Part shown: one piece after another, positions 1-64,000 of the stretch
Layout of the letters: the number at the start of each line of letters is the position of its first letter
Numbering within the stretch: the stretch's first letter is position 1
Source of the DNA: an uncultured Methanolobus sp.
GTDB taxonomy: Archaea; Halobacteriota; Methanosarcinia; Methanosarcinales; Methanosarcinaceae
Assembly: GCA_963675495.1 (NCBI GenBank)
Contig: OY776215.1
Coordinates: forward strand, 288,001-352,000
Direction: 5' to 3'
Length of the DNA: 64,000 bases
Translations under genes and position numbers: made by a program
The notes under the pieces: generated by a model
What the model was told of the DNA's origin: nothing
Database searches by the model: none
The model's input: only the letters and a program-made list of their open reading frames with translations

Positions 1-357
1 TTGTGGCTCGTTACCTATGTTGACCTGAAGGAATACTTTCTGTACCTTGTCAATGGCTTTAGCTTTTCTATCAATATCCTGCATTAACTTTAAGGAATCG
101 ACCGACTGGATCACATCAAAGAATTGAACCGCTTTCTTTACCTTGTTTGTCTGTAAATGTCCTATAAGGTGCCTTTCACATGATAGGAGCTCTTCATATT
201 TTTCTTCGAACTCCTGAACCCTGTTCTCTCCTATTATAGTGGCTCCAGCCCTGATGGATTCATTTATTCTTTCAGGATCAATTGTCTTGGTAACACAGAC
301 AAGTTTTGTGTTTGCGAGTTCTTTGAAGATGGTCTTTATATTTTGAGTGACTGACAT
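1..357 (-). CDS. yggS: YggS/PLPBP family pyridoxal phosphate homeostasis protein (3' end runs off the window)
   Basis: Not in the ORF track; manual translation from ATG at 357 gives MSVTQNIKTIFKELANTKLVCVTKT...GENRVQE...HLIGHLQTNKVK...IQSVDS...LQVNIGNEPQ, the typical YggS motifs. Confidence 0.92.
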   Translation of the reverse strand, partial: MSVTQNIKTIFKELANTKLVCVTKTIDPERINESIRAGATIIGENRVQEFEEKYEELLSCERHLIGHLQTNKVKKAVQFFDVIQSVDSLKLMQDIDRKAKAIDKVQKVFLQVNIGNEPQ

Positions 358-504
358 TTTTTTACCAATATTACTTTATTAAAAATATAATATTTTGAAA
401 GGCTCTAATTGCAAGTTATATGAATTAAATGCAATGTATTGAATATAATAAGTTCGTTTGAGTAGAATATCATTATAAAAATAAAAAAATGAAGAAAAAT
501 ATAT

Positions 505-792
505 TTAGCCTTCTTCAAGGCTTGCTATATCTTTTTCTGTGCTGAAAAGGTATTCTTTAAGTTCTTTGGCGAAATTCTCATCATTCTGTCTGAGCCATTC
601 TATAAGCATGGCTGCATGTTCTTTCTCTTCATTTGCATTGTGGATCAAGATCTTCTTCAGGTTCTCATCGGTGCATGCATCTGCTCTCTGGTTGTACCAG
701 TCTACAGCTTCCAGTTCTTCTCTTAGAGAATCGATTGCCCTGGTAAGGTTTAAAGTCTTTTCTGACATGTTACTTCTTTCTTCATGAATCAT
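505..792 (-). CDS. Encapsulated-ferritin-like (EncFtn/Flp) protein
   Basis: RAIDSLREELEAVDWYNQR and HNANEEKEHAAMLIEWLR motifs; start placed at MIHEE (792) by alignment with EncFtn N-termini and an upstream AGGCGA. Confidence 0.88.
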   Translation of the reverse strand: MIHEERSNMSEKTLNLTRAIDSLREELEAVDWYNQRADACTDENLKKILIHNANEEKEHAAMLIEWLRQNDENFAKELKEYLFSTEKDIASLEEG

Positions 793-896
793 GTTTATCG
801 CCTGTAAATAGGACATAAACAGTATATAATTTTTGGCAAAAAATGTGTTATCTAAGACTAATTTCTACAGTCGTAGAAATGGATATTCAAGCCATA

Positions 897-1514
897 TCAT
901 AACTTTTTTATTCTTTTCTGGTACCCTTTTAAGCTGGGTATGATCTTGTGGACCTCTTTCTGATACTCACGATATTCATCACCGAATTGTGCCACCAGCC
1001 TACTTTCCCAGTGCATGGATCCCATAACCAGATATATGGTCGTCAGAAGGTATATGATGAGCAGATTGACGGTCATAAAAGGAGTAAGCACCATTATCAC
1101 CAGTCCGGAGAAAAGGAAAGGATCCCTTATCCATCGGTAAACACCCCGGATATCCAGAGGGGCTGCATCAGGGGTATTTGGTGTGGATAATTGTCCACGT
1201 AGCCTGAATCTTTGGGGTGCATCCAGCAAAGCCCTTGGACCAACAATAGCAGCTATCACCTGTCCACCTACCATGAACCAGCGCCAGGGAGAAGGGACGA
1301 TGTATAAGAACGGGCCTGGGTTCTTATAAAGCAGATAGACAAGTGGTATTAGAGTTACCACTGCGATAAGATTGTATATTGGCATATACAAATCGTCTGC
1401 TCTGGACCCTAAGGCTCCTCTGATGAAACGTTTAACTGGCAAGCTCGCCAAAAGGCTGTGAATAGCTGCAAATCCTACCAGGCATAGAATAAGAATCACT
1501 ATATATGATACCAA
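897..1514 (-). CDS. NnrU/nurim/isoprenylcysteine carboxyl methyltransferase-family membrane protein
   Basis: Multi-TM; FAAIHSLLA near the N-terminus, GVYRWIRDP, and C-terminal WESRLVAQFGDEYREYQKEVHKIIP (ICMT-like EE.L...FG..Y..Y...V...IP). Confidence 0.75.
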   Translation of the reverse strand: MVSYIVILILCLVGFAAIHSLLASLPVKRFIRGALGSRADDLYMPIYNLIAVVTLIPLVYLLYKNPGPFLYIVPSPWRWFMVGGQVIAAIVGPRALLDAPQRFRLRGQLSTPNTPDAAPLDIRGVYRWIRDPFLFSGLVIMVLTPFMTVNLLIIYLLTTIYLVMGSMHWESRLVAQFGDEYREYQKEVHKIIPSLKGYQKRIKKL

Positions 1515-1659
1515 TTTTTACAATCTCCTTCCTTTTATTTGGGGAAAGTTGTATTTAGGGTTTTTGAATTAAGAGCGGATAGCGATCTTTAAAACTTTCT
1601 GCACCAATATCCAAAACCATAATCTAAAGAATTATTTCTTCATTTTGCTTAATGCCCTA

Positions 1660-3438
1660 TTATTCTAATGGTATTTCAAAAACAAATGTAGATCCTTTGC
1701 CAAGTTCACTTTCAACCCAAACGGTTCCTTTGTGCATTTCTACCAATTTCTTTACAATAGCCAGACCAAGTCCTGTTCCTTCAAATGTTCTATTATTTGC
1801 TGTATCAAGCTGGCCAAAAACTGTAAACAATTTACTCTGGTACTCTTTAGATATGCCCATTCCTGTATCAATTATTTCAAACCGGATATTTTTATTAATT
1901 GATTTAATGTTCAAAGTTACTTTGCCACCGTCTTGAGTAAATTTTATAGCATTATTAACAAGATTGTATAATATCTGTTTAAGCCTGACTTTATCAGCTT
2001 TGATTGTTTTTGTATCACAATCATTATTCTGCAGCAGCTCAATTTTCTTTATATGTGCAAGAGGAGAACATGCCATTAAGACTTCATCAACAACCTCATC
2101 AATTGATGCATTATCATCAAATATTTCCATTTTTCCAGCTTCGATCTTAGAGATATCAAGTATATCGTTTATGACGCTGAGAAGATGCTTGCCACTGTTA
2201 GATACATTACTTACATACTTATTTTGTTTTTCATTGAGACTTCCAATCCTGTTTTCAAGAAGAATATCCGAGAAACCGATTATAGAATTGAGAGGTGTCC
2301 GTAGTTCATGACTCATGTTGGCCAGAAAAGTACTTTTGGCAACATTAGCCATTTCTGCCTTATTTGCCATATAATTAGCTTTATTGATAGCTTCTAGCAA
2401 CTCTTCTTCTGCATTCTTACGTTCAGTGATGTTATTTATGAGCACCATTTTACCTATTGTACTCCCGTAGTGATCATACAGTGGAAGAAATGTAATATTG
2501 AACCAGAGGATAGAACCTGCGTTCATCTTTTTTATTTCAATAACGTTTCTTTTGCTTGATTCGTTTTCTCTTTTTAAAAGATCACACCATGGCTCTGGTA
2601 AGTCCGATATGTGTGCTCCTATATCTTTTGTTTTTATGTATTGATTTTTCATAGCAGAACTGTTATAGTCCACTACTCTCTGCTCATTATCGAAAACTAT
2701 GACACTATCAAGGAGATTGTCAAAAAGCAGACCTCGTGCCAACGGAACAAGGTTAAACAATTTATATCGCGTAAATCCTATATATATAATGATTGCACTC
2801 AGTGTGAGGGAAAAAGGAGCAGGATCTATACCCCATGGAGCGAGTCCTAATAGATGGATCAGAAGGGTTAAAAAGGGCATTGAAGATCCGATTATAACAA
2901 AAATGATCTGCTTACGGAAAAAAGGTAGGGTTCCTTGCAGCATACCAAAAAGAAAACCTAAGCTAATAATGATGCAAAGAATAGCATATGAAAAGTGTAC
3001 CCAATACCATATACCAGGCTCATAAGCAAATACAGGGAATAGACCGTCATAATTTATATAAAATCTCTTATGGAACAAATTATGGTATTCAGTTGTAAAC
3101 ACAAGCAAAAGAGTTACAAGGGGAATACTTAGGAATACAGCTACTAAAGGTTTTGATAAAAGGTCTTTTTTACCACTATAGGTTATTGCAAAAAGCATGA
3201 AGAATAAAGGAATTATAGCAATTCCTATATATTCCAACTTATAAAAGAGTAAAAATGTGTCGACATCAGTAGCCGATATTTCCAGTGCATAAAAAAATGA
3301 ATAAAAACCTATGGAAACCAGAAGAAATGCACAATATTTTGCACCTGGTGTAGCCTTGTATTTTTCAATATAATACAAAAGGATGCAGACAATAAAACAT
3401 GAAATGAACAAAGGAATTGAGTAAATATTGAAATACAT
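1660..3438 (-). CDS. Sensor histidine kinase (HisKA_7TM - PAS - HisKA - HATPase)
   Basis: 7-TM N-terminus; H-box FLANMSHELRTPLNSIIGFS; N-box NLVNNAIKFT; G-boxes DTGMGI and GTGLGL. Confidence 0.95.
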   Translation of the reverse strand: MYFNIYSIPLFISCFIVCILLYYIEKYKATPGAKYCAFLLVSIGFYSFFYALEISATDVDTFLLFYKLEYIGIAIIPLFFMLFAITYSGKKDLLSKPLVAVFLSIPLVTLLLVFTTEYHNLFHKRFYINYDGLFPVFAYEPGIWYWVHFSYAILCIIISLGFLFGMLQGTLPFFRKQIIFVIIGSSMPFLTLLIHLLGLAPWGIDPAPFSLTLSAIIIYIGFTRYKLFNLVPLARGLLFDNLLDSVIVFDNEQRVVDYNSSAMKNQYIKTKDIGAHISDLPEPWCDLLKRENESSKRNVIEIKKMNAGSILWFNITFLPLYDHYGSTIGKMVLINNITERKNAEEELLEAINKANYMANKAEMANVAKSTFLANMSHELRTPLNSIIGFSDILLENRIGSLNEKQNKYVSNVSNSGKHLLSVINDILDISKIEAGKMEIFDDNASIDEVVDEVLMACSPLAHIKKIELLQNNDCDTKTIKADKVRLKQILYNLVNNAIKFTQDGGKVTLNIKSINKNIRFEIIDTGMGISKEYQSKLFTVFGQLDTANNRTFEGTGLGLAIVKKLVEMHKGTVWVESELGKGSTFVFEIPLE

Positions 3439-3775
3439 CCTGCCTCCGTATTTACTGACAAATTACTCCTTTTGTTAATTTCAGTTCTGCTTCGTAGTGG
3501 AAATTATAGAATTTATAAAACAGTCCAAAAAATTTGTTGAATATCTTTACACCAACAAGCAAAATTATAAACAGATGAATGCATTAATTCCTGCATGTTC
3601 TGCCATCATTCTATATTGCATGTTTACATGCAAATATTTTGGAATGGAAAATCTTACTTTGGAACAACAAACAATGAGACAACATTTGATTTGTTATATA
3701 TTTACGTACTCATCAATACATATTACTAACTTTATAAAAACATATTGATGTGAACATTTTGCATCTATAAAGTCA

Positions 3776-4198
3776 TTATGTTGATTCATCATCGTAATTG
3801 AATTGCCATCCAACTCCAAACTTGTCGGTTACGTAGCCATATAATTTGCTCCAGAACGTTTCCTGAAGCTCCATGCCTACGGTCCCATCAACTATGAGTT
3901 TGTTGAACATTGACTTTATTCTATCCATATCATTATTGATGATCATAAGGCTGATATTATTCCCGGTGACAAAAGGCATGCCAGGAGGAACATCAGAAAA
4001 CATCACAGTGCTTCCTTCTATAGTAAGGAAAGTATGTAATACCAGATCCTTTGTTTCCTCCGTAAGAGGAAAGTCTCCATCTTCCGGCATATCTTTGTAT
4101 AACATGATCTGAGGTTTTTCTGTTCCAAAAACCTCGGTATAGAATTCTACAGCTTCACGGCAGTTCCCATTAAAATTTATATACGCTTCTACAGACAT
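3776..4198 (-). CDS. VOC/PhnB-like glyoxalase family protein
   Basis: YINFNGNCREAVEFY ... ETFWSKLYGYVTDKFGVGWQF; start MSVEAY preceded by GGAGTG. Confidence 0.9.
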   Translation of the reverse strand: MSVEAYINFNGNCREAVEFYTEVFGTEKPQIMLYKDMPEDGDFPLTEETKDLVLHTFLTIEGSTVMFSDVPPGMPFVTGNNISLMIINNDMDRIKSMFNKLIVDGTVGMELQETFWSKLYGYVTDKFGVGWQFNYDDEST

Positions 4199-4315
4199 TT
4201 TATTCACTCCCACTTTTAAATCCAATTGTAAGAATTGAAACTTGCTCTATTAAATAGATTCCCAACATATTTTTTAGACTCAAGGAATTAGGTTCACAAA
4301 AAAAGTAAAATGAAA

Positions 4316-5089
4316 TCAAACAAATGTCGAATTCAAATATCTAAAAACAATATCATTGAATTTATCATATTGCTCTATAGAGCATACATGACCACAATTA
4401 TCAATTATTTCTACCCGGGAATTGCGTATTTTTTTACTATGCCTTAAAATGTCTTTCAAAAAAAGGTGGTCCTCATTTCCTGAAACAAACAAGATTTTAA
4501 TATCATCATTTAGTTCATCTAACCAGGCTAAGCTTCCTTTTGTTTGTGGAATAAGATCAACCCATCTACAGAATTCATCATAACCTAATTTTTTTGCTTC
4601 GTTTACAAAGACAGCCCGTGACTTCCTGTGATTTTTCCGGGGCAATATTATGTAGGCGAAAAATCTGTAAAGAACCATGTAGTTTATCCATTTTTTAAAA
4701 GTTATTGCAGTATAAAGTAAACATTTTGTTCTCATGTTGAACTTAACAATTCCTCCACCCATGATCAGCGAATCTACTATTTCCGGGTAAAATATAGCAA
4801 ATCGTAAGCATATTAAAGAACTAAAAGAAAAGCCCATAAAATGAGCTTTTTCAATTTTATAGTATTTTAATGTGTTATTTATAAGCTCACATACTTTATT
4901 CAGGTCGATATCTTCATTTCTTTTTTCCTTATGCATTTCCAGCACAAGCAGGTTATAATGTTTTGAAAAGAACTCGATCTGTTTTTTCCAGGTCCTTGCG
5001 CTGCCTCCAAACCCATGAATAAATACTATCCAGTCATCAGTATCATTTTTATGAAAAACTTCGGCACTAAATCTTTTTTCTTCTGCCAT
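4316..5089 (-). CDS. Alpha/beta hydrolase
   Basis: FIHGFGG oxyanion motif, GFSFS nucleophile elbow, GNED acid, CGH His; overlaps the upstream radical SAM gene by 23 nt. Confidence 0.88.
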   Translation of the reverse strand: MAEEKRFSAEVFHKNDTDDWIVFIHGFGGSARTWKKQIEFFSKHYNLLVLEMHKEKRNEDIDLNKVCELINNTLKYYKIEKAHFMGFSFSSLICLRFAIFYPEIVDSLIMGGGIVKFNMRTKCLLYTAITFKKWINYMVLYRFFAYIILPRKNHRKSRAVFVNEAKKLGYDEFCRWVDLIPQTKGSLAWLDELNDDIKILFVSGNEDHLFLKDILRHSKKIRNSRVEIIDNCGHVCSIEQYDKFNDIVFRYLNSTFV

Positions 5090-6335
5090 CTGTTATTCCT
5101 TTTTTAAAAGCAAAATATTTCAAGAATTTAGGGAAGTTCTTTTGATTATGAATTGGCATTTTCTTGAACAATTCTTCTGATTTCCCTTCCCATTCTCTAG
5201 CTCTTTCAAAACTTTTCTTAGCAAGATCTTCCGCTGATTCCGGGTTAGCCAGATGAGTTGACCTTGCTTCTCCGGCTTTAACCACATCAATAATTGCCTG
5301 AGGATTATCTATTAATGGACAGGCTCTTAATGGGTTTTGTGAAAATGGTTGAGCATTTCTAAAGGCAGTAAAAAATTTAGATCTGAGAGCTTCAGCAAGT
5401 GATACGTCATGTATGTTTGAATCCGAATAATGGCAAAATGCACAGGGTTCAACGTCACCCTTAGCATTAATATGAGCAAAACCAACACCAGCACCAATGC
5501 AGCCGAAAGACAAATGGCCATTGTTCCAGAAATCCACAATTACGTAGTCATGTTTTGCGCAGTAGTCCCTGATCTTTTCCTGTACGTATGCCCTTTGTTC
5601 AGCGGTGCATACTAAAGAGGTGTCAGCAGTGCTTCCAACTGGAATAAACTGGAATAACCAGCCGAACCATGCTCCTTTTTCACGCATATAGTCTAGAAAA
5701 TCATCACTGGCTATGGTCTCATAGTTCTTTGAATGATAGCAAGCTGAAAAAGCAAATGCAATGCCCCTGGATTTTAAGATATCCATAGCTTTTATTGCTT
5801 TATCGTAAACACCAGGACCTCGTCTAAAATCATTCTCTTCTTTTGTTCCTTCGATGCTTATAAAAACATTCAAATTCCCCAGCTTGGCCATTTCATCAGC
5901 AAATTCTTCATCGATCAAAGTAGCATTAGTAAACGCACCGAAAGTCATTTTATTATGCTTTTTGCATAATTTCAGAATATCTTCTTTCCGAAGTAAAGGT
6001 TCACCACCGGTCATTAAACAATCCATAATCCCTAATTTTTCAGCTTGAGACAATATATCGTCAAACTTTTCATATGAAATATTATGGCCACTTTCATAAT
6101 CTTTTGACCAGCACCCTTTACACTTTAAATTGCAATTACTTGTTGGATCTATAAGAAGAACCCTTGGAATAGAACTTTTGTTTTTGATCCCGTTATATAA
6201 CTCTTTCAAAGTAACAAAATTACCCATAGTTAAATGAGTTGTTATTCTCTTAGCTGAAAAAAACTGCTTCGACCTATAGATATAAGCTTTATGATGTGGG
6301 AATGGAGGTATTTTCTCCTTTTTCCCATTAATCAT
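5067..6335 (-). CDS. Radical SAM / SPASM-twitch domain protein (Clostridia-like family)
   Basis: DPTSNCNLKCKGCW (CxxxCxxC), TGGEP, C-terminal GCIGAG..HINAKGDVEPCAFCH and CPLIDNP. Confidence 0.92.
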   Translation of the reverse strand: MINGKKEKIPPFPHHKAYIYRSKQFFSAKRITTHLTMGNFVTLKELYNGIKNKSSIPRVLLIDPTSNCNLKCKGCWSKDYESGHNISYEKFDDILSQAEKLGIMDCLMTGGEPLLRKEDILKLCKKHNKMTFGAFTNATLIDEEFADEMAKLGNLNVFISIEGTKEENDFRRGPGVYDKAIKAMDILKSRGIAFAFSACYHSKNYETIASDDFLDYMREKGAWFGWLFQFIPVGSTADTSLVCTAEQRAYVQEKIRDYCAKHDYVIVDFWNNGHLSFGCIGAGVGFAHINAKGDVEPCAFCHYSDSNIHDVSLAEALRSKFFTAFRNAQPFSQNPLRACPLIDNPQAIIDVVKAGEARSTHLANPESAEDLAKKSFERAREWEGKSEELFKKMPIHNQKNFPKFLKYFAFKKGITDGRRKKI

Positions 6336-6365
6336 TAAATACTTCAGTTATAACCACTCCAACAT

Positions 6366-7118
6366 TTATTTTTTAGTCACAGATACTTTTTGTGGAATAA
6401 CACCATCAAAAACAAATTCACCATCTGAATTAGAGTTTAAACTATTGATTTCAAGTCCGGGAACCACTGTATAAATTCGAGGGAAATAGTCTTCCATTAC
6501 ATCTACATTTTCAGGTTCCAGATATTTGTCAGGAAGTGAAACCGGACCAAGATTAAAGGATTCCGGTTCTGCACTCAGCTGATTATTTGTAATGCTGATC
6601 TTTCCTTTGCTATAAATGTTCAAGGTGTCCGGTAGCGGAATAGGTACATCACCTGCAACATCTGAATACAGTTCGGCTTTGAGTTTTTTTATGTCAGCAG
6701 TGCTTGACCCTTCCATGGTTCCATCTGGTGAAACTTTTACCTGTAGATCATCAAACCACCAAAATCCAGGCGCAATTTCATTTAACAAAGCTGTTGACTC
6801 TGCCGCAGTTAAAGTGAATTCTTTCCTTTCATATTCAGAGAATTCAAAATTATAATCATCTATTGATTTATCATCCACATTCTCTTTGTACAGATCTTCT
6901 AATTCTTCGCCAGTCAGACCTTCATATTCTATAACCATACCAGTTTTTTCCAGAGCACTATTATAGTCCTCTTTAGTGTATTCAACTCCTAGATCTTTAG
7001 GTTCAACCACTGAAAAACTTGCATAGGCTCCTGCCAAACCAACTATGATTACCAGAAAAGCCACCGCAAATACATACTTTATTTTTCCTTTTTCGTTGTT
7101 CATTACATCACCAACCAT
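6366..7118 (-). CDS. Hypothetical membrane-anchored acidic protein
   Basis: Single N-terminal hydrophobic helix followed by an acidic soluble domain; start may be MNNEK (7103). Confidence 0.75.
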   Translation of the reverse strand: MVGDVMNNEKGKIKYVFAVAFLVIIVGLAGAYASFSVVEPKDLGVEYTKEDYNSALEKTGMVIEYEGLTGEELEDLYKENVDDKSIDDYNFEFSEYERKEFTLTAAESTALLNEIAPGFWWFDDLQVKVSPDGTMEGSSTADIKKLKAELYSDVAGDVPIPLPDTLNIYSKGKISITNNQLSAEPESFNLGPVSLPDKYLEPENVDVMEDYFPRIYTVVPGLEINSLNSNSDGEFVFDGVIPQKVSVTKK

Positions 7119-7385
7119 TATCCAAATATAATTATAATAATTCTAACTTGATTCTATTTAAATCAATATCCTAACATTAATAGTAAAAAGAAATCTCAAG
7201 CTTTTCGTTTTGTTAGGTTCAAGGAAAAACGCAAGCAAAACTAAGAGCTTATGAAATTATTTCTAGCAAGAATATATACCTTCCTATTTGATTTTGACCT
7301 TGTTTTTTTAAAAATATTATAATCACAAATAATATATCGCATGCATATTATACCTTTAAATTACTGTAAATAGTGTGAATAAGGC

Positions 7386-7883
7386 GTGGTAATGAAAACA
7401 GTAAAAAGAGATTTTGAAAATCTTGTACATCAAGGGATGAAATCCTATGGACTCGATGAACTTTCGTCGAAACTACTTGCAATGCTTTATTCTGAACCCG
7501 ATCCATTAACTTTAGAAGAGCTTACCCTAATGACAGGGTATGGTTTTTCAGCTGTTAGTGCCTCAATGAAATTGCTTAGTGGCGTAACTCTTGTAAATAA
7601 AACACGGAAAGCAGGTTCAAAAAAGTTATACTTTTCAGTTAAAAAAGATATGCTAACGATGACCATTGATGCAATCAAATCCAAAAATGAATTTTTGGTC
7701 GTCCCTGCGCTTAAAGATCTTCCTGCAATGCTTGAAATTTGTGAAAATAGTCAAGCGAAGGAATCAGAAGAATTGCTTAAATTAATCAATCAATATTACC
7801 AGCAAATGCTTGCATTAAATCTGATTTTTAAAAATTCAATTGAACTTACACAAAATATTCAAAAGGAGATAAATAAAGAATGA
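7386..7883 (+). CDS. GbsR/MarR-family transcriptional regulator
   Basis: PLTLEELTLMTGYGFSAVSASMKLL wHTH and GSKKLYF wing; heads a 4-gene operon. Confidence 0.85.
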   Translation: MVMKTVKRDFENLVHQGMKSYGLDELSSKLLAMLYSEPDPLTLEELTLMTGYGFSAVSASMKLLSGVTLVNKTRKAGSKKLYFSVKKDMLTMTIDAIKSKNEFLVVPALKDLPAMLEICENSQAKESEELLKLINQYYQQMLALNLIFKNSIELTQNIQKEINKE

Positions 7884-9106
7884 ATAAGAATACGAAACTA
7901 ACATATTTGCTCCTATTAATCTTTACAATTCTCTTAGCAGGAACGGTTACTGTTGAAGCAGAATCATCTGGCAATGAATGCTTGATAGCAGTTATAGAAG
8001 ACATAAGTCCCAGTTCAGTAAGTAGTGATGAGGAATTCACCATCGGAATCAGTCTTGAGAACTGTGGAACCAGAGTTCCTGAAAACATCAGATTTGAAAT
8101 AATCAGTATCCCTCCGGATATCATAGTTACAGAAGATCTGGTTGCTTATATTCCTAAATTCGTATACCAGGACAGCGAAAGACAGCTCAGATACCACATG
8201 AGAACAACTCCTGATGCTAAATCAGGTCTTCATATAATTAAGATGAAATTAACATATGGGAATGAAGATGTAAAAAGAACAACATATTATGAAGTTGAAA
8301 TCGTGGTGACAGGCGAACATGCAGAACCAAGAATATCTTCTGTCATAACCAGTCCTGAATACATCTACGAGGGAGATACAGTTGATTTGAGATTAGGCAT
8401 AGAGAATTTTGGTGATTCAATAGCAAAATCTGTTTCTGTTAGTTTAGATCACGAATTTAAAGGAATTAAAAATTCTACAATTGGAACTCTTGGCCTGAAT
8501 GGTAGTCAAACTGCATTGTTCAAATTCAAGGCAAGCAGTTCAGGAGAATTTAAGATACCTGTCATAATAGAGTACGAAGATGATTTTGGCGAGCAAAAAG
8601 ATGAATATGATATTAAAATAACCGTGCTTGACAAAAAAGGCAGTTTAAATCTTGCATCTGTAAAGGTTGATCCCGTTCTTCCTTACACAGGTGATACTAT
8701 AGAATTGACCATGCGTATCGAAAACTCCGGTGACAGAACAATAAATTCAATAAAAGCCTATGCTGACCATCCGTTCAAAGGGCTAAAAGAATCATTCATA
8801 GGAACTCTTGATCCAAATGAAGATGGGCCGGCGGTAATTACTTTTATAGCTGATGAAGCAGGGGAATACGAGATCCCTGTGATCATAACTTACATTGATG
8901 ATTTTGGTGAAGAGCAAATCGAAACGAAGATCAATCTAATAGTCCTGGAAAGAAGTAGTGGAGCAGGAGTTATTGTAGTTTTATTACTTATCTTAGCAGT
9001 TATTGGAGGATTAATTTACAATAACTACAGAACAAAAAGGTCAAAAGATAAGATAATCAGGCAATTAATGGAAGGTAGCGATAATTCTGCTAACAACAAA
9101 GAATAA
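7880..9106 (+). CDS. COG1361 S-layer-like/Ig-repeat protein with C-terminal TM anchor
   Basis: Signal peptide, three Ig-like repeats (ENxG...IGTL...YxDDFGE), C-terminal TM; typical partner of archaeal FtsX/MacB-like ABC systems. Confidence 0.82.
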   Translation: MNKNTKLTYLLLLIFTILLAGTVTVEAESSGNECLIAVIEDISPSSVSSDEEFTIGISLENCGTRVPENIRFEIISIPPDIIVTEDLVAYIPKFVYQDSERQLRYHMRTTPDAKSGLHIIKMKLTYGNEDVKRTTYYEVEIVVTGEHAEPRISSVITSPEYIYEGDTVDLRLGIENFGDSIAKSVSVSLDHEFKGIKNSTIGTLGLNGSQTALFKFKASSSGEFKIPVIIEYEDDFGEQKDEYDIKITVLDKKGSLNLASVKVDPVLPYTGDTIELTMRIENSGDRTINSIKAYADHPFKGLKESFIGTLDPNEDGPAVITFIADEAGEYEIPVIITYIDDFGEEQIETKINLIVLERSSGAGVIVVLLLILAVIGGLIYNNYRTKRSKDKIIRQLMEGSDNSANNKE

Positions 9107-9121
9107 TGAGAGGTATTCAAT

Positions 9122-10330
9122 ATGATCGACGATATCAGGGTAGGCGCTCTCATTGCATCCAGCAGTGTTAAAAGAGGTAACAAGAAAACACTAATGTTCA
9201 TAGTTTTTGTTCTTTCGCTCATTTTTATGAACCTGGTATTCCTTCCCTCGATGATAGGAGGAATGACCGTCCTCTTTACTGGCATGATGCAAGACTACCC
9301 TTACGGAGATATTGTCATTGAACCAACAGGCGACAATACCTACATCAACAATGCAGATAGCGTTTTGCAGAAGGTCCGGGCAGTAGAAGGAGTAAGAGCT
9401 GCAACAAAGAGACTGGACGTGGGAGCATCTATCGATCATAAACAGAATGTCGTAGGAGTCACCATAACTGGCTTACTTCCCATCGAAGAATATGAGATCT
9501 CACGATATCCATATATTATCAATGACGGTGATTTTCTTGGGGAACTTTCCAGGGATGAGATAATCATTGGTGCCATGATAGCAGGCACTGGTTTTGGAGC
9601 AGAGATATATGATAACCTGGGTGAGGTCAGAGTAGGATCGCTTGTTGATGTAACGTACAGTAATGGTGTCAAAAGAACCTATAAGGTCAAAGGTATTATG
9701 GAAGGTACATTTGAACTTGTTGACCTGAATGCTCTGGTTCATTATAAAGAGATCGAGGAAGTATACGGCTTAGATCAGAGTAAAGCTACCAGCGTTGTTG
9801 TAAGGGTCGATAAGCAGGGAACTGAAGACGAATTAAAAGCCAAGATAAGAGATGCAGGAGTGAATGAGGAGATATTCACGTGGGCTGATAAATCTGAGAC
9901 TCTCATTAAGCAGGCAATGCAAAGTATGGGTGCCATAGATATCATGTCAAAATTTGTGAGTTTGATAGTTGGTGCAGCATTGATCCTAATTATAATCTAT
10001 ATTAATATACTAAATCGGAAAAAAGAGATTGGTATTTTAAAGGCGATAGGCATTACTCCAAGATCAATAATCTTGTCCTATGCATTCCTTAGTATGTTCT
10101 ATGTTTCTCTGGGAATTCTGGCAGGACTGACACTATATCTCACACTGATGCTCTATTTCCAGGCAAACCCGGTAACATTCTATGAAACCATGGAAATAAG
10201 TCCCCTTATAGATCCTATCCTGCTTATAGAAAGCATATTCACCATGCTTACATTGTCAGTGATAGCCGGCACACTTCCCGCATGGAGTGTATCAAAAGAG
10301 AGCATACTCAAAGCCATATGGGGTCGATAA
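9122..10330 (+). CDS. ABC transporter permease, FtsX/MacB/LolE type
   Basis: TM1, large extracytoplasmic domain, then RKKEIGILKAIG and three further TMs. Confidence 0.92.
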   Translation: MIDDIRVGALIASSSVKRGNKKTLMFIVFVLSLIFMNLVFLPSMIGGMTVLFTGMMQDYPYGDIVIEPTGDNTYINNADSVLQKVRAVEGVRAATKRLDVGASIDHKQNVVGVTITGLLPIEEYEISRYPYIINDGDFLGELSRDEIIIGAMIAGTGFGAEIYDNLGEVRVGSLVDVTYSNGVKRTYKVKGIMEGTFELVDLNALVHYKEIEEVYGLDQSKATSVVVRVDKQGTEDELKAKIRDAGVNEEIFTWADKSETLIKQAMQSMGAIDIMSKFVSLIVGAALILIIIYINILNRKKEIGILKAIGITPRSIILSYAFLSMFYVSLGILAGLTLYLTLMLYFQANPVTFYETMEISPLIDPILLIESIFTMLTLSVIAGTLPAWSVSKESILKAIWGR

Positions 10331-10332
10331 AA

Positions 10333-11025
10333 ATGATTATAGTAAGAGACCTGAAAAGGTGTTATGGCACAGGAAGCACGGCTGTCAAGGCTCTTAAGGG
10401 TGTTTCGTTCGAGATAAAAAAAGGAGAATTTGTAGCCATAATGGGTGCATCCGGGAGTGGAAAAACCACTCTCTTAAGGATTCTGGCATTGTTGGACGAT
10501 GCGACTGCCGGAGAATATACTATTAGGGGATTACAGGTTTCCAGCTTGCCTGAAGCAGAAAGGAGCTATTATAGGCTGACACAGGTCGGTTATGTATTTC
10601 AGGATTATGCACTCATTAATGAAATGACCTCTGCAGAAAATGTTTATGTGCTTTCCATGATGGAAGGTAAATCAAAAAAGGAAGCTTATGAAGTCGCACT
10701 TGATGCATTAGACAAGGTGGGTCTAAAAGATAAACATAACAGAGTCCCTGATGAATTATCCGGTGGGGAAAAACAGAGAGTGGCAATTGCAAGAGCAATA
10801 GCAAAAAAACCCGATATAATGTTTGCCGACGAGCCATGTGCAAACCTTGATACCAGAAACTCAAAACAGGTCCTGGACGTATTCAAAGAGCTGAACGATA
10901 AATATGGTCAGACGATTATAATGGTAACACATGAACCATGGCATACTGATTATGTTGACAGGGTGATTACCCTGGAAGATGGTAATTTAATTAGTGATGA
11001 GAGTAAAAACAAAAGTTGGGAGTAA
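10333..11025 (+). CDS. ABC transporter ATP-binding protein (LolD/MacB-like)
   Basis: Walker A GASGSGKT, LSGGEKQRVAIARA, DEP, VTH; ATG at 10333 follows the permease stop. Confidence 0.95.
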   Translation: MIIVRDLKRCYGTGSTAVKALKGVSFEIKKGEFVAIMGASGSGKTTLLRILALLDDATAGEYTIRGLQVSSLPEAERSYYRLTQVGYVFQDYALINEMTSAENVYVLSMMEGKSKKEAYEVALDALDKVGLKDKHNRVPDELSGGEKQRVAIARAIAKKPDIMFADEPCANLDTRNSKQVLDVFKELNDKYGQTIIMVTHEPWHTDYVDRVITLEDGNLISDESKNKSWE

Positions 11026-11059
11026 TAAGCACTCCAATATCAAGAGTTCATTAAGGCTA

Positions 11060-11659
11060 TCAGGGAAATATATCTTCAAGATAACTTGCAAGGACCTGTT
11101 CAACGTTGGTGTCCTTAGCTGCCGTCTTGCCACATTCCATAGATTCCATTATATGTGTTGGAAAAAGATAAACCCAACCACCTGTCACATCTATAATTGC
11201 GCGGAGCTTACTTCCCCCGGTTTTGAGAGCAAATTTAAGCTGGGACAGGCTGGACATGCCTTCAGGGACCATTAGGACGATGGAACCTGTAAAGAAATGA
11301 TAAATAAGGTCTTCTTTTATTGCAGGATCATAACTTATAGTAGTTTTTGAATCGATGGCTGTATTTGCCTTGAGATTATCAAGGACATCGTTATAGAGTT
11401 CACAGGTCCGGGTAAAGGGAGAAGTAAATTGCACGGTGTTTGAATCTTCGCAGTAGGATAGGGAATTTGGGTTTTCGACAATGTTGGCATGGATGTCAGA
11501 TTCAGTGATGCCGAACATTTTGGTATCTTCTCTGATTTTAACCAGTGGAATTTCGAAAGTAGGGTTCTTTTTGCCAATAGGGGATGATGAATAGTCTTCA
11601 ATGTACGTTGAAATTGTTGCTTCGATAAGGGCGTGTTTGACAGGTGTGGGCAATTTCAT
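11060..11659 (-). CDS. Hypothetical protein
   Basis: About 199-aa open frame with GGAG upstream of ATG 11659; no recognised motif. Confidence 0.6.
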   Translation of the reverse strand: MKLPTPVKHALIEATISTYIEDYSSSPIGKKNPTFEIPLVKIREDTKMFGITESDIHANIVENPNSLSYCEDSNTVQFTSPFTRTCELYNDVLDNLKANTAIDSKTTISYDPAIKEDLIYHFFTGSIVLMVPEGMSSLSQLKFALKTGGSKLRAIIDVTGGWVYLFPTHIMESMECGKTAAKDTNVEQVLASYLEDIFP

Positions 11660-12219
11660 GATGAAGGCTCCTCTGATAAAAAGTGTTCTTGGAATATTCA
11701 GGTCGGTCACGAAAGTGAATTAGAGTAGAAAATACTTAAAGCAACCAAAAGATGTTGTGAGAAAATGCATCCTCACAAGCAACTTTTCAATTTTAGCCCT
11801 GGCCAACTGGTCAATTGTTAAAAGAAATGATTGGCAGTATATTTGTTATAAATATTGATGCCAGTTAAATGAAAACTATCATTCTGCAGTGAATTTATTG
11901 ACACTGGAAATAGCATGAATGTTGTTTTCTGTTTTTACATTGCTTAATTTGACTCCATGTAATACAGGTGGTAATGGTGAAGTGGTAAATACTCGATTTT
12001 CTATTTTTTCTGACATGGCTGTTTCTCCTTTTTTGCTAAATCGTTTAAAGAGTTGTTTGCTGGCCATCTGCTAGGTAACCGGCATTCGTATACTTATTTA
12101 ATAGTATTTAAAACTTTGCATCATTGGTTATTTACTATGCAAATTTATAAAAAGGAATACTAAATTATAATTTTTTATCCAACAATGATCAGTCCGATCG
12201 ATTTCAAGAAAAAGGAAAT

Positions 12220-12313
12220 TGAGAAACTCATCGTCTTTTGGGATAGGTTTAGGTATCTCCTTTAGTTCAAGAACATCAGATGAACCATATCTTTTATACA
12301 CTACTGCTTTCAT
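12220..12313 (-). pseudogene. N-terminal fragment of an MDR-family (zinc-type ADH/quinone oxidoreductase) gene
   Basis: MKAVVYKRYGSSDVLELKEIPKPIPKDDE is the canonical MDR N-terminus; similarity stops after about 31 codons. Confidence 0.8.
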
Positions 12314-12372
12314 CCGAGTAACCCTCATTATTAGATGGGGTTTAACCACTAAATATTGTCTGAGAACACATT

Positions 12373-13080
12373 TTACTCTTCATTAATTTTCACTTCAGGT
12401 ATTTTGTGTCCCCTTAATAAAAGCCACAACATGAACAACAATTCTCCCCAACCCAGAACTATACTTATCTGAAGATCAAGGTTTGGAACGAGAAACCTGC
12501 CAAAATTATCGATCATATAGCTTAAACCTGCAATTATTAAAATAACTCCCAGAATACGGGGAATGTATCCAGACCTGAAGACTAAATATCCTAGGAGTGT
12601 AAGATGAAGACCAAAGAATACAAGGCCTACAGCCCATCCGTCACTGAATGCGTCCAGGGACAGCATCATATAAGCATGCAGCTGATCTGTTGAAAGTACT
12701 GTCAGGTAGTCTGCACCACTTAAAAGTAGTAAAGGAATGACAAGAAATATCAGACTGGATGCAAAGATTGTGGCATAAACCAACCTGAACCAGGCCATAA
12801 GCAGTGAAAGACCCTTGTTTACCGGTTTAAGTACAATATAGAATGCCCAGGCTACCAGCACATCAAGAATTATCACCACAATAAAGCTACAAATAGCCAT
12901 GCGAAACAGTTCCTCATTAGCCATGATATTGTTTGCTGTTCCGGTGGCATCTCCTGGTACAACAATACCTGGGAGGGCAAATGAGTGAGAAAAAAGAGCG
13001 AATATGGTCATTACCAGAAGCCCGAACCCTGCAATCATTGCAGCTTTGCGTTGTGATATATCGACGTTAAGGTTTGACAT
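12373..13080 (-). CDS. DUF4386 family membrane protein
   Basis: AMIAGFGLL, VVPGDATGTANNI, GLVFFGLHL..LGYLVFRSGYIPRILG, GELLFMLWLLLRG. Confidence 0.9.
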   Translation of the reverse strand: MSNLNVDISQRKAAMIAGFGLLVMTIFALFSHSFALPGIVVPGDATGTANNIMANEELFRMAICSFIVVIILDVLVAWAFYIVLKPVNKGLSLLMAWFRLVYATIFASSLIFLVIPLLLLSGADYLTVLSTDQLHAYMMLSLDAFSDGWAVGLVFFGLHLTLLGYLVFRSGYIPRILGVILIIAGLSYMIDNFGRFLVPNLDLQISIVLGWGELLFMLWLLLRGHKIPEVKINEE

Positions 13081-13189
13081 TTCAGTTTCTTCCTTACCGA
13101 TTAAATTTTATCGTGGGTTATTTTTATGACCACATTTCCTTTTTTATAAGAAATACAGAAAAACTGAATGAACTCAATCTGAGTTCCAC

Positions 13190-13597
13190 TTAATCTTCAC
13201 TAACAGAACTTTCATCCATATGAAATACTGCCCAAACATATCCATCAAGATCGTCAAAGCTACGTCCGTACATCCATTCATGATCCTGTGGTTCTGCTGC
13301 TTCTAAACCACCAGCTTTTACAGCTTTGTTTACCAGTTCATCAACTTTTTCCCTGCTTTCAGCAGACAGGGATATCGCCATCTGCGAATATTTTTTAGAA
13401 TCACATATCGGTTTCGTCGTAAATAACTGGAAAAGGCCTTCAGTTATTAACATTACAAAACTATCTTTGTTTACGATCATGCAGGTGCCGTTCTCATCTG
13501 ACAATTTGGGATCGAATTCAAAACCAAGTTTAGTGAAGAAATCAATTGATCTGTTGAGATCTTTCACAGGCAAATTGACGAAAAGTTGAGTATTCAT
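13190..13597 (-). CDS. VOC family glyoxalase/bleomycin-resistance protein
   Basis: LFVNLPVKDLNRSIDFFTKLGF ... MYGRSFDDLDGYVW. Confidence 0.9.
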   Translation of the reverse strand: MNTQLFVNLPVKDLNRSIDFFTKLGFEFDPKLSDENGTCMIVNKDSFVMLITEGLFQLFTTKPICDSKKYSQMAISLSAESREKVDELVNKAVKAGGLEAAEPQDHEWMYGRSFDDLDGYVWAVFHMDESSVSED

Positions 13598-13881
13598 AAT
13601 ATTAGCTTCTAATTCAAAGATTATAAGGTATTCTCTAAGAAATAAAAAGTGCTAAAATATTTCTGGTTTTGGTTTTAAATATATAATATCTTCAAACTAT
13701 TAACTCAAAAATTATGATGCATGATCATATACATTCATGTCAGAACATACCTATTAATAATGAATAATACTACATTGCTCTAATAAATCAACAAAGATAT
13801 ATCTAGTTGCAACGTTTTGTACAGAAAGTGTTGTGCAAAATTTTTTTAATATATTTTGAGTATTTATTGGTGGTGATATGA

Positions 13882-14667
13882 GTGAAGAAAACGTTGCTTG
13901 ATGTTATGCTAATGTCAGAGAAAAGAAAAAGAGTCCTCCTATTACTAAAGGATGAAGCAAAGGAAATGGAAGACATTCTCAAAACCTTATGTACTACCAG
14001 GCAAGCACTACTTCCTCAGTTAAAGATACTTGAAAAACATTTTCTTGTTAATCATTATGAAGACACTTATGAATTGACAAGTATGGGAAAAATAATAGTG
14101 GATGATGTGGCTCCCTTTTTAAATACTCTTGAAATTTTGGATTTAGATGTTGATTATTGGGGGACACACAATATTGACTTTATCCCGCCACATCTCTTGA
14201 AAAGAATGAATGAACTGCGAAAATGTGAGATAATAAAACCTTCTCATGCAGATATATACGACCTTAATAAAACAGTTATTGAATCATCCTTCATATCAAA
14301 TTCTCACCGTGCGCTTTGTACGTTTTATCATCCAGATTTCCCGAAGTTCTTCTCAGGCTTGATGCAGAATAATGCACATGTATATTTTGTTACAACCCCG
14401 GAAGTATTTGATAAATTGAAAAAACAGCATATAGAAGATTTTGAAAAACTTCTAGAAAAAAAACTGTTTCACTTTTATGTCTGCTCTGAAAAAATGAATT
14501 TTTTAGCTATGGTGTATAATGATCACCACCTCCTTCTACGCCCACTTAAAAATAACGGAGAAATTGATAGTAACCATATTCTATGTTCAAATCCAGGTTC
14601 ACTTGAATGGGGAAATGATCTATTTCAACATTACATGAAAAATTCAATCCATATCACTGAAATCTGA
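13882..14667 (+). CDS. Winged-helix transcriptional regulator with DUF1724 (COG4742) domain
   Basis: SEKRKRVLLLL...TRQALLPQLKILE...YELTSMG, YWGTHNIDFIPPHLL, WGNDLFQHY; Methanosarcinaceae-expanded family. Confidence 0.9.
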   Translation: MKKTLLDVMLMSEKRKRVLLLLKDEAKEMEDILKTLCTTRQALLPQLKILEKHFLVNHYEDTYELTSMGKIIVDDVAPFLNTLEILDLDVDYWGTHNIDFIPPHLLKRMNELRKCEIIKPSHADIYDLNKTVIESSFISNSHRALCTFYHPDFPKFFSGLMQNNAHVYFVTTPEVFDKLKKQHIEDFEKLLEKKLFHFYVCSEKMNFLAMVYNDHHLLLRPLKNNGEIDSNHILCSNPGSLEWGNDLFQHYMKNSIHITEI

Positions 14668-14816
14668 GTGCTGTTTACTTTTTTATTTGTAAAAGTATTC
14701 TCCAACAAAAAGAAAAACTGTCGCAATTATAAACAATAAACCCACAATAATTGCGGCATATCTGTTAAGGGAATTGTTTCATCTCTTTTATTGCCAAACA
14801 ACATACTGAATCGATC

Positions 14817-15536
14817 TTAAGACATGGTCTCTGTTATTTTTCTCCCTTTCAATAGAAGCCACAAGGTAAATGATAATTCCCCAATTACCCCGGGAACGAC
14901 AACTATCAGCATAAATATTGCTTCGTAATCTGTGTAATTGACCAAAAGGACATTTGCAAAGCTATCGATAAGATAGCCTAAAGATGCAATTACCAACAGA
15001 ATACCAATAAATTTTGGAATATAACCTGACTTGAAAATTAAGTAACCAAGAACAAACAGATGAATACCAAAGAATATCAAACCAATTAGCCATGTATCGT
15101 TAAACGCAGCCATGAATAGCATTACATGAGCTTGCAATTGACTTGTATCAAGTAATGCAAGATAATTAGTATCATCTAAGAGTCTCAAGACACTAAAAAG
15201 GTTATACAAAGCAATTCCAAAAATAGTTGCATTCACGAGTCTTAGCCATGCTGCAAGCAGTGAAAGACTATTGGACACTGGTTTGAGTAGAATATAAAGC
15301 GCCCAGGCCACCACCACATCAAAAATAACCATGATGATAAATCCAAGAATGCCTAAACGAAACTGCCATTCATTGGTCATGAGATTGTTTACGGTTCTTG
15401 CAGCATCTCCCGGTACTATGAGATTTTCAAGAACAAAGAAATTAGCCAGGATTCCAAGTACAAATATGACCAGGTAACTAAAACCAGCAATAATTGCAGC
15501 TTTACGTAGTGATATATCTCCGATAAGGTCTGTCAT
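14817..15536 (-). CDS. DUF4386 family membrane protein
   Basis: Paralogue of 12373..13080 (IVPGDAARTVNNL, GLIFFGIHL..LGYLIFKSGYIPK, GELSFTLWLLLKG). Confidence 0.9.
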   Translation of the reverse strand: MTDLIGDISLRKAAIIAGFSYLVIFVLGILANFFVLENLIVPGDAARTVNNLMTNEWQFRLGILGFIIMVIFDVVVAWALYILLKPVSNSLSLLAAWLRLVNATIFGIALYNLFSVLRLLDDTNYLALLDTSQLQAHVMLFMAAFNDTWLIGLIFFGIHLFVLGYLIFKSGYIPKFIGILLVIASLGYLIDSFANVLLVNYTDYEAIFMLIVVVPGVIGELSFTLWLLLKGRKITETMS

Positions 15537-15759
15537 TTGAATTACGCCCCACAATTAAAGTTTTACTGGATATGATATTTATATTTGTCTCAATTAGAAT
15601 GCTGAAGTATACTGTTGAAAAGCAGGATTAAGAAGAGATTTGGCAGAAGACAATGCGTATGTATCATTCAGAATAGAAGAAGATCCTGGCTTCTTTCATT
15701 TCCAGCTCAAATTATAGTCTTATTCCAATAAAGCTGCAAAATAGTATATTCACAAATAA

Positions 15760-16524
15760 TCACACTGACCTGAAAAGACGAAAGCCAAGGGAGTAGGAAC
15801 CGTAGTTCGGGTCGAAACTGCTGCGATAGGCAGAACGACATTTCCTGGGGTAATTGACCCAACCACCGCCACGCAGGACAAGGCCGGGAATGGTACCAGC
15901 TACCTGGGCACTACTATCAACAGGAGCAAACTCATAACTTCTATGATATTCGTTATGACACCATTCCCAAACATTACCATGCATATCATATAATCCCCAT
16001 GGATTCGGTTTTTTTTGACCAACTGAATGGGTTTTATGTTCTGAATTACCATAATACCAGGCGTACTCACCCAACTCCGGATCAGCATCACCAAATGAAT
16101 ATATAGTAGTTGTACCAGCTCTGCAGGCATATTCCCATTCAGCTTCGGATGGAAGGCGGTATTTATCGGTGTCTTCCTTTGTGTTCAACCTTTTAACAAA
16201 CTCCTGTACATTATTCCAGGAAACGCATTCAACGGGTCTGTCATCTCCTTCAAAACATGAAGGATGGTTGGCCATCACAGCTTTCCACTCTCTCTGAGTC
16301 ACTAAATATTTTCCAAGATAGAATGGTTTTGAGATGGTTACTTTATGAACCGGTTCTTCATATCTGCATTCATTTGAATACATCCAGAAGTCACCAGCTG
16401 GGATAGGTACGAACTCCATACCAATAGAATTCATTATAGATGCAACAGGATTTTTCTTCTTGGATTCTGCATGCTTTTTTTCAATATGCTCATCTTTTTT
16501 GTGCTTTATCTCAATATCATCCAT
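15760..16524 (-). CDS. Formylglycine-generating enzyme (FGE-sulfatase/SUMF1) family protein
   Basis: NSIGMEFVPIPAG, YRLPSEAEWEYACRAG, PNPWGLYDMHGNVWEW, RGGGW, LGFRL. Confidence 0.93.
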   Translation of the reverse strand: MDDIEIKHKKDEHIEKKHAESKKKNPVASIMNSIGMEFVPIPAGDFWMYSNECRYEEPVHKVTISKPFYLGKYLVTQREWKAVMANHPSCFEGDDRPVECVSWNNVQEFVKRLNTKEDTDKYRLPSEAEWEYACRAGTTTIYSFGDADPELGEYAWYYGNSEHKTHSVGQKKPNPWGLYDMHGNVWEWCHNEYHRSYEFAPVDSSAQVAGTIPGLVLRGGGWVNYPRKCRSAYRSSFDPNYGSYSLGFRLFRSV

Positions 16525-16689
16525 TGTTTCACCAACCATGGTTCTCTGTTTTGAGAAAGTTATCCTATTTTAATGGCTAATAAGATTATAGTTAACTTTG
16601 AATTTATGAGTTATGCAAAAAATTAAGCAAATGAGAATAAGTTAAATTTTCAAGCTAGAAATGTAAGAGAATTGTTCGTATTAAATGTT

Positions 16690-16718
16690 AAAAAAGAGTG
16701 GCTCAATCACTCTTTTTT
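16690..16718. terminator. Inverted repeat with A/T-run flanks downstream of hcp
   Basis: AAAAAAGAGTG-gctcaat-CACTCTTTTTT; a second hairpin (AATTTCCG..CAATTG..CAATTG..CGGAAATT) lies at about 16741-16778. Confidence 0.6.
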
Positions 16719-16817
16719 TCATGGGTATAAATGTTAACCCAATTTCCGCAGCAATTGGAAAAGCAATTGTCGGAAATTCGACACCTTTAATTTGCAACTT
16801 CCTTAATATCGTCTTGT

Positions 16818-18452
16818 TTATTTTAAGAGCCTCTCCATGTCCTCTTCTACGGTGGTGTTCGGTGTCATGTTGAACTTCTCAACCAGCACATTGAGAACAT
16901 TAGGTGAAACAAATGCTGGCAGTGTTGGACCTAGCGTAATATCCTGTATCTCAAGCCGCAGGAGAGTGAGTAACACAAGGACTGCCTTTTGTTCGTACCA
17001 GGCAATGTTGTATGAGATAGGGGCTTCATTAACATCTGTGAATCCAAGTCTGGCCATAAGTCCCTGTGCAATAACAATCAGTGAAAATGAATCATTACAC
17101 TGTCCTGCATCCAGTACTCTTGGAATTCCATCAATGTCCCCAAGGTTAAGTTTATTATAGCGATATTTTGCACATCCGGCGGTAAGTATTACAGTATCTT
17201 TGGGCAATGCCTCCGCGAAATCCGTGTAATACTGCCTGTTCTTGTGACGCCCGTCACAGCCTGCCATGACAATGAACTTCTTTATCTTGCCTGCTTTAAC
17301 GGCTTCAACTATTTTGTCTGCATTAGATAATACTGAGTTGTAAGCAAAACCGCCCATGATGCTACCTTCTTCCAGTTGCACCGGAGGTTCACAGGTCTTT
17401 GCCTGCTCGATAATGACCGAGAAATCTTTCTTACCATCTTCAGCTACTATATGTGTGGCACCGTCATAACCTACGGAACCTGTAGTATATAATCTGTCAA
17501 TATAGGTCTTCTTTGGAGGGACTATACAGTTGCTTGTCAGTAATATTGGTCCGTTGAAACTCTCGAATTCCTGCTTCTGGCGCCACCATGAGCCACCGTA
17601 ATTGCCTACCAGATGTTCGTACTTCTTAAATACCGGATATGAATTTGCAGGTAGCATCTCACCGTGAGTATAGACATCAACACCGGTTCCTTCTGTTTGG
17701 TCAAGAAGCTGTTTCATGTCATTTAGATCATGTCCACTTATAAGGATACCCGGCTTATCTCTTGTTCCAATATTAACCTCTGTAGGTTCCGGATTTCCGA
17801 ATGTTGCGGTGTTCACCTTATCAAGGTCTGCCATTACATCAAAACCCTTTTCCCCACATTTCAGAACCAATGAAATTAGGTTCTTATCAGTCAGGTTGTC
17901 ATCCGTGGTTGCAACAAGACCTTCTTCTATGAATGAATTAACTTTTTTATTGACATTACCAAGCATCATAGCATGATGTGCATATGCTGCAATTCCTTTG
18001 ATGCCAAAGATCAACAGTTCTCTTAATGACCTGATATCTTCGTTCTCTGTTGCAAGTATGCCGGTATCCCTGTCCTTGAGGTTTTCCGGGCTCACAGTTG
18101 CTATCTCAGGCAGATCGTTCTTATCAAGTGCATTGTTATCCAGAAGTTTCCGCTTGATCTCACTTTGAATCTTGAATCCTCTGTCAATGCGGTCCTGAAT
18201 TCCGCTTATTCTGAAGTCGGTATTTGTTATGGTTGCAAACAGTGCATCGAGCATGAAATCATCAGTACTCTCTTCAGAAAGTTTTGCCATTCTTGCTTTC
18301 TGGTTATAGAATGCAACGCTTTTAAGCACATAGATGAGATCATCCTGAAGATCTGCAACTTCCCCTTTCTTACCGCACATACCGTTTTTTGTGCAGCCTT
18401 CCCCATTCATTGTTTCTTCACACTGATAACAGAACATTTTTGTCACCTTCAT
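16818..18452 (-). CDS. hcp: Hydroxylamine reductase (hybrid-cluster protein)
   Basis: MFCYQCEE...[49 protein letters not shown]. Confidence 0.97.
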
Positions 18453-18568
18453 TTAGTAGGTATGATGCATAGGTATATCTATTTACTCTCATATCTTAGT
18501 TTATACATCCTTTAGATTGTGTTCTTTTGCTCCCTTTATTTCAATGAATTAATCAATACATATACCAC

Positions 18569-19093
18569 TTACCTTTTTGCATAATGCAACATTGCCATTC
18601 CATTCACAGTCTTATTCTCTAATAGTTTCAACTCGAACTCTGGATTGCTATCTTTGAAAAGAGGGATTCCTCCTCCCAGAATACAAGGTATAACAGTAAT
18701 GAAGTATTCATCGATCAGGTCTTTCTTTATGAATTCGTCAATGACTCCTGCACCACCTATTAACCAGATGTCTTTGCCATCCTCTTTTCTTAATTTTGCA
18801 ATGAGGTCAGCGGCATTTTCATCAATAAATTCAACATCTTCGTTGTTGTCCCTCTTTTCTGATGTGTAAACGTATCCTTTGGTTCCCTTGTATGGATATT
18901 CACCGAAAGTAAGTATCTGCTTGTATGTTTTTCGACCCATTATCACTGTATCAATTAATCCATAAAATTTATCGTAACCTAGATCAACATTCGGTTCAGA
19001 GTCATCACCTTCCAGCCAGTCCACATCTCCGTTCTTTCGTGCGATATAGCCATCCAGACTCATTGCAATATACAAAATAACATTTCTACTCAT
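18569..19093 (-). CDS. Dihydrofolate reductase-like (RibD C-terminal) protein
   Basis: ILYIAMSLDGYIA, MGRKTY, IWLIGGAG, LGGGIPLF; start MSRNV after GGAG. Confidence 0.92.
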   Translation of the reverse strand: MSRNVILYIAMSLDGYIARKNGDVDWLEGDDSEPNVDLGYDKFYGLIDTVIMGRKTYKQILTFGEYPYKGTKGYVYTSEKRDNNEDVEFIDENAADLIAKLRKEDGKDIWLIGGAGVIDEFIKKDLIDEYFITVIPCILGGGIPLFKDSNPEFELKLLENKTVNGMAMLHYAKR

Positions 19094-19629
19094 CTTTTCT
19101 CCACCTTTTGATTTTTCAAAAAAGAACATTCAATTTTGAGTGCTTGTTTCACATTATTCATGACCTGGTTTTCTCGTCGAGTCCTCTGGAGAGTATCTCT
19201 CATAAGAAGCATATCTGTCCCTCGTAGATCCCCGAGTATCTACAATTTCAACCTCCTGGATTTTTTAGCACCGTTGGTTGCAGAAGGTCTTGGAACTCTT
19301 TAAGTGCTTACTAGTTCTAACATCGTCGGATTGTCCAATGTTTTTATCTGAGTAAAGTACAGATATAATCTTGCACTGAAGTTCCTGTTACTGTCAGGTT
19401 TCCCGCCATTAACTATCTTATTGTAATACATGTTAAAGCTTTCAAAAAAATCTGTTCAGACAAGATAGTTAATTAAATATGTGCATGTTGGGAAGTATGT
19501 TGCATTACATGGAAAAAAGAGCAGAAGGACGACAAATTATTTGGTTAAAATGTTTATGTAAATAAAAAGCTGCTGATATGGAAATACTAAGCACTAACAA
19601 ATTCCTTCCTTAGCAAAACGGAGCATAAA

Positions 19630-20103
19630 ATGAACAAGATCGAAATTCGAAAAGCAAATGCAAATGATCTCCCAAAAATGCAAGAAATTGCAAGACGGAC
19701 TATAGACAAATGCTATAAGTCATTTTTAGGAGATGAAAATGTTGACTGGTACATTAACAGCGGTGAATCAGATAAAGAGATCCAAAAACATATTGAGAAT
19801 ACTGATGTACTGATAAGAAACGATGAAATAATAGCTATGGCTATCTATTTTGAAGACTTCATTCATTTAATGATGGTTGATGTTGATCTTCAGCGTGGTG
19901 GTATTGGCTCACAACTTCTTGCTCATTGCGAGAAGCAAATTTCCAATCACGGTCATCTGACTATGCGTCTTGAAACATTTGAGGCAAATCATCAGGCAGT
20001 TCATTTCTACAAGAAAAATGGATGGACTATTACCAGGAAACAGAAAGAAGAAGAAATGGATGTGAGCAGGGTATTTTTAGAGAAAGAAGCAGCTCATAAG
20101 TGA
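19630..20103 (+). CDS. GNAT family N-acetyltransferase
   Basis: QRGGIGSQLL acetyl-CoA motif, N..AVHFYKKNGW. Confidence 0.9.
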   Translation: MNKIEIRKANANDLPKMQEIARRTIDKCYKSFLGDENVDWYINSGESDKEIQKHIENTDVLIRNDEIIAMAIYFEDFIHLMMVDVDLQRGGIGSQLLAHCEKQISNHGHLTMRLETFEANHQAVHFYKKNGWTITRKQKEEEMDVSRVFLEKEAAHK

Positions 20104-20181
20104 CACAGTATTTGAAAAAAGATAAAAGAAAGAGTTCTACCTCTTTCCCAAGATTGTCTCCTAAACTAAACAACAGATCAT

Positions 20182-20598
20182 TTAAGCCCAACCAATCTGC
20201 TGGAGGGTGATCATATCATTCCAGATCTTAGTCATGTGTTTGATCAGATGGCCTTCGAATATCATCAGATAAGCATAGTCTGCTGCAGCGGTCTTACCTG
20301 TCGGCGGTACCGGACCTCCAGGACCTGTCTGTGTACCATGGAACACTGCACAGGCTGAAACGCTATTTCGTTCCTCGTCTTCCGCCAAGAAGAGCAGCTC
20401 ATAATGCCCATCAGGTATTGGTATCAGTAAGTTCTTCATCCATTCAGTGTACCCTTCCACCGTGTTTATTCCATCCAATGCACCTGCCTGAGCAGAGAAT
20501 GTTGCATCAGGCTGACAATATTGCATGCAGCCTTCCCATCCTTTTCCAGTTTCACATGCCTCGTAAAACAGTTTTGCTATTTCTAAATTTTTGCTCAC
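20182..20598 (-). CDS. SnoaL-like ester cyclase / NTF2-fold protein
   Basis: FYEACETGKGW, FHGTQTGPGGPVPPTGK, HMTKIWND; GTG start after GGAGG. Confidence 0.85.
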   Translation of the reverse strand: MSKNLEIAKLFYEACETGKGWEGCMQYCQPDATFSAQAGALDGINTVEGYTEWMKNLLIPIPDGHYELLFLAEDEERNSVSACAVFHGTQTGPGGPVPPTGKTAAADYAYLMIFEGHLIKHMTKIWNDMITLQQIGWA

Positions 20599-20720
20599 CT
20601 TTCAACCTCCATTTCCCGTCAAATATCATTCAACATAATATTTCAGCGTGATTCTATATATACCATTTCCAATCGCACTTTACACTAGGAACAAAGATCA
20701 ATAAAGGAAAATAATTTGTA

Positions 20721-21566
20721 TCAGATCGATATGAGGAGTATAGCGGTCAGAGAGGCTATTATTCCTATCCATTGACGTGAATCAAGTTGTTCTTTTAATA
20801 ATATACATGCCAACAATACTGTAACTGCAGGACTCAATGATGAAAGAATTGTGGCAACATCCAATCTCCCAGTTTCTAAAGCCAGAGCAAACAAGGTAAC
20901 ACCTCCCGTATTAAACAATCCTGCAAGGATAACTATCAGAATTGCATTATGTGTGGGTTTACTGATAGTCTTTGTTAACATTATGAATGCTGTTAGCATG
21001 ATAAATGCTGTAATTCTTGAAACTGTTAATGACCAGTAAATCGCAGTGGAACTGAAATTATCAATGGATATAAAAAACAAGCCAAATAATATACCTGCAA
21101 GTAGTGGATATTCCAGATCTTTTACCTTTAAATTCGATCTACTATCAATACTAACAATGAACCGTATTCCAATAAATGCAAAAATAAAACCCGTAATCTT
21201 AAAAATAGAAGGAATACCCTCATTTAAAATTGAATATATTACAGGTATGATTACCGATATGACCGCAGCCAGAGTAGCAACTATAGTCATTTTTCCTTTG
21301 GCCATACCCAAATATAATACTATCAACCCTGCAGCTCCAAAGAATCCGGCAAAAACACCCCATATGAGATTGTTGAGTGGTGGTGGGGTCTCTGAAAATG
21401 CAAATGCAAGAATTGGGAATGTAATAATACCCATAATTTGTGTGCCCAGAACCACATAATAAGCACTTGTCCGTCTGGCAGCATACCCTCCTACAAAATC
21501 CCCTGCACCCCATGATAGTGCAGATGCAAGCCCAAAAATAATCGCGAGAGTTTCGATAGGTATCAT
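20721..21566 (-). CDS. EamA/DMT family transporter
   Basis: About 10 TMs; ALSWGAGDFVGG; LSSLSPAVTVLLA..LLKE. Confidence 0.9.
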   Translation of the reverse strand: MIPIETLAIIFGLASALSWGAGDFVGGYAARRTSAYYVVLGTQIMGIITFPILAFAFSETPPPLNNLIWGVFAGFFGAAGLIVLYLGMAKGKMTIVATLAAVISVIIPVIYSILNEGIPSIFKITGFIFAFIGIRFIVSIDSRSNLKVKDLEYPLLAGILFGLFFISIDNFSSTAIYWSLTVSRITAFIMLTAFIMLTKTISKPTHNAILIVILAGLFNTGGVTLFALALETGRLDVATILSSLSPAVTVLLACILLKEQLDSRQWIGIIASLTAILLISI

Positions 21567-21658
21567 TTTATTTTCCCAGTGATTTTCAAATGTGCCACAC
21601 AACACCATAATTTTTTAAAAATATGGGTGTTGTATAAAAATAAATCGAGATTTTTAGT

Positions 21659-22063
21659 TCACTTCTCTTCAGCACCAAAATCTTTTAAGACCAATAGAGC
21701 TTCATCCGCTTTTTCTGTCTGCACAAATATGTGATCATGATAATACGCAGCCACTACATTTGCACTTATGCCATAAGATGCCAGTTTTGTTGCAACGGCC
21801 GCTGTTAAACCTACTGCATCCAGACTTGAATGGACTGTTAACGTGATCTGCTTAAATGTACTCTCATACGCTAATTGAGCTTTCTCTGCTGCTTCAACTG
21901 AAATTATTAAGCTTAAACCTTCTTTTTCCACAAAGCAAGCCAGTGGGCTCAAATGCGCATAATCAGAGTAGTTACCATCAACTGTACAAAACACATAGTC
22001 ACCACTTCGAATTTCAGGTTTCATGGATTTGAGCAACTCATCTAATTCAACAATTCCTACCAT
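21659..22063 (-). CDS. ACT domain protein (DUF2241 type)
   Basis: LLKSMKP, EKEGLSLI, ITLTVHSSLDAVGLTAAVA, SANVVAAYYHDHIFV. Confidence 0.9.
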   Translation of the reverse strand: MVGIVELDELLKSMKPEIRSGDYVFCTVDGNYSDYAHLSPLACFVEKEGLSLIISVEAAEKAQLAYESTFKQITLTVHSSLDAVGLTAAVATKLASYGISANVVAAYYHDHIFVQTEKADEALLVLKDFGAEEK

Positions 22064-22254
22064 TATTTATGTTCTCCTTTTTATTGCTAGTGTTTCATAG
22101 ACGGTGGTCCATATGTTACTTACCGGCAAAATAATCATCTTACAAAATTCAGGATAAGTTCCATTTTATTTTTGTACCATACAGAGTTCTTTCCACAGGA
22201 CAGTAGACTTTTTTGTTATATCTCATGCTGATTAGTTTAGCGTTTTTTCCATGT

Positions 22255-22450
22255 TTTGCGATGAAGGTTACAACGGATTCACGTTCTATCAATGAAGAAG
22301 AACTTTAAAGGCCTTCGTAATTATGGCTTCTCCGACGAAGACATCTGGGACATTGCGGGTCTTACTGCTTTCTATAACCTTTCTAATCGCATGATGAACT
22401 TTGCTGCAGTACGCCCTGATGACGAATTCTACATGATGGGTCGTCAATGA
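22255..22450 (+). pseudogene. C-terminal fragment of an AhpD/CMD-like peroxidase-related enzyme, frameshifted
   Basis: Manual translation: FAMKVTTDSRSINEE / +1 shift near 22301 / FKGLRNYGFSDEDIWDIAGLTAFYNLSNRMMNFAAVRPDDEFYMMGRQ*; N-terminal half absent. Confidence 0.8.
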
Positions 22451-22768
22451 TCTTACAGCTATGTGAATGAAAATCAAAATTCTAGCTATAAACTAAAAAG
22501 GAGATTTAATAATTTCCGTAAAAGCATCACTCACAATGCCTGTTACATAACAAACAACAAACACTTGTTTTGCACTTTGAGGATGAGGTTGACATCACAC
22601 TTCATTCCTTTATCTTTTCATTTGACATATAAAGGAACCTTTATTTAATATGTGTTGGCTAAATACTTTTGATAGATATCTCCTCTCCCACTACGGATGA
22701 AAACCAGAACTCAGGGACTATCGGAATTTAAAATCGCTGAAATAATCGTCCATTCAGGAAAGAAAATC

Positions 22769-23380
22769 ATGAACAAAATTCTTATTATTTTTGCCCATCC
22801 GGCAAAATCACATTCAAAAATCAATAACAATCTTCGTGCTGCTGTTGAAGGTCTTGAAAATGTAACCCTTAATGACCTTTATGCAAACTATCCGGATTTT
22901 CTGATCGATGTCAAAAGAGAACAAAGTCTCTGCGAAGATCATGATGTCATTATCTTCCAGCATCCATTCTATTGGTACTCAACTCCGTCAATTATAAAGG
23001 AATGGCTTGATCTGGTGCTTGAGTATGACTGGGCATATGGTTCAAAGGGCAATGCTCTTGAAGGGAAGCTTTTCCTGCAGGCTATCACGGCAGGTGGTGA
23101 CGCCAGTACCTACCAAAAAGATGGCTTTAATATCTTTACGATCAGGGAACTTACCACGCCATATTGCGCTATGGCAAAGCTATGCAAAATGAACTGGCTC
23201 CCCCCATTCGCAGTTCTTGGTATTCACGGGGGTCTGTCTGATGAAGAAATAAAGGTTCATGTAGAGGACTATCGTCGTACCATCATTGCACTGCGAGACG
23301 GCACACTGGATATTGAAAAAGCAAAGCAAGGTCAATATCTCAACAGTGATCTAGACTCAATTATCAGGAGGACGGAATAA
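22769..23380 (+). CDS. KefF/KefG-like NAD(P)H oxidoreductase (flavodoxin-2 fold), K+ efflux ancillary protein
   Basis: [37 protein letters not shown]; stop overlaps the kefC start (TAATG). Confidence 0.92.
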
Positions 23381-25236
23381 TGGAAAATTTCCTATTTCAG
23401 CTCTTTATTTTCCTGGCAGCAGCATCCATTGCCGTTCCTATTGCCAAGAAACTGGGTCTTGGCTCAGTGCTTGGATATCTCATAGCAGGTATTATCATTG
23501 GACCCTTCGGCCTCTCTCTCATTGCTGACATTGAAGAAGTCATGCATTTCACGGAGTTTGGCGTAGTTATGATGCTTTTCCTGGTCGGACTCGAACTCAA
23601 ACCATCACTGCTCTGGCAGATGCGTACACCTATAGTGGGAATGGGGGGGATGCAGGTTGTTCTGTCGAGTATCATCATTTCAGGTATAGCCCTTATCTTT
23701 CTGCCCTGGCAACAGGCAGTAGCCATTGGTCTTACTCTCTCCCTTTCCTCTACAGCTATAGTTTTGCAGACCCTGCGGGAAAAAGGACTGATGAATACTT
23801 CTTCCGGAAGATCCATATTTTCGGTTCTCCTTTTTCAGGACCTAGCAGTCATTCCTATGCTTGCGGTTCTACCATTCCTGGCAACAATTGCCATACATGA
23901 CGACGGGCATTCTGAGGCAGCTCTCTTTAACATCAGTGCACTGCCTGAATACATGCAGATCATTATTACTCTTCTTGCAATCCTATCTATTTTCTTCCTC
24001 GGTAAATATGCAAGCAGACCAATATTCAGGACCATTGCAGCTACACGGGTTAGGGAAATCTTTGTTGCTGCCGCTCTGGCCCTTGTAGTTGGGATTTCGA
24101 TACTTATGACCACAGTTGGTTTGTCCCCTGCTCTTGGAACCTTCCTTGCCGGCGTTGTCCTGGCAGGCAGCGAATACCGCCACGAGCTTGAAAGTGATAT
24201 AGAACCATTTAAGGGCCTGCTACTGGGTATCTTCTTCATCTCCATTGGTGCCAGTCTCAACTTCACATTGATAGGGGAAGAGATCATGCTGATTGCAGGA
24301 CTTACTGCAGCTCTGATTGTTTTCAAATGGTTGGTCCTCGTAGGTACCGGCCTCATCTTTGGAATGGAGAAAAAAGACCTTTCATTCTTTGCTGTTGCTC
24401 TTGCCCAGGGAGGAGAATTCGCATTTGTCCTCTTCCAGTTTTCCAGGATCAACGGCGTATTGCCAAATCAAACCATAGAACCCCTTATTTCCGCAGTTGC
24501 AATCTCCATGTTCCTTACTCCTCTCCTCTTTCTAGTATATGAAAAGTTCAGTTCAAGTGCTCAGGGAGATGAAGAAGACCGGCGTGATTCAGACACAATC
24601 GATCATACCGGACACAAGGTCATTCTTGCCGGATTTGGACGTCTGGGGACTGACCTAGGTCGTTTCCTCATTTCTGCTGGTATCAAACCGGTCATTCTTG
24701 ATTATGATGCAGACAATGTGGATGTTCTGAGAAAATTCGGATTTGAGGTTTATTACGGAGATATTACACGACTTGACCTGCTTGAAGCCGCCGGAGCCGC
24801 TGAAGCCGAACTTTTGATAATCGCCATCGGTGATATAGAGAAATCAAGAAAGTTGATCGAATTGGCGGGTAAACACTATCCACACCTTAAAATAGCAGCT
24901 AATGCTTATGACCGTTCCTCTGCCTATGAGCTCATGGATATGGGAATAACTCATATTCGAAGGGAGACCTTTGGTAGTGCCCTGTCGCTTGGACAGGATT
25001 CCTTGCAACTTCTTGGCTTCGATCCTTATGAAGCACATAAATTGATGCGTATTTTCAGGAAAAAAGATAAAGAGACGATGCCTGAATTACACAAAATATG
25101 CCATAAAGATGAGGACAGTTACATATCAATGTATCAGAAGCATAATGAAGATCTTGAGGAATTAATGGCGCTCGATCTGAACTTGGACATGAAAGAAATT
25201 GATAAAGCCTGGACTGCTGCAAATCCGGAAAAATAA
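23380..25236 (+). CDS. kefC: KefC/KefB-type K+/H+ antiporter (CPA2 + KTN/RCK domain)
   Basis: [29 protein letters not shown], regulatory loop [32 protein letters not shown]. Confidence 0.93.
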
Positions 25237-25282
25237 TGAGATATCGGGAAACCCAGAAGGGCTTTATTTTGAGACCATGAAC

Positions 25283-25346
25283 GCATTCATATATCTCTGA
25301 AATTTCAGCAGCTTAATGCAGTTGATTTCAGAGGATATATGCATGC
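25283..25346. other. Long imperfect hairpin downstream of kefC
   Basis: GCATTCATATATCTCTGAAAT...ATTTCAGAGGATATATGCATGC arms with an inner TCAGC/GTTGA stem, followed by T-rich sequence. Confidence 0.55.
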
Positions 25347-25580
25347 TAACAGATTTGATTTTTTATAGATTTTTACTTTTTTTATTATAAACATGTTAAT
25401 CGTTTCCCAATTATTTTCCATAATTTTATTGCAGTATACTTTTTGTAAGTGACTATTTAGAAGATCTGTATATATTATATGTATTATTGGGTGTATTTTA
25501 ATAGTGCAGAAGACGATTCATTAGATTTGATTACTTAAAAAGTATAGATAATGAAAAACTACATAACAGGAAGTGCAATC

Positions 25581-26393
25581 ATGAACAAGACCATATTAAT
25601 AACGGGGAGTACGGACGGTATTGGAAAACTTACTGCTACCAATCTAGCAAAAGAAGGACATTCTGTTTATATTCATGGAAGAAATCCAGAAAAGCTTTCT
25701 GAAGCAATTTCTGAAATCAAAGAGATAACAGGCAATGAAAATGTTGAAGGGTTTTTAGCAGATTTCTCTGATCTGGATTCTGTAAAACAAATGGCTGAAG
25801 ACATTAAAGCCAAAATTACAAAGATCGATGTTTTGATCAATAATGCTGGTGTTTTTAAAAGTCCTGTAGCAGACAATCAAGATGGTCTTGATCTTAGAAT
25901 GGTTGTAAATTATTTAGCCCCGTATTTACTGACGCATGAATTGATCTCTTTGTTAGGCAAAGGATCTCGTATTGTAAATTTAAGTTCAGCTGCACAATCG
26001 CCTGTCTCACATGAGGTATTACTAGGTAATGTAAAAAGATCTGATGATGAGACTTATGCGCAAAGTAAACTGGCACTAACTATGTGGAGTTTCTATCTGG
26101 CTGAGAAAATCTCTGTTGCTGAAGTTTCAGTGATCGCTGTAAATCCAGGATCATTGCTTAATACAAAAATGGCAAACGAAGCTTACGGACAACACTGGTC
26201 TTCAGCAGATAAAGGTGCAAATATTTTGCATAATCTGGCAGTTTCAAAAGATTATGATGGCATTACTGGAAAGTATTTTGATAATGATAAGGGAACTTTT
26301 GGAATGGCACATCCAGATGCTTACGATAAAACAAAAATTACCGATCTTATGGATGTAACTGATAACCTGCTTAATTTGGAGAAACAAAAATGA
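25581..26393 (+). CDS. Short-chain dehydrogenase/reductase (retinol-dehydrogenase-like)
   Basis: TGSTDGIG, NNAG, LSS, YAQSK. Confidence 0.94.
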   Translation: MNKTILITGSTDGIGKLTATNLAKEGHSVYIHGRNPEKLSEAISEIKEITGNENVEGFLADFSDLDSVKQMAEDIKAKITKIDVLINNAGVFKSPVADNQDGLDLRMVVNYLAPYLLTHELISLLGKGSRIVNLSSAAQSPVSHEVLLGNVKRSDDETYAQSKLALTMWSFYLAEKISVAEVSVIAVNPGSLLNTKMANEAYGQHWSSADKGANILHNLAVSKDYDGITGKYFDNDKGTFGMAHPDAYDKTKITDLMDVTDNLLNLEKQK

Positions 26394-27265
26394 ATTATAC
26401 CGGACCTGTCTACAGACCTCCTTATGAGGCAAACAGTTTGTTACTTCAAGTAACAGTAGGATGTGCTCATAATAAGTGTGTTTTTTGTACAATGTATAAA
26501 GATGTTCAATTCTCTATTGAGCCTCTGGAACAAATTGAAAGAGATCTTCAAGAAGCAAAGCAACAATATGGCAATGTTAAAAGAGTATTTTTGGTAAATG
26601 GAGATGCATTTGTATTATCTGCCCGTCGCCTTAAACCTATAGCAGAATTGATTATAAAATATTTCCCTGATGTTGAAGTCATTACTATGTATGCTTCGAT
26701 TTCAAATGTCAAAGCTAAAACTGATGAAGAACTTCATGAATTGCGTGAATTGAAAATAAACGATCTGTGGATGGGTCTGGAATCCGGAAATGAAGAAACT
26801 CTCAAGTACATGAATAAGGGTTTCGCTCTTAAAGATTCATACGAGCAATTAGAAAGATTGAATAAAGCTGGGATAAGGCATATTGACATTTTCATATTCG
26901 GAGCAGCAGGCAGAGGCAAAGGTATTCAAAATGCAATTGATAATGCGAAATTGATCAATGCAACAAGACCTTCCGGCATATCAATAACTACTATGGGTGC
27001 TTTCGGAGATAGTCAATTAGCAAAAGATGCTGAAAATGGCAAATTTATACCAGCAACTGAATTGGAAGTTCTTGAAGAACAGAAAAAACTCATTGAGCTG
27101 GTAGAAGTTGAAAGTGCATATTTAGGCATACATGGCATTAATACAGTTACTTTTGATGCGATGCTTCCAAGAGATAGAGACAAAGCTATTAAGAAAATAG
27201 ATAATGCAATTGAAACATTAGATGATGAGTTCTTAAATAGTGTACCAAAACGTCATGCAATTTAA
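26390..27265 (+). CDS. Radical SAM protein
   Basis: YRPPYEANSLLLQVTVGCAHNKCVFCTMYK, GLESG; overlaps the SDR stop. Confidence 0.9.
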   Translation: MNYTGPVYRPPYEANSLLLQVTVGCAHNKCVFCTMYKDVQFSIEPLEQIERDLQEAKQQYGNVKRVFLVNGDAFVLSARRLKPIAELIIKYFPDVEVITMYASISNVKAKTDEELHELRELKINDLWMGLESGNEETLKYMNKGFALKDSYEQLERLNKAGIRHIDIFIFGAAGRGKGIQNAIDNAKLINATRPSGISITTMGAFGDSQLAKDAENGKFIPATELEVLEEQKKLIELVEVESAYLGIHGINTVTFDAMLPRDRDKAIKKIDNAIETLDDEFLNSVPKRHAI

Positions 27266-27432
27266 AGCATATTTAGAAGAATGATGAATAATGAGTATTT
27301 CATCCGGATAAGCTCGTGATCTTAGTAAGCTTCCCTATACTCCTGAAAGGCACGACTTAGAGGATGTCAGATAAAAAAGACTGGGTCTTTCTCACTCTGA
27401 TTAGAATTATTCTAGAAAAATAGAAAAAAAAA

Positions 27433-27456
27433 GGGAAACCAAAAATTTGGTTTCCC
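27433..27456 (-). terminator. Hairpin plus T-run downstream of TRAM gene 1
   Basis: GGGAAACCAAA..TTTGGTTTCCC followed on the minus strand by a T9 run. Confidence 0.7.
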
Positions 27457-27489
27457 GATTAGATGTTAAATTAGTTAGTAACTCTGAGA

Positions 27490-27693
27490 TTAAGCAAGTT
27501 CGCCAAATGCGAATTTACTCATTACTTTTGTTACTTTGATTGTTACTTCGTCGCCGACCTTTGTTTCGGGGACAAAGACTACAAATCCGCTGACTCTTGC
27601 GATTCCGTCGCCTTCTCTTGCGATATCTTCAATTGTCACATCATAAGTTTCCCCAGCTTCTACCGGAGCATCTGACTGCATTTTATTAAACAA
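27490..27693 (-). CDS. Stand-alone TRAM domain RNA chaperone (cold-shock type)
   Basis: APVEAGETYDVTIEDIAREGDGIARVSGFVVFVP..KVGDEVTIKVTKV..KFAFGE; TTG start at 27693 aligns with the ATG of the paralogue at 55639. Confidence 0.93.
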   Translation of the reverse strand: MFNKMQSDAPVEAGETYDVTIEDIAREGDGIARVSGFVVFVPETKVGDEVTIKVTKVMSKFAFGELA

Positions 27694-28037
27694 ATATTTC
27701 ACGTCCTTATTGATTAGCTTAAAAAGAAACACATAATTTGGTTAAAATATGGAAAAACAGTAAATTTGAATAAACAAATACTATCTGAACCTATAATTAG
27801 CAAACCAGTTTAAACCTCTAAAAGCACATGTAGTATACTAAGGATACTATATAAAGTTGTTCTTCGGAACCTATATATCATAAATAAAATATATAATATG
27901 TGTTGCAGGTGGAGTGCCTGGAAGTACTGGAATGAGTGCTCAAAAATCGTGTATCTGATTAACAAGTTTATGCCTTTTTAATCATCAAGAAATAGTCATA
28001 AAGCTTGCTAAAAGGCAAAAATTGGCATTTTCCCATT

Positions 28038-29300
28038 TTACTTTTTCGTCAGGAATGCCAGTGCGAGTATTGCAGAACAGAACAATGCACTAAATCCATT
28101 CATTGTAGTGCTATTTTCCTCGCTTTTAGCAGAAGGATAACTCACACTTTGCATTCCAATATCCTCCTCTGTGTATTCACCTTTAAAGCTCTCCATTTGA
28201 TCGTCCCATTCCTCGTCCCCAAGATCCACAACAGTTCCCGCATAGCCATCCTGGACAGTGAGCTTTTCACCTTTATAGAGATCAATGATCTCATTAGAGG
28301 TTGTTACTTTAACAATCCCATCCTGAACGTAGATGCTGTCAACAGACAGGTCAGGATCGTGTAAAACTGTAAACTCAGTCCCCTTAACCCCTATCACGGT
28401 TTTGGGAGTGGTAACGAAAAGATACGTTCCACTCAATTTCTGTATTCTTGCCCAGACTCCACCAAAAAAGAGTTTGATAACCCTGATGTTTTCATTTGGT
28501 TCTTCCTCCTCAACTTGCGTAGATATCTCGACGAACGATCTTTCTTCCATCCTGATACGGGATCTGCCATCATCAAAATTCAAAGTTACCTTTGCTCCCC
28601 TCAGTGTCTTTATTTGGTCACCTTGGTGTATCCCGTTCTTTTCATTGATCTTTTCCCATTTGTCAGACCACGGATGCAGTACTTCCACCCGTCCTTCAAT
28701 TGATTCGACAATTCCAACAACTTCTGTGATACTAACCTTCGGAGCTGAGATGTAGGTTTCATCAACATATGCTTTTGAATGTTGTTCAAGAACAGATGCT
28801 ATCCCGTAATTCGAATGATCCACAATTGAAATGACAATATTATGATACTTGAAAACTATAAGCTGGAACTTGATGTTATTAATTTGAGCATCATAAGCGA
28901 TCCTGTCAAACTGCATCCCGCTCTCAGCGGCTTTCACATCTGTTCCATAGAATCCGGATTCCACACCTTCTATCAGTTCTGCCTGACGAAGCTGGAAATA
29001 ACTGTTTGCATGAGCTTCAGAGAAAAGATTTGCCATGGCGATCTCATAACCATATCCAGATTCATCACCGTAAACAAATACAAGCTCTTCACCGATGAGC
29101 TCTCCATTTGCATCCTGCAGTCCACAGCTTGTTTCCGACCCCAGCTCAAAACCATAAATACTTTCCGGGGAATCCGCAGCATTGCACGCCGGGGTAATAC
29201 AAAGGAAAAGGAAGAATATGAGGGCTATTTTGCAGATTTCAGGTTGTAATAATCGCTTACTTAGAAAAGTCCAATTACCATATTTTCCGGTAGATAGCAT
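28038..29300 (-). CDS. Exported FecR-domain protein with PGF-CTERM-like tail
   Basis: Signal-like hydrophobic stretch; GDQIKT....VTLNFDDG.S.I; G.VWARI; TPKTVIGVKGTEF; VQDGIVKV; ends MNGFSALFCSAILALAFLTKK; exact start uncertain. Confidence 0.8.
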   Translation of the reverse strand: MLSTGKYGNWTFLSKRLLQPEICKIALIFFLFLCITPACNAADSPESIYGFELGSETSCGLQDANGELIGEELVFVYGDESGYGYEIAMANLFSEAHANSYFQLRQAELIEGVESGFYGTDVKAAESGMQFDRIAYDAQINNIKFQLIVFKYHNIVISIVDHSNYGIASVLEQHSKAYVDETYISAPKVSITEVVGIVESIEGRVEVLHPWSDKWEKINEKNGIHQGDQIKTLRGAKVTLNFDDGRSRIRMEERSFVEISTQVEEEEPNENIRVIKLFFGGVWARIQKLSGTYLFVTTPKTVIGVKGTEFTVLHDPDLSVDSIYVQDGIVKVTTSNEIIDLYKGEKLTVQDGYAGTVVDLGDEEWDDQMESFKGEYTEEDIGMQSVSYPSAKSEENSTTMNGFSALFCSAILALAFLTKK

Positions 29301-29531
29301 AATTGGTCTTTGTCCCTAACATTTAAGAGAATTACGATAAGATCACATAAATTAAAGGATACGTTTTCTCAAAAGGTACACTCCACTATATGAAACAAAA
29401 TACGAAGGCAGGTAAGCCTTTTACACTCAATGCACCTGTGAGAGAACGATTGGAAATGTGGAGTGGGTGTTGAAGAAAATATATTTTGTGAAATAGGAAA
29501 TTAAAAAAATAAAAGAAATAGTACTTCCTCT

Positions 29532-30323
29532 TCAATCAAGGCCTCTTTTACCAGGAATTATGCTTTCTTCAACTGGTTTTCCATAGGGACATATCAAGTT
29601 GCATATTGTACACTCCATGAATCCCCTTTCTGTTATACGACGTATGTGTTTCTCATTTTGAGGAGAAATGTCTTTGTCAAATTCATGGGAAACTACACAT
29701 TTGTCGTAAATGACTTTCTTTCCAGGTTCTACCCCTTGGGAAGGGCCGGGAATGATAGCCTGATAGGGACAACTTTTAACACACAGAGACTGTTCCTGAC
29801 AAAGTGGTTGTTCTGCACACAGATCCCGTTCAAAAGGTTCATCGGGCTCAAGTTCTGCATCTGTTAATACTGTTACCCACCTAACTCTTGGTCCATATTC
29901 AGGAGTTATAACCTGAGTATTATGTCCTATAAATCCCAATCCTGCAAGATATGCAGCAACCTTTTCATGAACTGCATGGGATGGAACCGCTTTGTATCCC
30001 TTTTCAGTTAACCAAGAAATCAAACGCCATGCACGGGTTTCGGTTACTTCGTAGTACAAATTGTAATAGTCAGCTTCCCCTCCAGAGAAATCCCCCGTAC
30101 TTACAGATGATATCGCTGCATTTAGGCCTTCGTCCCAGAGAACTAAACCCATTACAAATGCAGATTTAGCTTCAGGCATTACTTCAGAGGGCCTAACCAT
30201 CCCTCTATCAGTCGGGAAATCAACCTTTTCCAGTTTTTTGATATCTGAAACACCAAAAAGTTGGAAACCTTCTTGGAAAGCACGGTCTTGAATTTCTTCT
30301 TTTAAGGTCATTTTATCCTCCAT
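29532..30323 (-). CDS. Epoxyqueuosine-reductase-like (QueG/RdhA-fold) Fe-S protein
   Basis: RPSEVMPEAKS, AYLAGLGFIG....ITPEYGPRVRWVTVLTD, CVKSCP, CTICNLICPYG. Confidence 0.8.
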   Translation of the reverse strand: MEDKMTLKEEIQDRAFQEGFQLFGVSDIKKLEKVDFPTDRGMVRPSEVMPEAKSAFVMGLVLWDEGLNAAISSVSTGDFSGGEADYYNLYYEVTETRAWRLISWLTEKGYKAVPSHAVHEKVAAYLAGLGFIGHNTQVITPEYGPRVRWVTVLTDAELEPDEPFERDLCAEQPLCQEQSLCVKSCPYQAIIPGPSQGVEPGKKVIYDKCVVSHEFDKDISPQNEKHIRRITERGFMECTICNLICPYGKPVEESIIPGKRGLD

Positions 30324-30392
30324 TTTCCCATCACAAGTATTCTAACAGAAAATAAAGCTATATCAACAGGATATTTTGTGTCAACTATATAT

Positions 30393-30881
30393 AAACCTTA
30401 TGCAAGTAGCAATTTCCAATGGCATAAGCGATTATGGGAAGACATTCTCAGGGTTCATTTCCATCCTGAAGAGCTGCCTGATGTGTTAGAGAATAGACTA
30501 CAATACAGGAGATGAACTACAAGGAAGGGAATACTGGAAGCCATTAAGTGATGTGTTCCTTGATTACATCGACCATCCTGAAGCTAAATTTGAAGGGGAT
30601 ACTGGGATTTTGAAAAGAAGGAATCTCAAACCCAATGGATGCGTGTATATAGGCAAAGAAGCAACAAGGTTGAAATGCAGGAGCTTGAGAGCAACACTGT
30701 TGAGATGTATCATGATACTGAAAAGATACGGGAGTTTGTTCTGGGTTTAACACCTGCTGAAGCTAGGGAGATTGGAATAAAGTATAGGAGTACATTGAAG
30801 AAATTAAAGGATAGGGTGAGAGAGGATGCCTTCAATATGAATACGAAGGAGATGAGGAAAGTATTGGGATATTTACCTTGA
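30393..30881 (+). pseudogene. Decayed C-terminus of a mobile-element family B DNA polymerase (casposon-type PolB)
   Basis: Stitched translation: WHKRLWEDILRVHF.. / IDYNTGDELQGREYWKPLSDVFLDYIDHPEAKFEGDTGILKRRNL..YIGKEA / 1-nt frameshift near 30664 / NKVEMQ...REIGIKYRSTLKKLK; the HPE.K..G..G.L.RR...IGKE motif is recalled from casposon PolB C-termini. Confidence 0.65.
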
Positions 30882-30960
30882 ACAATTATGTCATAGAAAT
30901 ATTATATATGTTTAACTTCCCAAAAAATAAGTATTAATAGGTATGAATAACCTATATTAT

Positions 30961-30980
30961 TAATTAATTAATTAATTAAT
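30961..30980. repeat. (TAAT)5 self-complementary short tandem repeat upstream of a regulator gene
   Basis: taattaattaattaattaat, about 50 nt upstream of the 31029 start. Confidence 0.7.
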
Positions 30981-31028
30981 TTAAGATGATGCATGTAATA
31001 TTAGTGACTTGGATAGGACGTGAAGTGA

Positions 31029-31814
31029 ATGATGAAACCATTGCTGGATGTTATCTTTAATTCTAGAAAAAGAAGAGATACACTTATACTGTTGCAAGAA
31101 GCCCCGCAGGAAATGGAGTATCTTCTTAAGTCACTGGACACAAATAGGCAGGCTTTACTACCCCAAGTTAAGATTTTGGAAAATCACTATCTTGTTACCA
31201 AATCTGATGATGTTTATGGGTTAACAAAAATTGGAAAACTAATTGTTGATGAAGTGAAGCCTTTATTGGACACAACAAGTTTCTTTGATACTGATCTTGA
31301 TTACTGGGGAACCCATGACCTTAATTTTATTCCACCATATCTTTTATCGAGGATTCATGAGCTTTCTCCATTTAGGGTAATCTCAAATATACCTCCTATG
31401 CAAATATATGAACCAAGTGAGAATGTTCTTGAAAAAGCAAAACATTCTAAAGTTCAGACATCTGTAACTACATTTCTTTTTCCCAACTTTGCATCGATAC
31501 TTAAGGACTTCACTGAAAGTGGAGTTAAGATGCGTTTGATAGTTACCCAAGAACTCCTTTCCAAAATAAGAAATGAGATGGAAGAGATAAGAGTCCTTTT
31601 AAATAATGGTGACCACGAAGTATTCCTGTGCTCTAAAGAAATGAATTTCGCGTCTTTTGGCACTAACGATTTTTGCTTTATGATGAGGGCATTAACCAAA
31701 AAAGGAGATTACGATATGAAATACATAGTGACTTGCAAACCTTCTGCAATTCAGTGGGGAAATGAACTATTTGATTGTTACCTGAAAGAATCAACGCCAA
31801 TAACCGTAATTTAG
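31029..31814 (+). CDS. Winged-helix transcriptional regulator with DUF1724 domain
   Basis: Paralogue of 13882..14667 (RQALLPQVKILE, YWGTHDLNFIPP, WGNELF). Confidence 0.9.
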   Translation: MMKPLLDVIFNSRKRRDTLILLQEAPQEMEYLLKSLDTNRQALLPQVKILENHYLVTKSDDVYGLTKIGKLIVDEVKPLLDTTSFFDTDLDYWGTHDLNFIPPYLLSRIHELSPFRVISNIPPMQIYEPSENVLEKAKHSKVQTSVTTFLFPNFASILKDFTESGVKMRLIVTQELLSKIRNEMEEIRVLLNNGDHEVFLCSKEMNFASFGTNDFCFMMRALTKKGDYDMKYIVTCKPSAIQWGNELFDCYLKESTPITVI

Positions 31815-31896
31815 TAATTAATATTTTGTTTATTACTAAATTCAAATCATAATTATCAGCGTACACTTTTCAGATATTTCCAAGCTATATTCACAA

Positions 31897-32415
31897 TCAG
31901 TTCTGGCTTTCTTTAGCACCTATGAAGGTTATCCATAGCACCCATATAAGCTCACCTATTGTGAAAGCATCAACGTAGGCCGGCACAGATCCTATAAGGA
32001 AATATGAGATCGTTGCTCCTAGGTATCCTAGTGACCCCAGATATAAGAAATATCCAATCCATTTTGGGAACATTCCTGATCTGATAACCAGTGTACCAAT
32101 GGGTATAAGCCACAGTCCCCAGAACACCTCTGCTAAGTGTGTTGCTTCTGGAATAAGTATTGCCATCAATGAGAAAGGTACTCCTAAGAGACCGAATATA
32201 ACTATCAGCGATGCTTGTTCCTTATCAGTCTCCATGAATAATTTATACAGTAATAAAGCAACCACTATCTGGAAAACTTGTACAATAATCTGGCCTAACT
32301 GACCTAGTTTAAAAAGTGTAGATTCACTAGAGAGTGTTGGTGCATATAACAATGAAAATATGCTTATAACAGTCCATATCGGATAAAGAATCCTGAGCTT
32401 TGTTATGGTCTTCAT
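31897..32415 (-). CDS. Short DUF4386-like membrane protein
   Basis: VFWGLWLIPIGTLVIRSGMFPKWIGYFL..G..GY, GELIWVLW; shorter than the other two copies. Confidence 0.78.
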   Translation of the reverse strand: MKTITKLRILYPIWTVISIFSLLYAPTLSSESTLFKLGQLGQIIVQVFQIVVALLLYKLFMETDKEQASLIVIFGLLGVPFSLMAILIPEATHLAEVFWGLWLIPIGTLVIRSGMFPKWIGYFLYLGSLGYLGATISYFLIGSVPAYVDAFTIGELIWVLWITFIGAKESQN

Positions 32416-32638
32416 AACAATATTTATGTAAGTTGAATATATGTAATTTGGGTTTTTAAAAAGTTTGGAGTTATAAATATGTAGTAATATTCTAATATAT
32501 GCACATATAAATATATTATATCATAAACATGTCTACATGTTAATTTTTTAATTTTACTTCTAAGTCGAATAGACGATTGTGATTGTCATGTACAAAAGCG
32601 TACACTTTTTTCGCCTTGCACATATTTACAAAATCAGG

Positions 32639-32723
32639 TGCGGGGGGAGGGATTCGAACCCTCGAAATCCTTCGATACTGGATCTTAAGTCCAGCGCCTT
32701 TGACCTAGCTGGGCAACCCCCGC
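32639..32723 (-). tRNA. tRNA-Leu (anticodon TAA)
   Basis: Minus strand GCGGGGGTTGCCCAGCTAGGTCAAAGGCGCTGGACTTAAGATCCAG-variable arm-GAGGGTTCGAATCCCTCCCCCCGCA; cloverleaf with long variable arm; CCA not encoded. Confidence 0.97.
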
Positions 32724-32808
32724 ATTTAGAATAAGTGTGGGTGCCGGTCGTTTAGCATTAAACACGGGATAATAACAATTAAGTTACTTAAGTCTTATTA
32801 TAGCAGGT

Positions 32809-33570
32809 ATGGAAATCACGTTTCTTGGCACAGGAGTTGGCATACCTCAGAATGGCAGGGTTCAGTCTGGTGTGCTTGTAGATATCGAGGGTAAGCTATT
32901 GCTTTTTGACTGCGGGTGCGGTGTTCTTGGCAGGATACTGGAGAGCAGGCATAAGCATACGGACATTGATGGCATCGTGCTCACGCATTTGCATCTTGAT
33001 CATGTAGGGGACGTACTTGCCCTGATCAAGGCTAACTGGCTTGTTAAAAAGACCGATATGCGGCTATACGGGCCTCAGGGCACCCGGGAATGGTTTGAAA
33101 AGACACTGGATGTCTATGACTATCTTAAAGACAGGTTCACCGTTGAGATAATAGAACTCTTGGCGGGAGATGAGTTTACGCCGGAAGGAAAAGGAGGAGA
33201 TTGTACCATCAAATGCGCTAAGACCGTTCATACTGACAACTCACTGGCGTATCGCATTGAAAGCGAAGGCAAAAGTGTTGTTTATACAGGAGATACCGAG
33301 CCATGTGAAGCAGTAATGGAACTGGCAAAGGATGCAGATGTACTCATACATGAATGCTCGTTCCCCCTGGGATTCCCCATGACCAACCATACAACACCGG
33401 ACATGTTCACTCTCATGCTGGAGGAGTACCCTATCAACGTCAAGGAACTCTACCTGACACACCTCTATCCCCACATGCATGGACATTATGAGGAAGCCAG
33501 GCACCATATCAGGAAGTACTTTACTGGCAACGTCACCATTGCTAAAGACCTGATGGTTATCAAGCCTTAG
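32809..33570 (+). CDS. MBL-fold metallo-hydrolase, RNase Z/ElaC-like
   Basis: ITFLGTG, FDCG, THLHLDH, YTGDT, IHECSF, NHTT, LTHLYP. Confidence 0.9.
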   Translation: MEITFLGTGVGIPQNGRVQSGVLVDIEGKLLLFDCGCGVLGRILESRHKHTDIDGIVLTHLHLDHVGDVLALIKANWLVKKTDMRLYGPQGTREWFEKTLDVYDYLKDRFTVEIIELLAGDEFTPEGKGGDCTIKCAKTVHTDNSLAYRIESEGKSVVYTGDTEPCEAVMELAKDADVLIHECSFPLGFPMTNHTTPDMFTLMLEEYPINVKELYLTHLYPHMHGHYEEARHHIRKYFTGNVTIAKDLMVIKP

Positions 33571-33642
33571 TCTAAAGCACAAAACTAATTAACAAATGTC
33601 AAAAATGAAAAAAAGATGAAATATCAAGCCGGTTATCCGGCT

Positions 33643-34185
33643 TTACCATTTCTCAAGAGCTTCAAGAACAGCCTCACCAAATGCCTCAGCACTTGGAGGA
33701 TCACGGGCCGTAATGATATTCCCAGTAACTATGACAGCTGCATCCTCATAGTTTGCTTTGCCTTTTTTAAGCTCCTTGATAGATTCAGGGTCCTTAAAGA
33801 CAGTAGCTTTTTTACCCTCAAGTACTCCTGTTCTTGCAAGTACCACAGGAGACACACAGATCGCAGCCACGATTTTGTCATGTTCAAAGGCATCTGCAAC
33901 CAATTGCTGCAACTTCTTGTCCGGCCATAATAGTTTTCTTGAGCCGCCGCCACCTGAAATGACAATCGCATCATACTCGGAAATAATCACTTTATCTATA
34001 GGAACATCAGGTCTTACAGTCCCACCAAGTGCCCCGGTAGCTACATCTGTAGTCTTGCTTGCAACAGTAATGGTTAATCCTGCATCCTCAAATACATCTC
34101 TGGGTTCAAAGAACTCCTCATCCCTGAAACCTTCCTGTGCAACGACCATCAAAACTTTTTTGCTATCTAAATTTGATCCTGACAT
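33643..34185 (-). CDS. DJ-1/PfpI family protein
   Basis: GFRDEE, YDAIVISGG, nucleophile in AAICVSP, IITARDP. Confidence 0.92.
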   Translation of the reverse strand: MSGSNLDSKKVLMVVAQEGFRDEEFFEPRDVFEDAGLTITVASKTTDVATGALGGTVRPDVPIDKVIISEYDAIVISGGGGSRKLLWPDKKLQQLVADAFEHDKIVAAICVSPVVLARTGVLEGKKATVFKDPESIKELKKGKANYEDAAVIVTGNIITARDPPSAEAFGEAVLEALEKW

Positions 34186-34519
34186 ATTATCACTTTGCTA
34201 CCCAACTTATCCATATCATTTTTCAACTTTCCGGTAGAATCCTCCTCAACCAGACTATATTTTTTCAATTATTTTATAAGTATTATTATTCACTCAATTA
34301 GATAATTTTCGTTTCAAATATTTATATTTGACGAGTTGAAAAACAGAGAAAAGCTTTTAAAATTGATCATATTAAAAAAAAATGAAAACAAGATTATTTC
34401 ATAAATTGAGGATCTCATTGAGACCATCTGGAATTGCAATTCGATCAATATCGATGCAAATTCAAGTTCTTGTATTAATCTGACCTTCAGGCACAACATC
34501 TGGTATTTACTTGAAAGAC

Positions 34520-35545
34520 CTATTCCTTATAGAATTCATCTCTTGCTTCCACAAAAGCCCTGATATTCTCAATTGATGTACGTGGAGCTATTCCACAACC
34601 TGGGGCCAGTATACCTACTCCATCCATAATACATTGTTTTGCTTCTTTTTTGATGTGATCAGGCGATTTACCAAGCAAGGTTGCAGCAGGTGACACATTA
34701 CCTATAAGACATGCTCTACCTGAAACTATCTGACTCGCATAGGCGAGATCTACTTTTTCTTCTATGCTAAGTCCCTGGAATCCTGATGTAGATATCATAT
34801 CCAGAATATCTGTAGCGTCACCACAAATATGAAGAATTGAATGACCTTTTAGATTTTTAGTAATTAAACGATAATGTGGCAGTACAAGAGATTCGAACAG
34901 TGGTGGTGGGAACAGATCAGGACCTGCCTCGGAATCTATTATAACCACCGCATCTACCCCATAATCAAAAAGAGCATTGGCATATTCTGTACATACTTCG
35001 GCACCAATAGTAAACAGCTCTGTAAGAAGGTCAGGGTCGGTTATACACCACCGCAGGTAGTTACCAGCACCACATAGATAAAAAGCAATTGCTGCGGGTC
35101 CTATCATTCCTGCTATTAATGGAACATCATCTGATATCCTGCTTTTTATTATATCGGTGGCTTCAAGCATTATTTTTATTCTCTTGCTTTCAAGCAATTT
35201 CTCAGGAATAGAAAAACCTATAACATCTTCCTTATTCTTATATGGAAAATCAAGCTGATAGGGTTGTGTGTCAAGAGAACCTTCTGCAATGGTACAACCA
35301 AGGGTCTCAGCTATAACCGTAGTACAAAACGGATACCTTACAGCTTCAAGACCCAATAGCTCATGTCCGGCAATAGCAAGCGTTGCCATTTTTTCAGGAT
35401 CATAATTTGCATCGGGCCATTTTGCACCGGTTAGCTCCATAAGCTCAACTATTCCTGTTTGAGTTACTGAGCAGACAGGAACTTTATCCACACTGTTTCT
35501 TTCCAGGGAATTAATAAAACGCTCTTTTAATGTTAGACCAGACAA
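34520..35545 (-). CDS. MtaA/CmuA family methylcobamide:CoM methyltransferase
   Basis: VDKVPVCSVTQTG, PFCTTVIAETLG, Zn ligands HICG and APGCG, GNVSP; TTG start after GAGGAG. Confidence 0.92.
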   Translation of the reverse strand: MSGLTLKERFINSLERNSVDKVPVCSVTQTGIVELMELTGAKWPDANYDPEKMATLAIAGHELLGLEAVRYPFCTTVIAETLGCTIAEGSLDTQPYQLDFPYKNKEDVIGFSIPEKLLESKRIKIMLEATDIIKSRISDDVPLIAGMIGPAAIAFYLCGAGNYLRWCITDPDLLTELFTIGAEVCTEYANALFDYGVDAVVIIDSEAGPDLFPPPLFESLVLPHYRLITKNLKGHSILHICGDATDILDMISTSGFQGLSIEEKVDLAYASQIVSGRACLIGNVSPAATLLGKSPDHIKKEAKQCIMDGVGILAPGCGIAPRTSIENIRAFVEARDEFYKE

Positions 35546-35776
35546 GCAGAACTCCTCAATAATGCTATGTATCCAGATTACTTAAAAGATTATCTTTTCT
35601 CCACTTTTACGAAGTTTGTACTTTACAAGTGGTTTTAATTTGGTCACATATTTTACTGAAATTATTAACGATAAAGATTATTTATTAATATACTTCAAAA
35701 ATAAACAAAAAGCAAAAATAAAAAATATCAAAGAATATTTAAACTTCTAAGTACTTTCAAAAGTGAGGTAGTAATT

Positions 35777-36595
35777 ATGACAGAACTAGTCCGGAAAATA
35801 ATAGTGATCACATCACTTTTAGCCATGGTTTTAATATCAGGTTGCACAACAACCGTTGAACCAATAGACCCTGTAAGTCCTGAAAATGTCTTTCTTGATG
35901 TCTCCCCGATAGTCATTAAAGAATTCCAGGAACAGGACATATCCCTGAAAGTAAGCAACAATGCTACACAATCCATTGATTCTGTAATGGTTTCAACTTA
36001 CATACCATTCACAGTTATAGGAACAGATTCTTTGAATATAATAGGAAAAGAGAATGCTGCCGATGTTGCTGAATCTTCTATTCTGAACTCTAAAATAATG
36101 GCACCGGCTTTTGACACAGATACAAATGAATCTGCTGTGACCATCAGTTACCTTTCAGGAACAAACGAGGAAGGATTGCAGACAACAATGACAAAATCAG
36201 TCCCGGTCAACGTAACCATACTTCCGGACGTGCAACTCCAGTTCCTTGGATTCGTAGAGGATATGGATTCACTGCGTACAACTTCAGCAGAAGCCTGGGA
36301 ACTTGAAGCCGGGGAAAATGCAACCATTACATTCTCAGTCAAAAATCATGGACAGAGCACAGTGCCTGCCGAGATACTGACCGTTGTGGCAGATGTTGAC
36401 AATAAGCTCATAGCAGATCAGGCATCCATGAATATAAGCGAGGCAATGGCAAGAAGTGGAACATCCTACACGAAAGGAATGCAGGTACCTGTGAAAGATG
36501 ATGCACCAAACGGTGAGACCGATGTCTATGTCAGGTTAATGTATGGCGACCATATCGTAGATGAACATAAACTGGTGCTGAAAGTCAAACTGTAG
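35777..36595 (+). CDS. Putative lipoprotein with Ig-like domains
   Basis: Signal peptide with LISGC lipobox; beta-rich sequence; GAGGT RBS. Confidence 0.8.
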   Translation: MTELVRKIIVITSLLAMVLISGCTTTVEPIDPVSPENVFLDVSPIVIKEFQEQDISLKVSNNATQSIDSVMVSTYIPFTVIGTDSLNIIGKENAADVAESSILNSKIMAPAFDTDTNESAVTISYLSGTNEEGLQTTMTKSVPVNVTILPDVQLQFLGFVEDMDSLRTTSAEAWELEAGENATITFSVKNHGQSTVPAEILTVVADVDNKLIADQASMNISEAMARSGTSYTKGMQVPVKDDAPNGETDVYVRLMYGDHIVDEHKLVLKVKL

Positions 36596-36603
36596 GCGAT
36601 ATA

Positions 36604-37572
36604 ATGAAAGTTGTGAACCTTCTGCTTTTCCTTTCTATTTTTCTTTTTTGTATCTCCAGCGGATGTCTAAATGAGAATGTAGTAGAAGAAGTCCAGTATC
36701 CCATTATAACCAACGTGGATGTAATGTCAACACTGGCAGATGAAGAGTTCGAACTCAAGGTGACCACCTACATACAAAACCCCATGGATAGTGACACAGG
36801 CTCACTTTCCATCAAGATGAAAACAAAAGACCCTTATACAAATCTTATAACATCGGATCATGCGGAAAATGTAGGCTACCTTAAAGCAAATTCGCAGACA
36901 TACAAGACTTTGTCTTTCAATGTGCCTAAAAGTGGTGAACAACTAGTCGTTGTGGAATTATTTGAGGACAACAACCTTGTAGATGACTATACATCCCAGA
37001 TCAAGCTAATTGAGGAAACAACTAGTCCGGTTCCAAATGTGATACTGACCGACCTTCTTATAGAAACCATACAGGCAACAAACTATGGTGAAGACATTAT
37101 ATTTGAAGCTTCGCCCGGATTCTATAATCAGGGAGATGAAGCAGACAAAGTAACTTTAATTGTCACAGCAGTCGTTGACCAGTATACAAGATACACAGGC
37201 AGTGTTGTTGTTTCTAATATTGAAAATGGCCAGAGGAAAAGAGGCACCGTAAGAATGACAGTTCCAGCCGATGAATCCTACAGTTTTGTAGTTGACCTCA
37301 TTGCAGATGGTGAAATAACCTCAAGTGCACAGACCAGCACATCAATAAAGATCCACGATCTTAAACTGGAAACTCCAAAAACATATTCGCTTCTTGAGTC
37401 AGATTCGCCTGTTTCAGAAGATGTAGCAATTGATGAAGAAGAAGCAGTTGATGAGGAGATGCCTTCTGAAGAAACGACAGCAGATCAAGCACCTGGATTT
37501 GAGGTATCAATACTGGTGATTTCCATGCTTTGTGCTGTGGGAATTTTAAGAAAGAAGAACAGGAAGATCTAA
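36604..37572 (+). CDS. Surface protein with N-terminal lipobox and C-terminal PGF-CTERM
   Basis: ISSGC lipobox; acidic linker then APGFEVSILVISMLCAVGILRKKNRKI. Confidence 0.85.
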   Translation: MKVVNLLLFLSIFLFCISSGCLNENVVEEVQYPIITNVDVMSTLADEEFELKVTTYIQNPMDSDTGSLSIKMKTKDPYTNLITSDHAENVGYLKANSQTYKTLSFNVPKSGEQLVVVELFEDNNLVDDYTSQIKLIEETTSPVPNVILTDLLIETIQATNYGEDIIFEASPGFYNQGDEADKVTLIVTAVVDQYTRYTGSVVVSNIENGQRKRGTVRMTVPADESYSFVVDLIADGEITSSAQTSTSIKIHDLKLETPKTYSLLESDSPVSEDVAIDEEEAVDEEMPSEETTADQAPGFEVSILVISMLCAVGILRKKNRKI

Positions 37573-37651
37573 AGAAATACTAATCTTCCCTTTCTTTCCT
37601 TTTTTCATTTTTTTCTATTTTTTCAGAAACCTTTCTTTAATGAAACGAATT

Positions 37652-38236
37652 TCATGAAAACAGGACACTTATATTAAAATTATCAAGCATCTTTGAGAGC
37701 CGAAAAAGTGGAAGACCAACTACATTGAAAAAGTCACCATCGATTCTCTCAACAAGTATCGCTCCTTTCCCCTGTATTGCAAAAGCGCCTGCTTTGCCAA
37801 GAGGCTCTCCTGTACTAATATAATCTTTAATCAACTGTTCCGGCATTTTCCTCATCCAAACAGTAGTTAACTCGTATTCTGTAATTTCTTCCCCACTACA
37901 GACATCCATTACAGTAATTCCGGTGATAGCCTGTATCTGTTGTCCGTTTATTTTTTCTAGCATCTCTTGTGCATGGACCTCATCAGCTGGTTTTCCAAGA
38001 ACCTCACTCCTGCAGGCGACAACTGTGTCAGCAGAGATAATTATGCCTTCTTCGAGACCATTTGCCACATCAACGGCTTTTTCACGAGAGTGATGCATGA
38101 CAAGTTCAACAGGATCCAGTCCTTTGCCTGTGTCTTCTGCATAAGAACTAACACGAATATCAAAATCCAGACCTATCAGTTGCTCTAACAGCTCTTTTCT
38201 TCTTGCAGATGCAGAAGCAAGGATTATCCTGTTCAT
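37652..38236 (-). CDS. maf: Maf family nucleoside triphosphate pyrophosphatase
   Basis: IILASASARRKELL, ADTVV, LGKP, KAGAFAIQG, NVVGLP. Confidence 0.95.
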   Translation of the reverse strand: MNRIILASASARRKELLEQLIGLDFDIRVSSYAEDTGKGLDPVELVMHHSREKAVDVANGLEEGIIISADTVVACRSEVLGKPADEVHAQEMLEKINGQQIQAITGITVMDVCSGEEITEYELTTVWMRKMPEQLIKDYISTGEPLGKAGAFAIQGKGAILVERIDGDFFNVVGLPLFRLSKMLDNFNISVLFS

Positions 38237-38348
38237 GAATATGTAAAAGGCAGGTGAAAATATCTACTTTGTGACAAAAGCTCAACTATTTACAAAAAAC
38301 ATATGGCTTTCATGAAAAAATGAATTTAATGACTCTACACTAAAACAA

Positions 38349-39077
38349 CTAGTTAAAACTAGAGATTATCTTTTCAATATCATCTTTGTTATTTCCAGGT
38401 ATCGGAACATTTACAGTATAGCTTCTAGGTCCTGTTCGATCAAAGAAATCATAGACTACCCCTATATGATTATATGGTTCTTCTTGAAATTCTGCAAAAC
38501 TGAATTTTGATAGTGGAAAGTCCCATGTATGAAATTCTTTATTCAAAAGAACTCCTTTCTCAAGCAAAATAACCTCTCCCACACTTTTTCTTTTGAAATA
38601 GAACAGGATAGAAGGAAAGACATAACCCATGAAAAAATAAAGCCCAAATAAACCTAACATAACCATAAACATGAAAAAATTACCCTCAGGTGCAAACAAA
38701 ATGATCGGAACAAATATGATTGCAGTTATCACTGATAGAAAAATAGCCATTAAACTTCCCATCTCATTCCGATAATCCTCTTCATGAGATAAGTAATTCC
38801 ACCATTCTTCATTCGTATATTTCCAATGGACGATCATCTTTCCTTGATTGATAGCCTCATCCAGAACTTTAACGTTTTTCCTAGTTGTCCTAATAAAGAA
38901 TAATGAAGTCAGCACAATAGTGATAGACGCCATAATAAACAAACCATCATACGAGTTTATATCAAAAGTGATGTAGCTGTGTAAACCAAGAGCAGTAAAG
39001 AAAATAGCTGTATAAATCCACCTAGTTAAGGTTACTCTTTGAGGATTTTTGATTTTTGAGATGGCATCTTGTTTCAT
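38349..39077 (-). CDS. Hypothetical membrane protein (4 TM)
   Basis: Two TM pairs separated by HWKYTNEEW; no recognised family. Confidence 0.75.
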   Translation of the reverse strand: MKQDAISKIKNPQRVTLTRWIYTAIFFTALGLHSYITFDINSYDGLFIMASITIVLTSLFFIRTTRKNVKVLDEAINQGKMIVHWKYTNEEWWNYLSHEEDYRNEMGSLMAIFLSVITAIIFVPIILFAPEGNFFMFMVMLGLFGLYFFMGYVFPSILFYFKRKSVGEVILLEKGVLLNKEFHTWDFPLSKFSFAEFQEEPYNHIGVVYDFFDRTGPRSYTVNVPIPGNNKDDIEKIISSFN

Positions 39078-39185
39078 GCTATTTAAGCATAATACATTTT
39101 ATGGTTTAAAAAATAATATGTTTTGACTCTGTAGAAAAATGGAATAGAATTTGGTGTGGAATTGTATTATAATAAAAAAAGCACT

Positions 39186-39209
39186 TGAAGGCAAACACTG
39201 CTGCCTTCA
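39186..39209 (-). terminator. Hairpin downstream of the 39219..40307 gene
   Basis: TGAAGGCA-aacactgc-TGCCTTCA followed on the minus strand by a T-run. Confidence 0.55.
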
Positions 39210-39218
39210 TGAACAGAA

Positions 39219-40307
39219 TTAATCTTCAGTTGTTATTGTTTCATTTACCCATTCATCCATGTTACTAGCACCCATTATCTGGCTGTTGTCAAACATAGGA
39301 ATTTCCACAGGATACCATTTTTGCAGGAAAGTGAGCATGTGATATTTCATAAAAACCCTTGCAGGCATTCCTACAAAAGCCATCACAAATATGAAAACGA
39401 TAAACTCGACAATTAATATTGGGATAAGCAGGAGCCAGACAGTAGTATCGGCAAGTATTGCTGAAAGACCAAAATAGAGAATGAGGTCAACTATAAGAAG
39501 CAAAATTCCCAATGCTATCATTGCTATGATTGCCAGAATTGCCACAAGTATACCTACTGCAATAGCAAGTACCAAACGACCTATCCAGTATAATGCCATT
39601 TGTTGCCAGTCATGTCTGAACTGTCCAAACACTCGGGATAAAGCTGAAAATATGTTACATTTTGAGTACAGGGAAACGGGGATAGCCAGATTGATAAATG
39701 ACCCTATTATGCCTGCGATGATAGCAATTACAAAAACAATGGCAAGAAATCCCATAATAAGCAATACAATAGAAGCTGCGCCCAAACTGTCACCGCCTCC
39801 ATCCATACCACCTGTAATTAAAAATAAAGGCAACGCAAGAATGGCAACAAGCAGAAGAACTCCCAAAACTACAATTATGCGTAAAACGTAAAGAGCTACT
39901 CCTTTTACCAGATACCTGCTAAAATACTCCCGTATCCGTACATCATTTTGAACCAGTGATTCCACAAAAACGAATTCCATCACACTTCCTATAAGGCCCA
40001 TAATAAGAGCAAATAGGAATATCAATACAATGGCCAAAAGAATAAGTGTAACTCCCGAATAGGACATCAGATGCTCATAAAAATTGCTAACAACATCAAT
40101 GAATCCCTGTGGAATCCCGGAAAGGTCAGATTCAGACCCACCATAAGAACCGCTATTTCCACCGCCATTGAAACTGCTACCAACACCGCCGATAAAAAAG
40201 ACAATTATGGCGAGTTTCACCCACTTCCATATGTCAAAAGGCTCAATAAGGCACGTTCGTGTCCTTTCTATTGCACGATCAAGCGCATCTATTACATACC
40301 AGCTCAT
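39219..40307 (-). CDS. Conserved euryarchaeal multi-pass membrane protein
   Basis: WYVIDALDRAIERTR..L..PFD..KW.KLAII.FFIG, SVMEFVFVESL; about 7 TMs. Confidence 0.8.
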   Translation of the reverse strand: MSWYVIDALDRAIERTRTCLIEPFDIWKWVKLAIIVFFIGGVGSSFNGGGNSGSYGGSESDLSGIPQGFIDVVSNFYEHLMSYSGVTLILLAIVLIFLFALIMGLIGSVMEFVFVESLVQNDVRIREYFSRYLVKGVALYVLRIIVVLGVLLLVAILALPLFLITGGMDGGGDSLGAASIVLLIMGFLAIVFVIAIIAGIIGSFINLAIPVSLYSKCNIFSALSRVFGQFRHDWQQMALYWIGRLVLAIAVGILVAILAIIAMIALGILLLIVDLILYFGLSAILADTTVWLLLIPILIVEFIVFIFVMAFVGMPARVFMKYHMLTFLQKWYPVEIPMFDNSQIMGASNMDEWVNETITTED

Positions 40308-40352
40308 GTAAATAAATAGTAAAGGTTGAGTTATATAGTTACTGATTTAAAA

Positions 40353-40754
40353 CTAATTGAACTGCGCATTAATAGCACTTCGTTTTCTGGCTCCGAGAAT
40401 GACCTCTTTTAGCATGACAAACCCGTCATCTTCAGGATAATAACTTATTGCTCTTTCCAGTATCTCCAATGACCTATCAGACATTGAAGATTGCAGACAG
40501 GCATCTGCAAAGATTATAAGAACAGTCTTTGAGTATGGCTCAATTTCCAGTGCATCTTCCAGAAATTTAATTCCTTTTTCAGAATCTCCCATCAGACAAT
40601 ATGCGAATCCTTTCATTGAAAGAGCATGTTCATCATCAGGGTGTTCTTTTAATATCTCATCCAGACAGGATATTGCTTTTTCGTACAATCCGTCAGCAAT
40701 CAGCATATCTGATCTGCGCATCAGGAGCTTTTCATGTGTGACAGAACTGTCCAT
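40353..40754 (-). CDS. Tetratricopeptide repeat protein
   Basis: Three TPR-like units (YEKAISCLDEIL..HPDD..AL.MKG; ALEIEP; AISYYPED). Confidence 0.85.
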   Translation of the reverse strand: MDSSVTHEKLLMRRSDMLIADGLYEKAISCLDEILKEHPDDEHALSMKGFAYCLMGDSEKGIKFLEDALEIEPYSKTVLIIFADACLQSSMSDRSLEILERAISYYPEDDGFVMLKEVILGARKRSAINAQFN

Positions 40755-40866
40755 AATAAAAAAAAGATGTTCATTACTAATAAATATTGCAGCTATAGAA
40801 GTGTTATAACAGATTAATAAAAAAAGAAAATAAGAATTAAAAGTAGCATATCCAATTATACCTGAA

Positions 40867-41184
40867 TCAGACCCTCATTGCTATATTTCCAAATACATTA
40901 AAATCCATGTGATTTTCTATTGCACATGATTTGAGCAGTGAAAGACCTTTGTCCATTATTTTGGAAGCTGCAAATATATGTAAAAGCGAAACATCTCCTT
41001 TTTCGTACCTATCCCCCATCTCTTTCATTCCCTCTATGAATCCAAGCTCTATTAGATCAACAGGGTCCATGCCTGCATCAACCGCTTCCCGGACGGCAGA
41101 TTCAGCTTCCAAGCTGTCGAAATTGAGAACAGATTCCCGTGCTTTTTCTATTATCTTGTTGAATAGTGATTTTTCAGATTCCAT
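40867..41184 (-). CDS. Stand-alone B12-binding N-terminal cap domain of corrinoid proteins
   Basis: AVREAVDAGMDPVDLIELGFIEGMKEMGDRYEKG...AASKIM; stops before any DxHxxG Rossmann motif. Confidence 0.85.
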   Translation of the reverse strand: MESEKSLFNKIIEKARESVLNFDSLEAESAVREAVDAGMDPVDLIELGFIEGMKEMGDRYEKGDVSLLHIFAASKIMDKGLSLLKSCAIENHMDFNVFGNIAMRV

Positions 41185-41412
41185 ATAAACAATCCTAATT
41201 TTTATTGTGGAGTATCCCTCACCCATTTGGAACTAAATCCACTTTTGTCGTCTTGATCTTCAGAGGTAGTCTATTTTAGTTGATTTAAGACAACTAAAGT
41301 TGATTACACATAATTACTATATAAATTATTCGACTCTGAACCTATTCGGTAAAGTTTCATTCAAAATCTTCCATCAGTATGTTTATTATGTTGGAGAAGC
41401 TATGAAACCATA

Positions 41413-42918
41413 ATGTCAGACAGGGAAATCATATCTACATTCAAATACGTTTCACGCATGAAACCAGAATTCATGTTATCAGAGCTTACTGACTATCTAA
41501 ATGAGGAAACATCCGTCCAGCAGGTATACAAAACTCTTAAACCCCTGTTCTTCGACCTTGGAATCGATGTTGTTGCCAATAAAGATGATTTCAGGATCAT
41601 TCGTGCAACTCCTCAAAAGAAAATGGAACTTACTGATGAGGAAATCAGAAAGAATGACCTCTTTTTTAAGTCCACTGCAGTTTCCAGAAAAATGGAACGT
41701 CATATCGAACAGTACATCGAAAAGAAGACCAGCAAAGACTGGGATGACCCCATAGTTCTGGACAAAATAAGAAAAGCCATTCGTTACCAGAAAGCCAGCT
41801 ATTGGAAAGAAGGCAATGCCAGGAACATAAGCTATGAAAAAGGATATAGCATCCTTGGGTACCTTGCCTATCAGTTCCCAGTATATTTTGTACAGTTTCA
41901 ATACCTCCTCTATGACCTGGCAAAAGACGGTCTTCTAAAGAACCGTATGAAAATACTTGATGTCGGAACCGGACCTGGTACGATCCCACTGGCAATTATC
42001 GATCTTTACAACCGTCTTGATGACCGCAAGGCAAACATACATACGATCGAACTATTCGACGAAAACATAGAGGCATATAATTACCTCGTTCCACAGTATG
42101 CAGACATAAAATCAAATGTCACTGTTGAAGAACCTATCAGAGCAGATGTTAGCAAACTGGAAATTGAAAAACTTCCGGACAACATCGACCTCATGGTCTT
42201 TTCCAATGTCCTGAACGAGATGAAGGACTTAAGCCTTGAACAAAGGGCTGATATCGTAAAGAACATGGCAGAGAAACTCTCACCTGATGGTAATATCATA
42301 ATAATAGAACCTGCTGACAAGGTCAATTCAACTGAAATGAGAGCACTCACCATAATACTGAAGAGAATGGGAATCAAGATCTACAGCCCATGTTCATTCA
42401 TCTGGTCGGGTGAATGTACCCTTGAAACATGCTGGAGCTTCGAGCATAAAAAGGACATTGAGATTACAAGGGTCATGGGTAAACTGGCAGAATGCGATGA
42501 GCCATACCGTTACATCAATACCGACATCAAATATTCATATGCCATACTCAGGAAGGACAAACTGTCGAAGCAGGATCTCATAGTTCCTGACAAAGCAAAG
42601 TTCGCGCGCATGGCAAAAATTGACAAGCATAATACTAAACGCATAAATGTCGTAGGTTCACTGATGTCAGGCGATCTGGGTGATGAGAAGTACAAACTCT
42701 ACAGGATATGCGACGGTACTTCAAAAAAAGCAGTCTACGCAGTATTGCCATCCCATAACCTCACAGAGGATAATGAAATAATCACGAAAACCGGATATGG
42801 CAATATACTCAAATTCTACAATGTGCTTGTCAAATACAATGAAGCGACTGATGCATACAACCTTCTTATAGGAAAAGGTACCACAATTGAACCTCTATCC
42901 GGCGATATGGGACAGTAA
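41413..42918 (+). CDS. Class I SAM-dependent methyltransferase, Rsm22-like
   Basis: YLAYQFP, ILDVGTGPGT, SNVLNE, IIIEPA, Cys cluster SPC..W...C...TCWSF. Confidence 0.78.
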   Translation: MSDREIISTFKYVSRMKPEFMLSELTDYLNEETSVQQVYKTLKPLFFDLGIDVVANKDDFRIIRATPQKKMELTDEEIRKNDLFFKSTAVSRKMERHIEQYIEKKTSKDWDDPIVLDKIRKAIRYQKASYWKEGNARNISYEKGYSILGYLAYQFPVYFVQFQYLLYDLAKDGLLKNRMKILDVGTGPGTIPLAIIDLYNRLDDRKANIHTIELFDENIEAYNYLVPQYADIKSNVTVEEPIRADVSKLEIEKLPDNIDLMVFSNVLNEMKDLSLEQRADIVKNMAEKLSPDGNIIIIEPADKVNSTEMRALTIILKRMGIKIYSPCSFIWSGECTLETCWSFEHKKDIEITRVMGKLAECDEPYRYINTDIKYSYAILRKDKLSKQDLIVPDKAKFARMAKIDKHNTKRINVVGSLMSGDLGDEKYKLYRICDGTSKKAVYAVLPSHNLTEDNEIITKTGYGNILKFYNVLVKYNEATDAYNLLIGKGTTIEPLSGDMGQ

Positions 42919-42943
42919 CAAATTATTTAAAAATCTGATCTGC

Positions 42944-45409
42944 ATGCATAGCAATAAACCATTAACCTGTACACCCCCTGAGATCCTGGCACCTGCCGGT
43001 GACCCGGAAGCCCTGAGAGCCGCTATTAAAGGAGGAGCAGATGCTGTTTACCTTGGGGTTGGGCAGTTAAATGCCCGCCAGGGTGCAAATAATTTTTCCG
43101 TAGAGGAACTCAGGGACAATATCGACCTTGCACATACCTATGGAGTTAAGGTGTTCATCGCCCTTAACATTCCACTCAAGCAACATGAGATTCAAGAGGC
43201 CATAGATATTGTTCATAAGGCATACGCATACAATATAGATGCCATTATACTGGAAGACCTGGGTCTTTTCTTTCTACTAAAAGAGCATTTCCCGGACCTT
43301 CCACTACATGCAAGTACCCAGATGACTATCCACAACCCACAAGGTGTTGATTTTATCGGTGATGCGGGTGCTTCAAGAGTCATACTTTCAAGGGAATTAA
43401 CTACGGAACAGGTCAAGAGTATCATCGACAAGACATCCGTGGAAATAGAACTCTTCGTTCATGGAGCACTTTGTTATTCATTTTCAGGCCGATGCCTGTT
43501 CAGTACTGCCATAACGGACAGAAGCGCAAATAGAGGCGCATGTTTCCAGCCTTGCAGAAGACCCTATAAACTGTCAGTAAACGGGCAAATTATAGATAAT
43601 AAACTGGTAGGCGACTATCCAATAAGCTGTGCAGAACTATGTACCTTTCCGGGGCTTAAAGACATTATAAATACCGGTGTCAAAAGCCTGAAAATTGAAG
43701 GCAGGATGAAAAAACCGGAATATGTGACTGCTAGTGCCAGAACCTACAAAACCGTTGCAGAAAAAATATGCGATACAGGTGAGAATTTCAGCGCAGAAGA
43801 ACTGGAAGAAATGGAGAACGAACTTGCAAAACTGTTCTATAGGGGCTTTACACGGGGTTTTGTGCTTGATGAAAAAGATGTTACACAACGCAAATACAGT
43901 GCCAATTACGGTGCCTATCTGGGAATAGTGGATAATATAACTAAGTCCAGCCAAGAAGGTGAACTAACAATCACACCTCTTCATGATATAAAAGTAAATG
44001 ATGGCATCAGCATAAATACTCGCATAAGAATAATAGGTTGCCGTGTTCATGGCATTCTTGTTAATGGTGAGACGGTACAGATCGCCAGGAAAGGAGAAAA
44101 AGCTACCCTGCTGATAAGTGCAAAGACCAGCAAGTCCATAAGAAAGCACGATGAGGTCTATGTGTCCACCGACCCTCAATTACTTGAAAGCTTACATAAC
44201 ATTGAGCTTCAAACCACCCCCCTGGTGATCACAATTCATGCAAGAAAGGGAGAAAAACTGCATATCAACGTGAAAAGCAGAAGTATGGAAACTGAAGCCA
44301 CCAGTGATTACATAGTTCAGGAAGCAAAAAGTTCCCCTACAAGCAAGGAGCAAATTATAGCAACTCTTGGAAAACTCGGTGATACAACTTTCCATGTAGA
44401 AGATATAGTTCTGGACGTTGACGATAATATTTTTATTCCCCTTGGAGCACTTTCAGGCACAAGAAGAGAAGCAGTTGAAGAACTGTTCAATTCCAGATTC
44501 CCCAGAGAGGGTAGGAACCGCAGTTGTCCCACAGTTTCCACAGGATATAAGCGGGAGATAAGCAAAGGGGAATCAAAAGCACCTTTGTTAAGTGTTGAGG
44601 TTTCAGAGATCGATTCGATTTTTACCGCATCCAAATCCGGTGCTGATATTGTTTATGCACCTATCCACCTGTTCACTGAACTGATGAATGAAGACAATAT
44701 TCTCAGGACTAATGGCCTAAAGGAAAAGGACGTGGAGTTTGTCCTGATAACACCACAGGTGAGTTTTGAAGAGGAAATGCCTGCTCTAAAGGAACTGATG
44801 CAGCAGGTTACAGATGCAGGTTTCAAACTTGCATGTTCTAATTTCGGAACTGTCCGACTGGCAAATGAACTGGACGCAGCTTTTGTTGCCCAGAAAGAGT
44901 TCAATACCTTCAATGCGTACACAACAAATGCATTCCGAACATCCGGTGCTTACCGTGTTACACTTTCAAGTGAACTGAACCTTGAAGAAACACAGGAGGT
45001 TTGCATTAACGCAGACCCTCACATACAGATAGAGATCATGGCCCATGGACGTGAACTTCTGCTGGTGACAAAGAATGACCTGTTAGGTCCTCTCATTGAT
45101 GACGGGACGATCGAAGCTGACAGTGAAGTGCTGCTTGTGGATAACAGCAAAGGCTCATTCCCGGTGAAGCGCGTAGGTGCACGTACCCTTATCTATAATT
45201 CAACTGTCCTGAACATGGTAGAGGAAATTGACAAACTTTGTACATCAGGTGCTGATGTTTTAAGACTTGACCTTTCCCTGTATGGAAAAGCAGACGTAAA
45301 GGACATTACACGTAATTACAGAAGAGCACTTGATGGTAAACAGATAAAGTTGAAGTCCTCAAGGGATGAGGAATACGATCAGGGACATTATTTCAAAGGC
45401 GTACTATAA
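42944..45409 (+). CDS. U32 family (RlhA-like, DUF3656-containing) RNA hydroxylase
   Basis: PEILAPAG, GADAVY, HASTQM, HGALCYSFSGRC, SANRGACFQPCR, LKIEGRMK, long C-terminal region ending GHYFKGVL. Confidence 0.88.
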   Translation: MHSNKPLTCTPPEILAPAGDPEALRAAIKGGADAVYLGVGQLNARQGANNFSVEELRDNIDLAHTYGVKVFIALNIPLKQHEIQEAIDIVHKAYAYNIDAIILEDLGLFFLLKEHFPDLPLHASTQMTIHNPQGVDFIGDAGASRVILSRELTTEQVKSIIDKTSVEIELFVHGALCYSFSGRCLFSTAITDRSANRGACFQPCRRPYKLSVNGQIIDNKLVGDYPISCAELCTFPGLKDIINTGVKSLKIEGRMKKPEYVTASARTYKTVAEKICDTGENFSAEELEEMENELAKLFYRGFTRGFVLDEKDVTQRKYSANYGAYLGIVDNITKSSQEGELTITPLHDIKVNDGISINTRIRIIGCRVHGILVNGETVQIARKGEKATLLISAKTSKSIRKHDEVYVSTDPQLLESLHNIELQTTPLVITIHARKGEKLHINVKSRSMETEATSDYIVQEAKSSPTSKEQIIATLGKLGDTTFHVEDIVLDVDDNIFIPLGALSGTRREAVEELFNSRFPREGRNRSCPTVSTGYKREISKGESKAPLLSVEVSEIDSIFTASKSGADIVYAPIHLFTELMNEDNILRTNGLKEKDVEFVLITPQVSFEEEMPALKELMQQVTDAGFKLACSNFGTVRLANELDAAFVAQKEFNTFNAYTTNAFRTSGAYRVTLSSELNLEETQEVCINADPHIQIEIMAHGRELLLVTKNDLLGPLIDDGTIEADSEVLLVDNSKGSFPVKRVGARTLIYNSTVLNMVEEIDKLCTSGADVLRLDLSLYGKADVKDITRNYRRALDGKQIKLKSSRDEEYDQGHYFKGVL

Positions 45410-45451
45410 ATCGGCATATTAGCTAAACTAACAACGAGTTCAGGTAAGAAT

Positions 45452-45817
45452 ATGGCAAGAGAACTTTCCCCTAAAGATATAGTAGTGTTGAAAAAGGTCG
45501 CTCCTGAGTGTGCAGGACTTGAATGTGCAGGTTCAAAAGCACCATACAAGTCTATACTACCACCTCTTGCAAACCATTATGCAAAAAATGAAGAGGACTT
45601 TAAGACCCGTCTTTCAGCTCTGGATGACGAGGATCTGGAATACCTTTTATCGCTTATAAGAACAGGTGAAGAGAGCCTGGGATGTGTGCAAGCTCATTAC
45701 ATGAAACTTTTTCTAGAGCTGATCGAAGAAAGGATGGGCACGGAAATTGCAGAGGAGATCATGGCAATATACACGAAATGGAACGAGTGTAAAAATATTA
45801 CCGATATCAGCTTTTGA
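45452..45817 (+). CDS. Conserved hypothetical methanogen protein
   Basis: 121 aa; PEC..L.C.GS..PY.SILPPLANHY, GEESLGC. Confidence 0.75.
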   Translation: MARELSPKDIVVLKKVAPECAGLECAGSKAPYKSILPPLANHYAKNEEDFKTRLSALDDEDLEYLLSLIRTGEESLGCVQAHYMKLFLELIEERMGTEIAEEIMAIYTKWNECKNITDISF

Positions 45818-46586
45818 TGAGTTTCTCATGAAGCTCAGCCATTCCTTTTAGAGTGACATGACCTTTTCTAGTAATCATATAATCTCCCCGCTCGGTTCTC
45901 TGCAGAACCATACCAGTGTCCAGCAATTTCTGAATATGGAAAAGAAGATTTCCTCCACGCAGGCCAGTTATCTTTGAGAGTTCAGAAAAGCTTTTTGTAT
46001 CAGAGTTCACTGATTTGAGAATTGCCAGGCGTTGCTTATTAGCAAGAGGCTCACATACTTCCGTGACAATATCATCTGATATGGTACTGATGTCTATGAT
46101 GACCCCGTTGCTCAAATCTTCATTGTGGGTCCTGTTGAATGAGCGTATCAGTTCCATCTGTTTGTCAAATATAATAGACACACTCTTTATGCAGCTATCA
46201 CAATTATCAGTAACAGCGAAACTTTTAAGCTCATTGAAACGTTCCTGGAACAAAACAAGAGACTCTTCAGTAACTTTATCTTCCATAAGAAGCAAGGCTA
46301 GTTCCTGAAAGAGGTCTATGAATGCAGTTTTACAGACATCTTTGTTATCGCATTCCATACAAAAGTTGTCTTGGACTGTCTTTTTTGTATCCTCAAGCAT
46401 ATAGTGTATGACAGGTCGTGACAGATCACCTTTCATTTCCATGAACATGGCATCCATGTTACGGTTATTAGAGCGTTCAAGTACTCTGTTAACATCCTTT
46501 TTTAAGGAAATTATCTCGGACCGCAGGCTTTCAAATTCCTGCAAATACATACCGTTCTGATCATCATTCATGATTTCGCTGCTCAT
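45807..46586 (-). CDS. ArsR-like winged-helix regulator with Cys-rich N-terminal domain
   Basis: C-terminal PLANKQRLAIL...FSELSKITGLRGGNLLFHIQKL...GDYMITRKG; N-terminal CMECDNKDVC and CDSC. Confidence 0.85.
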   Translation of the reverse strand: MSSEIMNDDQNGMYLQEFESLRSEIISLKKDVNRVLERSNNRNMDAMFMEMKGDLSRPVIHYMLEDTKKTVQDNFCMECDNKDVCKTAFIDLFQELALLLMEDKVTEESLVLFQERFNELKSFAVTDNCDSCIKSVSIIFDKQMELIRSFNRTHNEDLSNGVIIDISTISDDIVTEVCEPLANKQRLAILKSVNSDTKSFSELSKITGLRGGNLLFHIQKLLDTGMVLQRTERGDYMITRKGHVTLKGMAELHEKLIKS

Positions 46587-46787
46587 AATGAATACCTTTT
46601 CTATTTACAATGGATTGTATACAATTATAACATGAAACTATATTAATCTATACTGAACTGGATTACGACTTTATATCTAGTACTTGAAAGAGGAACACAA
46701 GCAAACATGTATATAGATAAAAGTTATACGCATGTAAGAAGGCTATATAGCGATTACTTGTTAATAATTAAAAAAGGAAGAGACAAT

Positions 46788-47996
46788 TTGATTTGCTCAA
46801 TACTGGACAATGATCTTTATAAACTTACAATGCAGATGGCTATCCTTGAGCTTTTTCCACAAGCATCTGCAGAATATCGTTTCACCAACCGAGGTGAACA
46901 ACGTTTCACAAAGCAATTTGTTGAAGAACTCAGAAGGATCATTGATGAAGACATACCAAAACTCCGTTTGACAGAGGATGAATACACATGGTTGAGGGAT
47001 GAGTGTCCGTACTTCAAACCCAGTTATGTCGAGTATCTCAAAAATTATCGTTTTGATCCATCAGAAGTAAGTGTGCGATTAAATGAAGATGCTGATCTTG
47101 ATCTGGCTATAAAGGGTCCATGGCACAGCAGTATTCTGTGGGAAATAATCCTCATGGCTACGGTTTCAGAACTCTATTTCAAGATGATAGAAACAGACTG
47201 GACAGATTCAGAATACGGCAATGGTTCGGGTTATAATAATCTCTTGAATGAGTATGAAAAGCTTATGATAAGCAATGCCAAAGAGCTTGAGCATAACAGT
47301 TGTGGTTTTTCAGAGTTTGGAACACGTCGGAGGCGAAGTTTTGAGATACATGACCTTGCCGTCAGGATACTTCATAAATGTAAAACATTCACTGGCACAA
47401 GTAACGTGTACCTTGCTAAAAAATATGGTGTCAAACCAACAGGCACTATTGGCCATGAATGGATAATGGGAACTTCAGCACTTATAGGACTGCGCAATGC
47501 AAATCTGTTCGCATTGGAGAGTTGGGTCGATGTTTACAAGGGAAATCTGGGAATTGCACTTTCTGATACATTTGGCTCAGAACCATTTTTCAGAAATTTC
47601 AATCTGAAACTTTCCAAGTTGTATGATGGTGTTCGCCATGATAGTGGAGATCCCCTGAAATTTGCCGACAGGGTCATACAGCACTATGAAAAAATGGGCA
47701 TAGACCCACTGACAAAAGTTGTTGTTTTCAGTGACTCACTTTCTGCTTCAGATGCAATAGAGATAAAAAAGAAGTGTGAAAGTCGGATTAACTGCATATT
47801 CGGAATTGGGACAAGCATCACCAATAATCATGAGTTCTTCAGGTCCAGTCCGCCTCTTAATATGGTAATAAAACTTCACAGCATTAATGATATACCTGTA
47901 GTGAAGTTAAGTGATGATGAAGGAAAAGAAACCGGGAATAAAGATGCTATCAGAGTGGCGAACTACATTTTTGGGCGTAAAGGACTTGATGAATAA
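46788..47996 (+). CDS. pncB: Nicotinate phosphoribosyltransferase
   Basis: [60 protein letters not shown]; TTG start at 46788. Confidence 0.95.
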
Positions 47997-48706
47997 TTTA
48001 AATTTCTGCTGTGCTAAATTATTTGGGTTAAATGGGAAATAAGCCCAAGTGAGATTATCAGGACCAGATACAAAAGAAATAGAATGGAAATTCTCTTTAT
48101 TTCAATAGATGCGCTTTTCTTCATATTATTTTACCAGTGGCCTAACTGGTTATTAAATATACAAACATTCTGAATTAATAATAACATATGTGCAATATTT
48201 CCATAAGTATTCTATTTTATAATAGTCAGTACTAAAATATATTAATACATACATTGTGACATTCTAAAATAGAATAATCAGATATGAACGATATGGGGGG
48301 TTTAACCCCCCTAAAGACAATAACCCATCAACAAACATAGACCTGAGCCTCCGCCCATACTCCACTTGCGTTTTTAAGGATAAATGCGGATTTGTAGATA
48401 TTACCTTTAAATAAGGTAAAGTCTGAGGGGATAATTCGATGAAACCGAGATCTCCGCATTCACACTTTTTCGTTTTTCCGTTTTTCATATGTTTGTTGAG
48501 TAAAAAGTAGTACTTTTTTAAACTATATGAATATATCTATATTTAGATATATCATCATAATGATGATATTTGATTTTAAGAGAAAACTCAATCAATGATA
48601 GAGATTGAGAAATGAACCGATTTAATCAGATACAAAAGTACCTTTACTCGAATTTGAAGTTTCCAGATAGAGAAAAAATAGAAATGAAATAGTGAATCAT
48701 TTCATT

Positions 48707-49255
48707 TCACTTTTTATTTTTTCGCTTGATTACAAACAACGCCATGATGAGTGCGCTTATTGCAAGTATACCGGCACCACCATAACCGGCATCCTCAGTC
48801 TTATCGGTAACACTAAAGGTTCCATCCATGGTTGTTGTGATTACTTCAACCCGTTCTATATCATGCACTGAAACCTCCTTAAGTACCAGGGTACTTGATG
48901 AACCAATATCGCCAATCACTTCAAAAGAGACAACTACAATCGGGCCATTGCCACTAATTCCCGATGCATCTGCCAAAGCTATGATGACCTCGCCATCATC
49001 AACCGTATTTGACTCAATATACGCATTTATCCCAAGTTCACCTGTGTCGACACCTGTAGCTTGCAATACCCCTGCATCGTAGCTCATAATAATGTCCATA
49101 CTTCCAACGTTTGTTGCGCTTTCAAGTTCTATTGGAACCTCTACAATGGCCCCATTCTCACCCGTAATGTCACCCACAATAACAGTCGAACTACTCGCTG
49201 ATGCAAGCGATATCAGAAATACCAAACTAACCAACATTAAAGCTTTTCTCATCAT
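48707..49255 (-). CDS. Single-cohesin membrane-anchored protein (anchoring-scaffoldin-like)
   Basis: Signal peptide; cohesin GAIVEVPIEL..ATNVGSMDIIMSYDAGVL...GV..GEL...G.V.IALAD..GISGNG.I..V.F.VIG..G....L.L...DG.F.V; C-terminal TM plus KRKNKK. Confidence 0.88.
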   Translation of the reverse strand: MMRKALMLVSLVFLISLASASSSTVIVGDITGENGAIVEVPIELESATNVGSMDIIMSYDAGVLQATGVDTGELGINAYIESNTVDDGEVIIALADASGISGNGPIVVVSFEVIGDIGSSSTLVLKEVSVHDIERVEVITTTMDGTFSVTDKTEDAGYGGAGILAISALIMALFVIKRKNKK

Positions 49256-49270
49256 TTCACCTCCTTGTTT

Positions 49271-51232
49271 TTATTCTTCTCCTACGACATTCTTCAAAAT
49301 ACTTCTAGCATCAAAAGAGGTCACACTTCCGTCTTCATTTACATCCATTGCAAGGTCTTCTGGAATCTTACCTACAGACATTTGAAGTGCATAAAGTGCA
49401 TCAAGAGCTGTGTAAACCCCATCCCCATCAGCATCGCCTATACCATCTTCCATGCTTATCACATTGAATAGACCATCATAAGTTTGAATCTCCACAGCTT
49501 CATCATCATCCCTGTTAGCTGTGATAGTGGTTATCTCAAGATTCGAAGAGGTTCCTTCTGATCCGATAACACTGAAATTAACATAGGCTATTGATCCGTC
49601 CCCACCAAATCCATTCTTATCAGCCAGACTTACCTTTATAGTCCCGTCCAAAATATTGTAATCGAACAGGGAATTTGTTGTTAAACCACCTTTGATGACC
49701 TCAGTGGCTTCAAGGACAGAGGAATCATAGCTCAGAGACATATCCATGTTTCCGATATTTTCATACATTCCCTTCAGTGTCAATGGTATCTGTACACTGC
49801 TCCCGCTTGATTTACTACGGGATTCAAAGATCAAACCCGAGACTTCAATCGTGGACGGAGGTGTAATATCAACTGTTGAAGGAGGTATGCCATCCCCTGT
49901 TGATTGAACTGTTTCCCCTTCATAGAGAGAATCAATTTCATTCTGACTGAGTGCGTAGTTGTAGATTCTCACTTCATCTATAACACCATCAAAATACGCA
50001 CCAAACGAAGGATTTGAACCAATATTGATTGTATCCCATCCCGGTCCAAGACTGCCTTCTTCTTCATACATGGTGCCATCCACATATAGCTTCACAGTCT
50101 CTGTGTCCTGATCATAGACCACTGCCAAGAATGTCCATTTATCAGTTGTGACAGTATGATATCCCAGAACACCTCCAGAGCCACTAAATGCTGACCAACC
50201 GAGTCCACCGCCACGTGTATCGATATCTATTGTACGATCATATCTTCCATTATCATGTGAAATGACGGTTGCTCTTGAATCACTGTCTGATTTCACCCAG
50301 AGTGCCATAGTTACTTGTGACATTACATCTGGATTTATGTTAATAGGTAAGGAAACATAGTCAGCCTTACCATCAAAATCAAGAGCATTTCCGCTAATTC
50401 CTGAAACAATGGTAGCACCGTTGTTTGTTCCATCATTTCCATTTCCCGAATAGTCCATTGTGTCTCCATCAAATGGATAATACGCTACAAGTCCCGACTC
50501 TGAGCTTGATGAGTCAACAGGCGTTGATGCAATATTTTCAGTAGAGGGCTCTATATCCCCTTCATAGATGGAGTTTATCTCACTCTGGCTGAGTGCATAA
50601 TTGTATATTCTTACCTCATCTATGACACCATCAAAATTTGCACCATACGATGGATTGGAGCCAATATTGATTGCATTCCATCCCGTTCCAAGGCTGCCCT
50701 CTTCTTCATACATGGCATCATCTACATAGAGTTTCACAGTGCCTGCATCCTGATCATAGACCACTGCAAGAAATGTCCATTTATCAGTTGTGACTGACTG
50801 ATGCCCCAGAACTGCTCCTGAACCACTAAATGCTGACCAACCAAGTCCTCCACCGCGTGCATCGATATCTATTGTACGATCATATCCTCCATTATCATGT
50901 GAAATGACCGTACCTCTTGAATCACTGTCTGATTTTACCCAGAGTGCCATAGTTACTTGTGGCATTACATCTGAATTTATATTGATTGGTGCGGAAACAT
51001 AGTCATCCATACCATCAAAATCAAGCGCATTCCCACTCATTCCCGAGACAAAGGTGGCACCATTGTTCGTTCCATCATTTCCATTTCCTGAATGGTCCAT
51101 TGTGTCTCCATCAAATGGATAATATGCCACAAGTCCCGATTCAGATACTGCAGATGCAGTTGTTGCAGATATTAAGACCAATAATAACCCAATAACTACA
51201 AAACTAAATATTTTATTGTAGTAACACTTCAT
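49271..51232 (-). CDS. Secreted LamG-LamG-cohesin-dockerin protein
   Basis: Signal peptide; two LamG/concanavalin-like domains (GLVAYYPFDG..FDGVIDEVRIYNYALS); cohesin (SVQIPLTL..NIGNMDMSLSYDSSVL); C-terminal dockerin with two Ca-binding loops DADGDGVYTALD and DVNEDGSVTSFD. Confidence 0.9.
   Translation of the reverse strand: MKCYYNKIFSFVVIGLLLVLISATTASAVSESGLVAYYPFDGDTMDHSGNGNDGTNNGATFVSGMSGNALDFDGMDDYVSAPININSDVMPQVTMALWVKSDSDSRGTVISHDNGGYDRTIDIDARGGGLGWSAFSGSGAVLGHQSVTTDKWTFLAVVYDQDAGTVKLYVDDAMYEEEGSLGTGWNAINIGSNPSYGANFDGVIDEVRIYNYALSQSEINSIYEGDIEPSTENIASTPVDSSSSESGLVAYYPFDGDTMDYSGNGNDGTNNGATIVSGISGNALDFDGKADYVSLPININPDVMSQVTMALWVKSDSDSRATVISHDNGRYDRTIDIDTRGGGLGWSAFSGSGGVLGYHTVTTDKWTFLAVVYDQDTETVKLYVDGTMYEEEGSLGPGWDTINIGSNPSFGAYFDGVIDEVRIYNYALSQNEIDSLYEGETVQSTGDGIPPSTVDITPPSTIEVSGLIFESRSKSSGSSVQIPLTLKGMYENIGNMDMSLSYDSSVLEATEVIKGGLTTNSLFDYNILDGTIKVSLADKNGFGGDGSIAYVNFSVIGSEGTSSNLEITTITANRDDDEAVEIQTYDGLFNVISMEDGIGDADGDGVYTALDALYALQMSVGKIPEDLAMDVNEDGSVTSFDARSILKNVVGEE
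49915..51148 (-). repeat. Intragenic tandem duplication of the LamG module (period 642 nt / 214 aa)
   Basis: Near-identical DNA blocks, e.g. ACAAGTCCCGA at 50487 and 51129 and long shared runs such as TATCTATTGTACGATCATATC. Confidence 0.9.
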
Positions 51233-51795
51233 TCTTACACCTCTTTAAATATTACCAGTTCCATAATCCCGTTTTGAAATTAAGAATCAATATCAATGTT
51301 TTTGTTGAGAAGGGCAAAGCTCAGACATCCCCATATGAACAAAGTTAATACTATATAGACGACAAAAACAAAGTAACGCCAGCTTTATGATGTGTCCAAC
51401 ACCAAGATCAATGAGATTATACCCCCAATTTAAACATTTAAAGTTCCCTACAAAAAGGCAGGTGTCGGATTAATATAAGTTTATCGATTTTTTCACTGAG
51501 GTTTTTATATTTAATTTTTTTAATAAAATAAAAAGCACATGGTTTTGAAACATCTAATTTGAATGAAGAAAAGGAAGTAATTGCATGCTCTCACAACCAT
51601 AAATGAGAAGGTAATTGCGCATGACAATAGAGATTAGTAACTTAGAACAAAATAAATCCCCATGATATAAGCTATATTTCAGTGTTATTGTGCAGTGTTC
51701 TTATTTTCGCAGATAGATACGAATTCATAAGGACTTATTTTAAAAAAATAGATTTACAGACAGGATTTTTGGAAAATATGAGTTGAAACGGAGTT

Positions 51796-54700
51796 TTAAC
51801 TCCGTTTCCTGTATACCATATATGCACCTGCGAGAACGATAGATATTCCCCCCATAATCTGCATGATGGCAATAAAACCATTATCATCTGTCTTTTCAGG
51901 AAGAACATAAGCTGCAACAACATCTGTATCTTCTATGGATTTCAGGCTATCTTCTATCAAAATCTCTGTTGCTTTGCTTTCAGATCCAATCGCAAACGGT
52001 GAAAAGCCTGGTGTCTGGCTTTCGAAGTACACATATTCATCATCTTCTTTTGTCACATAGGTAGAAAGAATATTCCATTTATCATCTGAATACCTGTACA
52101 ACTTTACTGTCTCTGCTCCAATATTGTTCTTATTCAACCATGCTTTTTCTACTTTGAAATCGATGAGCAGGTCTTCAACATTATCCGGACTAACAAAACC
52201 AGTCTTACCAACCCAGATATTCATCTGCTGGTAAACTTCCCCGGGTGCATCTAGCTCTGCAAACGATGACCTGTTGCTAAGAATTTCAATGGTTGCCTGT
52301 ATCTTACCAGAATTTTTCAAAGAATCAAATTGAATTGATGATATAGCATTGCCCTCTTCCTTAAACTCGTAATTGATATGGGATCCTGAATTAATGAAGA
52401 TGCTCTGCACCTCTTTTACAAGAATATTCTCATAGGTCTCACCGGTAGCGCCACCCCCACCTCCTCCACCACCGGAAGAAGAAGTGGTAGAAACTGTTGT
52501 AATTGTATCAGGCAGTCCCTTTATGGAATAAGTTGGCTCATCAGCAGCATATTCATGCACGAACACATTTTTTATTTTTAGCATACCTGTCTGATAATGT
52601 GCTGTGAAATGTGACAAACGAAGCGTTCCAGATGTATTTTCAAAGTTTCCAGGAATATTGAATTGCTCCACACCATCTGTACAAATTGCAACATTTGAAT
52701 CACCTAACTTGAATATCATTTGAGCCCAGGCATTTGATGGCATCAAGGAAACATTGGTGTTATGGTAAAGATCATCAGGGGTGCCTGATGTAAAATACCT
52801 CACAAGCGTATTGGTGGGGTCATTCGGTTGGTGTGAATCATAGTACCATCCATCAGTAGCAAGCTTATATGAACCGAAGTAACCGGTACCATAAAACAAA
52901 TCAGCATATGGATAACCACTAACTGGAGAGTAATAGTAATCGGCCTGAACAACTATGGGTCCATCAAAACTAACTGCAGACTCTAAAACATTACCTGTAT
53001 TTATTGGTCCAGCCAAAAGTGTAGACGTATAAATTCCATCTGATACAGAGTGGGAAGCAGCACCATACTCAGTCTTTATCCATTTAGTAGGATCAATGGA
53101 ATTACCTTCAAACATGTCGGCTAATAGCATGACACTGTCAATGTTTGATTCTGATGTTGCGTTCGGGTTTCCATAATACATTTTAATTGTAGAACCATTT
53201 GTTCCATCAATAACAGGAATTTTTACCCAAACTTTTGCAGAAACTGAATCGGTTTTATTTTCAATCCAATATGGTAGTAGAGCATCCCTCTCATCGACAA
53301 ACCTGAGATCATCAAAATCGGGTTGCATCTCTGACTCGTAAAGAATATCGAAATCCATCTGGTAATCTACTAAGGTTCCATCGGAAGAAGGAGATATACT
53401 GATGGTCTTGCTATTACTAAAATTTGAAGCGTTAATTGAATAGTAGTAATATAATGTATTAGCAGTATCCTGACTGGACAATACATTCAATATGCTGTAG
53501 GAATGCCAACCCCAACCTGATTTTTCCAGTTTAACATACCGCCAATGATTTTCAACAATGTACCATGGCGTGACAGAATGTCTGTAGGCATCTCCAGACC
53601 ATGAACATAACGTTGTCCACGTGGAACCATCATTTGACACTTTTATGTATTGAGTTGCTGCTGCAGTACCAAATGCAGCACGCAATTTGTATATATAGAC
53701 TGGTTCACCAAAATCTCTAATGACATAAGTAGACGCATCAGTTTTATAATATGCCTTGGTTCCGGTGCTGTTATCCAGTATATTCATCAAAGATCCTTCG
53801 TTAGGAGTTCTACTGGCAGTTATTGTACCGCCGGTGTCTAAACCTTCAATGAGATCAAATATAGAGAGAAGATCACTAACTGCTTCTTCATCTTCTGCAC
53901 ATTCGTAGATTATCGTATCACCATCATTCAGATCAAGCTTGAGTGTGACCACAGAGCTGTCAACATCATCACGATATTGAGGAATCTCATGCGTAAAATT
54001 TGAATCATAGTAGTAATGCAGATATTCGTATCCAGTAGCGTTAACAGGCAGGGTTCTGTAATTTAGTGTGTACTGGAAACCAGTTAGTGCACCATAAATA
54101 CCTGAATTGGAGATGACAATTGTCCTAACTGAACTTGGAGCAGCACAAATATTGGGTATTGAATAAGCAGGTTCATTCTTGGCATCTTTTTTCACATATA
54201 CCCAATCAGTCCATACCTTGGAATCATGATCAAAAATCGTATCCATTCTAGTATTAATTCCAATATTTAATGGTATTGAAGATACATTTTTCCCAGTAGA
54301 ATATACATCTCCATTTTCAAGAAAAGCGGATACATTTGAATCCCAAATAATATGCCAATTGTAGTATTCCTCCTGCAGTCCTGCGATATTACCCCAATGT
54401 TCACGTGTTGCTGATCCATTATTTTTTGCAAGAGTAGAATACACATCAGTTCTGTAATGATGAATAGCAGACATACTAGACAATGAAGGATTCATAAATC
54501 CAATATAACTATAACCCCATTCTTGATTTTTCAGACGTGATCTAAAAACAACTGAGTGAGGAATAGACGAATTAATCACCTGAGTAGAAAATACTTCAAC
54601 AGGGTTATCTAAATACAATACACCATTGGACACTGAATAAGTTCCAGTGCTTTGAAGATTTACAGACCATTTAGATGTATTTAGTGAAGTACCTTCAAAA

Positions 54701-55116
54701 TCATCAAAGAACTCAAATACTTCATCACCATTTGATTGAGGTTCAGCTTTAGAATTACCATAGTACATCTTCACAGTTGCACCGTTTGTCCCGTCGATCT
54801 CAGGTATCTTTACCCAGACCTTAGCAGAAATGAAATCTGTCTTAGATTCAATCCAGTATGGAAGTAGAGTTCCATTTTCACTAGCAAACCTCAGGTCATC
54901 AAAATCAGACTGCATTTCAGATTCATAGTTAATATCGAATATCATTTGATAATCTATTAGGGTTCCATCTGAAGATGGTGAAATATCAATCGTTTTAGAC
55001 TCGCTGAAATCAAACATCACATTCGTTTCATCTGCGCTTACTGGCGTAATCAAACCAAGCGTCAAGATTAAAAAAGCGATGCCTACAACACATATCCTGA
55101 AATGATCATTTTTCAT
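51796..55116 (-). CDS. Large cell-surface protein: 2x DUF2341 modules, discoidin-like insert, poly-Gly linker, PGF-pre-PGF domain, C-terminal TM
   Basis: FDDLRF...LPYWIE...VWVKIP...MYYGN twice; VSNDGSTW...RYVKL; SSSGGGGGGGG; YFESQTPGFSPFAIG; TM plus RKRS. Confidence 0.9.
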   Translation of the reverse strand: MKNDHFRICVVGIAFLILTLGLITPVSADETNVMFDFSESKTIDISPSSDGTLIDYQMIFDINYESEMQSDFDDLRFASENGTLLPYWIESKTDFISAKVWVKIPEIDGTNGATVKMYYGNSKAEPQSNGDEVFEFFDDFEGTSLNTSKWSVNLQSTGTYSVSNGVLYLDNPVEVFSTQVINSSIPHSVVFRSRLKNQEWGYSYIGFMNPSLSSMSAIHHYRTDVYSTLAKNNGSATREHWGNIAGLQEEYYNWHIIWDSNVSAFLENGDVYSTGKNVSSIPLNIGINTRMDTIFDHDSKVWTDWVYVKKDAKNEPAYSIPNICAAPSSVRTIVISNSGIYGALTGFQYTLNYRTLPVNATGYEYLHYYYDSNFTHEIPQYRDDVDSSVVTLKLDLNDGDTIIYECAEDEEAVSDLLSIFDLIEGLDTGGTITASRTPNEGSLMNILDNSTGTKAYYKTDASTYVIRDFGEPVYIYKLRAAFGTAAATQYIKVSNDGSTWTTLCSWSGDAYRHSVTPWYIVENHWRYVKLEKSGWGWHSYSILNVLSSQDTANTLYYYYSINASNFSNSKTISISPSSDGTLVDYQMDFDILYESEMQPDFDDLRFVDERDALLPYWIENKTDSVSAKVWVKIPVIDGTNGSTIKMYYGNPNATSESNIDSVMLLADMFEGNSIDPTKWIKTEYGAASHSVSDGIYTSTLLAGPINTGNVLESAVSFDGPIVVQADYYYSPVSGYPYADLFYGTGYFGSYKLATDGWYYDSHQPNDPTNTLVRYFTSGTPDDLYHNTNVSLMPSNAWAQMIFKLGDSNVAICTDGVEQFNIPGNFENTSGTLRLSHFTAHYQTGMLKIKNVFVHEYAADEPTYSIKGLPDTITTVSTTSSSGGGGGGGGATGETYENILVKEVQSIFINSGSHINYEFKEEGNAISSIQFDSLKNSGKIQATIEILSNRSSFAELDAPGEVYQQMNIWVGKTGFVSPDNVEDLLIDFKVEKAWLNKNNIGAETVKLYRYSDDKWNILSTYVTKEDDEYVYFESQTPGFSPFAIGSESKATEILIEDSLKSIEDTDVVAAYVLPEKTDDNGFIAIMQIMGGISIVLAGAYMVYRKRS

Positions 55117-55638
55117 ATTCTTGACCCTCGAGCTGCCAATTCTTGAATAAATTTTAAAAAATTACATGAATAATATATAAACATACCATACCACCAACAA
55201 CTTAACAATCTGCCACCAATTGAGTTAATCAACCTTTTTAAAATTACTTTAATAGGAGAATGATGCATTTTCCAATGTGGTTTAAAATGTTCTAATGTTT
55301 TACATACTTATAAAAGCATCTAAATTAATATCAACTGTTGGTTATTAAAGTAAAAATATTATTAACAATTGCAGAAAATAGTTCTTTTCTTACTTAACAG
55401 AAGTGATATGAATTTGACTAAAAACTATCAAATGATCAATATTTCAAAAAAGGAATCGACAACCAGCACAACTCTTATATACAAATAAACCCTAGAACGA
55501 GTGCTTTAATATAAGACTGTTATTCGCTAAACGTATTGACACTAAATGGCATTTACTTTAACTGTAGATTTCTATTTTGCATTATGTTTTCAGCTTACTC
55601 AGATCTTTTAAGCTAACCAAAAAGGAAGTGAATTTAAA

Positions 55639-55845
55639 ATGTTTAACAGAAATGAAACCACAGCACCTGTAGATGCCGGAGAGACATACGACGTAACAAT
55701 CGAAGACCTTGCAAGAGAAGGAGACGGAATTGCAAGAGTAAGCGGATTTGTAATCTTTGTGCCTGGAACATCAGTAGGCGACGAAGTAACCATCAAAGTA
55801 ACAAAAGTAATGAGAAAGTTCGCATTCGGCGAAGTTGCTGAATAA
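55639..55845 (+). CDS. Stand-alone TRAM domain RNA chaperone (cold-shock type)
   Basis: APVDAGETYDVTIEDLAREGDGIARVSGFVIFVPG..VGDEVTIKVTKV.RKFAFGE; close paralogue of 27490..27693. Confidence 0.95.
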   Translation: MFNRNETTAPVDAGETYDVTIEDLAREGDGIARVSGFVIFVPGTSVGDEVTIKVTKVMRKFAFGEVAE

Positions 55846-55863
55846 GCACACACTTTTTCATAC

Positions 55864-55885
55864 GAAGTATCAATGATGATACTTC
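55864..55885 (+). terminator. Hairpin plus T-run downstream of TRAM gene 2
   Basis: GAAGTATCA-atga-TGATACTTC followed by T7. Confidence 0.7.
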
Positions 55886-56062
55886 AATAATCTTTTTTTA
55901 TTTGTTTTGGATTCTTTTTTTTAAATAGTAATCAATTATTAGCGGTTAGTTTTGCGTATAAGGTTAAGACTGGTCACAAAATATATTAGCCAATCAAACT
56001 AGCACTAAACGCAAAATGAATTAAAAAATAGATATTAGAAAAGATGAATACTAGAATTCATC

Positions 56063-56401
56063 TCATCCAAGGAAGCCTTTACGTTCCAACCAGTTAACCT
56101 GAGGACGAGTGTACTTCCATATAACATCAGCTTTCGAATCCTGGATCTCCCAGGGAGTTGCTATAACGATATCGCCTTCGCGGACCCACATTCTTTTCTT
56201 CTTCGAACCGGGAATCCTTCCCATACGGACCACACCATCCATGCATTGCAACCTTACCCTGTTTGCTCCAAGAAGACTTGAAACTGTTGCCAGAACCTCG
56301 CCATTCTCTTTGCGTGGAGTCCTAACCCTGACAACTTCCTGTCCATCAGGATTTCCACCCCTTGCGTTACTTTTCCTTTTATTACTTCTATAATTAGCCA
56401 G
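56063..56401 (-). CDS. eif1a: Translation initiation factor aIF-1A (CTG start)
   Basis: ANYRSN...[72 protein letters not shown]; the ORF track shows only the last 62 aa; in-frame TGA four codons upstream of CTG; GAGGT 6 nt before CTG. Confidence 0.93.
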
Positions 56402-56683
56402 ATTAATACCTCAGTGCATGTAAAATGTTTTATTCCTTCCTTACTTAAACAAGATATTTACCAAAATGTTGTCTATGGATCTCACAACATTAGAAATATC
56501 CAATTTAAACAAAGCAAAATTTGACCTGTATCCGCCACTGTAAATAAAAATTTACAAGTGCATTATGGCCATTTGATTCTATTTGTATAGATATGCTCAA
56601 ACTATATAAGATGAATCGTATATTTAAGGGAGTTACCGAATCATACCCGGTAACGATCATCCCTTACTTTAATTAGTTAAAAA

Positions 56684-57976
56684 TTACTTTTTTCCAGAAA
56701 GCATTAACTTGACAAGTCCGGCAGCAATGTCCATTGAGGTATAATCCTCCTCAGCCATCTTCTCCACCCAATGCATATGTTTACCAAGGTGACCTGCATC
56801 AATGGTTTCTTTTACTTTCTTTGCAAGCATGTTAGCCTTGAAATCCTCAGCATCACTTCTTGTTGGGACCTTCTGGTTCTTTATTTTTGTCTTGGTGTAC
56901 TTCTGGATACTCTTGATCTTGTAGATCTCTTTTGGGGTCACAAAAGTGAATGCTATTCCCTGCCTTCCTGCACGTCCCGTCCTTCCAATTCTGTGGACAT
57001 AGGATTCCTCATCCTGTGGCATATCAAAATTGAAAACGACTTCGATATTCTCAACATCGATACCACGAGCTGCTACATCAGTTGCAACAAGGGTCTCTAT
57101 TTCCCCTTTCCTGAAACTTGCCATTACCTTCTCTCTTTGGGTTTGCTTCAGGTCACCGTGAATTGCGTCAGCAAGAAAACCTCTTGTTTTAAGGAGACTG
57201 ACCAGTTCATCCACCTTTTTCTTGGTATTACAAAATACAAGGGATGATTTCACATCATAAATGTCGATCATCCTGCAAAGGACATCTGGCTTCATATGAT
57301 GCTTCACTTCAAAGTAGGATTGCTCCATGTTAGGTGCTGTAACAACTTTATGGATTGTCTTGACATGCACCGGATTATTTTGAAATCTCTTAGCCAATTT
57401 CATTATTGGAGCAGGCATTGTAGCTGAGAAAAGGATGGTCTGCCTGTCATCTGGAACACTGCTGAGGATGCTTTCAATATCCTCCCTGAATCCCATATCA
57501 AGCATTTCATCAGCCTCATCAAGAACAACCATTTCCACGTTGTTGAGTTTTAGTGTCTTGCGCTCGATGTGATCCATAACCCTTCCAGGAGTTCCGATCA
57601 CTATATGAACACCACTTCTAAGAGCCTTTATCTGCCTGTCAATGTTCTGTCCACCATAAACTGGCAGTATCTTTGTCTTCTGATATTTTGCAAGCCTTGA
57701 CAACTCATCTGAAACCTGATTTGCCAGTTCTCTTGTAGGACATAGAACAAGTACCTGGGTATTTCTGCTGTTAGGTGTTACCATTTCCAGAGCTGGTATC
57801 CCAAATGAAGCAGTCTTACCTGTACCGGTCTGTGCCTGACCGATAACATCCTTGCCTTCAAGGATATGAGGAATAGATTGAACCTGTATGGGAGTAGGTT
57901 CCTCAAAACCTAGTTCCTCAATTGCTTTTTCGATATTTCTGGATAAATGAAGATCTTTAAACGTTGATGATTCCAT
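56684..57976 (-). CDS. DEAD-box RNA helicase (DeaD/CshA-like)
   Basis: Q motif GFEEPTPIQ, AQTGTGKT, PTRELA, TPGR, DEAD, SAT, ARGID, HRIGRTGRAG. Confidence 0.96.
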   Translation of the reverse strand: MESSTFKDLHLSRNIEKAIEELGFEEPTPIQVQSIPHILEGKDVIGQAQTGTGKTASFGIPALEMVTPNSRNTQVLVLCPTRELANQVSDELSRLAKYQKTKILPVYGGQNIDRQIKALRSGVHIVIGTPGRVMDHIERKTLKLNNVEMVVLDEADEMLDMGFREDIESILSSVPDDRQTILFSATMPAPIMKLAKRFQNNPVHVKTIHKVVTAPNMEQSYFEVKHHMKPDVLCRMIDIYDVKSSLVFCNTKKKVDELVSLLKTRGFLADAIHGDLKQTQREKVMASFRKGEIETLVATDVAARGIDVENIEVVFNFDMPQDEESYVHRIGRTGRAGRQGIAFTFVTPKEIYKIKSIQKYTKTKIKNQKVPTRSDAEDFKANMLAKKVKETIDAGHLGKHMHWVEKMAEEDYTSMDIAAGLVKLMLSGKK

Positions 57977-58170
57977 ATTATAGTTCCTGTGATTATGTGG
58001 CCATCAATGCAAAACATGGGATGAAGTCACATCATCTGGATTTGTTTTCAATTTGGCCCGCTTTAAGAATTAATGTTCCAAATTGTTTTGTAAAGCAAAA
58101 CAAAAAAGAGCAGTGCTTTAGTAATAGCAGCAACGGCATTAAGCTTGTCGGTGATAATAGGCAAATGATA

Positions 58171-59436
58171 TTATTCCGAACAAATTGATTGTGATGTTTT
58201 CTCAGCCTTCCTGTAAAGTCGCTGATACTCAGGAGAATCTACGAGTTCCAGGGAAACCATTAAATCATTAATAGAATCTGACGCCTGACAAGTTGATGAT
58301 GCCTGGTCACATTCTGATGCTTTTATGCCAAGTTTGCCAATCCCATGAACTATACCTTCCACGACCCGTGAGTCTGTCCGTTTATCAATACATGAAAAGC
58401 CAATCGAAACCAGGGAATCTATAACCTTTGAAGCTTCCTTGTCATAACCTTTATCCAAAGCCCTTTGACCAATATCAAAAAGATGGTTGATAACAGTAGA
58501 TAATACATCTCGCTGATGCATGTCTGATGCAACTATACCAATCTGTTCAAGGGATGAGGATGCCTGCAATACAGAATTACCAGGATCATTCTTTTCCAGC
58601 TCCTTCCATATAACCTCAAGGTTCCTAATCACAATAAATGTAGCATCCTCATCACCACGGTTTAAAGTGAACTTTCCAAACCTTGCCAGACGGGAAAAGA
58701 TATAGTTTGCAATTATTTTTTGTTCTGTGATGTCAAGGTCATTGTTTATGAATACATCCTTGGCACGTTTACCTATGATATCAATTCCGTTCCTTGTTGT
58801 TTCAAAATCATGTTTTAACAGTGAACTACTGATTATATCGATAATTGGTTGTATAGGATCTTTTTCCAGAATTCTGTCGGCATCTGAGCTGATAGCTGTT
58901 GTGATGTTCTTGGCATTTAATTTCATTGCCTGTATATTGAGCAATGTTGACGGCTTGAGCATGTTAAGTGTCCTGAACAGGTATGGGAACAATATCAGTA
59001 AAGAGTAGACTCCGAAATGGAATGCAAATGATATCCTGATTTGTATTTGAACTGTACTCTTATCAGGCATGGATTTTAGAACGAACAAAGAATAGATCAT
59101 GGACACAATATAAATCACCATGAGAATCCAGAAATCAGGATTATATACTTTGAGAAGATCGATCATCCTCACTGAGTAGGAACCCGAAGCCAATTCCACC
59201 GCCACAAGACTCATTGTTACAATTATAGCTAGTATAGCCGCTTCACTCTGTATCAAGGCACTTATCATATAGCGTGCACTTGTCATATCATAACTTGAAG
59301 GTCCAAAGACCAGAATGATATAGTGAAATATTCCAAAACTGAACAGGAACAGAAGAATGTAAAGAATAATACGTGAAAACCACAGATACAAGACATCCAA
59401 GGAAAAGTTTTCATTATTTATTTTGTTTAGTAGCAT
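58171..59436 (-). CDS. DUF2254-like membrane protein with helical C-terminal domain
   Basis: SARYMISALIQSEAAILAII.T.SLVAV.L....YS.R; 4 TMs then alpha-solenoid-like repeats; start could be GTG at 59493. Confidence 0.75.
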   Translation of the reverse strand: MLLNKINNENFSLDVLYLWFSRIILYILLFLFSFGIFHYIILVFGPSSYDMTSARYMISALIQSEAAILAIIVTMSLVAVELASGSYSVRMIDLLKVYNPDFWILMVIYIVSMIYSLFVLKSMPDKSTVQIQIRISFAFHFGVYSLLILFPYLFRTLNMLKPSTLLNIQAMKLNAKNITTAISSDADRILEKDPIQPIIDIISSSLLKHDFETTRNGIDIIGKRAKDVFINNDLDITEQKIIANYIFSRLARFGKFTLNRGDEDATFIVIRNLEVIWKELEKNDPGNSVLQASSSLEQIGIVASDMHQRDVLSTVINHLFDIGQRALDKGYDKEASKVIDSLVSIGFSCIDKRTDSRVVEGIVHGIGKLGIKASECDQASSTCQASDSINDLMVSLELVDSPEYQRLYRKAEKTSQSICSE

Positions 59437-59657
59437 TTTTAATTTCAATAACTTATTTATGATTAACTCTGATGTCAGCAAAGATGATGACACAGTTCAT
59501 ACAAAGTTTATTTTATGAACTTATGTAGTTTGGGGTTTATTTTTACGCCAATTATTTATAATTAAAGAACAGTGAATTTTATGGGAGTATAACTTACACT
59601 GATTCCAATTCATGCAGACGAAGTTATACTTTAATGAAAAGACTATGGAGGTAGTTT

Positions 59658-59981
59658 ATGTCTGAGTGGATATTTGCTATAGAAGAAGATAAATTAAAAG
59701 AAGAAAAAATAAAGGTCATCAAAACAGGGAATAAACAAATAGCCCTGATTAAGAAGGAAAACAAAGTATATGCAATTTCAAACGAATGTCCACATGAAGG
59801 ATGCCCACTTAAGAACGGAAGCCTGGAAGATTATACACTCAAATGTGCATGCCATAACTGGGGCTTTGACATTCGCACAGGAGAGAATGTTGATACAGGC
59901 GAGTATATAGACATGGATGATCCAAAGGTTGAAACTTTTGAAGTACAAGTTGAAGACGGAAACATATCCATCCTTGTATGA
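59658..59981 (+). CDS. Rieske [2Fe-2S] ferredoxin
   Basis: CPHEGC and CACHNWGFDIRTG; GGAGG RBS. Confidence 0.93.
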   Translation: MSEWIFAIEEDKLKEEKIKVIKTGNKQIALIKKENKVYAISNECPHEGCPLKNGSLEDYTLKCACHNWGFDIRTGENVDTGEYIDMDDPKVETFEVQVEDGNISILV

Positions 59982-59994
59982 TCATTCTTTTTTA

Positions 59995-60738
59995 TTATTT
60001 TTGAAGTACAAAGAAAACATAACCATATTCATTTGAATACTGCCTGAAAAGTTCTATTTCTTTTCTGGAGAACTCAATTATGGATTCAGCTTCAGCATTG
60101 TCTTTGAAATTATCTTCTATTGAATCAAGTCTTTTCTCCAGAGGAACATAGTAATCATCCCACCAGGCAGATGACGATAACTTAAACTGGTCAATAATAG
60201 TATAGCCAGCAGTTTCAATTCTGTTTTCGTTTTGTGGAATTGTCGCTATATCGGAATAACATTCATTCCAGAACTGATAAATTTCCTCTGAAGAAGATTC
60301 TGTGAACCAGGCTGCCTCTGTAAGCGCCATAAAACCACCTTCTTTCAGGAAATGTTTCCAGTAATCAAGTCCTTTTTCAAAACCCATGATAAAAATAGCG
60401 CCTTCGCACCAGATAATATCAAATTCATTATCCTCAAAAGGCAAGTCATCCATGGAGGCACAAACAGTGGATATCCTGTCAGCAACTCCTTCGTCTACTG
60501 CCTTTTCCATAAGACTATCGAGGTATGGCTGGTAAACATCAACTGCAGTAATATGACAGTTATCACAAATCCTTGCAAGATGAATGGTCTGCATCCCTGT
60601 ACCGCAGCCTATATCCAAAATTTTTACATTTACAGGAAAATGTGAAAGCATAGTAAAGGCTTTTTCCGTACATTTATTGCTACCAGGGCCCTGTCTGGGT
60701 AAGCCATCAAATATTTCAGAAATTGCGGATTCGACCAT
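59995..60738 (-). CDS. Class I SAM-dependent methyltransferase
   Basis: LPRQGPGS, ILDIGCGTG, SMDDLPF, FDIIWCEGAI, YGYVFF. Confidence 0.92.
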   Translation of the reverse strand: MVESAISEIFDGLPRQGPGSNKCTEKAFTMLSHFPVNVKILDIGCGTGMQTIHLARICDNCHITAVDVYQPYLDSLMEKAVDEGVADRISTVCASMDDLPFEDNEFDIIWCEGAIFIMGFEKGLDYWKHFLKEGGFMALTEAAWFTESSSEEIYQFWNECYSDIATIPQNENRIETAGYTIIDQFKLSSSAWWDDYYVPLEKRLDSIEDNFKDNAEAESIIEFSRKEIELFRQYSNEYGYVFFVLQK

Positions 60739-60920
60739 GAAAAGACATTATAAGTATTGATAATAGTTTTTTGTGGTCCTCATATATCAAGATCATCAGA
60801 TCTACTAGATGTTAATGTTAAGAGAAGAGAAAAAAGACTAAGAATAGTTGTGAAAAAACACCAAAAATAGAAATAGAGTGAATATATCCTGATTATAAGG
60901 AGAAATCAAGGGGGATTTTA

Positions 60921-61958
60921 ATGAAAAGAATAATTATGATATTTCTGCTGACACTTGCTATTTTAAGCACAGGATGCACAGAAGAACAAAATGGTAAAAC
61001 AGATATCTCTGATAACGCAGTCATCACCCACCTATCATATGGCGCTTTCACTTTACAGGAAATGGCAGTACAGGAACTTATTGTTAATTCCACGGCTGTA
61101 AATTTTAGCTATTACAACTATGAAGATAAGCTAACAGCCAGATACGTTAAACCTATTGACGAGGAAACACGCAACAGTCTGATTGAACTTTTCAGGGATA
61201 ATGAATTCGTTGAGATGAACGAATTATACGAACCACAAGAAGGACAGCCAATTGTTGCTGACACCGGAACATTAGAGATTACAGTTGCACAGGAAGGAAT
61301 GGCTAAGACCGTAAAAGTTGATCCTTATTTCCATGAATACATGCCTGATGATCTCAGGGAAATAGATGAAGCTCTGGTTCAGTTAAGACGTTATGCGATC
61401 GCAATCTCTGAGGATGATGCAAAACTGATCGCTGAAGAATGGATCATGAATGCACCAACTTACAGTTTTGACGGTTCAGACCTCACTTTGACAGACCACC
61501 AGTACAATGAGGAAGAGCCTGAAATCCACGCCCTTACTTACACATTCGTCAGTAGTCATGGTGGTTACGGGAACAGGTCAGATCAGATGGCCACACAGGT
61601 CATTACCGAGCATACTATCGAGTTAGGATTATACAACGAAATAATCGAATCCGCAACAATTGACGGTGTATGGGATGAAATAAACCAGAACATGCAGGAG
61701 AAACTTGTTGAGATGGAATCCGAACAGATGTATTGCAACCAGTCACCATGGCAGCTCTGGTACGCTGAAGGAAACATCAACTTCCTGATAGAACCCACCG
61801 AGGAAGAGCTGGCAATTGCATATTTTGGCACGGTTCATGAAATAGCAATATCTGATTTCAATTCCTTAAACTTGAAGGACGGTATGTGCCAGTATAGCCT
61901 GAAATCTAAACAAAGCTATGTGGAAGCACTATCTAAAATGGGTTGGCAGCGGGTTTAA
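60921..61958 (+). CDS. Putative lipoprotein
   Basis: MKRII + hydrophobic stretch + LSTGC lipobox; acidic soluble body with HGGYGNRS motif. Confidence 0.8.
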   Translation: MKRIIMIFLLTLAILSTGCTEEQNGKTDISDNAVITHLSYGAFTLQEMAVQELIVNSTAVNFSYYNYEDKLTARYVKPIDEETRNSLIELFRDNEFVEMNELYEPQEGQPIVADTGTLEITVAQEGMAKTVKVDPYFHEYMPDDLREIDEALVQLRRYAIAISEDDAKLIAEEWIMNAPTYSFDGSDLTLTDHQYNEEEPEIHALTYTFVSSHGGYGNRSDQMATQVITEHTIELGLYNEIIESATIDGVWDEINQNMQEKLVEMESEQMYCNQSPWQLWYAEGNINFLIEPTEEELAIAYFGTVHEIAISDFNSLNLKDGMCQYSLKSKQSYVEALSKMGWQRV

Positions 61959-61969
61959 ACCCGTTGCCA
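61944..61969 (+). terminator. Hairpin centred on the stop codon of the lipoprotein gene
   Basis: TGGCAGCGGGTTTAAACCCGTTGCCA, near-perfect palindrome followed by T-runs. Confidence 0.65.
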
Positions 61970-62203
61970 CTTTTGGTTTTCGAATACATTTTTAAAGCTG
62001 CTTTTTTGAGCTGTTTGCAGTTTTTTTAATTATACATCGAATTAAGATGATCATTGAATAAAATCCCTTTTAAATCTCACTGAAAGTACGAATCTAAAGA
62101 GTTTTCATTTTGTAGATTCTACCACCATACTATTGCCTCATCAAAAAAATATTAATATTAAATTAAAAATAAGAGGAAAGGTATTCCCTTGATCAGGAAT
62201 GCC

Positions 62204-63553
62204 TCACGTGCTGATATTCATTTTTCCAACTATGTCTGATTCTGTTATCACTCCCTTGAAATTTCCGTTATCATCCACTACCAATGCCTTATACTCATGC
62301 TTCCTTTTCATCATGGAAATTACGTTCTTTAATGGGAGTCTGTCCTCTATTTTCAATATTGGAAGTGATTTTATAGAATTCAGTTTCTCATTAAGCAACC
62401 TACCATCTGCAAGAAGATTTATTATCATATCAGATGTGATTATACCTGAAGGTTCCTCATTTTTGTTCAAGACAGCAACTGAATGGATGTGCTCTTCATC
62501 CAGCAGCTTTACAGCATCATGCAGAGTTGATTCTTCATGAAGTGCAAAGATGCCTTCCTCCATAACGTCCCTAGCTCTGTCAATTGTCTTGCCGAATATG
62601 GCATCTGTAAATTTTACGTACCATGCAGCAGACTGCACTTGTATGATATATGCCAGTGCAATAATCATAGCTATGTCAGACCCCTGAGTTCCAAATACTG
62701 CCATTGCAAGAGCAAGAGCAATCGAAAGATTGCGCATAACCGTTCCGTATACAAGGGCGATACCATCCTCGCGGCTGAATACAAGCTTTGCCACCATTGT
62801 GCTCAATATAAAATTCAGGGCATAGAAAATCACAAGAGGGATTAGCAAATTGATAAGCATTGATGGTTGTGAAATGATTGTTTTAGATTTAAGGGACATA
62901 GCAACAAATACGATACCCAAAACTCCCAGTGTGGAAAGCATTGGGAACTTCTTCTTGATATCCTTGTGATATTTTGCCTCACCATATTTCCTGATAATAA
63001 AGAGCTGGGTGGCATATCCTGCTATCATTGGTAAAAACACGATCAGAGCTATTTGCCTGAATACATCGAGCAGAGGAATCTCTATAACAGCACCCATCAG
63101 CCATTTGGCATACAAAGGAGTTGCCAGTGATCCCGCAATAAGGCCAATTACAGTCATTTTGACCGCAGCATTCAGGTTACCTTTTGCAAAACCAGTCCAT
63201 GAGATAGTCATTCCACTTGTAGGCAGCAAAGATGCAAGCAGCAAACCAAGAGCTACCAAGGGCTCATCTGAAAAGAATATTCTGCCAAGTCCAAAAGCCA
63301 AGAACGGAATGATTGCAAAGTTGATCACCTGTGTTGCAACCTGTACTTTCGCATCTCCTCCCGAAAATACTTTTTTTATCTGGAGGTTGACCATCATCGG
63401 GTAAACCATCAGAAAAGTAAGAGGAATGATAAGAACTTTCAGAAAGGAGGATTCGTAATAATAACCGAATATTATACCGAGTACCATAAAGAGAGGGATA
63501 CTGTATACAAGATTCATCTGTAAATATGATATCTTTTTCCACATCACTTTCAC
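62204..63553 (-). CDS. Acr3/SBF (BART) family transporter fused to a C-terminal CBS pair
   Basis: MVYPMM, Q.INF...PFLAF, LPTSGMTISWTGFAKGN, MRNLSIALA; then two CBS motifs (ARDVM...GIIT.; ...GVITESDI). Confidence 0.88.
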   Translation of the reverse strand: MKVMWKKISYLQMNLVYSIPLFMVLGIIFGYYYESSFLKVLIIPLTFLMVYPMMVNLQIKKVFSGGDAKVQVATQVINFAIIPFLAFGLGRIFFSDEPLVALGLLLASLLPTSGMTISWTGFAKGNLNAAVKMTVIGLIAGSLATPLYAKWLMGAVIEIPLLDVFRQIALIVFLPMIAGYATQLFIIRKYGEAKYHKDIKKKFPMLSTLGVLGIVFVAMSLKSKTIISQPSMLINLLIPLVIFYALNFILSTMVAKLVFSREDGIALVYGTVMRNLSIALALAMAVFGTQGSDIAMIIALAYIIQVQSAAWYVKFTDAIFGKTIDRARDVMEEGIFALHEESTLHDAVKLLDEEHIHSVAVLNKNEEPSGIITSDMIINLLADGRLLNEKLNSIKSLPILKIEDRLPLKNVISMMKRKHEYKALVVDDNGNFKGVITESDIVGKMNIST

Positions 63554-64000
63554 CTCAATTTCAAAATATAGACCATTTTAAGAGTTGCCATCATTCTCAA
63601 CTACATATCTACCGGGCTGAAAACAACAATTTCCAGGATGATTACACACCCTCGAAAATCATTTCAACACTTTTGTCCAGTTATTATGTAATTAGAGGTA
63701 CAATTTAAACACTTTTAAGTGCGGACATTTCTCACTGTGAAAAAGAAGTACTGTTTAGTCTCCAATAAGAGAATAAAGTAAAAACAGCAGATTAAGACTG
63801 AAGAGAAAAGGGTCAAAGGCTTTACAGGGGAAGTTTCGATACACATGCCATAATTATGAAGGTTATGGAGGTTGGAGGTAGAATTGATGGCGTTGTGACC
63901 CATTTATTCTGTAAAGCCTATGATTTTTATTGTGGAGTTAAGTGTGAATTTGTAAGTGTGAATTGATAATTGTGATATATTAAAAAATATAAAGAAAGAA

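Follow-up and report, generated by a model that had tools for sequence, protein, structure and literature searches.

A Methanolobus gene pair of the Archaeoglobus fulgidus cohesin-dockerin family that may tether LamG domains to the cell surface

Two adjacent genes on the reverse strand of the window (the whole 64,000-nucleotide stretch of DNA from an uncultured Methanolobus sp. analyzed here) appear to be what remains, in a two-gene form, of a cohesin-dockerin cassette that is conserved in archaea, is non-cellulosomal and belongs to the Archaeoglobus fulgidus ORF2375/ORF2376 family. In the explanation that we favor, with somewhat better than even confidence, the small membrane protein B tethers the secreted protein A, and the cohesin of A is a second docking site that makes A an adaptor, with short chains possible. 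By sequence comparison A and B are not a new kind of system but members of the same family as ORF2375/ORF2376, in which a cohesin-plus-dockerin protein likewise lies beside a lone-cohesin gene with no cellulose context; the pair described here differs in that its head consists of two LamG domains and that it comes from a mesophilic methanogen lineage.

Gene A (49271..51232, on the reverse strand as are all features given below) encodes a 653-residue protein with a signal peptide, two LamG domains, a cohesin and a dockerin, whereas gene B (48707..49255) encodes 182 residues comprising a signal peptide, a cohesin, a transmembrane helix and a basic tail. The open reading frames and Pfam matches agree with the first-pass annotation on both architectures, including the lack of a membrane anchor in A, and the coordinates agree with it on the spacing: the A stop codon (TAA, 49271-49273) and the B start codon (ATG, 49253-49255) are separated by 15 nucleotides, within which B has its own GGAGG ribosome-binding site (49260..49264). 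Signal peptides and the transmembrane helix were called by eye from the sequence. That of A (residues 1-28, 51149..51232) has a basic n-region (MKCYYNK), a hydrophobic core and ASA ahead of the mature part, and the same reading found no C-terminal hydrophobic stretch in A. In B, a 9-residue stalk, TDKTEDAGY (residues 150-158, 48782..48808), leads from the cohesin to an 18-residue hydrophobic helix (residues 159-176), which is followed by a putatively cytoplasmic KRKNKK tail (residues 177-182; helix and tail together 48710..48781). The layout of helix and basic tail is repeated in B-like genes of relatives. Both proteins would be exported, with B kept in the membrane and its cohesin held about 9 residues above the bilayer. 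Sorting of B by a PGF-CTERM/archaeosortase route was rejected, as B has AGY rather than PGF and gave no NCBIfam match at E ≤ 0.1; AGY ahead of a transmembrane helix was also rejected as a genome-wide sorting signal, a loose pattern matching 2 ORFs only. Elsewhere in the genome, a loose pattern picks out 25 PGF-type C termini.

Both cohesins score well above the PF00963 cut-off of 24.1 bits (A, residues 466-593, 49454..49837, E 1.3e-14, 55.0 bits; B, residues 24-149, 48809..49186, E 2.2e-12, 47.8 bits). For each of them the best PDB match by sequence is 2xdh, the non-cellulosomal cohesin of A. fulgidus (E 1.8e-19 for A and 4e-14 for B), which bears out the first-pass comparison with the A. fulgidus pair. 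The A cohesin shares ~37% identity with 2xdh in a fold alignment. Its AF2 model, made for A only (pLDDT 93), has the nine-stranded jelly-roll fold, and the top 30 Foldseek matches to the tail model are all cohesins, with 2xdh at a TMt of 0.87; these searches covered the cohesin part of the model (130-149 columns for the top matches). The likeness of the two cohesins, already pointed out in the first-pass annotation, amounts to 40% identity over 118 residues (E 4e-21), and among all 10 cohesin modules that the genome encodes the two form a reciprocal best match (next best E 5e-5). In the family alignment the strand-3 NMD motif of A cohesins is nearly invariant and the mean top-residue frequency is 0.76; the aspartate of this motif is kept in A and B cohesins alike. 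The 31 unique B cohesins form a single clade in the tree (support 0.95), separate from the 50 A cohesins, so that the A-B pairing appears to be old. By these comparisons the A cohesin is an ancient paralogue of the B cohesin and the more conserved of the two.

The N-terminal part of mature A contains two stretches matching Laminin_G_3 (PF13385, E 4.1e-47). In the AF2 head model the first LamG domain (residues ~34-224, 50561..51133) is a β-sandwich with a pLDDT of ~88, and the second (residues ~248-437, 49922..50491; best Pfam stretch 287-433) has as its best single-domain fold match 5hon_A (TMt 0.74), a sugar-binding domain of the GH43 arabinanase AbnA. The ligand of the heads is probably a glycan. 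Heads and tail are joined by a Pro/Ser/Thr-rich flexible linker (residues 438-465, 49838..49921), with pLDDT values below 50 in both the tail and the head models.

The dockerin of A (residues 600-650, 49283..49435) is borderline by Pfam, reaching 20.9 bits against PF00404 (Dockerin_1) in the whole-protein scan versus 24.1 bits in the genome scan, for a cut-off of 22.9; this is a weak point of the favored explanation. Its orthologues score 17.7-24.2 bits, and PF00404 is annotated in 18 of 79 family representatives according to the precomputed column. A class-specific HMM recognizes the domain, and the sequence has two 12-residue Ca-loop repeats, DADGDGVYTALD and DVNEDGSVTSFD, with D or N at loop positions 1, 3 and 5 and D at position 12, together with two helices (155-165 and 185-196 of the AF2 tail model). 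Six residues, MEDGIG (594-599, 49436..49453), connect cohesin and dockerin. The resulting tail of ~190 residues keeps 57-90% identity in 78 other cluster representatives, in which it is carried by many different heads, and the spacing between its two domains is as in A in 49 of 68 aligned homologues (+1 in 15, +2 in 3 and -5 in 1). As far as these alignments go, cohesin and dockerin are conserved together as one tail module, and the short linker between them hardly varies in length.

Gene order in relatives supports a functional link between A and B. A is directly followed by B in all 11 cassettes inspected, from 9 genomes, and 9 of these 11 contain a third gene, C, encoding a 213-residue secreted protein that lacks a cohesin and has a dockerin of the same class (48-52% identical to that of A). 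An ESM Atlas search with protein C gave no usable match. The two-gene cassette of the first-pass annotation is therefore not the usual one, which adds C, and since C has a same-class dockerin, A looks like an adaptor in relatives and C like cargo or a chain terminator. A scan of genome contigs with a single tail sequence returned 2 loci, and a metagenome scan with an alignment was used instead. Among the 64 loci that it yielded, 41 A-type genes were testable, with 600 nucleotides or more of sequence downstream: a B-type gene follows within 200 nucleotides in 27, another A-type or cohesin gene is next in 4, and neither a B-type nor an A-type gene lies within 200 nucleotides in the remaining 10, which counts against the favored explanation. 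In five loci (L094, L098, L100, L105 and L107) a dockerin-only cargo gene is directly followed by a B-type gene; at the level of gene order, such pairs show a dockerin-to-B logic that does not involve an A cohesin. The cassette occurs, going by source names, in Methanosarcinales, Syntrophoarchaeum, ANME-1 and Archaeoglobaceae, including cultured methylotrophic methanogens. Its distribution is patchy: at E ≤ 1e-20 it turns up in 8 of 151 genomes from the order, so it is dispensable, a further point against the favored explanation. One related genome (G001) also has a copy without C, in which B is intact and 83% identical to the B described here. In the literature searched, which left key papers and supplements outside, neither the three-gene cassette nor an A-B pair in Methanolobus-like genomes was found described.

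Biochemical precedent for docking comes from A. fulgidus. In the relevant parts of Ko 2021 (PMC9705933), the ORF2375 dockerin (residues 432-506) and the ORF2376 cohesin (residues 29-162) are a strong and specific pair that was used to attach proteins to E. coli; Kahn 2019 also used the A. fulgidus pair as a tool. The proposal of the first-pass annotation that B anchors A through the A dockerin gains support from this homology and from the strict adjacency of the genes, and from the same two lines we infer that the C-terminal Ca-binding dockerin of A docks onto the B cohesin. Docking would hold the two lectin-like LamG domains at the cell surface on a flexible link and leave the cohesin of A as a second same-class site. 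In relatives this site may take the dockerin of C or of an A-type protein with another head, although in C-bearing genomes (9 of 11 cassettes) B might anchor C rather than A.

We modeled the tail of A with AF2 and obtained one rigid, fixed arrangement of cohesin and dockerin at high confidence (pLDDT 93, pTM 0.85, linker pLDDT 94; five models 92.0-93.0). The dockerin may therefore be bound in cis by the cohesin of the same molecule, in which case the tail would be a self-satisfied structural unit, A would be a monomer and B would bind C in relatives and nothing here. The nearly invariant linker length would also fit such a fixed intramolecular geometry. Monomer models, however, tend to satisfy co-evolving intermolecular contacts in cis, so that the arrangement would not discriminate between the two possibilities. 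Cis closure would also leave B without a ligand in this genome and in G001, yet B is intact in both, and the cargo-plus-B gene pairs suggest that the class works in trans, as does the binding of the isolated ORF2375 dockerin to the ORF2376 cohesin reported in Ko 2021. We regard closure in cis as unlikely. A complex prediction with two copies of the tail returned a score of 0.00 and a mark of 0.42, controls not having been run, and speaks neither for nor against binding.

To see which partners this genome offers, we took a census of the class. Gene A is the sole match in the genome to the class-specific dockerin HMM at E ≤ 10, and the class cohesin HMM scores 218 bits for A and 89 bits for B, beyond which it picks up a single further protein weakly (27 bits). 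Searching genome-wide for other dockerin proteins, a check suggested by the first-pass annotation, turned up 4, none of them in the class of A: a disaggregatase-related, a beta-helix, a CAP-domain and a 1162-residue protein. Recruitment of one of these by the A cohesin would make A an adaptor across classes, and certain cohesin-dockerin systems are known to cross-react (table for Ruminococcus bromii in Ze 2015, PMC4611034). We consider this very unlikely. The 4 dockerins are only 21-27% identical to that of A, and adjacency or class gives each a better candidate partner among other cohesin classes; a gene with two cohesins comes next after that of the 1162-residue protein, and the beta-helix protein, of 976 residues, itself bears a class-III cohesin-like module. 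Gene C is missing from this genome. With C missing and the A dockerin alone in its class, the cohesin site of A would be either empty or filled by another A.

The census also bears on a cellulosome-like complex for polysaccharide breakdown, which cohesin and dockerin, the assembly modules of cellulosomes, might call to mind, as might the LamG heads, since such folds and their relatives are also seen in glycanases and the closest single-domain fold match here is to an arabinanase. As had been noted at first pass, no glycoside hydrolase is nearby: scans of 9 flanking ORFs, the upstream 1106-residue gene and the 4 other dockerin proteins brought up none, and A, B, their neighbors and those 4 proteins match no GH or CBM family. 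No multi-cohesin scaffoldin of the A/B class was detected in the genome with the class HMM, and the maximum in any class is 2 cohesins per protein among the dockerin and cohesin proteins scanned. By source names, the closest named relatives of the organism are methylotrophic methanogens. Neither a dockerin-bearing glycoside hydrolase nor a multi-cohesin scaffoldin with a CBM was found, and we reject cellulosome membership; enzymatic breakdown of this kind is hardly credible here. The order of parts is nevertheless reminiscent of cellulosome scaffoldins of the ScaA/ScaB types, in which an anchor cohesin holds an adaptor that holds dockerin cargo, as B, A and C may do in relatives. Unlike those scaffoldins, the present proteins have single cohesins rather than arrays and come without enzymes, CBM3, SLH domain or sortase anchoring, and A has a short fixed cohesin-dockerin linker.

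If, under the favored explanation, the cohesin site of A holds another A, short B-(A)n chains would result, in which the tails make up the backbone and the LamG pairs project as side arms; these, like every binding step in the model, we infer. Such a chain departs from the head-to-tail string of heads envisaged in the first-pass annotation, in that the LamG pairs would be flexible side arms rather than links. Nor does its pilus-like fiber hold up well, since a B cohesin ~9 residues from the membrane argues against an external fiber. A copy without C could also be a decaying remnant, contrary to the favored explanation. A search for sequencing runs listed 7 entries of DNA or unknown type, from 4 studies, and none of RNA.

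A strict homopolymer, in which each A uses its cohesin to take up the dockerin of a following A and B primes an open-ended, Ca-dependent adhesive fiber, is possible if doubtful. The genome has two class-I cohesins and one class dockerin, leaving the A cohesin without another same-class ligand, and that cohesin is strongly constrained, as its top-residue frequency and NMD motif indicate. By analogy with short-linker diabodies, a 6-residue linker of near-fixed length could disfavor closure in cis, and the archaeal dockerin is reported to bind two complementary cohesins. Against this, the rigid tail may be closed in cis, and the presence of a cohesin-less C in 9 of 11 cassettes implies that in the normal system the A cohesin has a heterologous ligand. 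An S-layer is expected for the order Methanosarcinales, and the 9-residue stalk of B would put the start of any chain at the membrane, below it.

Self-polymerization is an idea already in print, for Amy4 of the R. bromii Amy4/Sca2 amylosome, a secreted protein that also carries both a cohesin and a dockerin. In the sections of Ze 2015 (PMC4611034) on this protein, the Amy4 cohesin binds its own dockerin, with multimers of >250 kDa; a second partner of the dockerin is a cohesin protein that anchors it at the cell surface, multimerization is proposed, and the A. fulgidus pairs are called 'presumably' multimerizing too. Amy4 differs from A in being bacterial, in having a GH13 amylase as head and a sortase-linked anchor rather than a transmembrane helix, and in that its cohesin also takes the dockerins of several other enzymes; the sequence relationship of the two is limited to module families.

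A bolder and rather unlikely extension, argued by the analogy with short-linker diabodies, is that the tail is a forced-trans polymerization module, its linker being too short for cis binding, and that the cassette builds membrane-primed filaments. B would then be the primer, A-type subunits with interchangeable heads the chain and C a length-setting terminator; heads of A-type proteins in relatives include LamG, AbfB-like, F5/8-C, PD40 and others. If this were true, the present locus would be a terminator-less version making homotypic LamG bottle-brush chains, and the cassette a modular surface fiber made without pilins or sortase.

In terms of principle the finding is a modest one, since module pair, anchoring logic and the idea of self-recognition have all been published before. 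Section 32 of Chadwick 2022 (PMC9012536) and section 3.5 of Timmers 2017 (PMC5244752) describe many cohesin and dockerin proteins in ANME/Methanosarcinales genomes and propose roles in cell-envelope attachment or cell-cell contact, with function unknown; the A-B-C cassette and the fixed-linker tail are not described in the main text of these sections, and the S4 Data of Chadwick 2022 may list the genes. What the present analysis adds is that the A. fulgidus-type pair belongs to a conserved cassette of an anchor, a variable-head adaptor and a small dockerin protein, and that this cassette is found in cultured methylotrophic methanogens, where it could be more readily testable than in ANME consortia, which are uncultured. 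Should binding be confirmed, the cassette would provide a set of orthogonal mesophilic cohesin-dockerin pairs and a concrete model of the way in which archaea display lectin-like proteins on their membrane.

Gene A (positions 49271-51232, minus strand) is an open reading frame of 653 aa encoding a signal peptide, two LamG domains, a cohesin and a dockerin, and gene B (48707-49255, minus strand; 182 aa) encodes a signal peptide, a cohesin, a membrane helix and a basic tail, as the first-pass annotation had read them from the sequence. Pfam searches returned two Laminin_G_3 matches in A (E 4.1e-47) and a cohesin in each protein above the cut-off of 24.1 bits (55 bits in A, 47.8 bits in B). The HMM check that had been proposed for the dockerin of A gave a divided answer, with Dockerin_1 at 20.9 bits, below the cut-off of 22.9, and at 24.1 bits in a genome-wide scan; its two Ca-loop repeats, DADGDGVYTALD and DVNEDGSVTSFD, are readable by sequence. 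At its C-terminus, B has an 18-residue hydrophobic helix and then KRKNKK, and, as previously noted, a spacer of only 15 nt that carries GGAGG lies between the stop codon of A and the ATG of B. The reported likeness of the two cohesins also holds, with 40% identity over 118 aa (E 4e-21), and they are mutual best matches among the genome's 10 cohesin modules. Scans of nine flanking ORFs, the 1106-aa gene upstream and the genome's other dockerin proteins found no glycoside hydrolase family, in line with the absence claimed for the neighborhood. The original observation on A and B is confirmed.

The closest sequence relative of solved structure for both cohesins is 2xdh, a non-cellulosomal cohesin of Archaeoglobus fulgidus (E 1.8e-19 for A and 4e-14 for B), which also ranks first by fold (TMt 0.87). 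Ko et al. (2021; PMC9705933) worked with two A. fulgidus modules, residues 432-506 of ORF2375 (the dockerin) and residues 29-162 of ORF2376 (the cohesin), which they call a strong, specific pair and employed for attaching proteins to E. coli; their references include Voronov-Goldman 2011 and Haimovitz 2008. Together, these data show that the tie to A. fulgidus, rightly suspected in the first-pass annotation, goes beyond mere resemblance: A and B form a non-cellulosomal system related by homology to that of A. fulgidus.

The distribution of the cassette is patchy. Among 24 other genomes in the genus, 4 carry orthologues of B (47-83% identity), in every case directly 3' of an A-type gene, and 8 of 151 genomes sampled across the order, representing 3 of 23 genera, have matches to the cohesin-dockerin part of A, hereafter the tail (E ≤ 1e-20). 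We inspected 11 cassettes in nine genomes, carrying out the synteny survey suggested earlier, and A is directly followed by B in all 11, with a third gene, C, present in nine. The order is A-B in the genome under study and at one locus of genome G001, A-B-C in G020, G003, G023 and G138, A-A-B-C at the second G001 locus and the first of G077, A-B-C-A at the second G077 locus, and A-B-B-C in G153 and G147. At the first G001 locus, a 314-aa ORF that by eye resembles an IS transposase comes after the orthologous A-B copy (L039 6930-7874, plus strand, for the ORF), which, with the patchy distribution, hints that the cassette moves between genomes. In G023, B (L043 3909-4340, minus strand) is cut after the cohesin (141-143 aa) before any membrane helix and may be a decayed anchor. 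The upstream neighbor of A (51796-55116, minus strand) encodes the 1106-aa surface protein. Its C-terminal helix is preceded by a PGF-pre-PGF domain, and searches also returned two DUF2341 domains and a weak match to F5/8 type C. The gene is missing from the orthologous site in G001, where 1.6 kb separate a DEAD-box helicase gene from gene A, and so it is no constant companion of the cassette.

We also annotated 64 metagenome loci with HMMs built from the cassette families (E ≤ 1e-3). These hold 54 A-type genes complete at the 3' end, 41 of them with at least 600 nt downstream, and a B-type gene follows within 200 nt in 27 of the 41. Another A-type or cohesin gene comes next in four; among the remaining ten, three have such a gene at 1.5-1.9 kb, two have a B-type gene beyond 200 nt, and in five nothing was detected. 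Of the B-type genes, 28 have at least 700 nt downstream, and a clear C follows 7 of these. In five loci (L094, L098, L100, L105 and L107) a B-type gene comes immediately after a dockerin-only cargo gene. In a tree of 81 unique cohesin sequences (50 A-type), all 31 B-type cohesins form a single clade (support 0.95), on longer branches than the A-type, indicating that the A/B duplication is old and that the pair has been retained together since. Several metagenome B-type proteins have no C-terminal membrane helix (L060 2054-2557, L063 3006-3530, L064 781-1305, L067 5530-5850, L097 5716-6381, L098 2297-2776 and L103 729-1190) and share a terminal motif resembling Pro-x-(Ile/Val)-x-Phe-(Arg/Lys), perhaps a sign of another mode of anchoring.

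The tail recurs on many different heads. A search with residues 455-653 of A (E ≤ 1e-5) yielded 79 cluster representatives, A included, of which 66 cover at least 90% of the tail and most share 57-90% identity with it; source names include Methanolobus, Methanococcoides, Methanomethylovorans, Candidatus Syntrophoarchaeum, ANME-1, Geoglobus and one Chloroflexota. The heads comprise LamG, AbfB-like, F5/8 type C, PD40 and several other accessions, or nothing recognized, and the head diverges more than the tail even among relatives that also carry LamG (30% versus 66-70% identity in P0011, P0014 and P0029). The distance from the last cohesin strand to the first Ca loop is almost constant: it is the same in 49 of 68 sequences, one residue longer in 15, two longer in three and five shorter in one. 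The dockerin accession PF00404 is precomputed for only 18 of the 79 representatives, so that this dockerin class is mostly missed by annotation.

The genome-wide dockerin search called for earlier found four dockerin proteins besides A, whose own dockerin shares 21-27% identity with theirs; the genome's cohesin modules, about 10, fall into four sequence classes. An HMM of the A-class dockerin matched only gene A in the six-frame translation (E ≤ 10), and the matching cohesin HMM scored A at 218 bits, B at 89 bits and a single further protein weakly, at 27 bits; the genome thus holds two cohesins and one dockerin of this class. One of the other four dockerin proteins is a CAP-domain protein. 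A disaggregatase-related protein of 1458 aa outside the window (G000:C1:648762-653138, plus strand) combines three PF06848 domains and PF08480 with PKD and Ig-like domains and has, at its C-terminus, a dockerin from another class; this envelope-remodelling enzyme appears to be displayed through a cohesin-dockerin link. A beta-helix protein of 976 aa, also outside (G000:C1:683688-686618, plus strand), carries a cohesin-like module missed by Pfam at E ≤ 0.01 and matched by BLAST to three small anchored cohesins encoded elsewhere in the genome (E 1e-14 to 2e-16), which makes it a second cohesin-plus-dockerin protein, of a class unlike that of A. At G000:C1:2759125-2764468 (plus strand, outside the window), a 1162-aa protein with a C-terminal dockerin and no Pfam family is followed after 25 nt by a 609-aa two-cohesin protein.

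Gene C encodes a secreted protein of strikingly constant length (213 aa in most of 67 relatives), named hypothetical or 'dockerin type I domain-containing' in the sources. Its dockerin, 48-52% identical to that of A with both helices similar, sits mid-chain between the two halves of a small domain without known family, and C has no cohesin. It was located on the minus strand at L040 3111-3770, L042 2950-3603, L043 3123-3770, L110 3758-4399, L111 7547-8188 and L113 2792-3463, and on the plus strand at L041 7000-7641, L112 6080-6721 and L114 5988-6659. The genome under study has no dockerin-bearing C and only dockerin-less paralogues outside the window, small secreted proteins of 153-234 aa (G000:C1:785972-786433, plus strand; 1180941-1181414 and 408936-409640, minus strand).

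In an AlphaFold2 model of the last 199 residues of A (68-row alignment; pLDDT 93, pTM 0.85), a 6-residue linker (pLDDT 94) joins a cohesin sandwich to a dockerin of two helices, and cohesin and dockerin are thus predicted to be held in one fixed arrangement. The head model (aa 28-455, 21-row alignment) has two well-folded beta-sandwiches joined by disordered linkers (pLDDT <50 at head residues 199-217 and 415-428), and the overall pTM of 0.51 suggests that they behave like beads on a string. Fold matches are of the generic LamG/ConA type (laminin LG, neurexin LNS, lectin-like domains of various proteins), the top single-domain match being sugar-binding domain 4 of arabinanase AbnA (5hon_A; TMt 0.74, 25% identity). 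No catalytic family was found in the head of A, for which we infer a role in glycan binding. The last cohesin strand of B lies only nine residues (TDKTEDAGY) ahead of the membrane helix, which places the cohesin at the membrane surface. The Ala-Gly-Tyr just before this helix is kept in the genus (48782-48790, minus strand, and L039-L042 and L110-L112) and occupies the place of a PGF-type sorting motif; a loose pattern for it fits only two ORFs in the genome.

The proposal that B anchors A through the dockerin of A is likely to be correct, given the demonstrated homologous pair, the strict A-B adjacency and the cargo-plus-B gene pairs. The cohesin of A would offer a second docking site of the same class and so make A an adaptor. 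In relatives it could take C or an A-type protein with another head, giving B-A-C or mixed chains, which C, having no cohesin, could only end; in the genome under study it would be either empty or occupied by another A. If chains form, the tails in a row would be the backbone, with LamG pairs pendant on 28-residue flexible linkers. A long external fibre is made less likely by three features: the very short stalk of B, which would start the chain beneath the S-layer expected in this order; the rigid tail of the model, which may mean closure in cis; and the presence of C in the normal system.

The principle of A/B is already in print. Ze et al. (2015; PMC4611034) showed that the cohesin of R. 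bromii Amy4 binds Amy4's own dockerin, which also binds a cell-surface cohesin protein; they proposed multimerization and stated with reference to the A. fulgidus papers that such pairs elsewhere 'presumably result in multimerization'. Chadwick 2022 (PMC9012536) and Timmers 2017 (PMC5244752) describe many cohesin/dockerin proteins of ANME and propose envelope attachment. Our literature search, of incomplete coverage, found no account of the cassette of three genes, of the C protein or of the tail with its fixed linker on interchangeable heads, and we claim no priority. Taken together, these data partly support the first interpretation of A and B: B is likely the anchor of A, and the self-extending chain is a candidate only.

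What the first reader, a model, noticed from the sequence alone, without database searches (positions are those of the whole stretch)
56063..56415. aIF-1A must initiate at a non-canonical CTG codon (possible start-codon-stringency autoregulation)
Seen: the minus strand reads CAC TGA GGT ATT AAT CTG GCT AAT TAT AGA. An in-frame TGA lies four codons before CTG (56401), GAGGT sits 6 nt before it, and there is no in-frame ATG/GTG/TTG until codon 51, inside the OB fold. The resulting N-terminus (M)ANYRS matches what I recall for Methanosarcina aIF-1A paralogues. Established: bacterial infC uses AUU and eukaryotic eIF1 uses a poor AUG context for negative feedback. Inference: an analogous feedback loop may act on an archaeal initiation factor. 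Gene callers would truncate this gene.
Basis: partly seen in the sequence, partly recalled or inferred. Interest (0 to 1): 0.72.

Follow-up and report, generated by a model that had tools for sequence, protein, structure and literature searches.

The report
Conserved CTG start of aIF-1A gene
The only gene for translation initiation factor aIF-1A in this Methanolobus genome really does begin at a CTG codon, and the same odd start is kept across most methanogen families of its phylum, which suggests (without proving) that the cell controls the dose of this factor through a deliberately weak start codon.

Summary
On the minus strand the aIF-1A frame reads TGA GGT ATT AAT CTG; GAGGT lies 6 nt before the CTG (56401-56399), and the first in-frame ATG/GTG/TTG is codon 51. 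It is the only aIF-1A gene in the genome. An SD-based start caller that ranks seven start-like codons purely by Shine-Dalgarno pairing picked CTG in 141 of 170 distinct non-haloarchaeal aIF-1A loci of the phylum. It picked TTG in 15 and ATG in 8, or 10 after my re-reading. Methanimicrococcus has ATG at the same aligned position (ATG GCA AAT TAT), with a much weaker Shine-Dalgarno. Haloarchaea-like genes use ATG/GTG without an SD. NCBI already annotates MANYRS N-termini. A M. mazei Ribo-seq supplement lists a CTG-start eIF-1A gene with ribosome footprints. Six searches of the held library found no paper discussing it. The gene is not unique: rpoB'' and at least three other genes here also need near-cognate starts. 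The CTG start is near-certain. Autoregulation is plausible but untested, and its sign is unclear.

The parts
56063..56401 (-). aIF-1A coding sequence, 112 codons plus TGA stop. It is the sole aIF-1A gene of the genome.
   Evidence: translation. NF003085 174.4 bits against cut-off 92; TIGR00523 131.1 against 102.9; one PF01176 match in the whole genome.
56399..56401 (-). CTG start codon
   Evidence: It is conserved at the aligned position in 141 of 170 distinct non-haloarchaeal loci. ATG stands at the same position in Methanimicrococcus and Methanolapillus.
56408..56412 (-). Shine-Dalgarno core GAGGT, 6 nt before the CTG
   Evidence: Duplex with the 16S 3' end is -7.0 kcal/mol. GAGG is fixed at -11 to -8 in about 125 of 140 CTG loci.
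56411..56413 (-). In-frame TGA overlapping the SD. It closes the frame four codons before the CTG.
   Evidence: T at this place is found in only 56 of 140 CTG loci, so it is not specifically conserved.
56249..56251 (-). First in-frame canonical start (TTG, codon 51), inside the OB fold. It is not a plausible start.
   Evidence: 62-aa ORF. Searches show family matches beginning far upstream of it.
56603..56609 (-). TTATATA, a predicted TATA box about 200 nt before the CTG. It implies a long 5' leader. This is a prediction only.
   Evidence: the block ACGATTCA..TTATATA..TGAGC is the best-conserved upstream element in the alignment of 20 Methanolobus loci. No transcript-end data are available.

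Best explanation
This is a working aIF-1A gene translated from a leadered mRNA. The 30S subunit is placed by a Shine-Dalgarno (GAGGT) at a fixed distance, and initiation takes place on CUG (shown by comparison, not by protein data). The CUG is an old trait, kept by selection in the SD-using lineages of the phylum. A weak start codon is paired with a strong, fixed-spacing SD, and ATG appears only where the SD has decayed. The most likely purpose is dose control of aIF-1A. Because CUG recognition depends on the fidelity state of the pre-initiation complex (aIF1 together with aIF-1A and aIF2), aIF-1A synthesis would be coupled to that state, giving a homeostatic loop. The loop, and its sign, are inference.
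For: The start must lie within about 11 codons. The family profile matches from residue 8 and a TGA lies 4 codons before the CTG. CTG stands at the aligned position in 30 of 30 orthologous loci and in 21 of 26 further paralogue and order loci, the other 5 having TTG. An SD-duplex caller that treats ATG, GTG, TTG, CTG, ATT, ATC and ATA alike picks CTG in 141 of 170 distinct non-haloarchaeal loci. In 5 of 140 CTG loci a stop codon stands directly before the CTG. Codons after the CTG vary at third positions (GCT/GCA/GCG, AAT/AAC, TAT/TAC), as coding sequence does. Methanimicrococcus and Methanolapillus carry ATG at the same position (ATG GCA AAT TAT). SD duplex energy has a median of -9.5 kcal/mol for 140 CTG loci, -8.3 for 14 TTG loci and -4.6 for 10 ATG loci. 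The start-codon state changed at least 18 times on the tree, yet CTG holds 140 of 178 tips. CTG outnumbers TTG ten to one although both work with the same SD. In M. mazei the CTG-start eIF-1A gene MM_RS17915 has RIBO_baseMean 1018.84 and RNA_baseMean 102.43, so it is translated. In P. abyssi, aIF-1A reinforces the aIF1-induced dynamic state of the complex (PMC6237735 passages).
Against: There is no N-terminal peptide or start-site profiling. No test of regulation was possible. aIF1, not aIF-1A, is the factor shown to reject non-canonical codons. Without aIF1, aIF-1A stabilises the initiator tRNA, so the sign of any feedback is open. The Ribo/RNA ratio of the M. mazei CTG gene (about 10) is not far below that of its paralogue (about 13) or of ribosomal proteins L4 and L5 (about 15 and 19), so CUG here is not a strong brake. 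Other genes of the same genome also need near-cognate starts (rpoB'', an ABC ATPase, an HPS fusion, LarA), so the trait is not special to an initiation factor. Related genomes are not independent samples. The ATG cases come from about five lineages only.
Confidence: 0.55

Rival explanations
1. The CTG is the true start but has no regulatory meaning. These archaea tolerate near-cognate start codons behind a strong SD. The aIF-1A case is simply the oldest such codon, held in place because codon and SD compensate each other, so either change alone would mis-set the level.
For: At least four other genes of this genome need ATT, ATC or ATA starts. The rpoB'' near-cognate start is kept in all 24 Methanolobus loci, while other families have GTG or ATG there. 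ATG variants of aIF-1A exist and carry weak SDs. The M. mazei CTG gene is translated about as well as its neighbours.
Against: A tenfold excess of CTG over TTG across many families, in AT-rich genomes where C-to-T change should be easy, is not expected if the two were equivalent (the mutation bias is inference). No other gene examined keeps its odd start beyond the genus (one gene tested).
Confidence: 0.35
2. Translation does not start at the CTG. It starts instead at the ATT two codons before, at the internal TTG (codon 51), or by read-through of the TGA from the ATG CAC upstream.
For: ATT is a table-11 start and gives a 114-aa ORF. ATG CAC TGA is in frame in the window.
Against: The ATT directly abuts the SD, with a duplex of -1.5 kcal/mol against -7.0 for the CTG, and it is GTT in most other families. 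The upstream ATG is absent in relatives. Codon 51 lies inside the conserved fold. In 5 loci a stop codon directly precedes the CTG.
Confidence: 0.04
3. The CTG reflects a sequencing error or a decaying gene.
For: None was found.
Against: The base is identical in contigs of 4 runs from 2 studies and in relatives. The frame is intact and it is the only aIF-1A gene in a genome rated 100% complete.
Confidence: 0.01

Closest known systems
infC (bacterial IF3) AUU start-codon autoregulation
   Same: An initiation-factor gene carries a conserved non-canonical start codon whose use depends on initiation fidelity (Butler 1987 as cited in PMC4705826).
   Different: The factor here is the IF1/eIF1A homologue, not the discriminating factor, which in archaea is aIF1. 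aIF1 in this genome starts with ATG. The codon is CUG, not AUU. No experiment exists.
eIF1 poor-context AUG and eIF5 uORF autoregulation in eukaryotes
   Same: The level of a fidelity factor feeds back on its own weak initiation site (PMC4705826 and PMC6237735 passages).
   Different: Those loops concern eIF1 and eIF5. I found no start-codon loop described for eIF1A or aIF1A. Here the context is an SD, not a Kozak sequence.
Other near-cognate start codons in this genome and in M. mazei (rpoB'', ABC ATPase, HPS fusion, LarA)
   Same: An SD at 5-6 nt is followed by ATT, ATC, ATA or CTG, with no canonical start before the conserved domain.
   Different: rpoB'' keeps its odd start only within the genus. 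The aIF-1A CTG is shared by most sampled families of the phylum.

Membership tests
aIF-1A / eIF-1A (PF01176, TIGR00523, NF003085) | S1-like OB-fold domain scoring above the curated cut-offs | tested here: met
   NF003085 174.4 bits (cut-off 92); TIGR00523 131.1 (cut-off 102.9). PF01176 69.5 bits (cut-off 30.2).
aIF-1A / eIF-1A (PF01176, TIGR00523, NF003085) | Intact full-length frame that serves as the genome's working copy | tested here: met
   There are no stops inside the 112 codons. It is the only match in a 100% complete one-contig genome.
Initiation-factor genes autoregulated through a weak start codon (infC type) | Non-canonical start codon conserved among relatives | tested here: met
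   CTG in 141 of 170 distinct loci. At least 18 state changes on the tree against 35-38 in the ten shuffles printed.
Initiation-factor genes autoregulated through a weak start codon (infC type) | The encoded factor itself discriminates against that codon | not testable with these tools
   Literature passages only. aIF1 rejects AUU. aIF-1A strengthens the aIF1 effect but stabilises the tRNA when alone.
Initiation-factor genes autoregulated through a weak start codon (infC type) | Replacing the codon by AUG abolishes the control | not testable with these tools
   Natural ATG variants exist in about five lineages, all with a weak SD. This fits dose compensation but is not a test of control.
SD-led (leadered) archaeal mRNA | Anti-SD complementarity at a suitable distance before the start | tested here: met
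   GAGGT lies 6 nt before the CTG. GAGG is fixed at -11 to -8 in about 125 of 140 loci. The 16S 3' end used for the duplex was recalled, not read from this genome.

The most novel reading that the evidence does not exclude
The CUG start of aIF-1A is the sensor of a start-codon-stringency circuit that dates back to the common ancestor of the SD-using Halobacteriota. aIF-1A output reports the fidelity state set by aIF1, aIF-1A and aIF2. The same state co-regulates a small set of near-cognate-initiated genes, including RNA polymerase subunit B''. This would be the first start-codon feedback described for the IF1/eIF1A family in any domain of life.
Probability: 0.15. Interest if true: 0.85.

Novelty: new variant of a known kind. 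Interest (0 to 1): 0.62.

Why it matters
aIF-1A is a universal, essential initiation factor. A weak start codon kept on its own gene across many methanogen families would be a natural entry point to how archaea set start-codon stringency and factor stoichiometry, and it can be tested in Methanosarcina genetics. On the practical side, callers limited to ATG/GTG/TTG mis-annotate this gene: database entries are extended upstream or begin at later codons. The same holds for several other genes in these genomes.

Tried and rejected
- **Rfam scan:** the scan of 55800-56800 gave only a chance-level miRNA match (E 0.68, 18 bits against a gathering score of 144).
- **Leader structure:** the consensus fold of the 185-nt leader of 11 Methanolobus loci was weak (-9.1) and showed no structure at the start.
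- **Upstream mini-ORF:** ATG CAC TGA is not conserved.
- **TGA in the SD:** the TGA overlapping the SD is not specifically kept (T in 56 of 140 loci).
- **First genome-wide count:** counting codons behind SD motifs was uninformative because SD-like words abound inside genes.
- **CTG-only scan:** the scan found 9 ORFs, of which only aIF-1A looked real. That does not hold for ATT, ATC or ATA.
- **Candidates that failed:** of the 11 candidates sent to Pfam, CbiG, MgtE, a bactofilin-like protein, a histidine kinase, an Ig-repeat protein and two proteins without a match did not require a near-cognate start.
- **Earlier findings of this scan:** look-ups by place and by sequence returned nothing.
- **Other phyla:** genomes outside the phylum could not be reached with the tools left.

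Full report
**Observation.** The minus strand reads ATG CAC TGA GGT ATT AAT CTG GCT AAT TAT AGA. The CTG is at 56401-56399, the in-frame TGA at 56413-56411 and GAGGT at 56412-56408. The frame runs 112 codons to the TGA at 56065-56063. The first in-frame ATG/GTG/TTG is the TTG at 56251, which is codon 51.

**Identity.** The product matches NCBIfam NF003085 (174.4 bits, cut-off 92, residues 8-111) and TIGR00523 (131.1 bits, cut-off 102.9). Best database hits are Methanolobus proteins. The genome (2.87 Mb, one contig, completeness 100) holds a single match to the protein and to PF01176, so this is its only aIF-1A gene. Initiation must therefore occur between the TGA and about residue 8. In that stretch only ATT and CTG are near-cognate codons.

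**Relatives in the genus and order.**
- In 41 genomes (the window's own, 24 of the same genus and 16 from 5 other families of the order), 39 had a match.
- All 30 loci fetched have CTG at the aligned position, preceded by GAGGT, GAGGA or GAGGTG.
- The codons after the CTG change at third positions (GCT/GCA/GCG, AAT/AAC, TAT/TAC), which is the signature of translated sequence.
- A further 26 loci (second paralogues of the genus and more members of the order) have CTG in 21 and TTG in 5, and never ATG (my count).

**The phylum.**
- All 151 genomes in an even draw of the phylum had a match.
- I fetched 40 loci from families f7-f32 and from other genera of f1. I added 15 loci from ten further genomes and 80 named GTDB loci.
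- A caller ranked ATG, GTG, TTG, CTG, ATT, ATC and ATA only by the duplex of the upstream 18 nt with the 16S 3' end. On 170 distinct non-haloarchaeal loci it gave CTG 141, TTG 15, ATG 8, ATT 2, ATA 2, ATC 1 and GTG 1.
- The two ATA calls (L120, L125) lie upstream of an ATG (directly before it in L125, eight codons before it in L120) that aligns with the ATG of their Methanimicrococcus relatives. I re-read them as ATG.
- Named CTG carriers include Methanolobus, Methanosarcina, Methanohalobium, Methanosalsum, Methanoperedens, ANME-2, Methanothrix/Methanocrinis, Methanocella, "Methanocellales archaeon" and Methanoculleus.
- The ten haloarchaea-like loci use ATG or GTG with no SD.

**Exceptions.** Methanimicrococcus and Methanolapillus, one Methanocellaceae locus and one Methanoperedens locus have ATG exactly where the others have CTG, for example ATG GCA AAT TAT against CTG GCT AAT TAT. 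This is direct positional evidence that the CTG is the start.

**Architecture.**
- In 140 CTG loci, GAGG sits at -11 to -8 in about 125, followed by T, then G or A, then TTAA-like bases.
- The consensus is GAGGT(G/A)TTAAN CTG. In several families it is GAGGTGAT NNN CTG.
- A stop codon lies directly before the CTG in 5 loci and three codons before it in 51.
- Median SD duplex energy is -9.5 kcal/mol for CTG (n=140), -8.3 for TTG (n=14) and -4.6 for ATG (n=10, range -7.1 to -1.5).
- So the strong codon occurs only with a decayed SD.
- On a FastTree of 178 distinct core sequences the start-codon state needs at least 18 changes, against 35-38 in the ten shuffles printed. The codon can change, yet CTG persists.

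**Public knowledge.**
- NCBI and UniRef hold 112-117-aa proteins starting MANYRS for Methanolobus and Methanosarcina. Other entries are extended upstream (P0004, P0070) or begin at a later GTG or ATG (P0039, P0085).
- In the supplement of the M. mazei Ribo-seq paper PMC11456600 I read passages of files 5 and 7 and the header of file 7. Gene MM_RS17915, which has no old locus tag, is "translation initiation factor eIF-1A", 117 codons, start codon CTG, beginning CTG GCT AAT TAT AGA AGT. Its RIBO_baseMean is 1018.84 and its RNA_baseMean 102.43.
- The paralogue MM_RS12115 (annotated with ATG) has 3270.8 and 247.0. That row is from file 5, and I assumed the same column order there.
- Ribosomal proteins L4 and L5 have 4154/274 and 1976/102. 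So the CTG gene is translated, at a footprint-to-RNA ratio of the same order.
- The main text of that paper never mentions an initiation factor.
- Six library searches found no paper that discusses a CTG start of aIF-1A.
- The 2020 review PMC7531240 has no occurrence of CUG, non-AUG or autoregulat.

**Not unique.**
- The same supplement lists rpoB'' of M. mazei with a CTG start.
- In the window's genome, rpoB'' has no ATG/GTG/TTG in the 36 codons printed after the upstream stop. It reads GAA GGT GCT ATC ATA GCG, and its Pfam domain begins at residue 19.
- All 24 Methanolobus loci keep ATC ATA (ATA ATA in one) at that place. Other families of the order have GTG or ATG one codon later.
- A codon-usage-filtered scan with a Pfam check adds three more genes. 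They are an ABC ATPase (TGAGGT ATTACA ATT; domain from residue 48, first canonical start at codon 61), an HPS/RraA fusion (ATC; domain from residue 5, canonical start at 43) and LarA (ATC or ATA; domain from residue 7, canonical start at 15).
- aIF1 itself starts with ATG.

**Mechanism.**
- Shown by comparison: the CTG is the start, and codon and SD co-vary.
- Inferred: selection keeps a weak codon for dose control.
- Further inferred: because CUG recognition should depend on the fidelity state of the complex, aIF-1A synthesis is coupled to that state.
- Passages of PMC6237735 say that aIF-1A stabilises the initiator tRNA when aIF1 is absent, but reinforces the aIF1-induced dynamic state when both are present. 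A negative loop is therefore conceivable, but its sign is open.
- The neutral alternative remains serious: a tolerated, compensated, frozen state.

**Limits.**
- No protein or transcript-end data were available for this organism.
- Relatives are not independent samples.
- The 16S 3' end used for the SD energies was recalled, not read from this genome.
- Family codes f1-f32 are unnamed, except where protein matches gave names.

Noticed in passing
G000:C1:1017076-1017110 (outside the window; locus L201): RNA polymerase subunit B'' has no ATG/GTG/TTG near its N-terminus. It most likely starts at ATA (or ATC) 5 nt after AAGGTG. All 24 Methanolobus loci examined keep this, while other families of the order have GTG or ATG one codon later.
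   Followed up: partly
G000:C1:1842199(-), 1422573(-), 1291291(+) (loci L195, L198, L200): An ABC ATPase with CBS domains, an HPS/RraA fusion and LarA each have Pfam domains that begin before the first canonical start codon. Each has ATT, ATC or ATA behind an SD. These look like further near-cognate starts in this genome.
   Followed up: partly
window 56560-56640 (-): A conserved block ACGATTCA..TTATATA..TGAGC about 200 nt before the CTG is probably the promoter, which would imply a leader of about 180 nt. Just upstream lies a conserved GC hairpin (CCGG..CCGG), probably the terminator of the helicase gene.
   Followed up: partly
window 55639-55845 (+): This 68-aa ORF closely resembles the M. 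mazei TRAM domain-containing protein MM_1355 printed in the supplement passage. It was not tested with a family search.
   Followed up: no
window 56684-57976 (-) and 51796-55116 (-): The upstream neighbour carries DEAD-box helicase motifs (VLDEADEM) in its translation. Downstream lies a 1106-aa protein with an internally duplicated N-terminal region and a C-terminal membrane anchor. Neither was examined.
   Followed up: no
loci L184, L185, L186 (haloarchaea-like genomes): The second aIF-1A paralogue of three haloarchaea-like genomes appears to start with GTG, while the first paralogue uses ATG. Neither has an SD.
   Followed up: no
loci L079, L081, L187 (families f18, f27): A paralogue type with the motif PKKWN has ATG, ATC or ATT three bases after GGAG(T/C)TG(A/G)T. 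This may be another non-canonical start series within the aIF-1A family.
   Followed up: no
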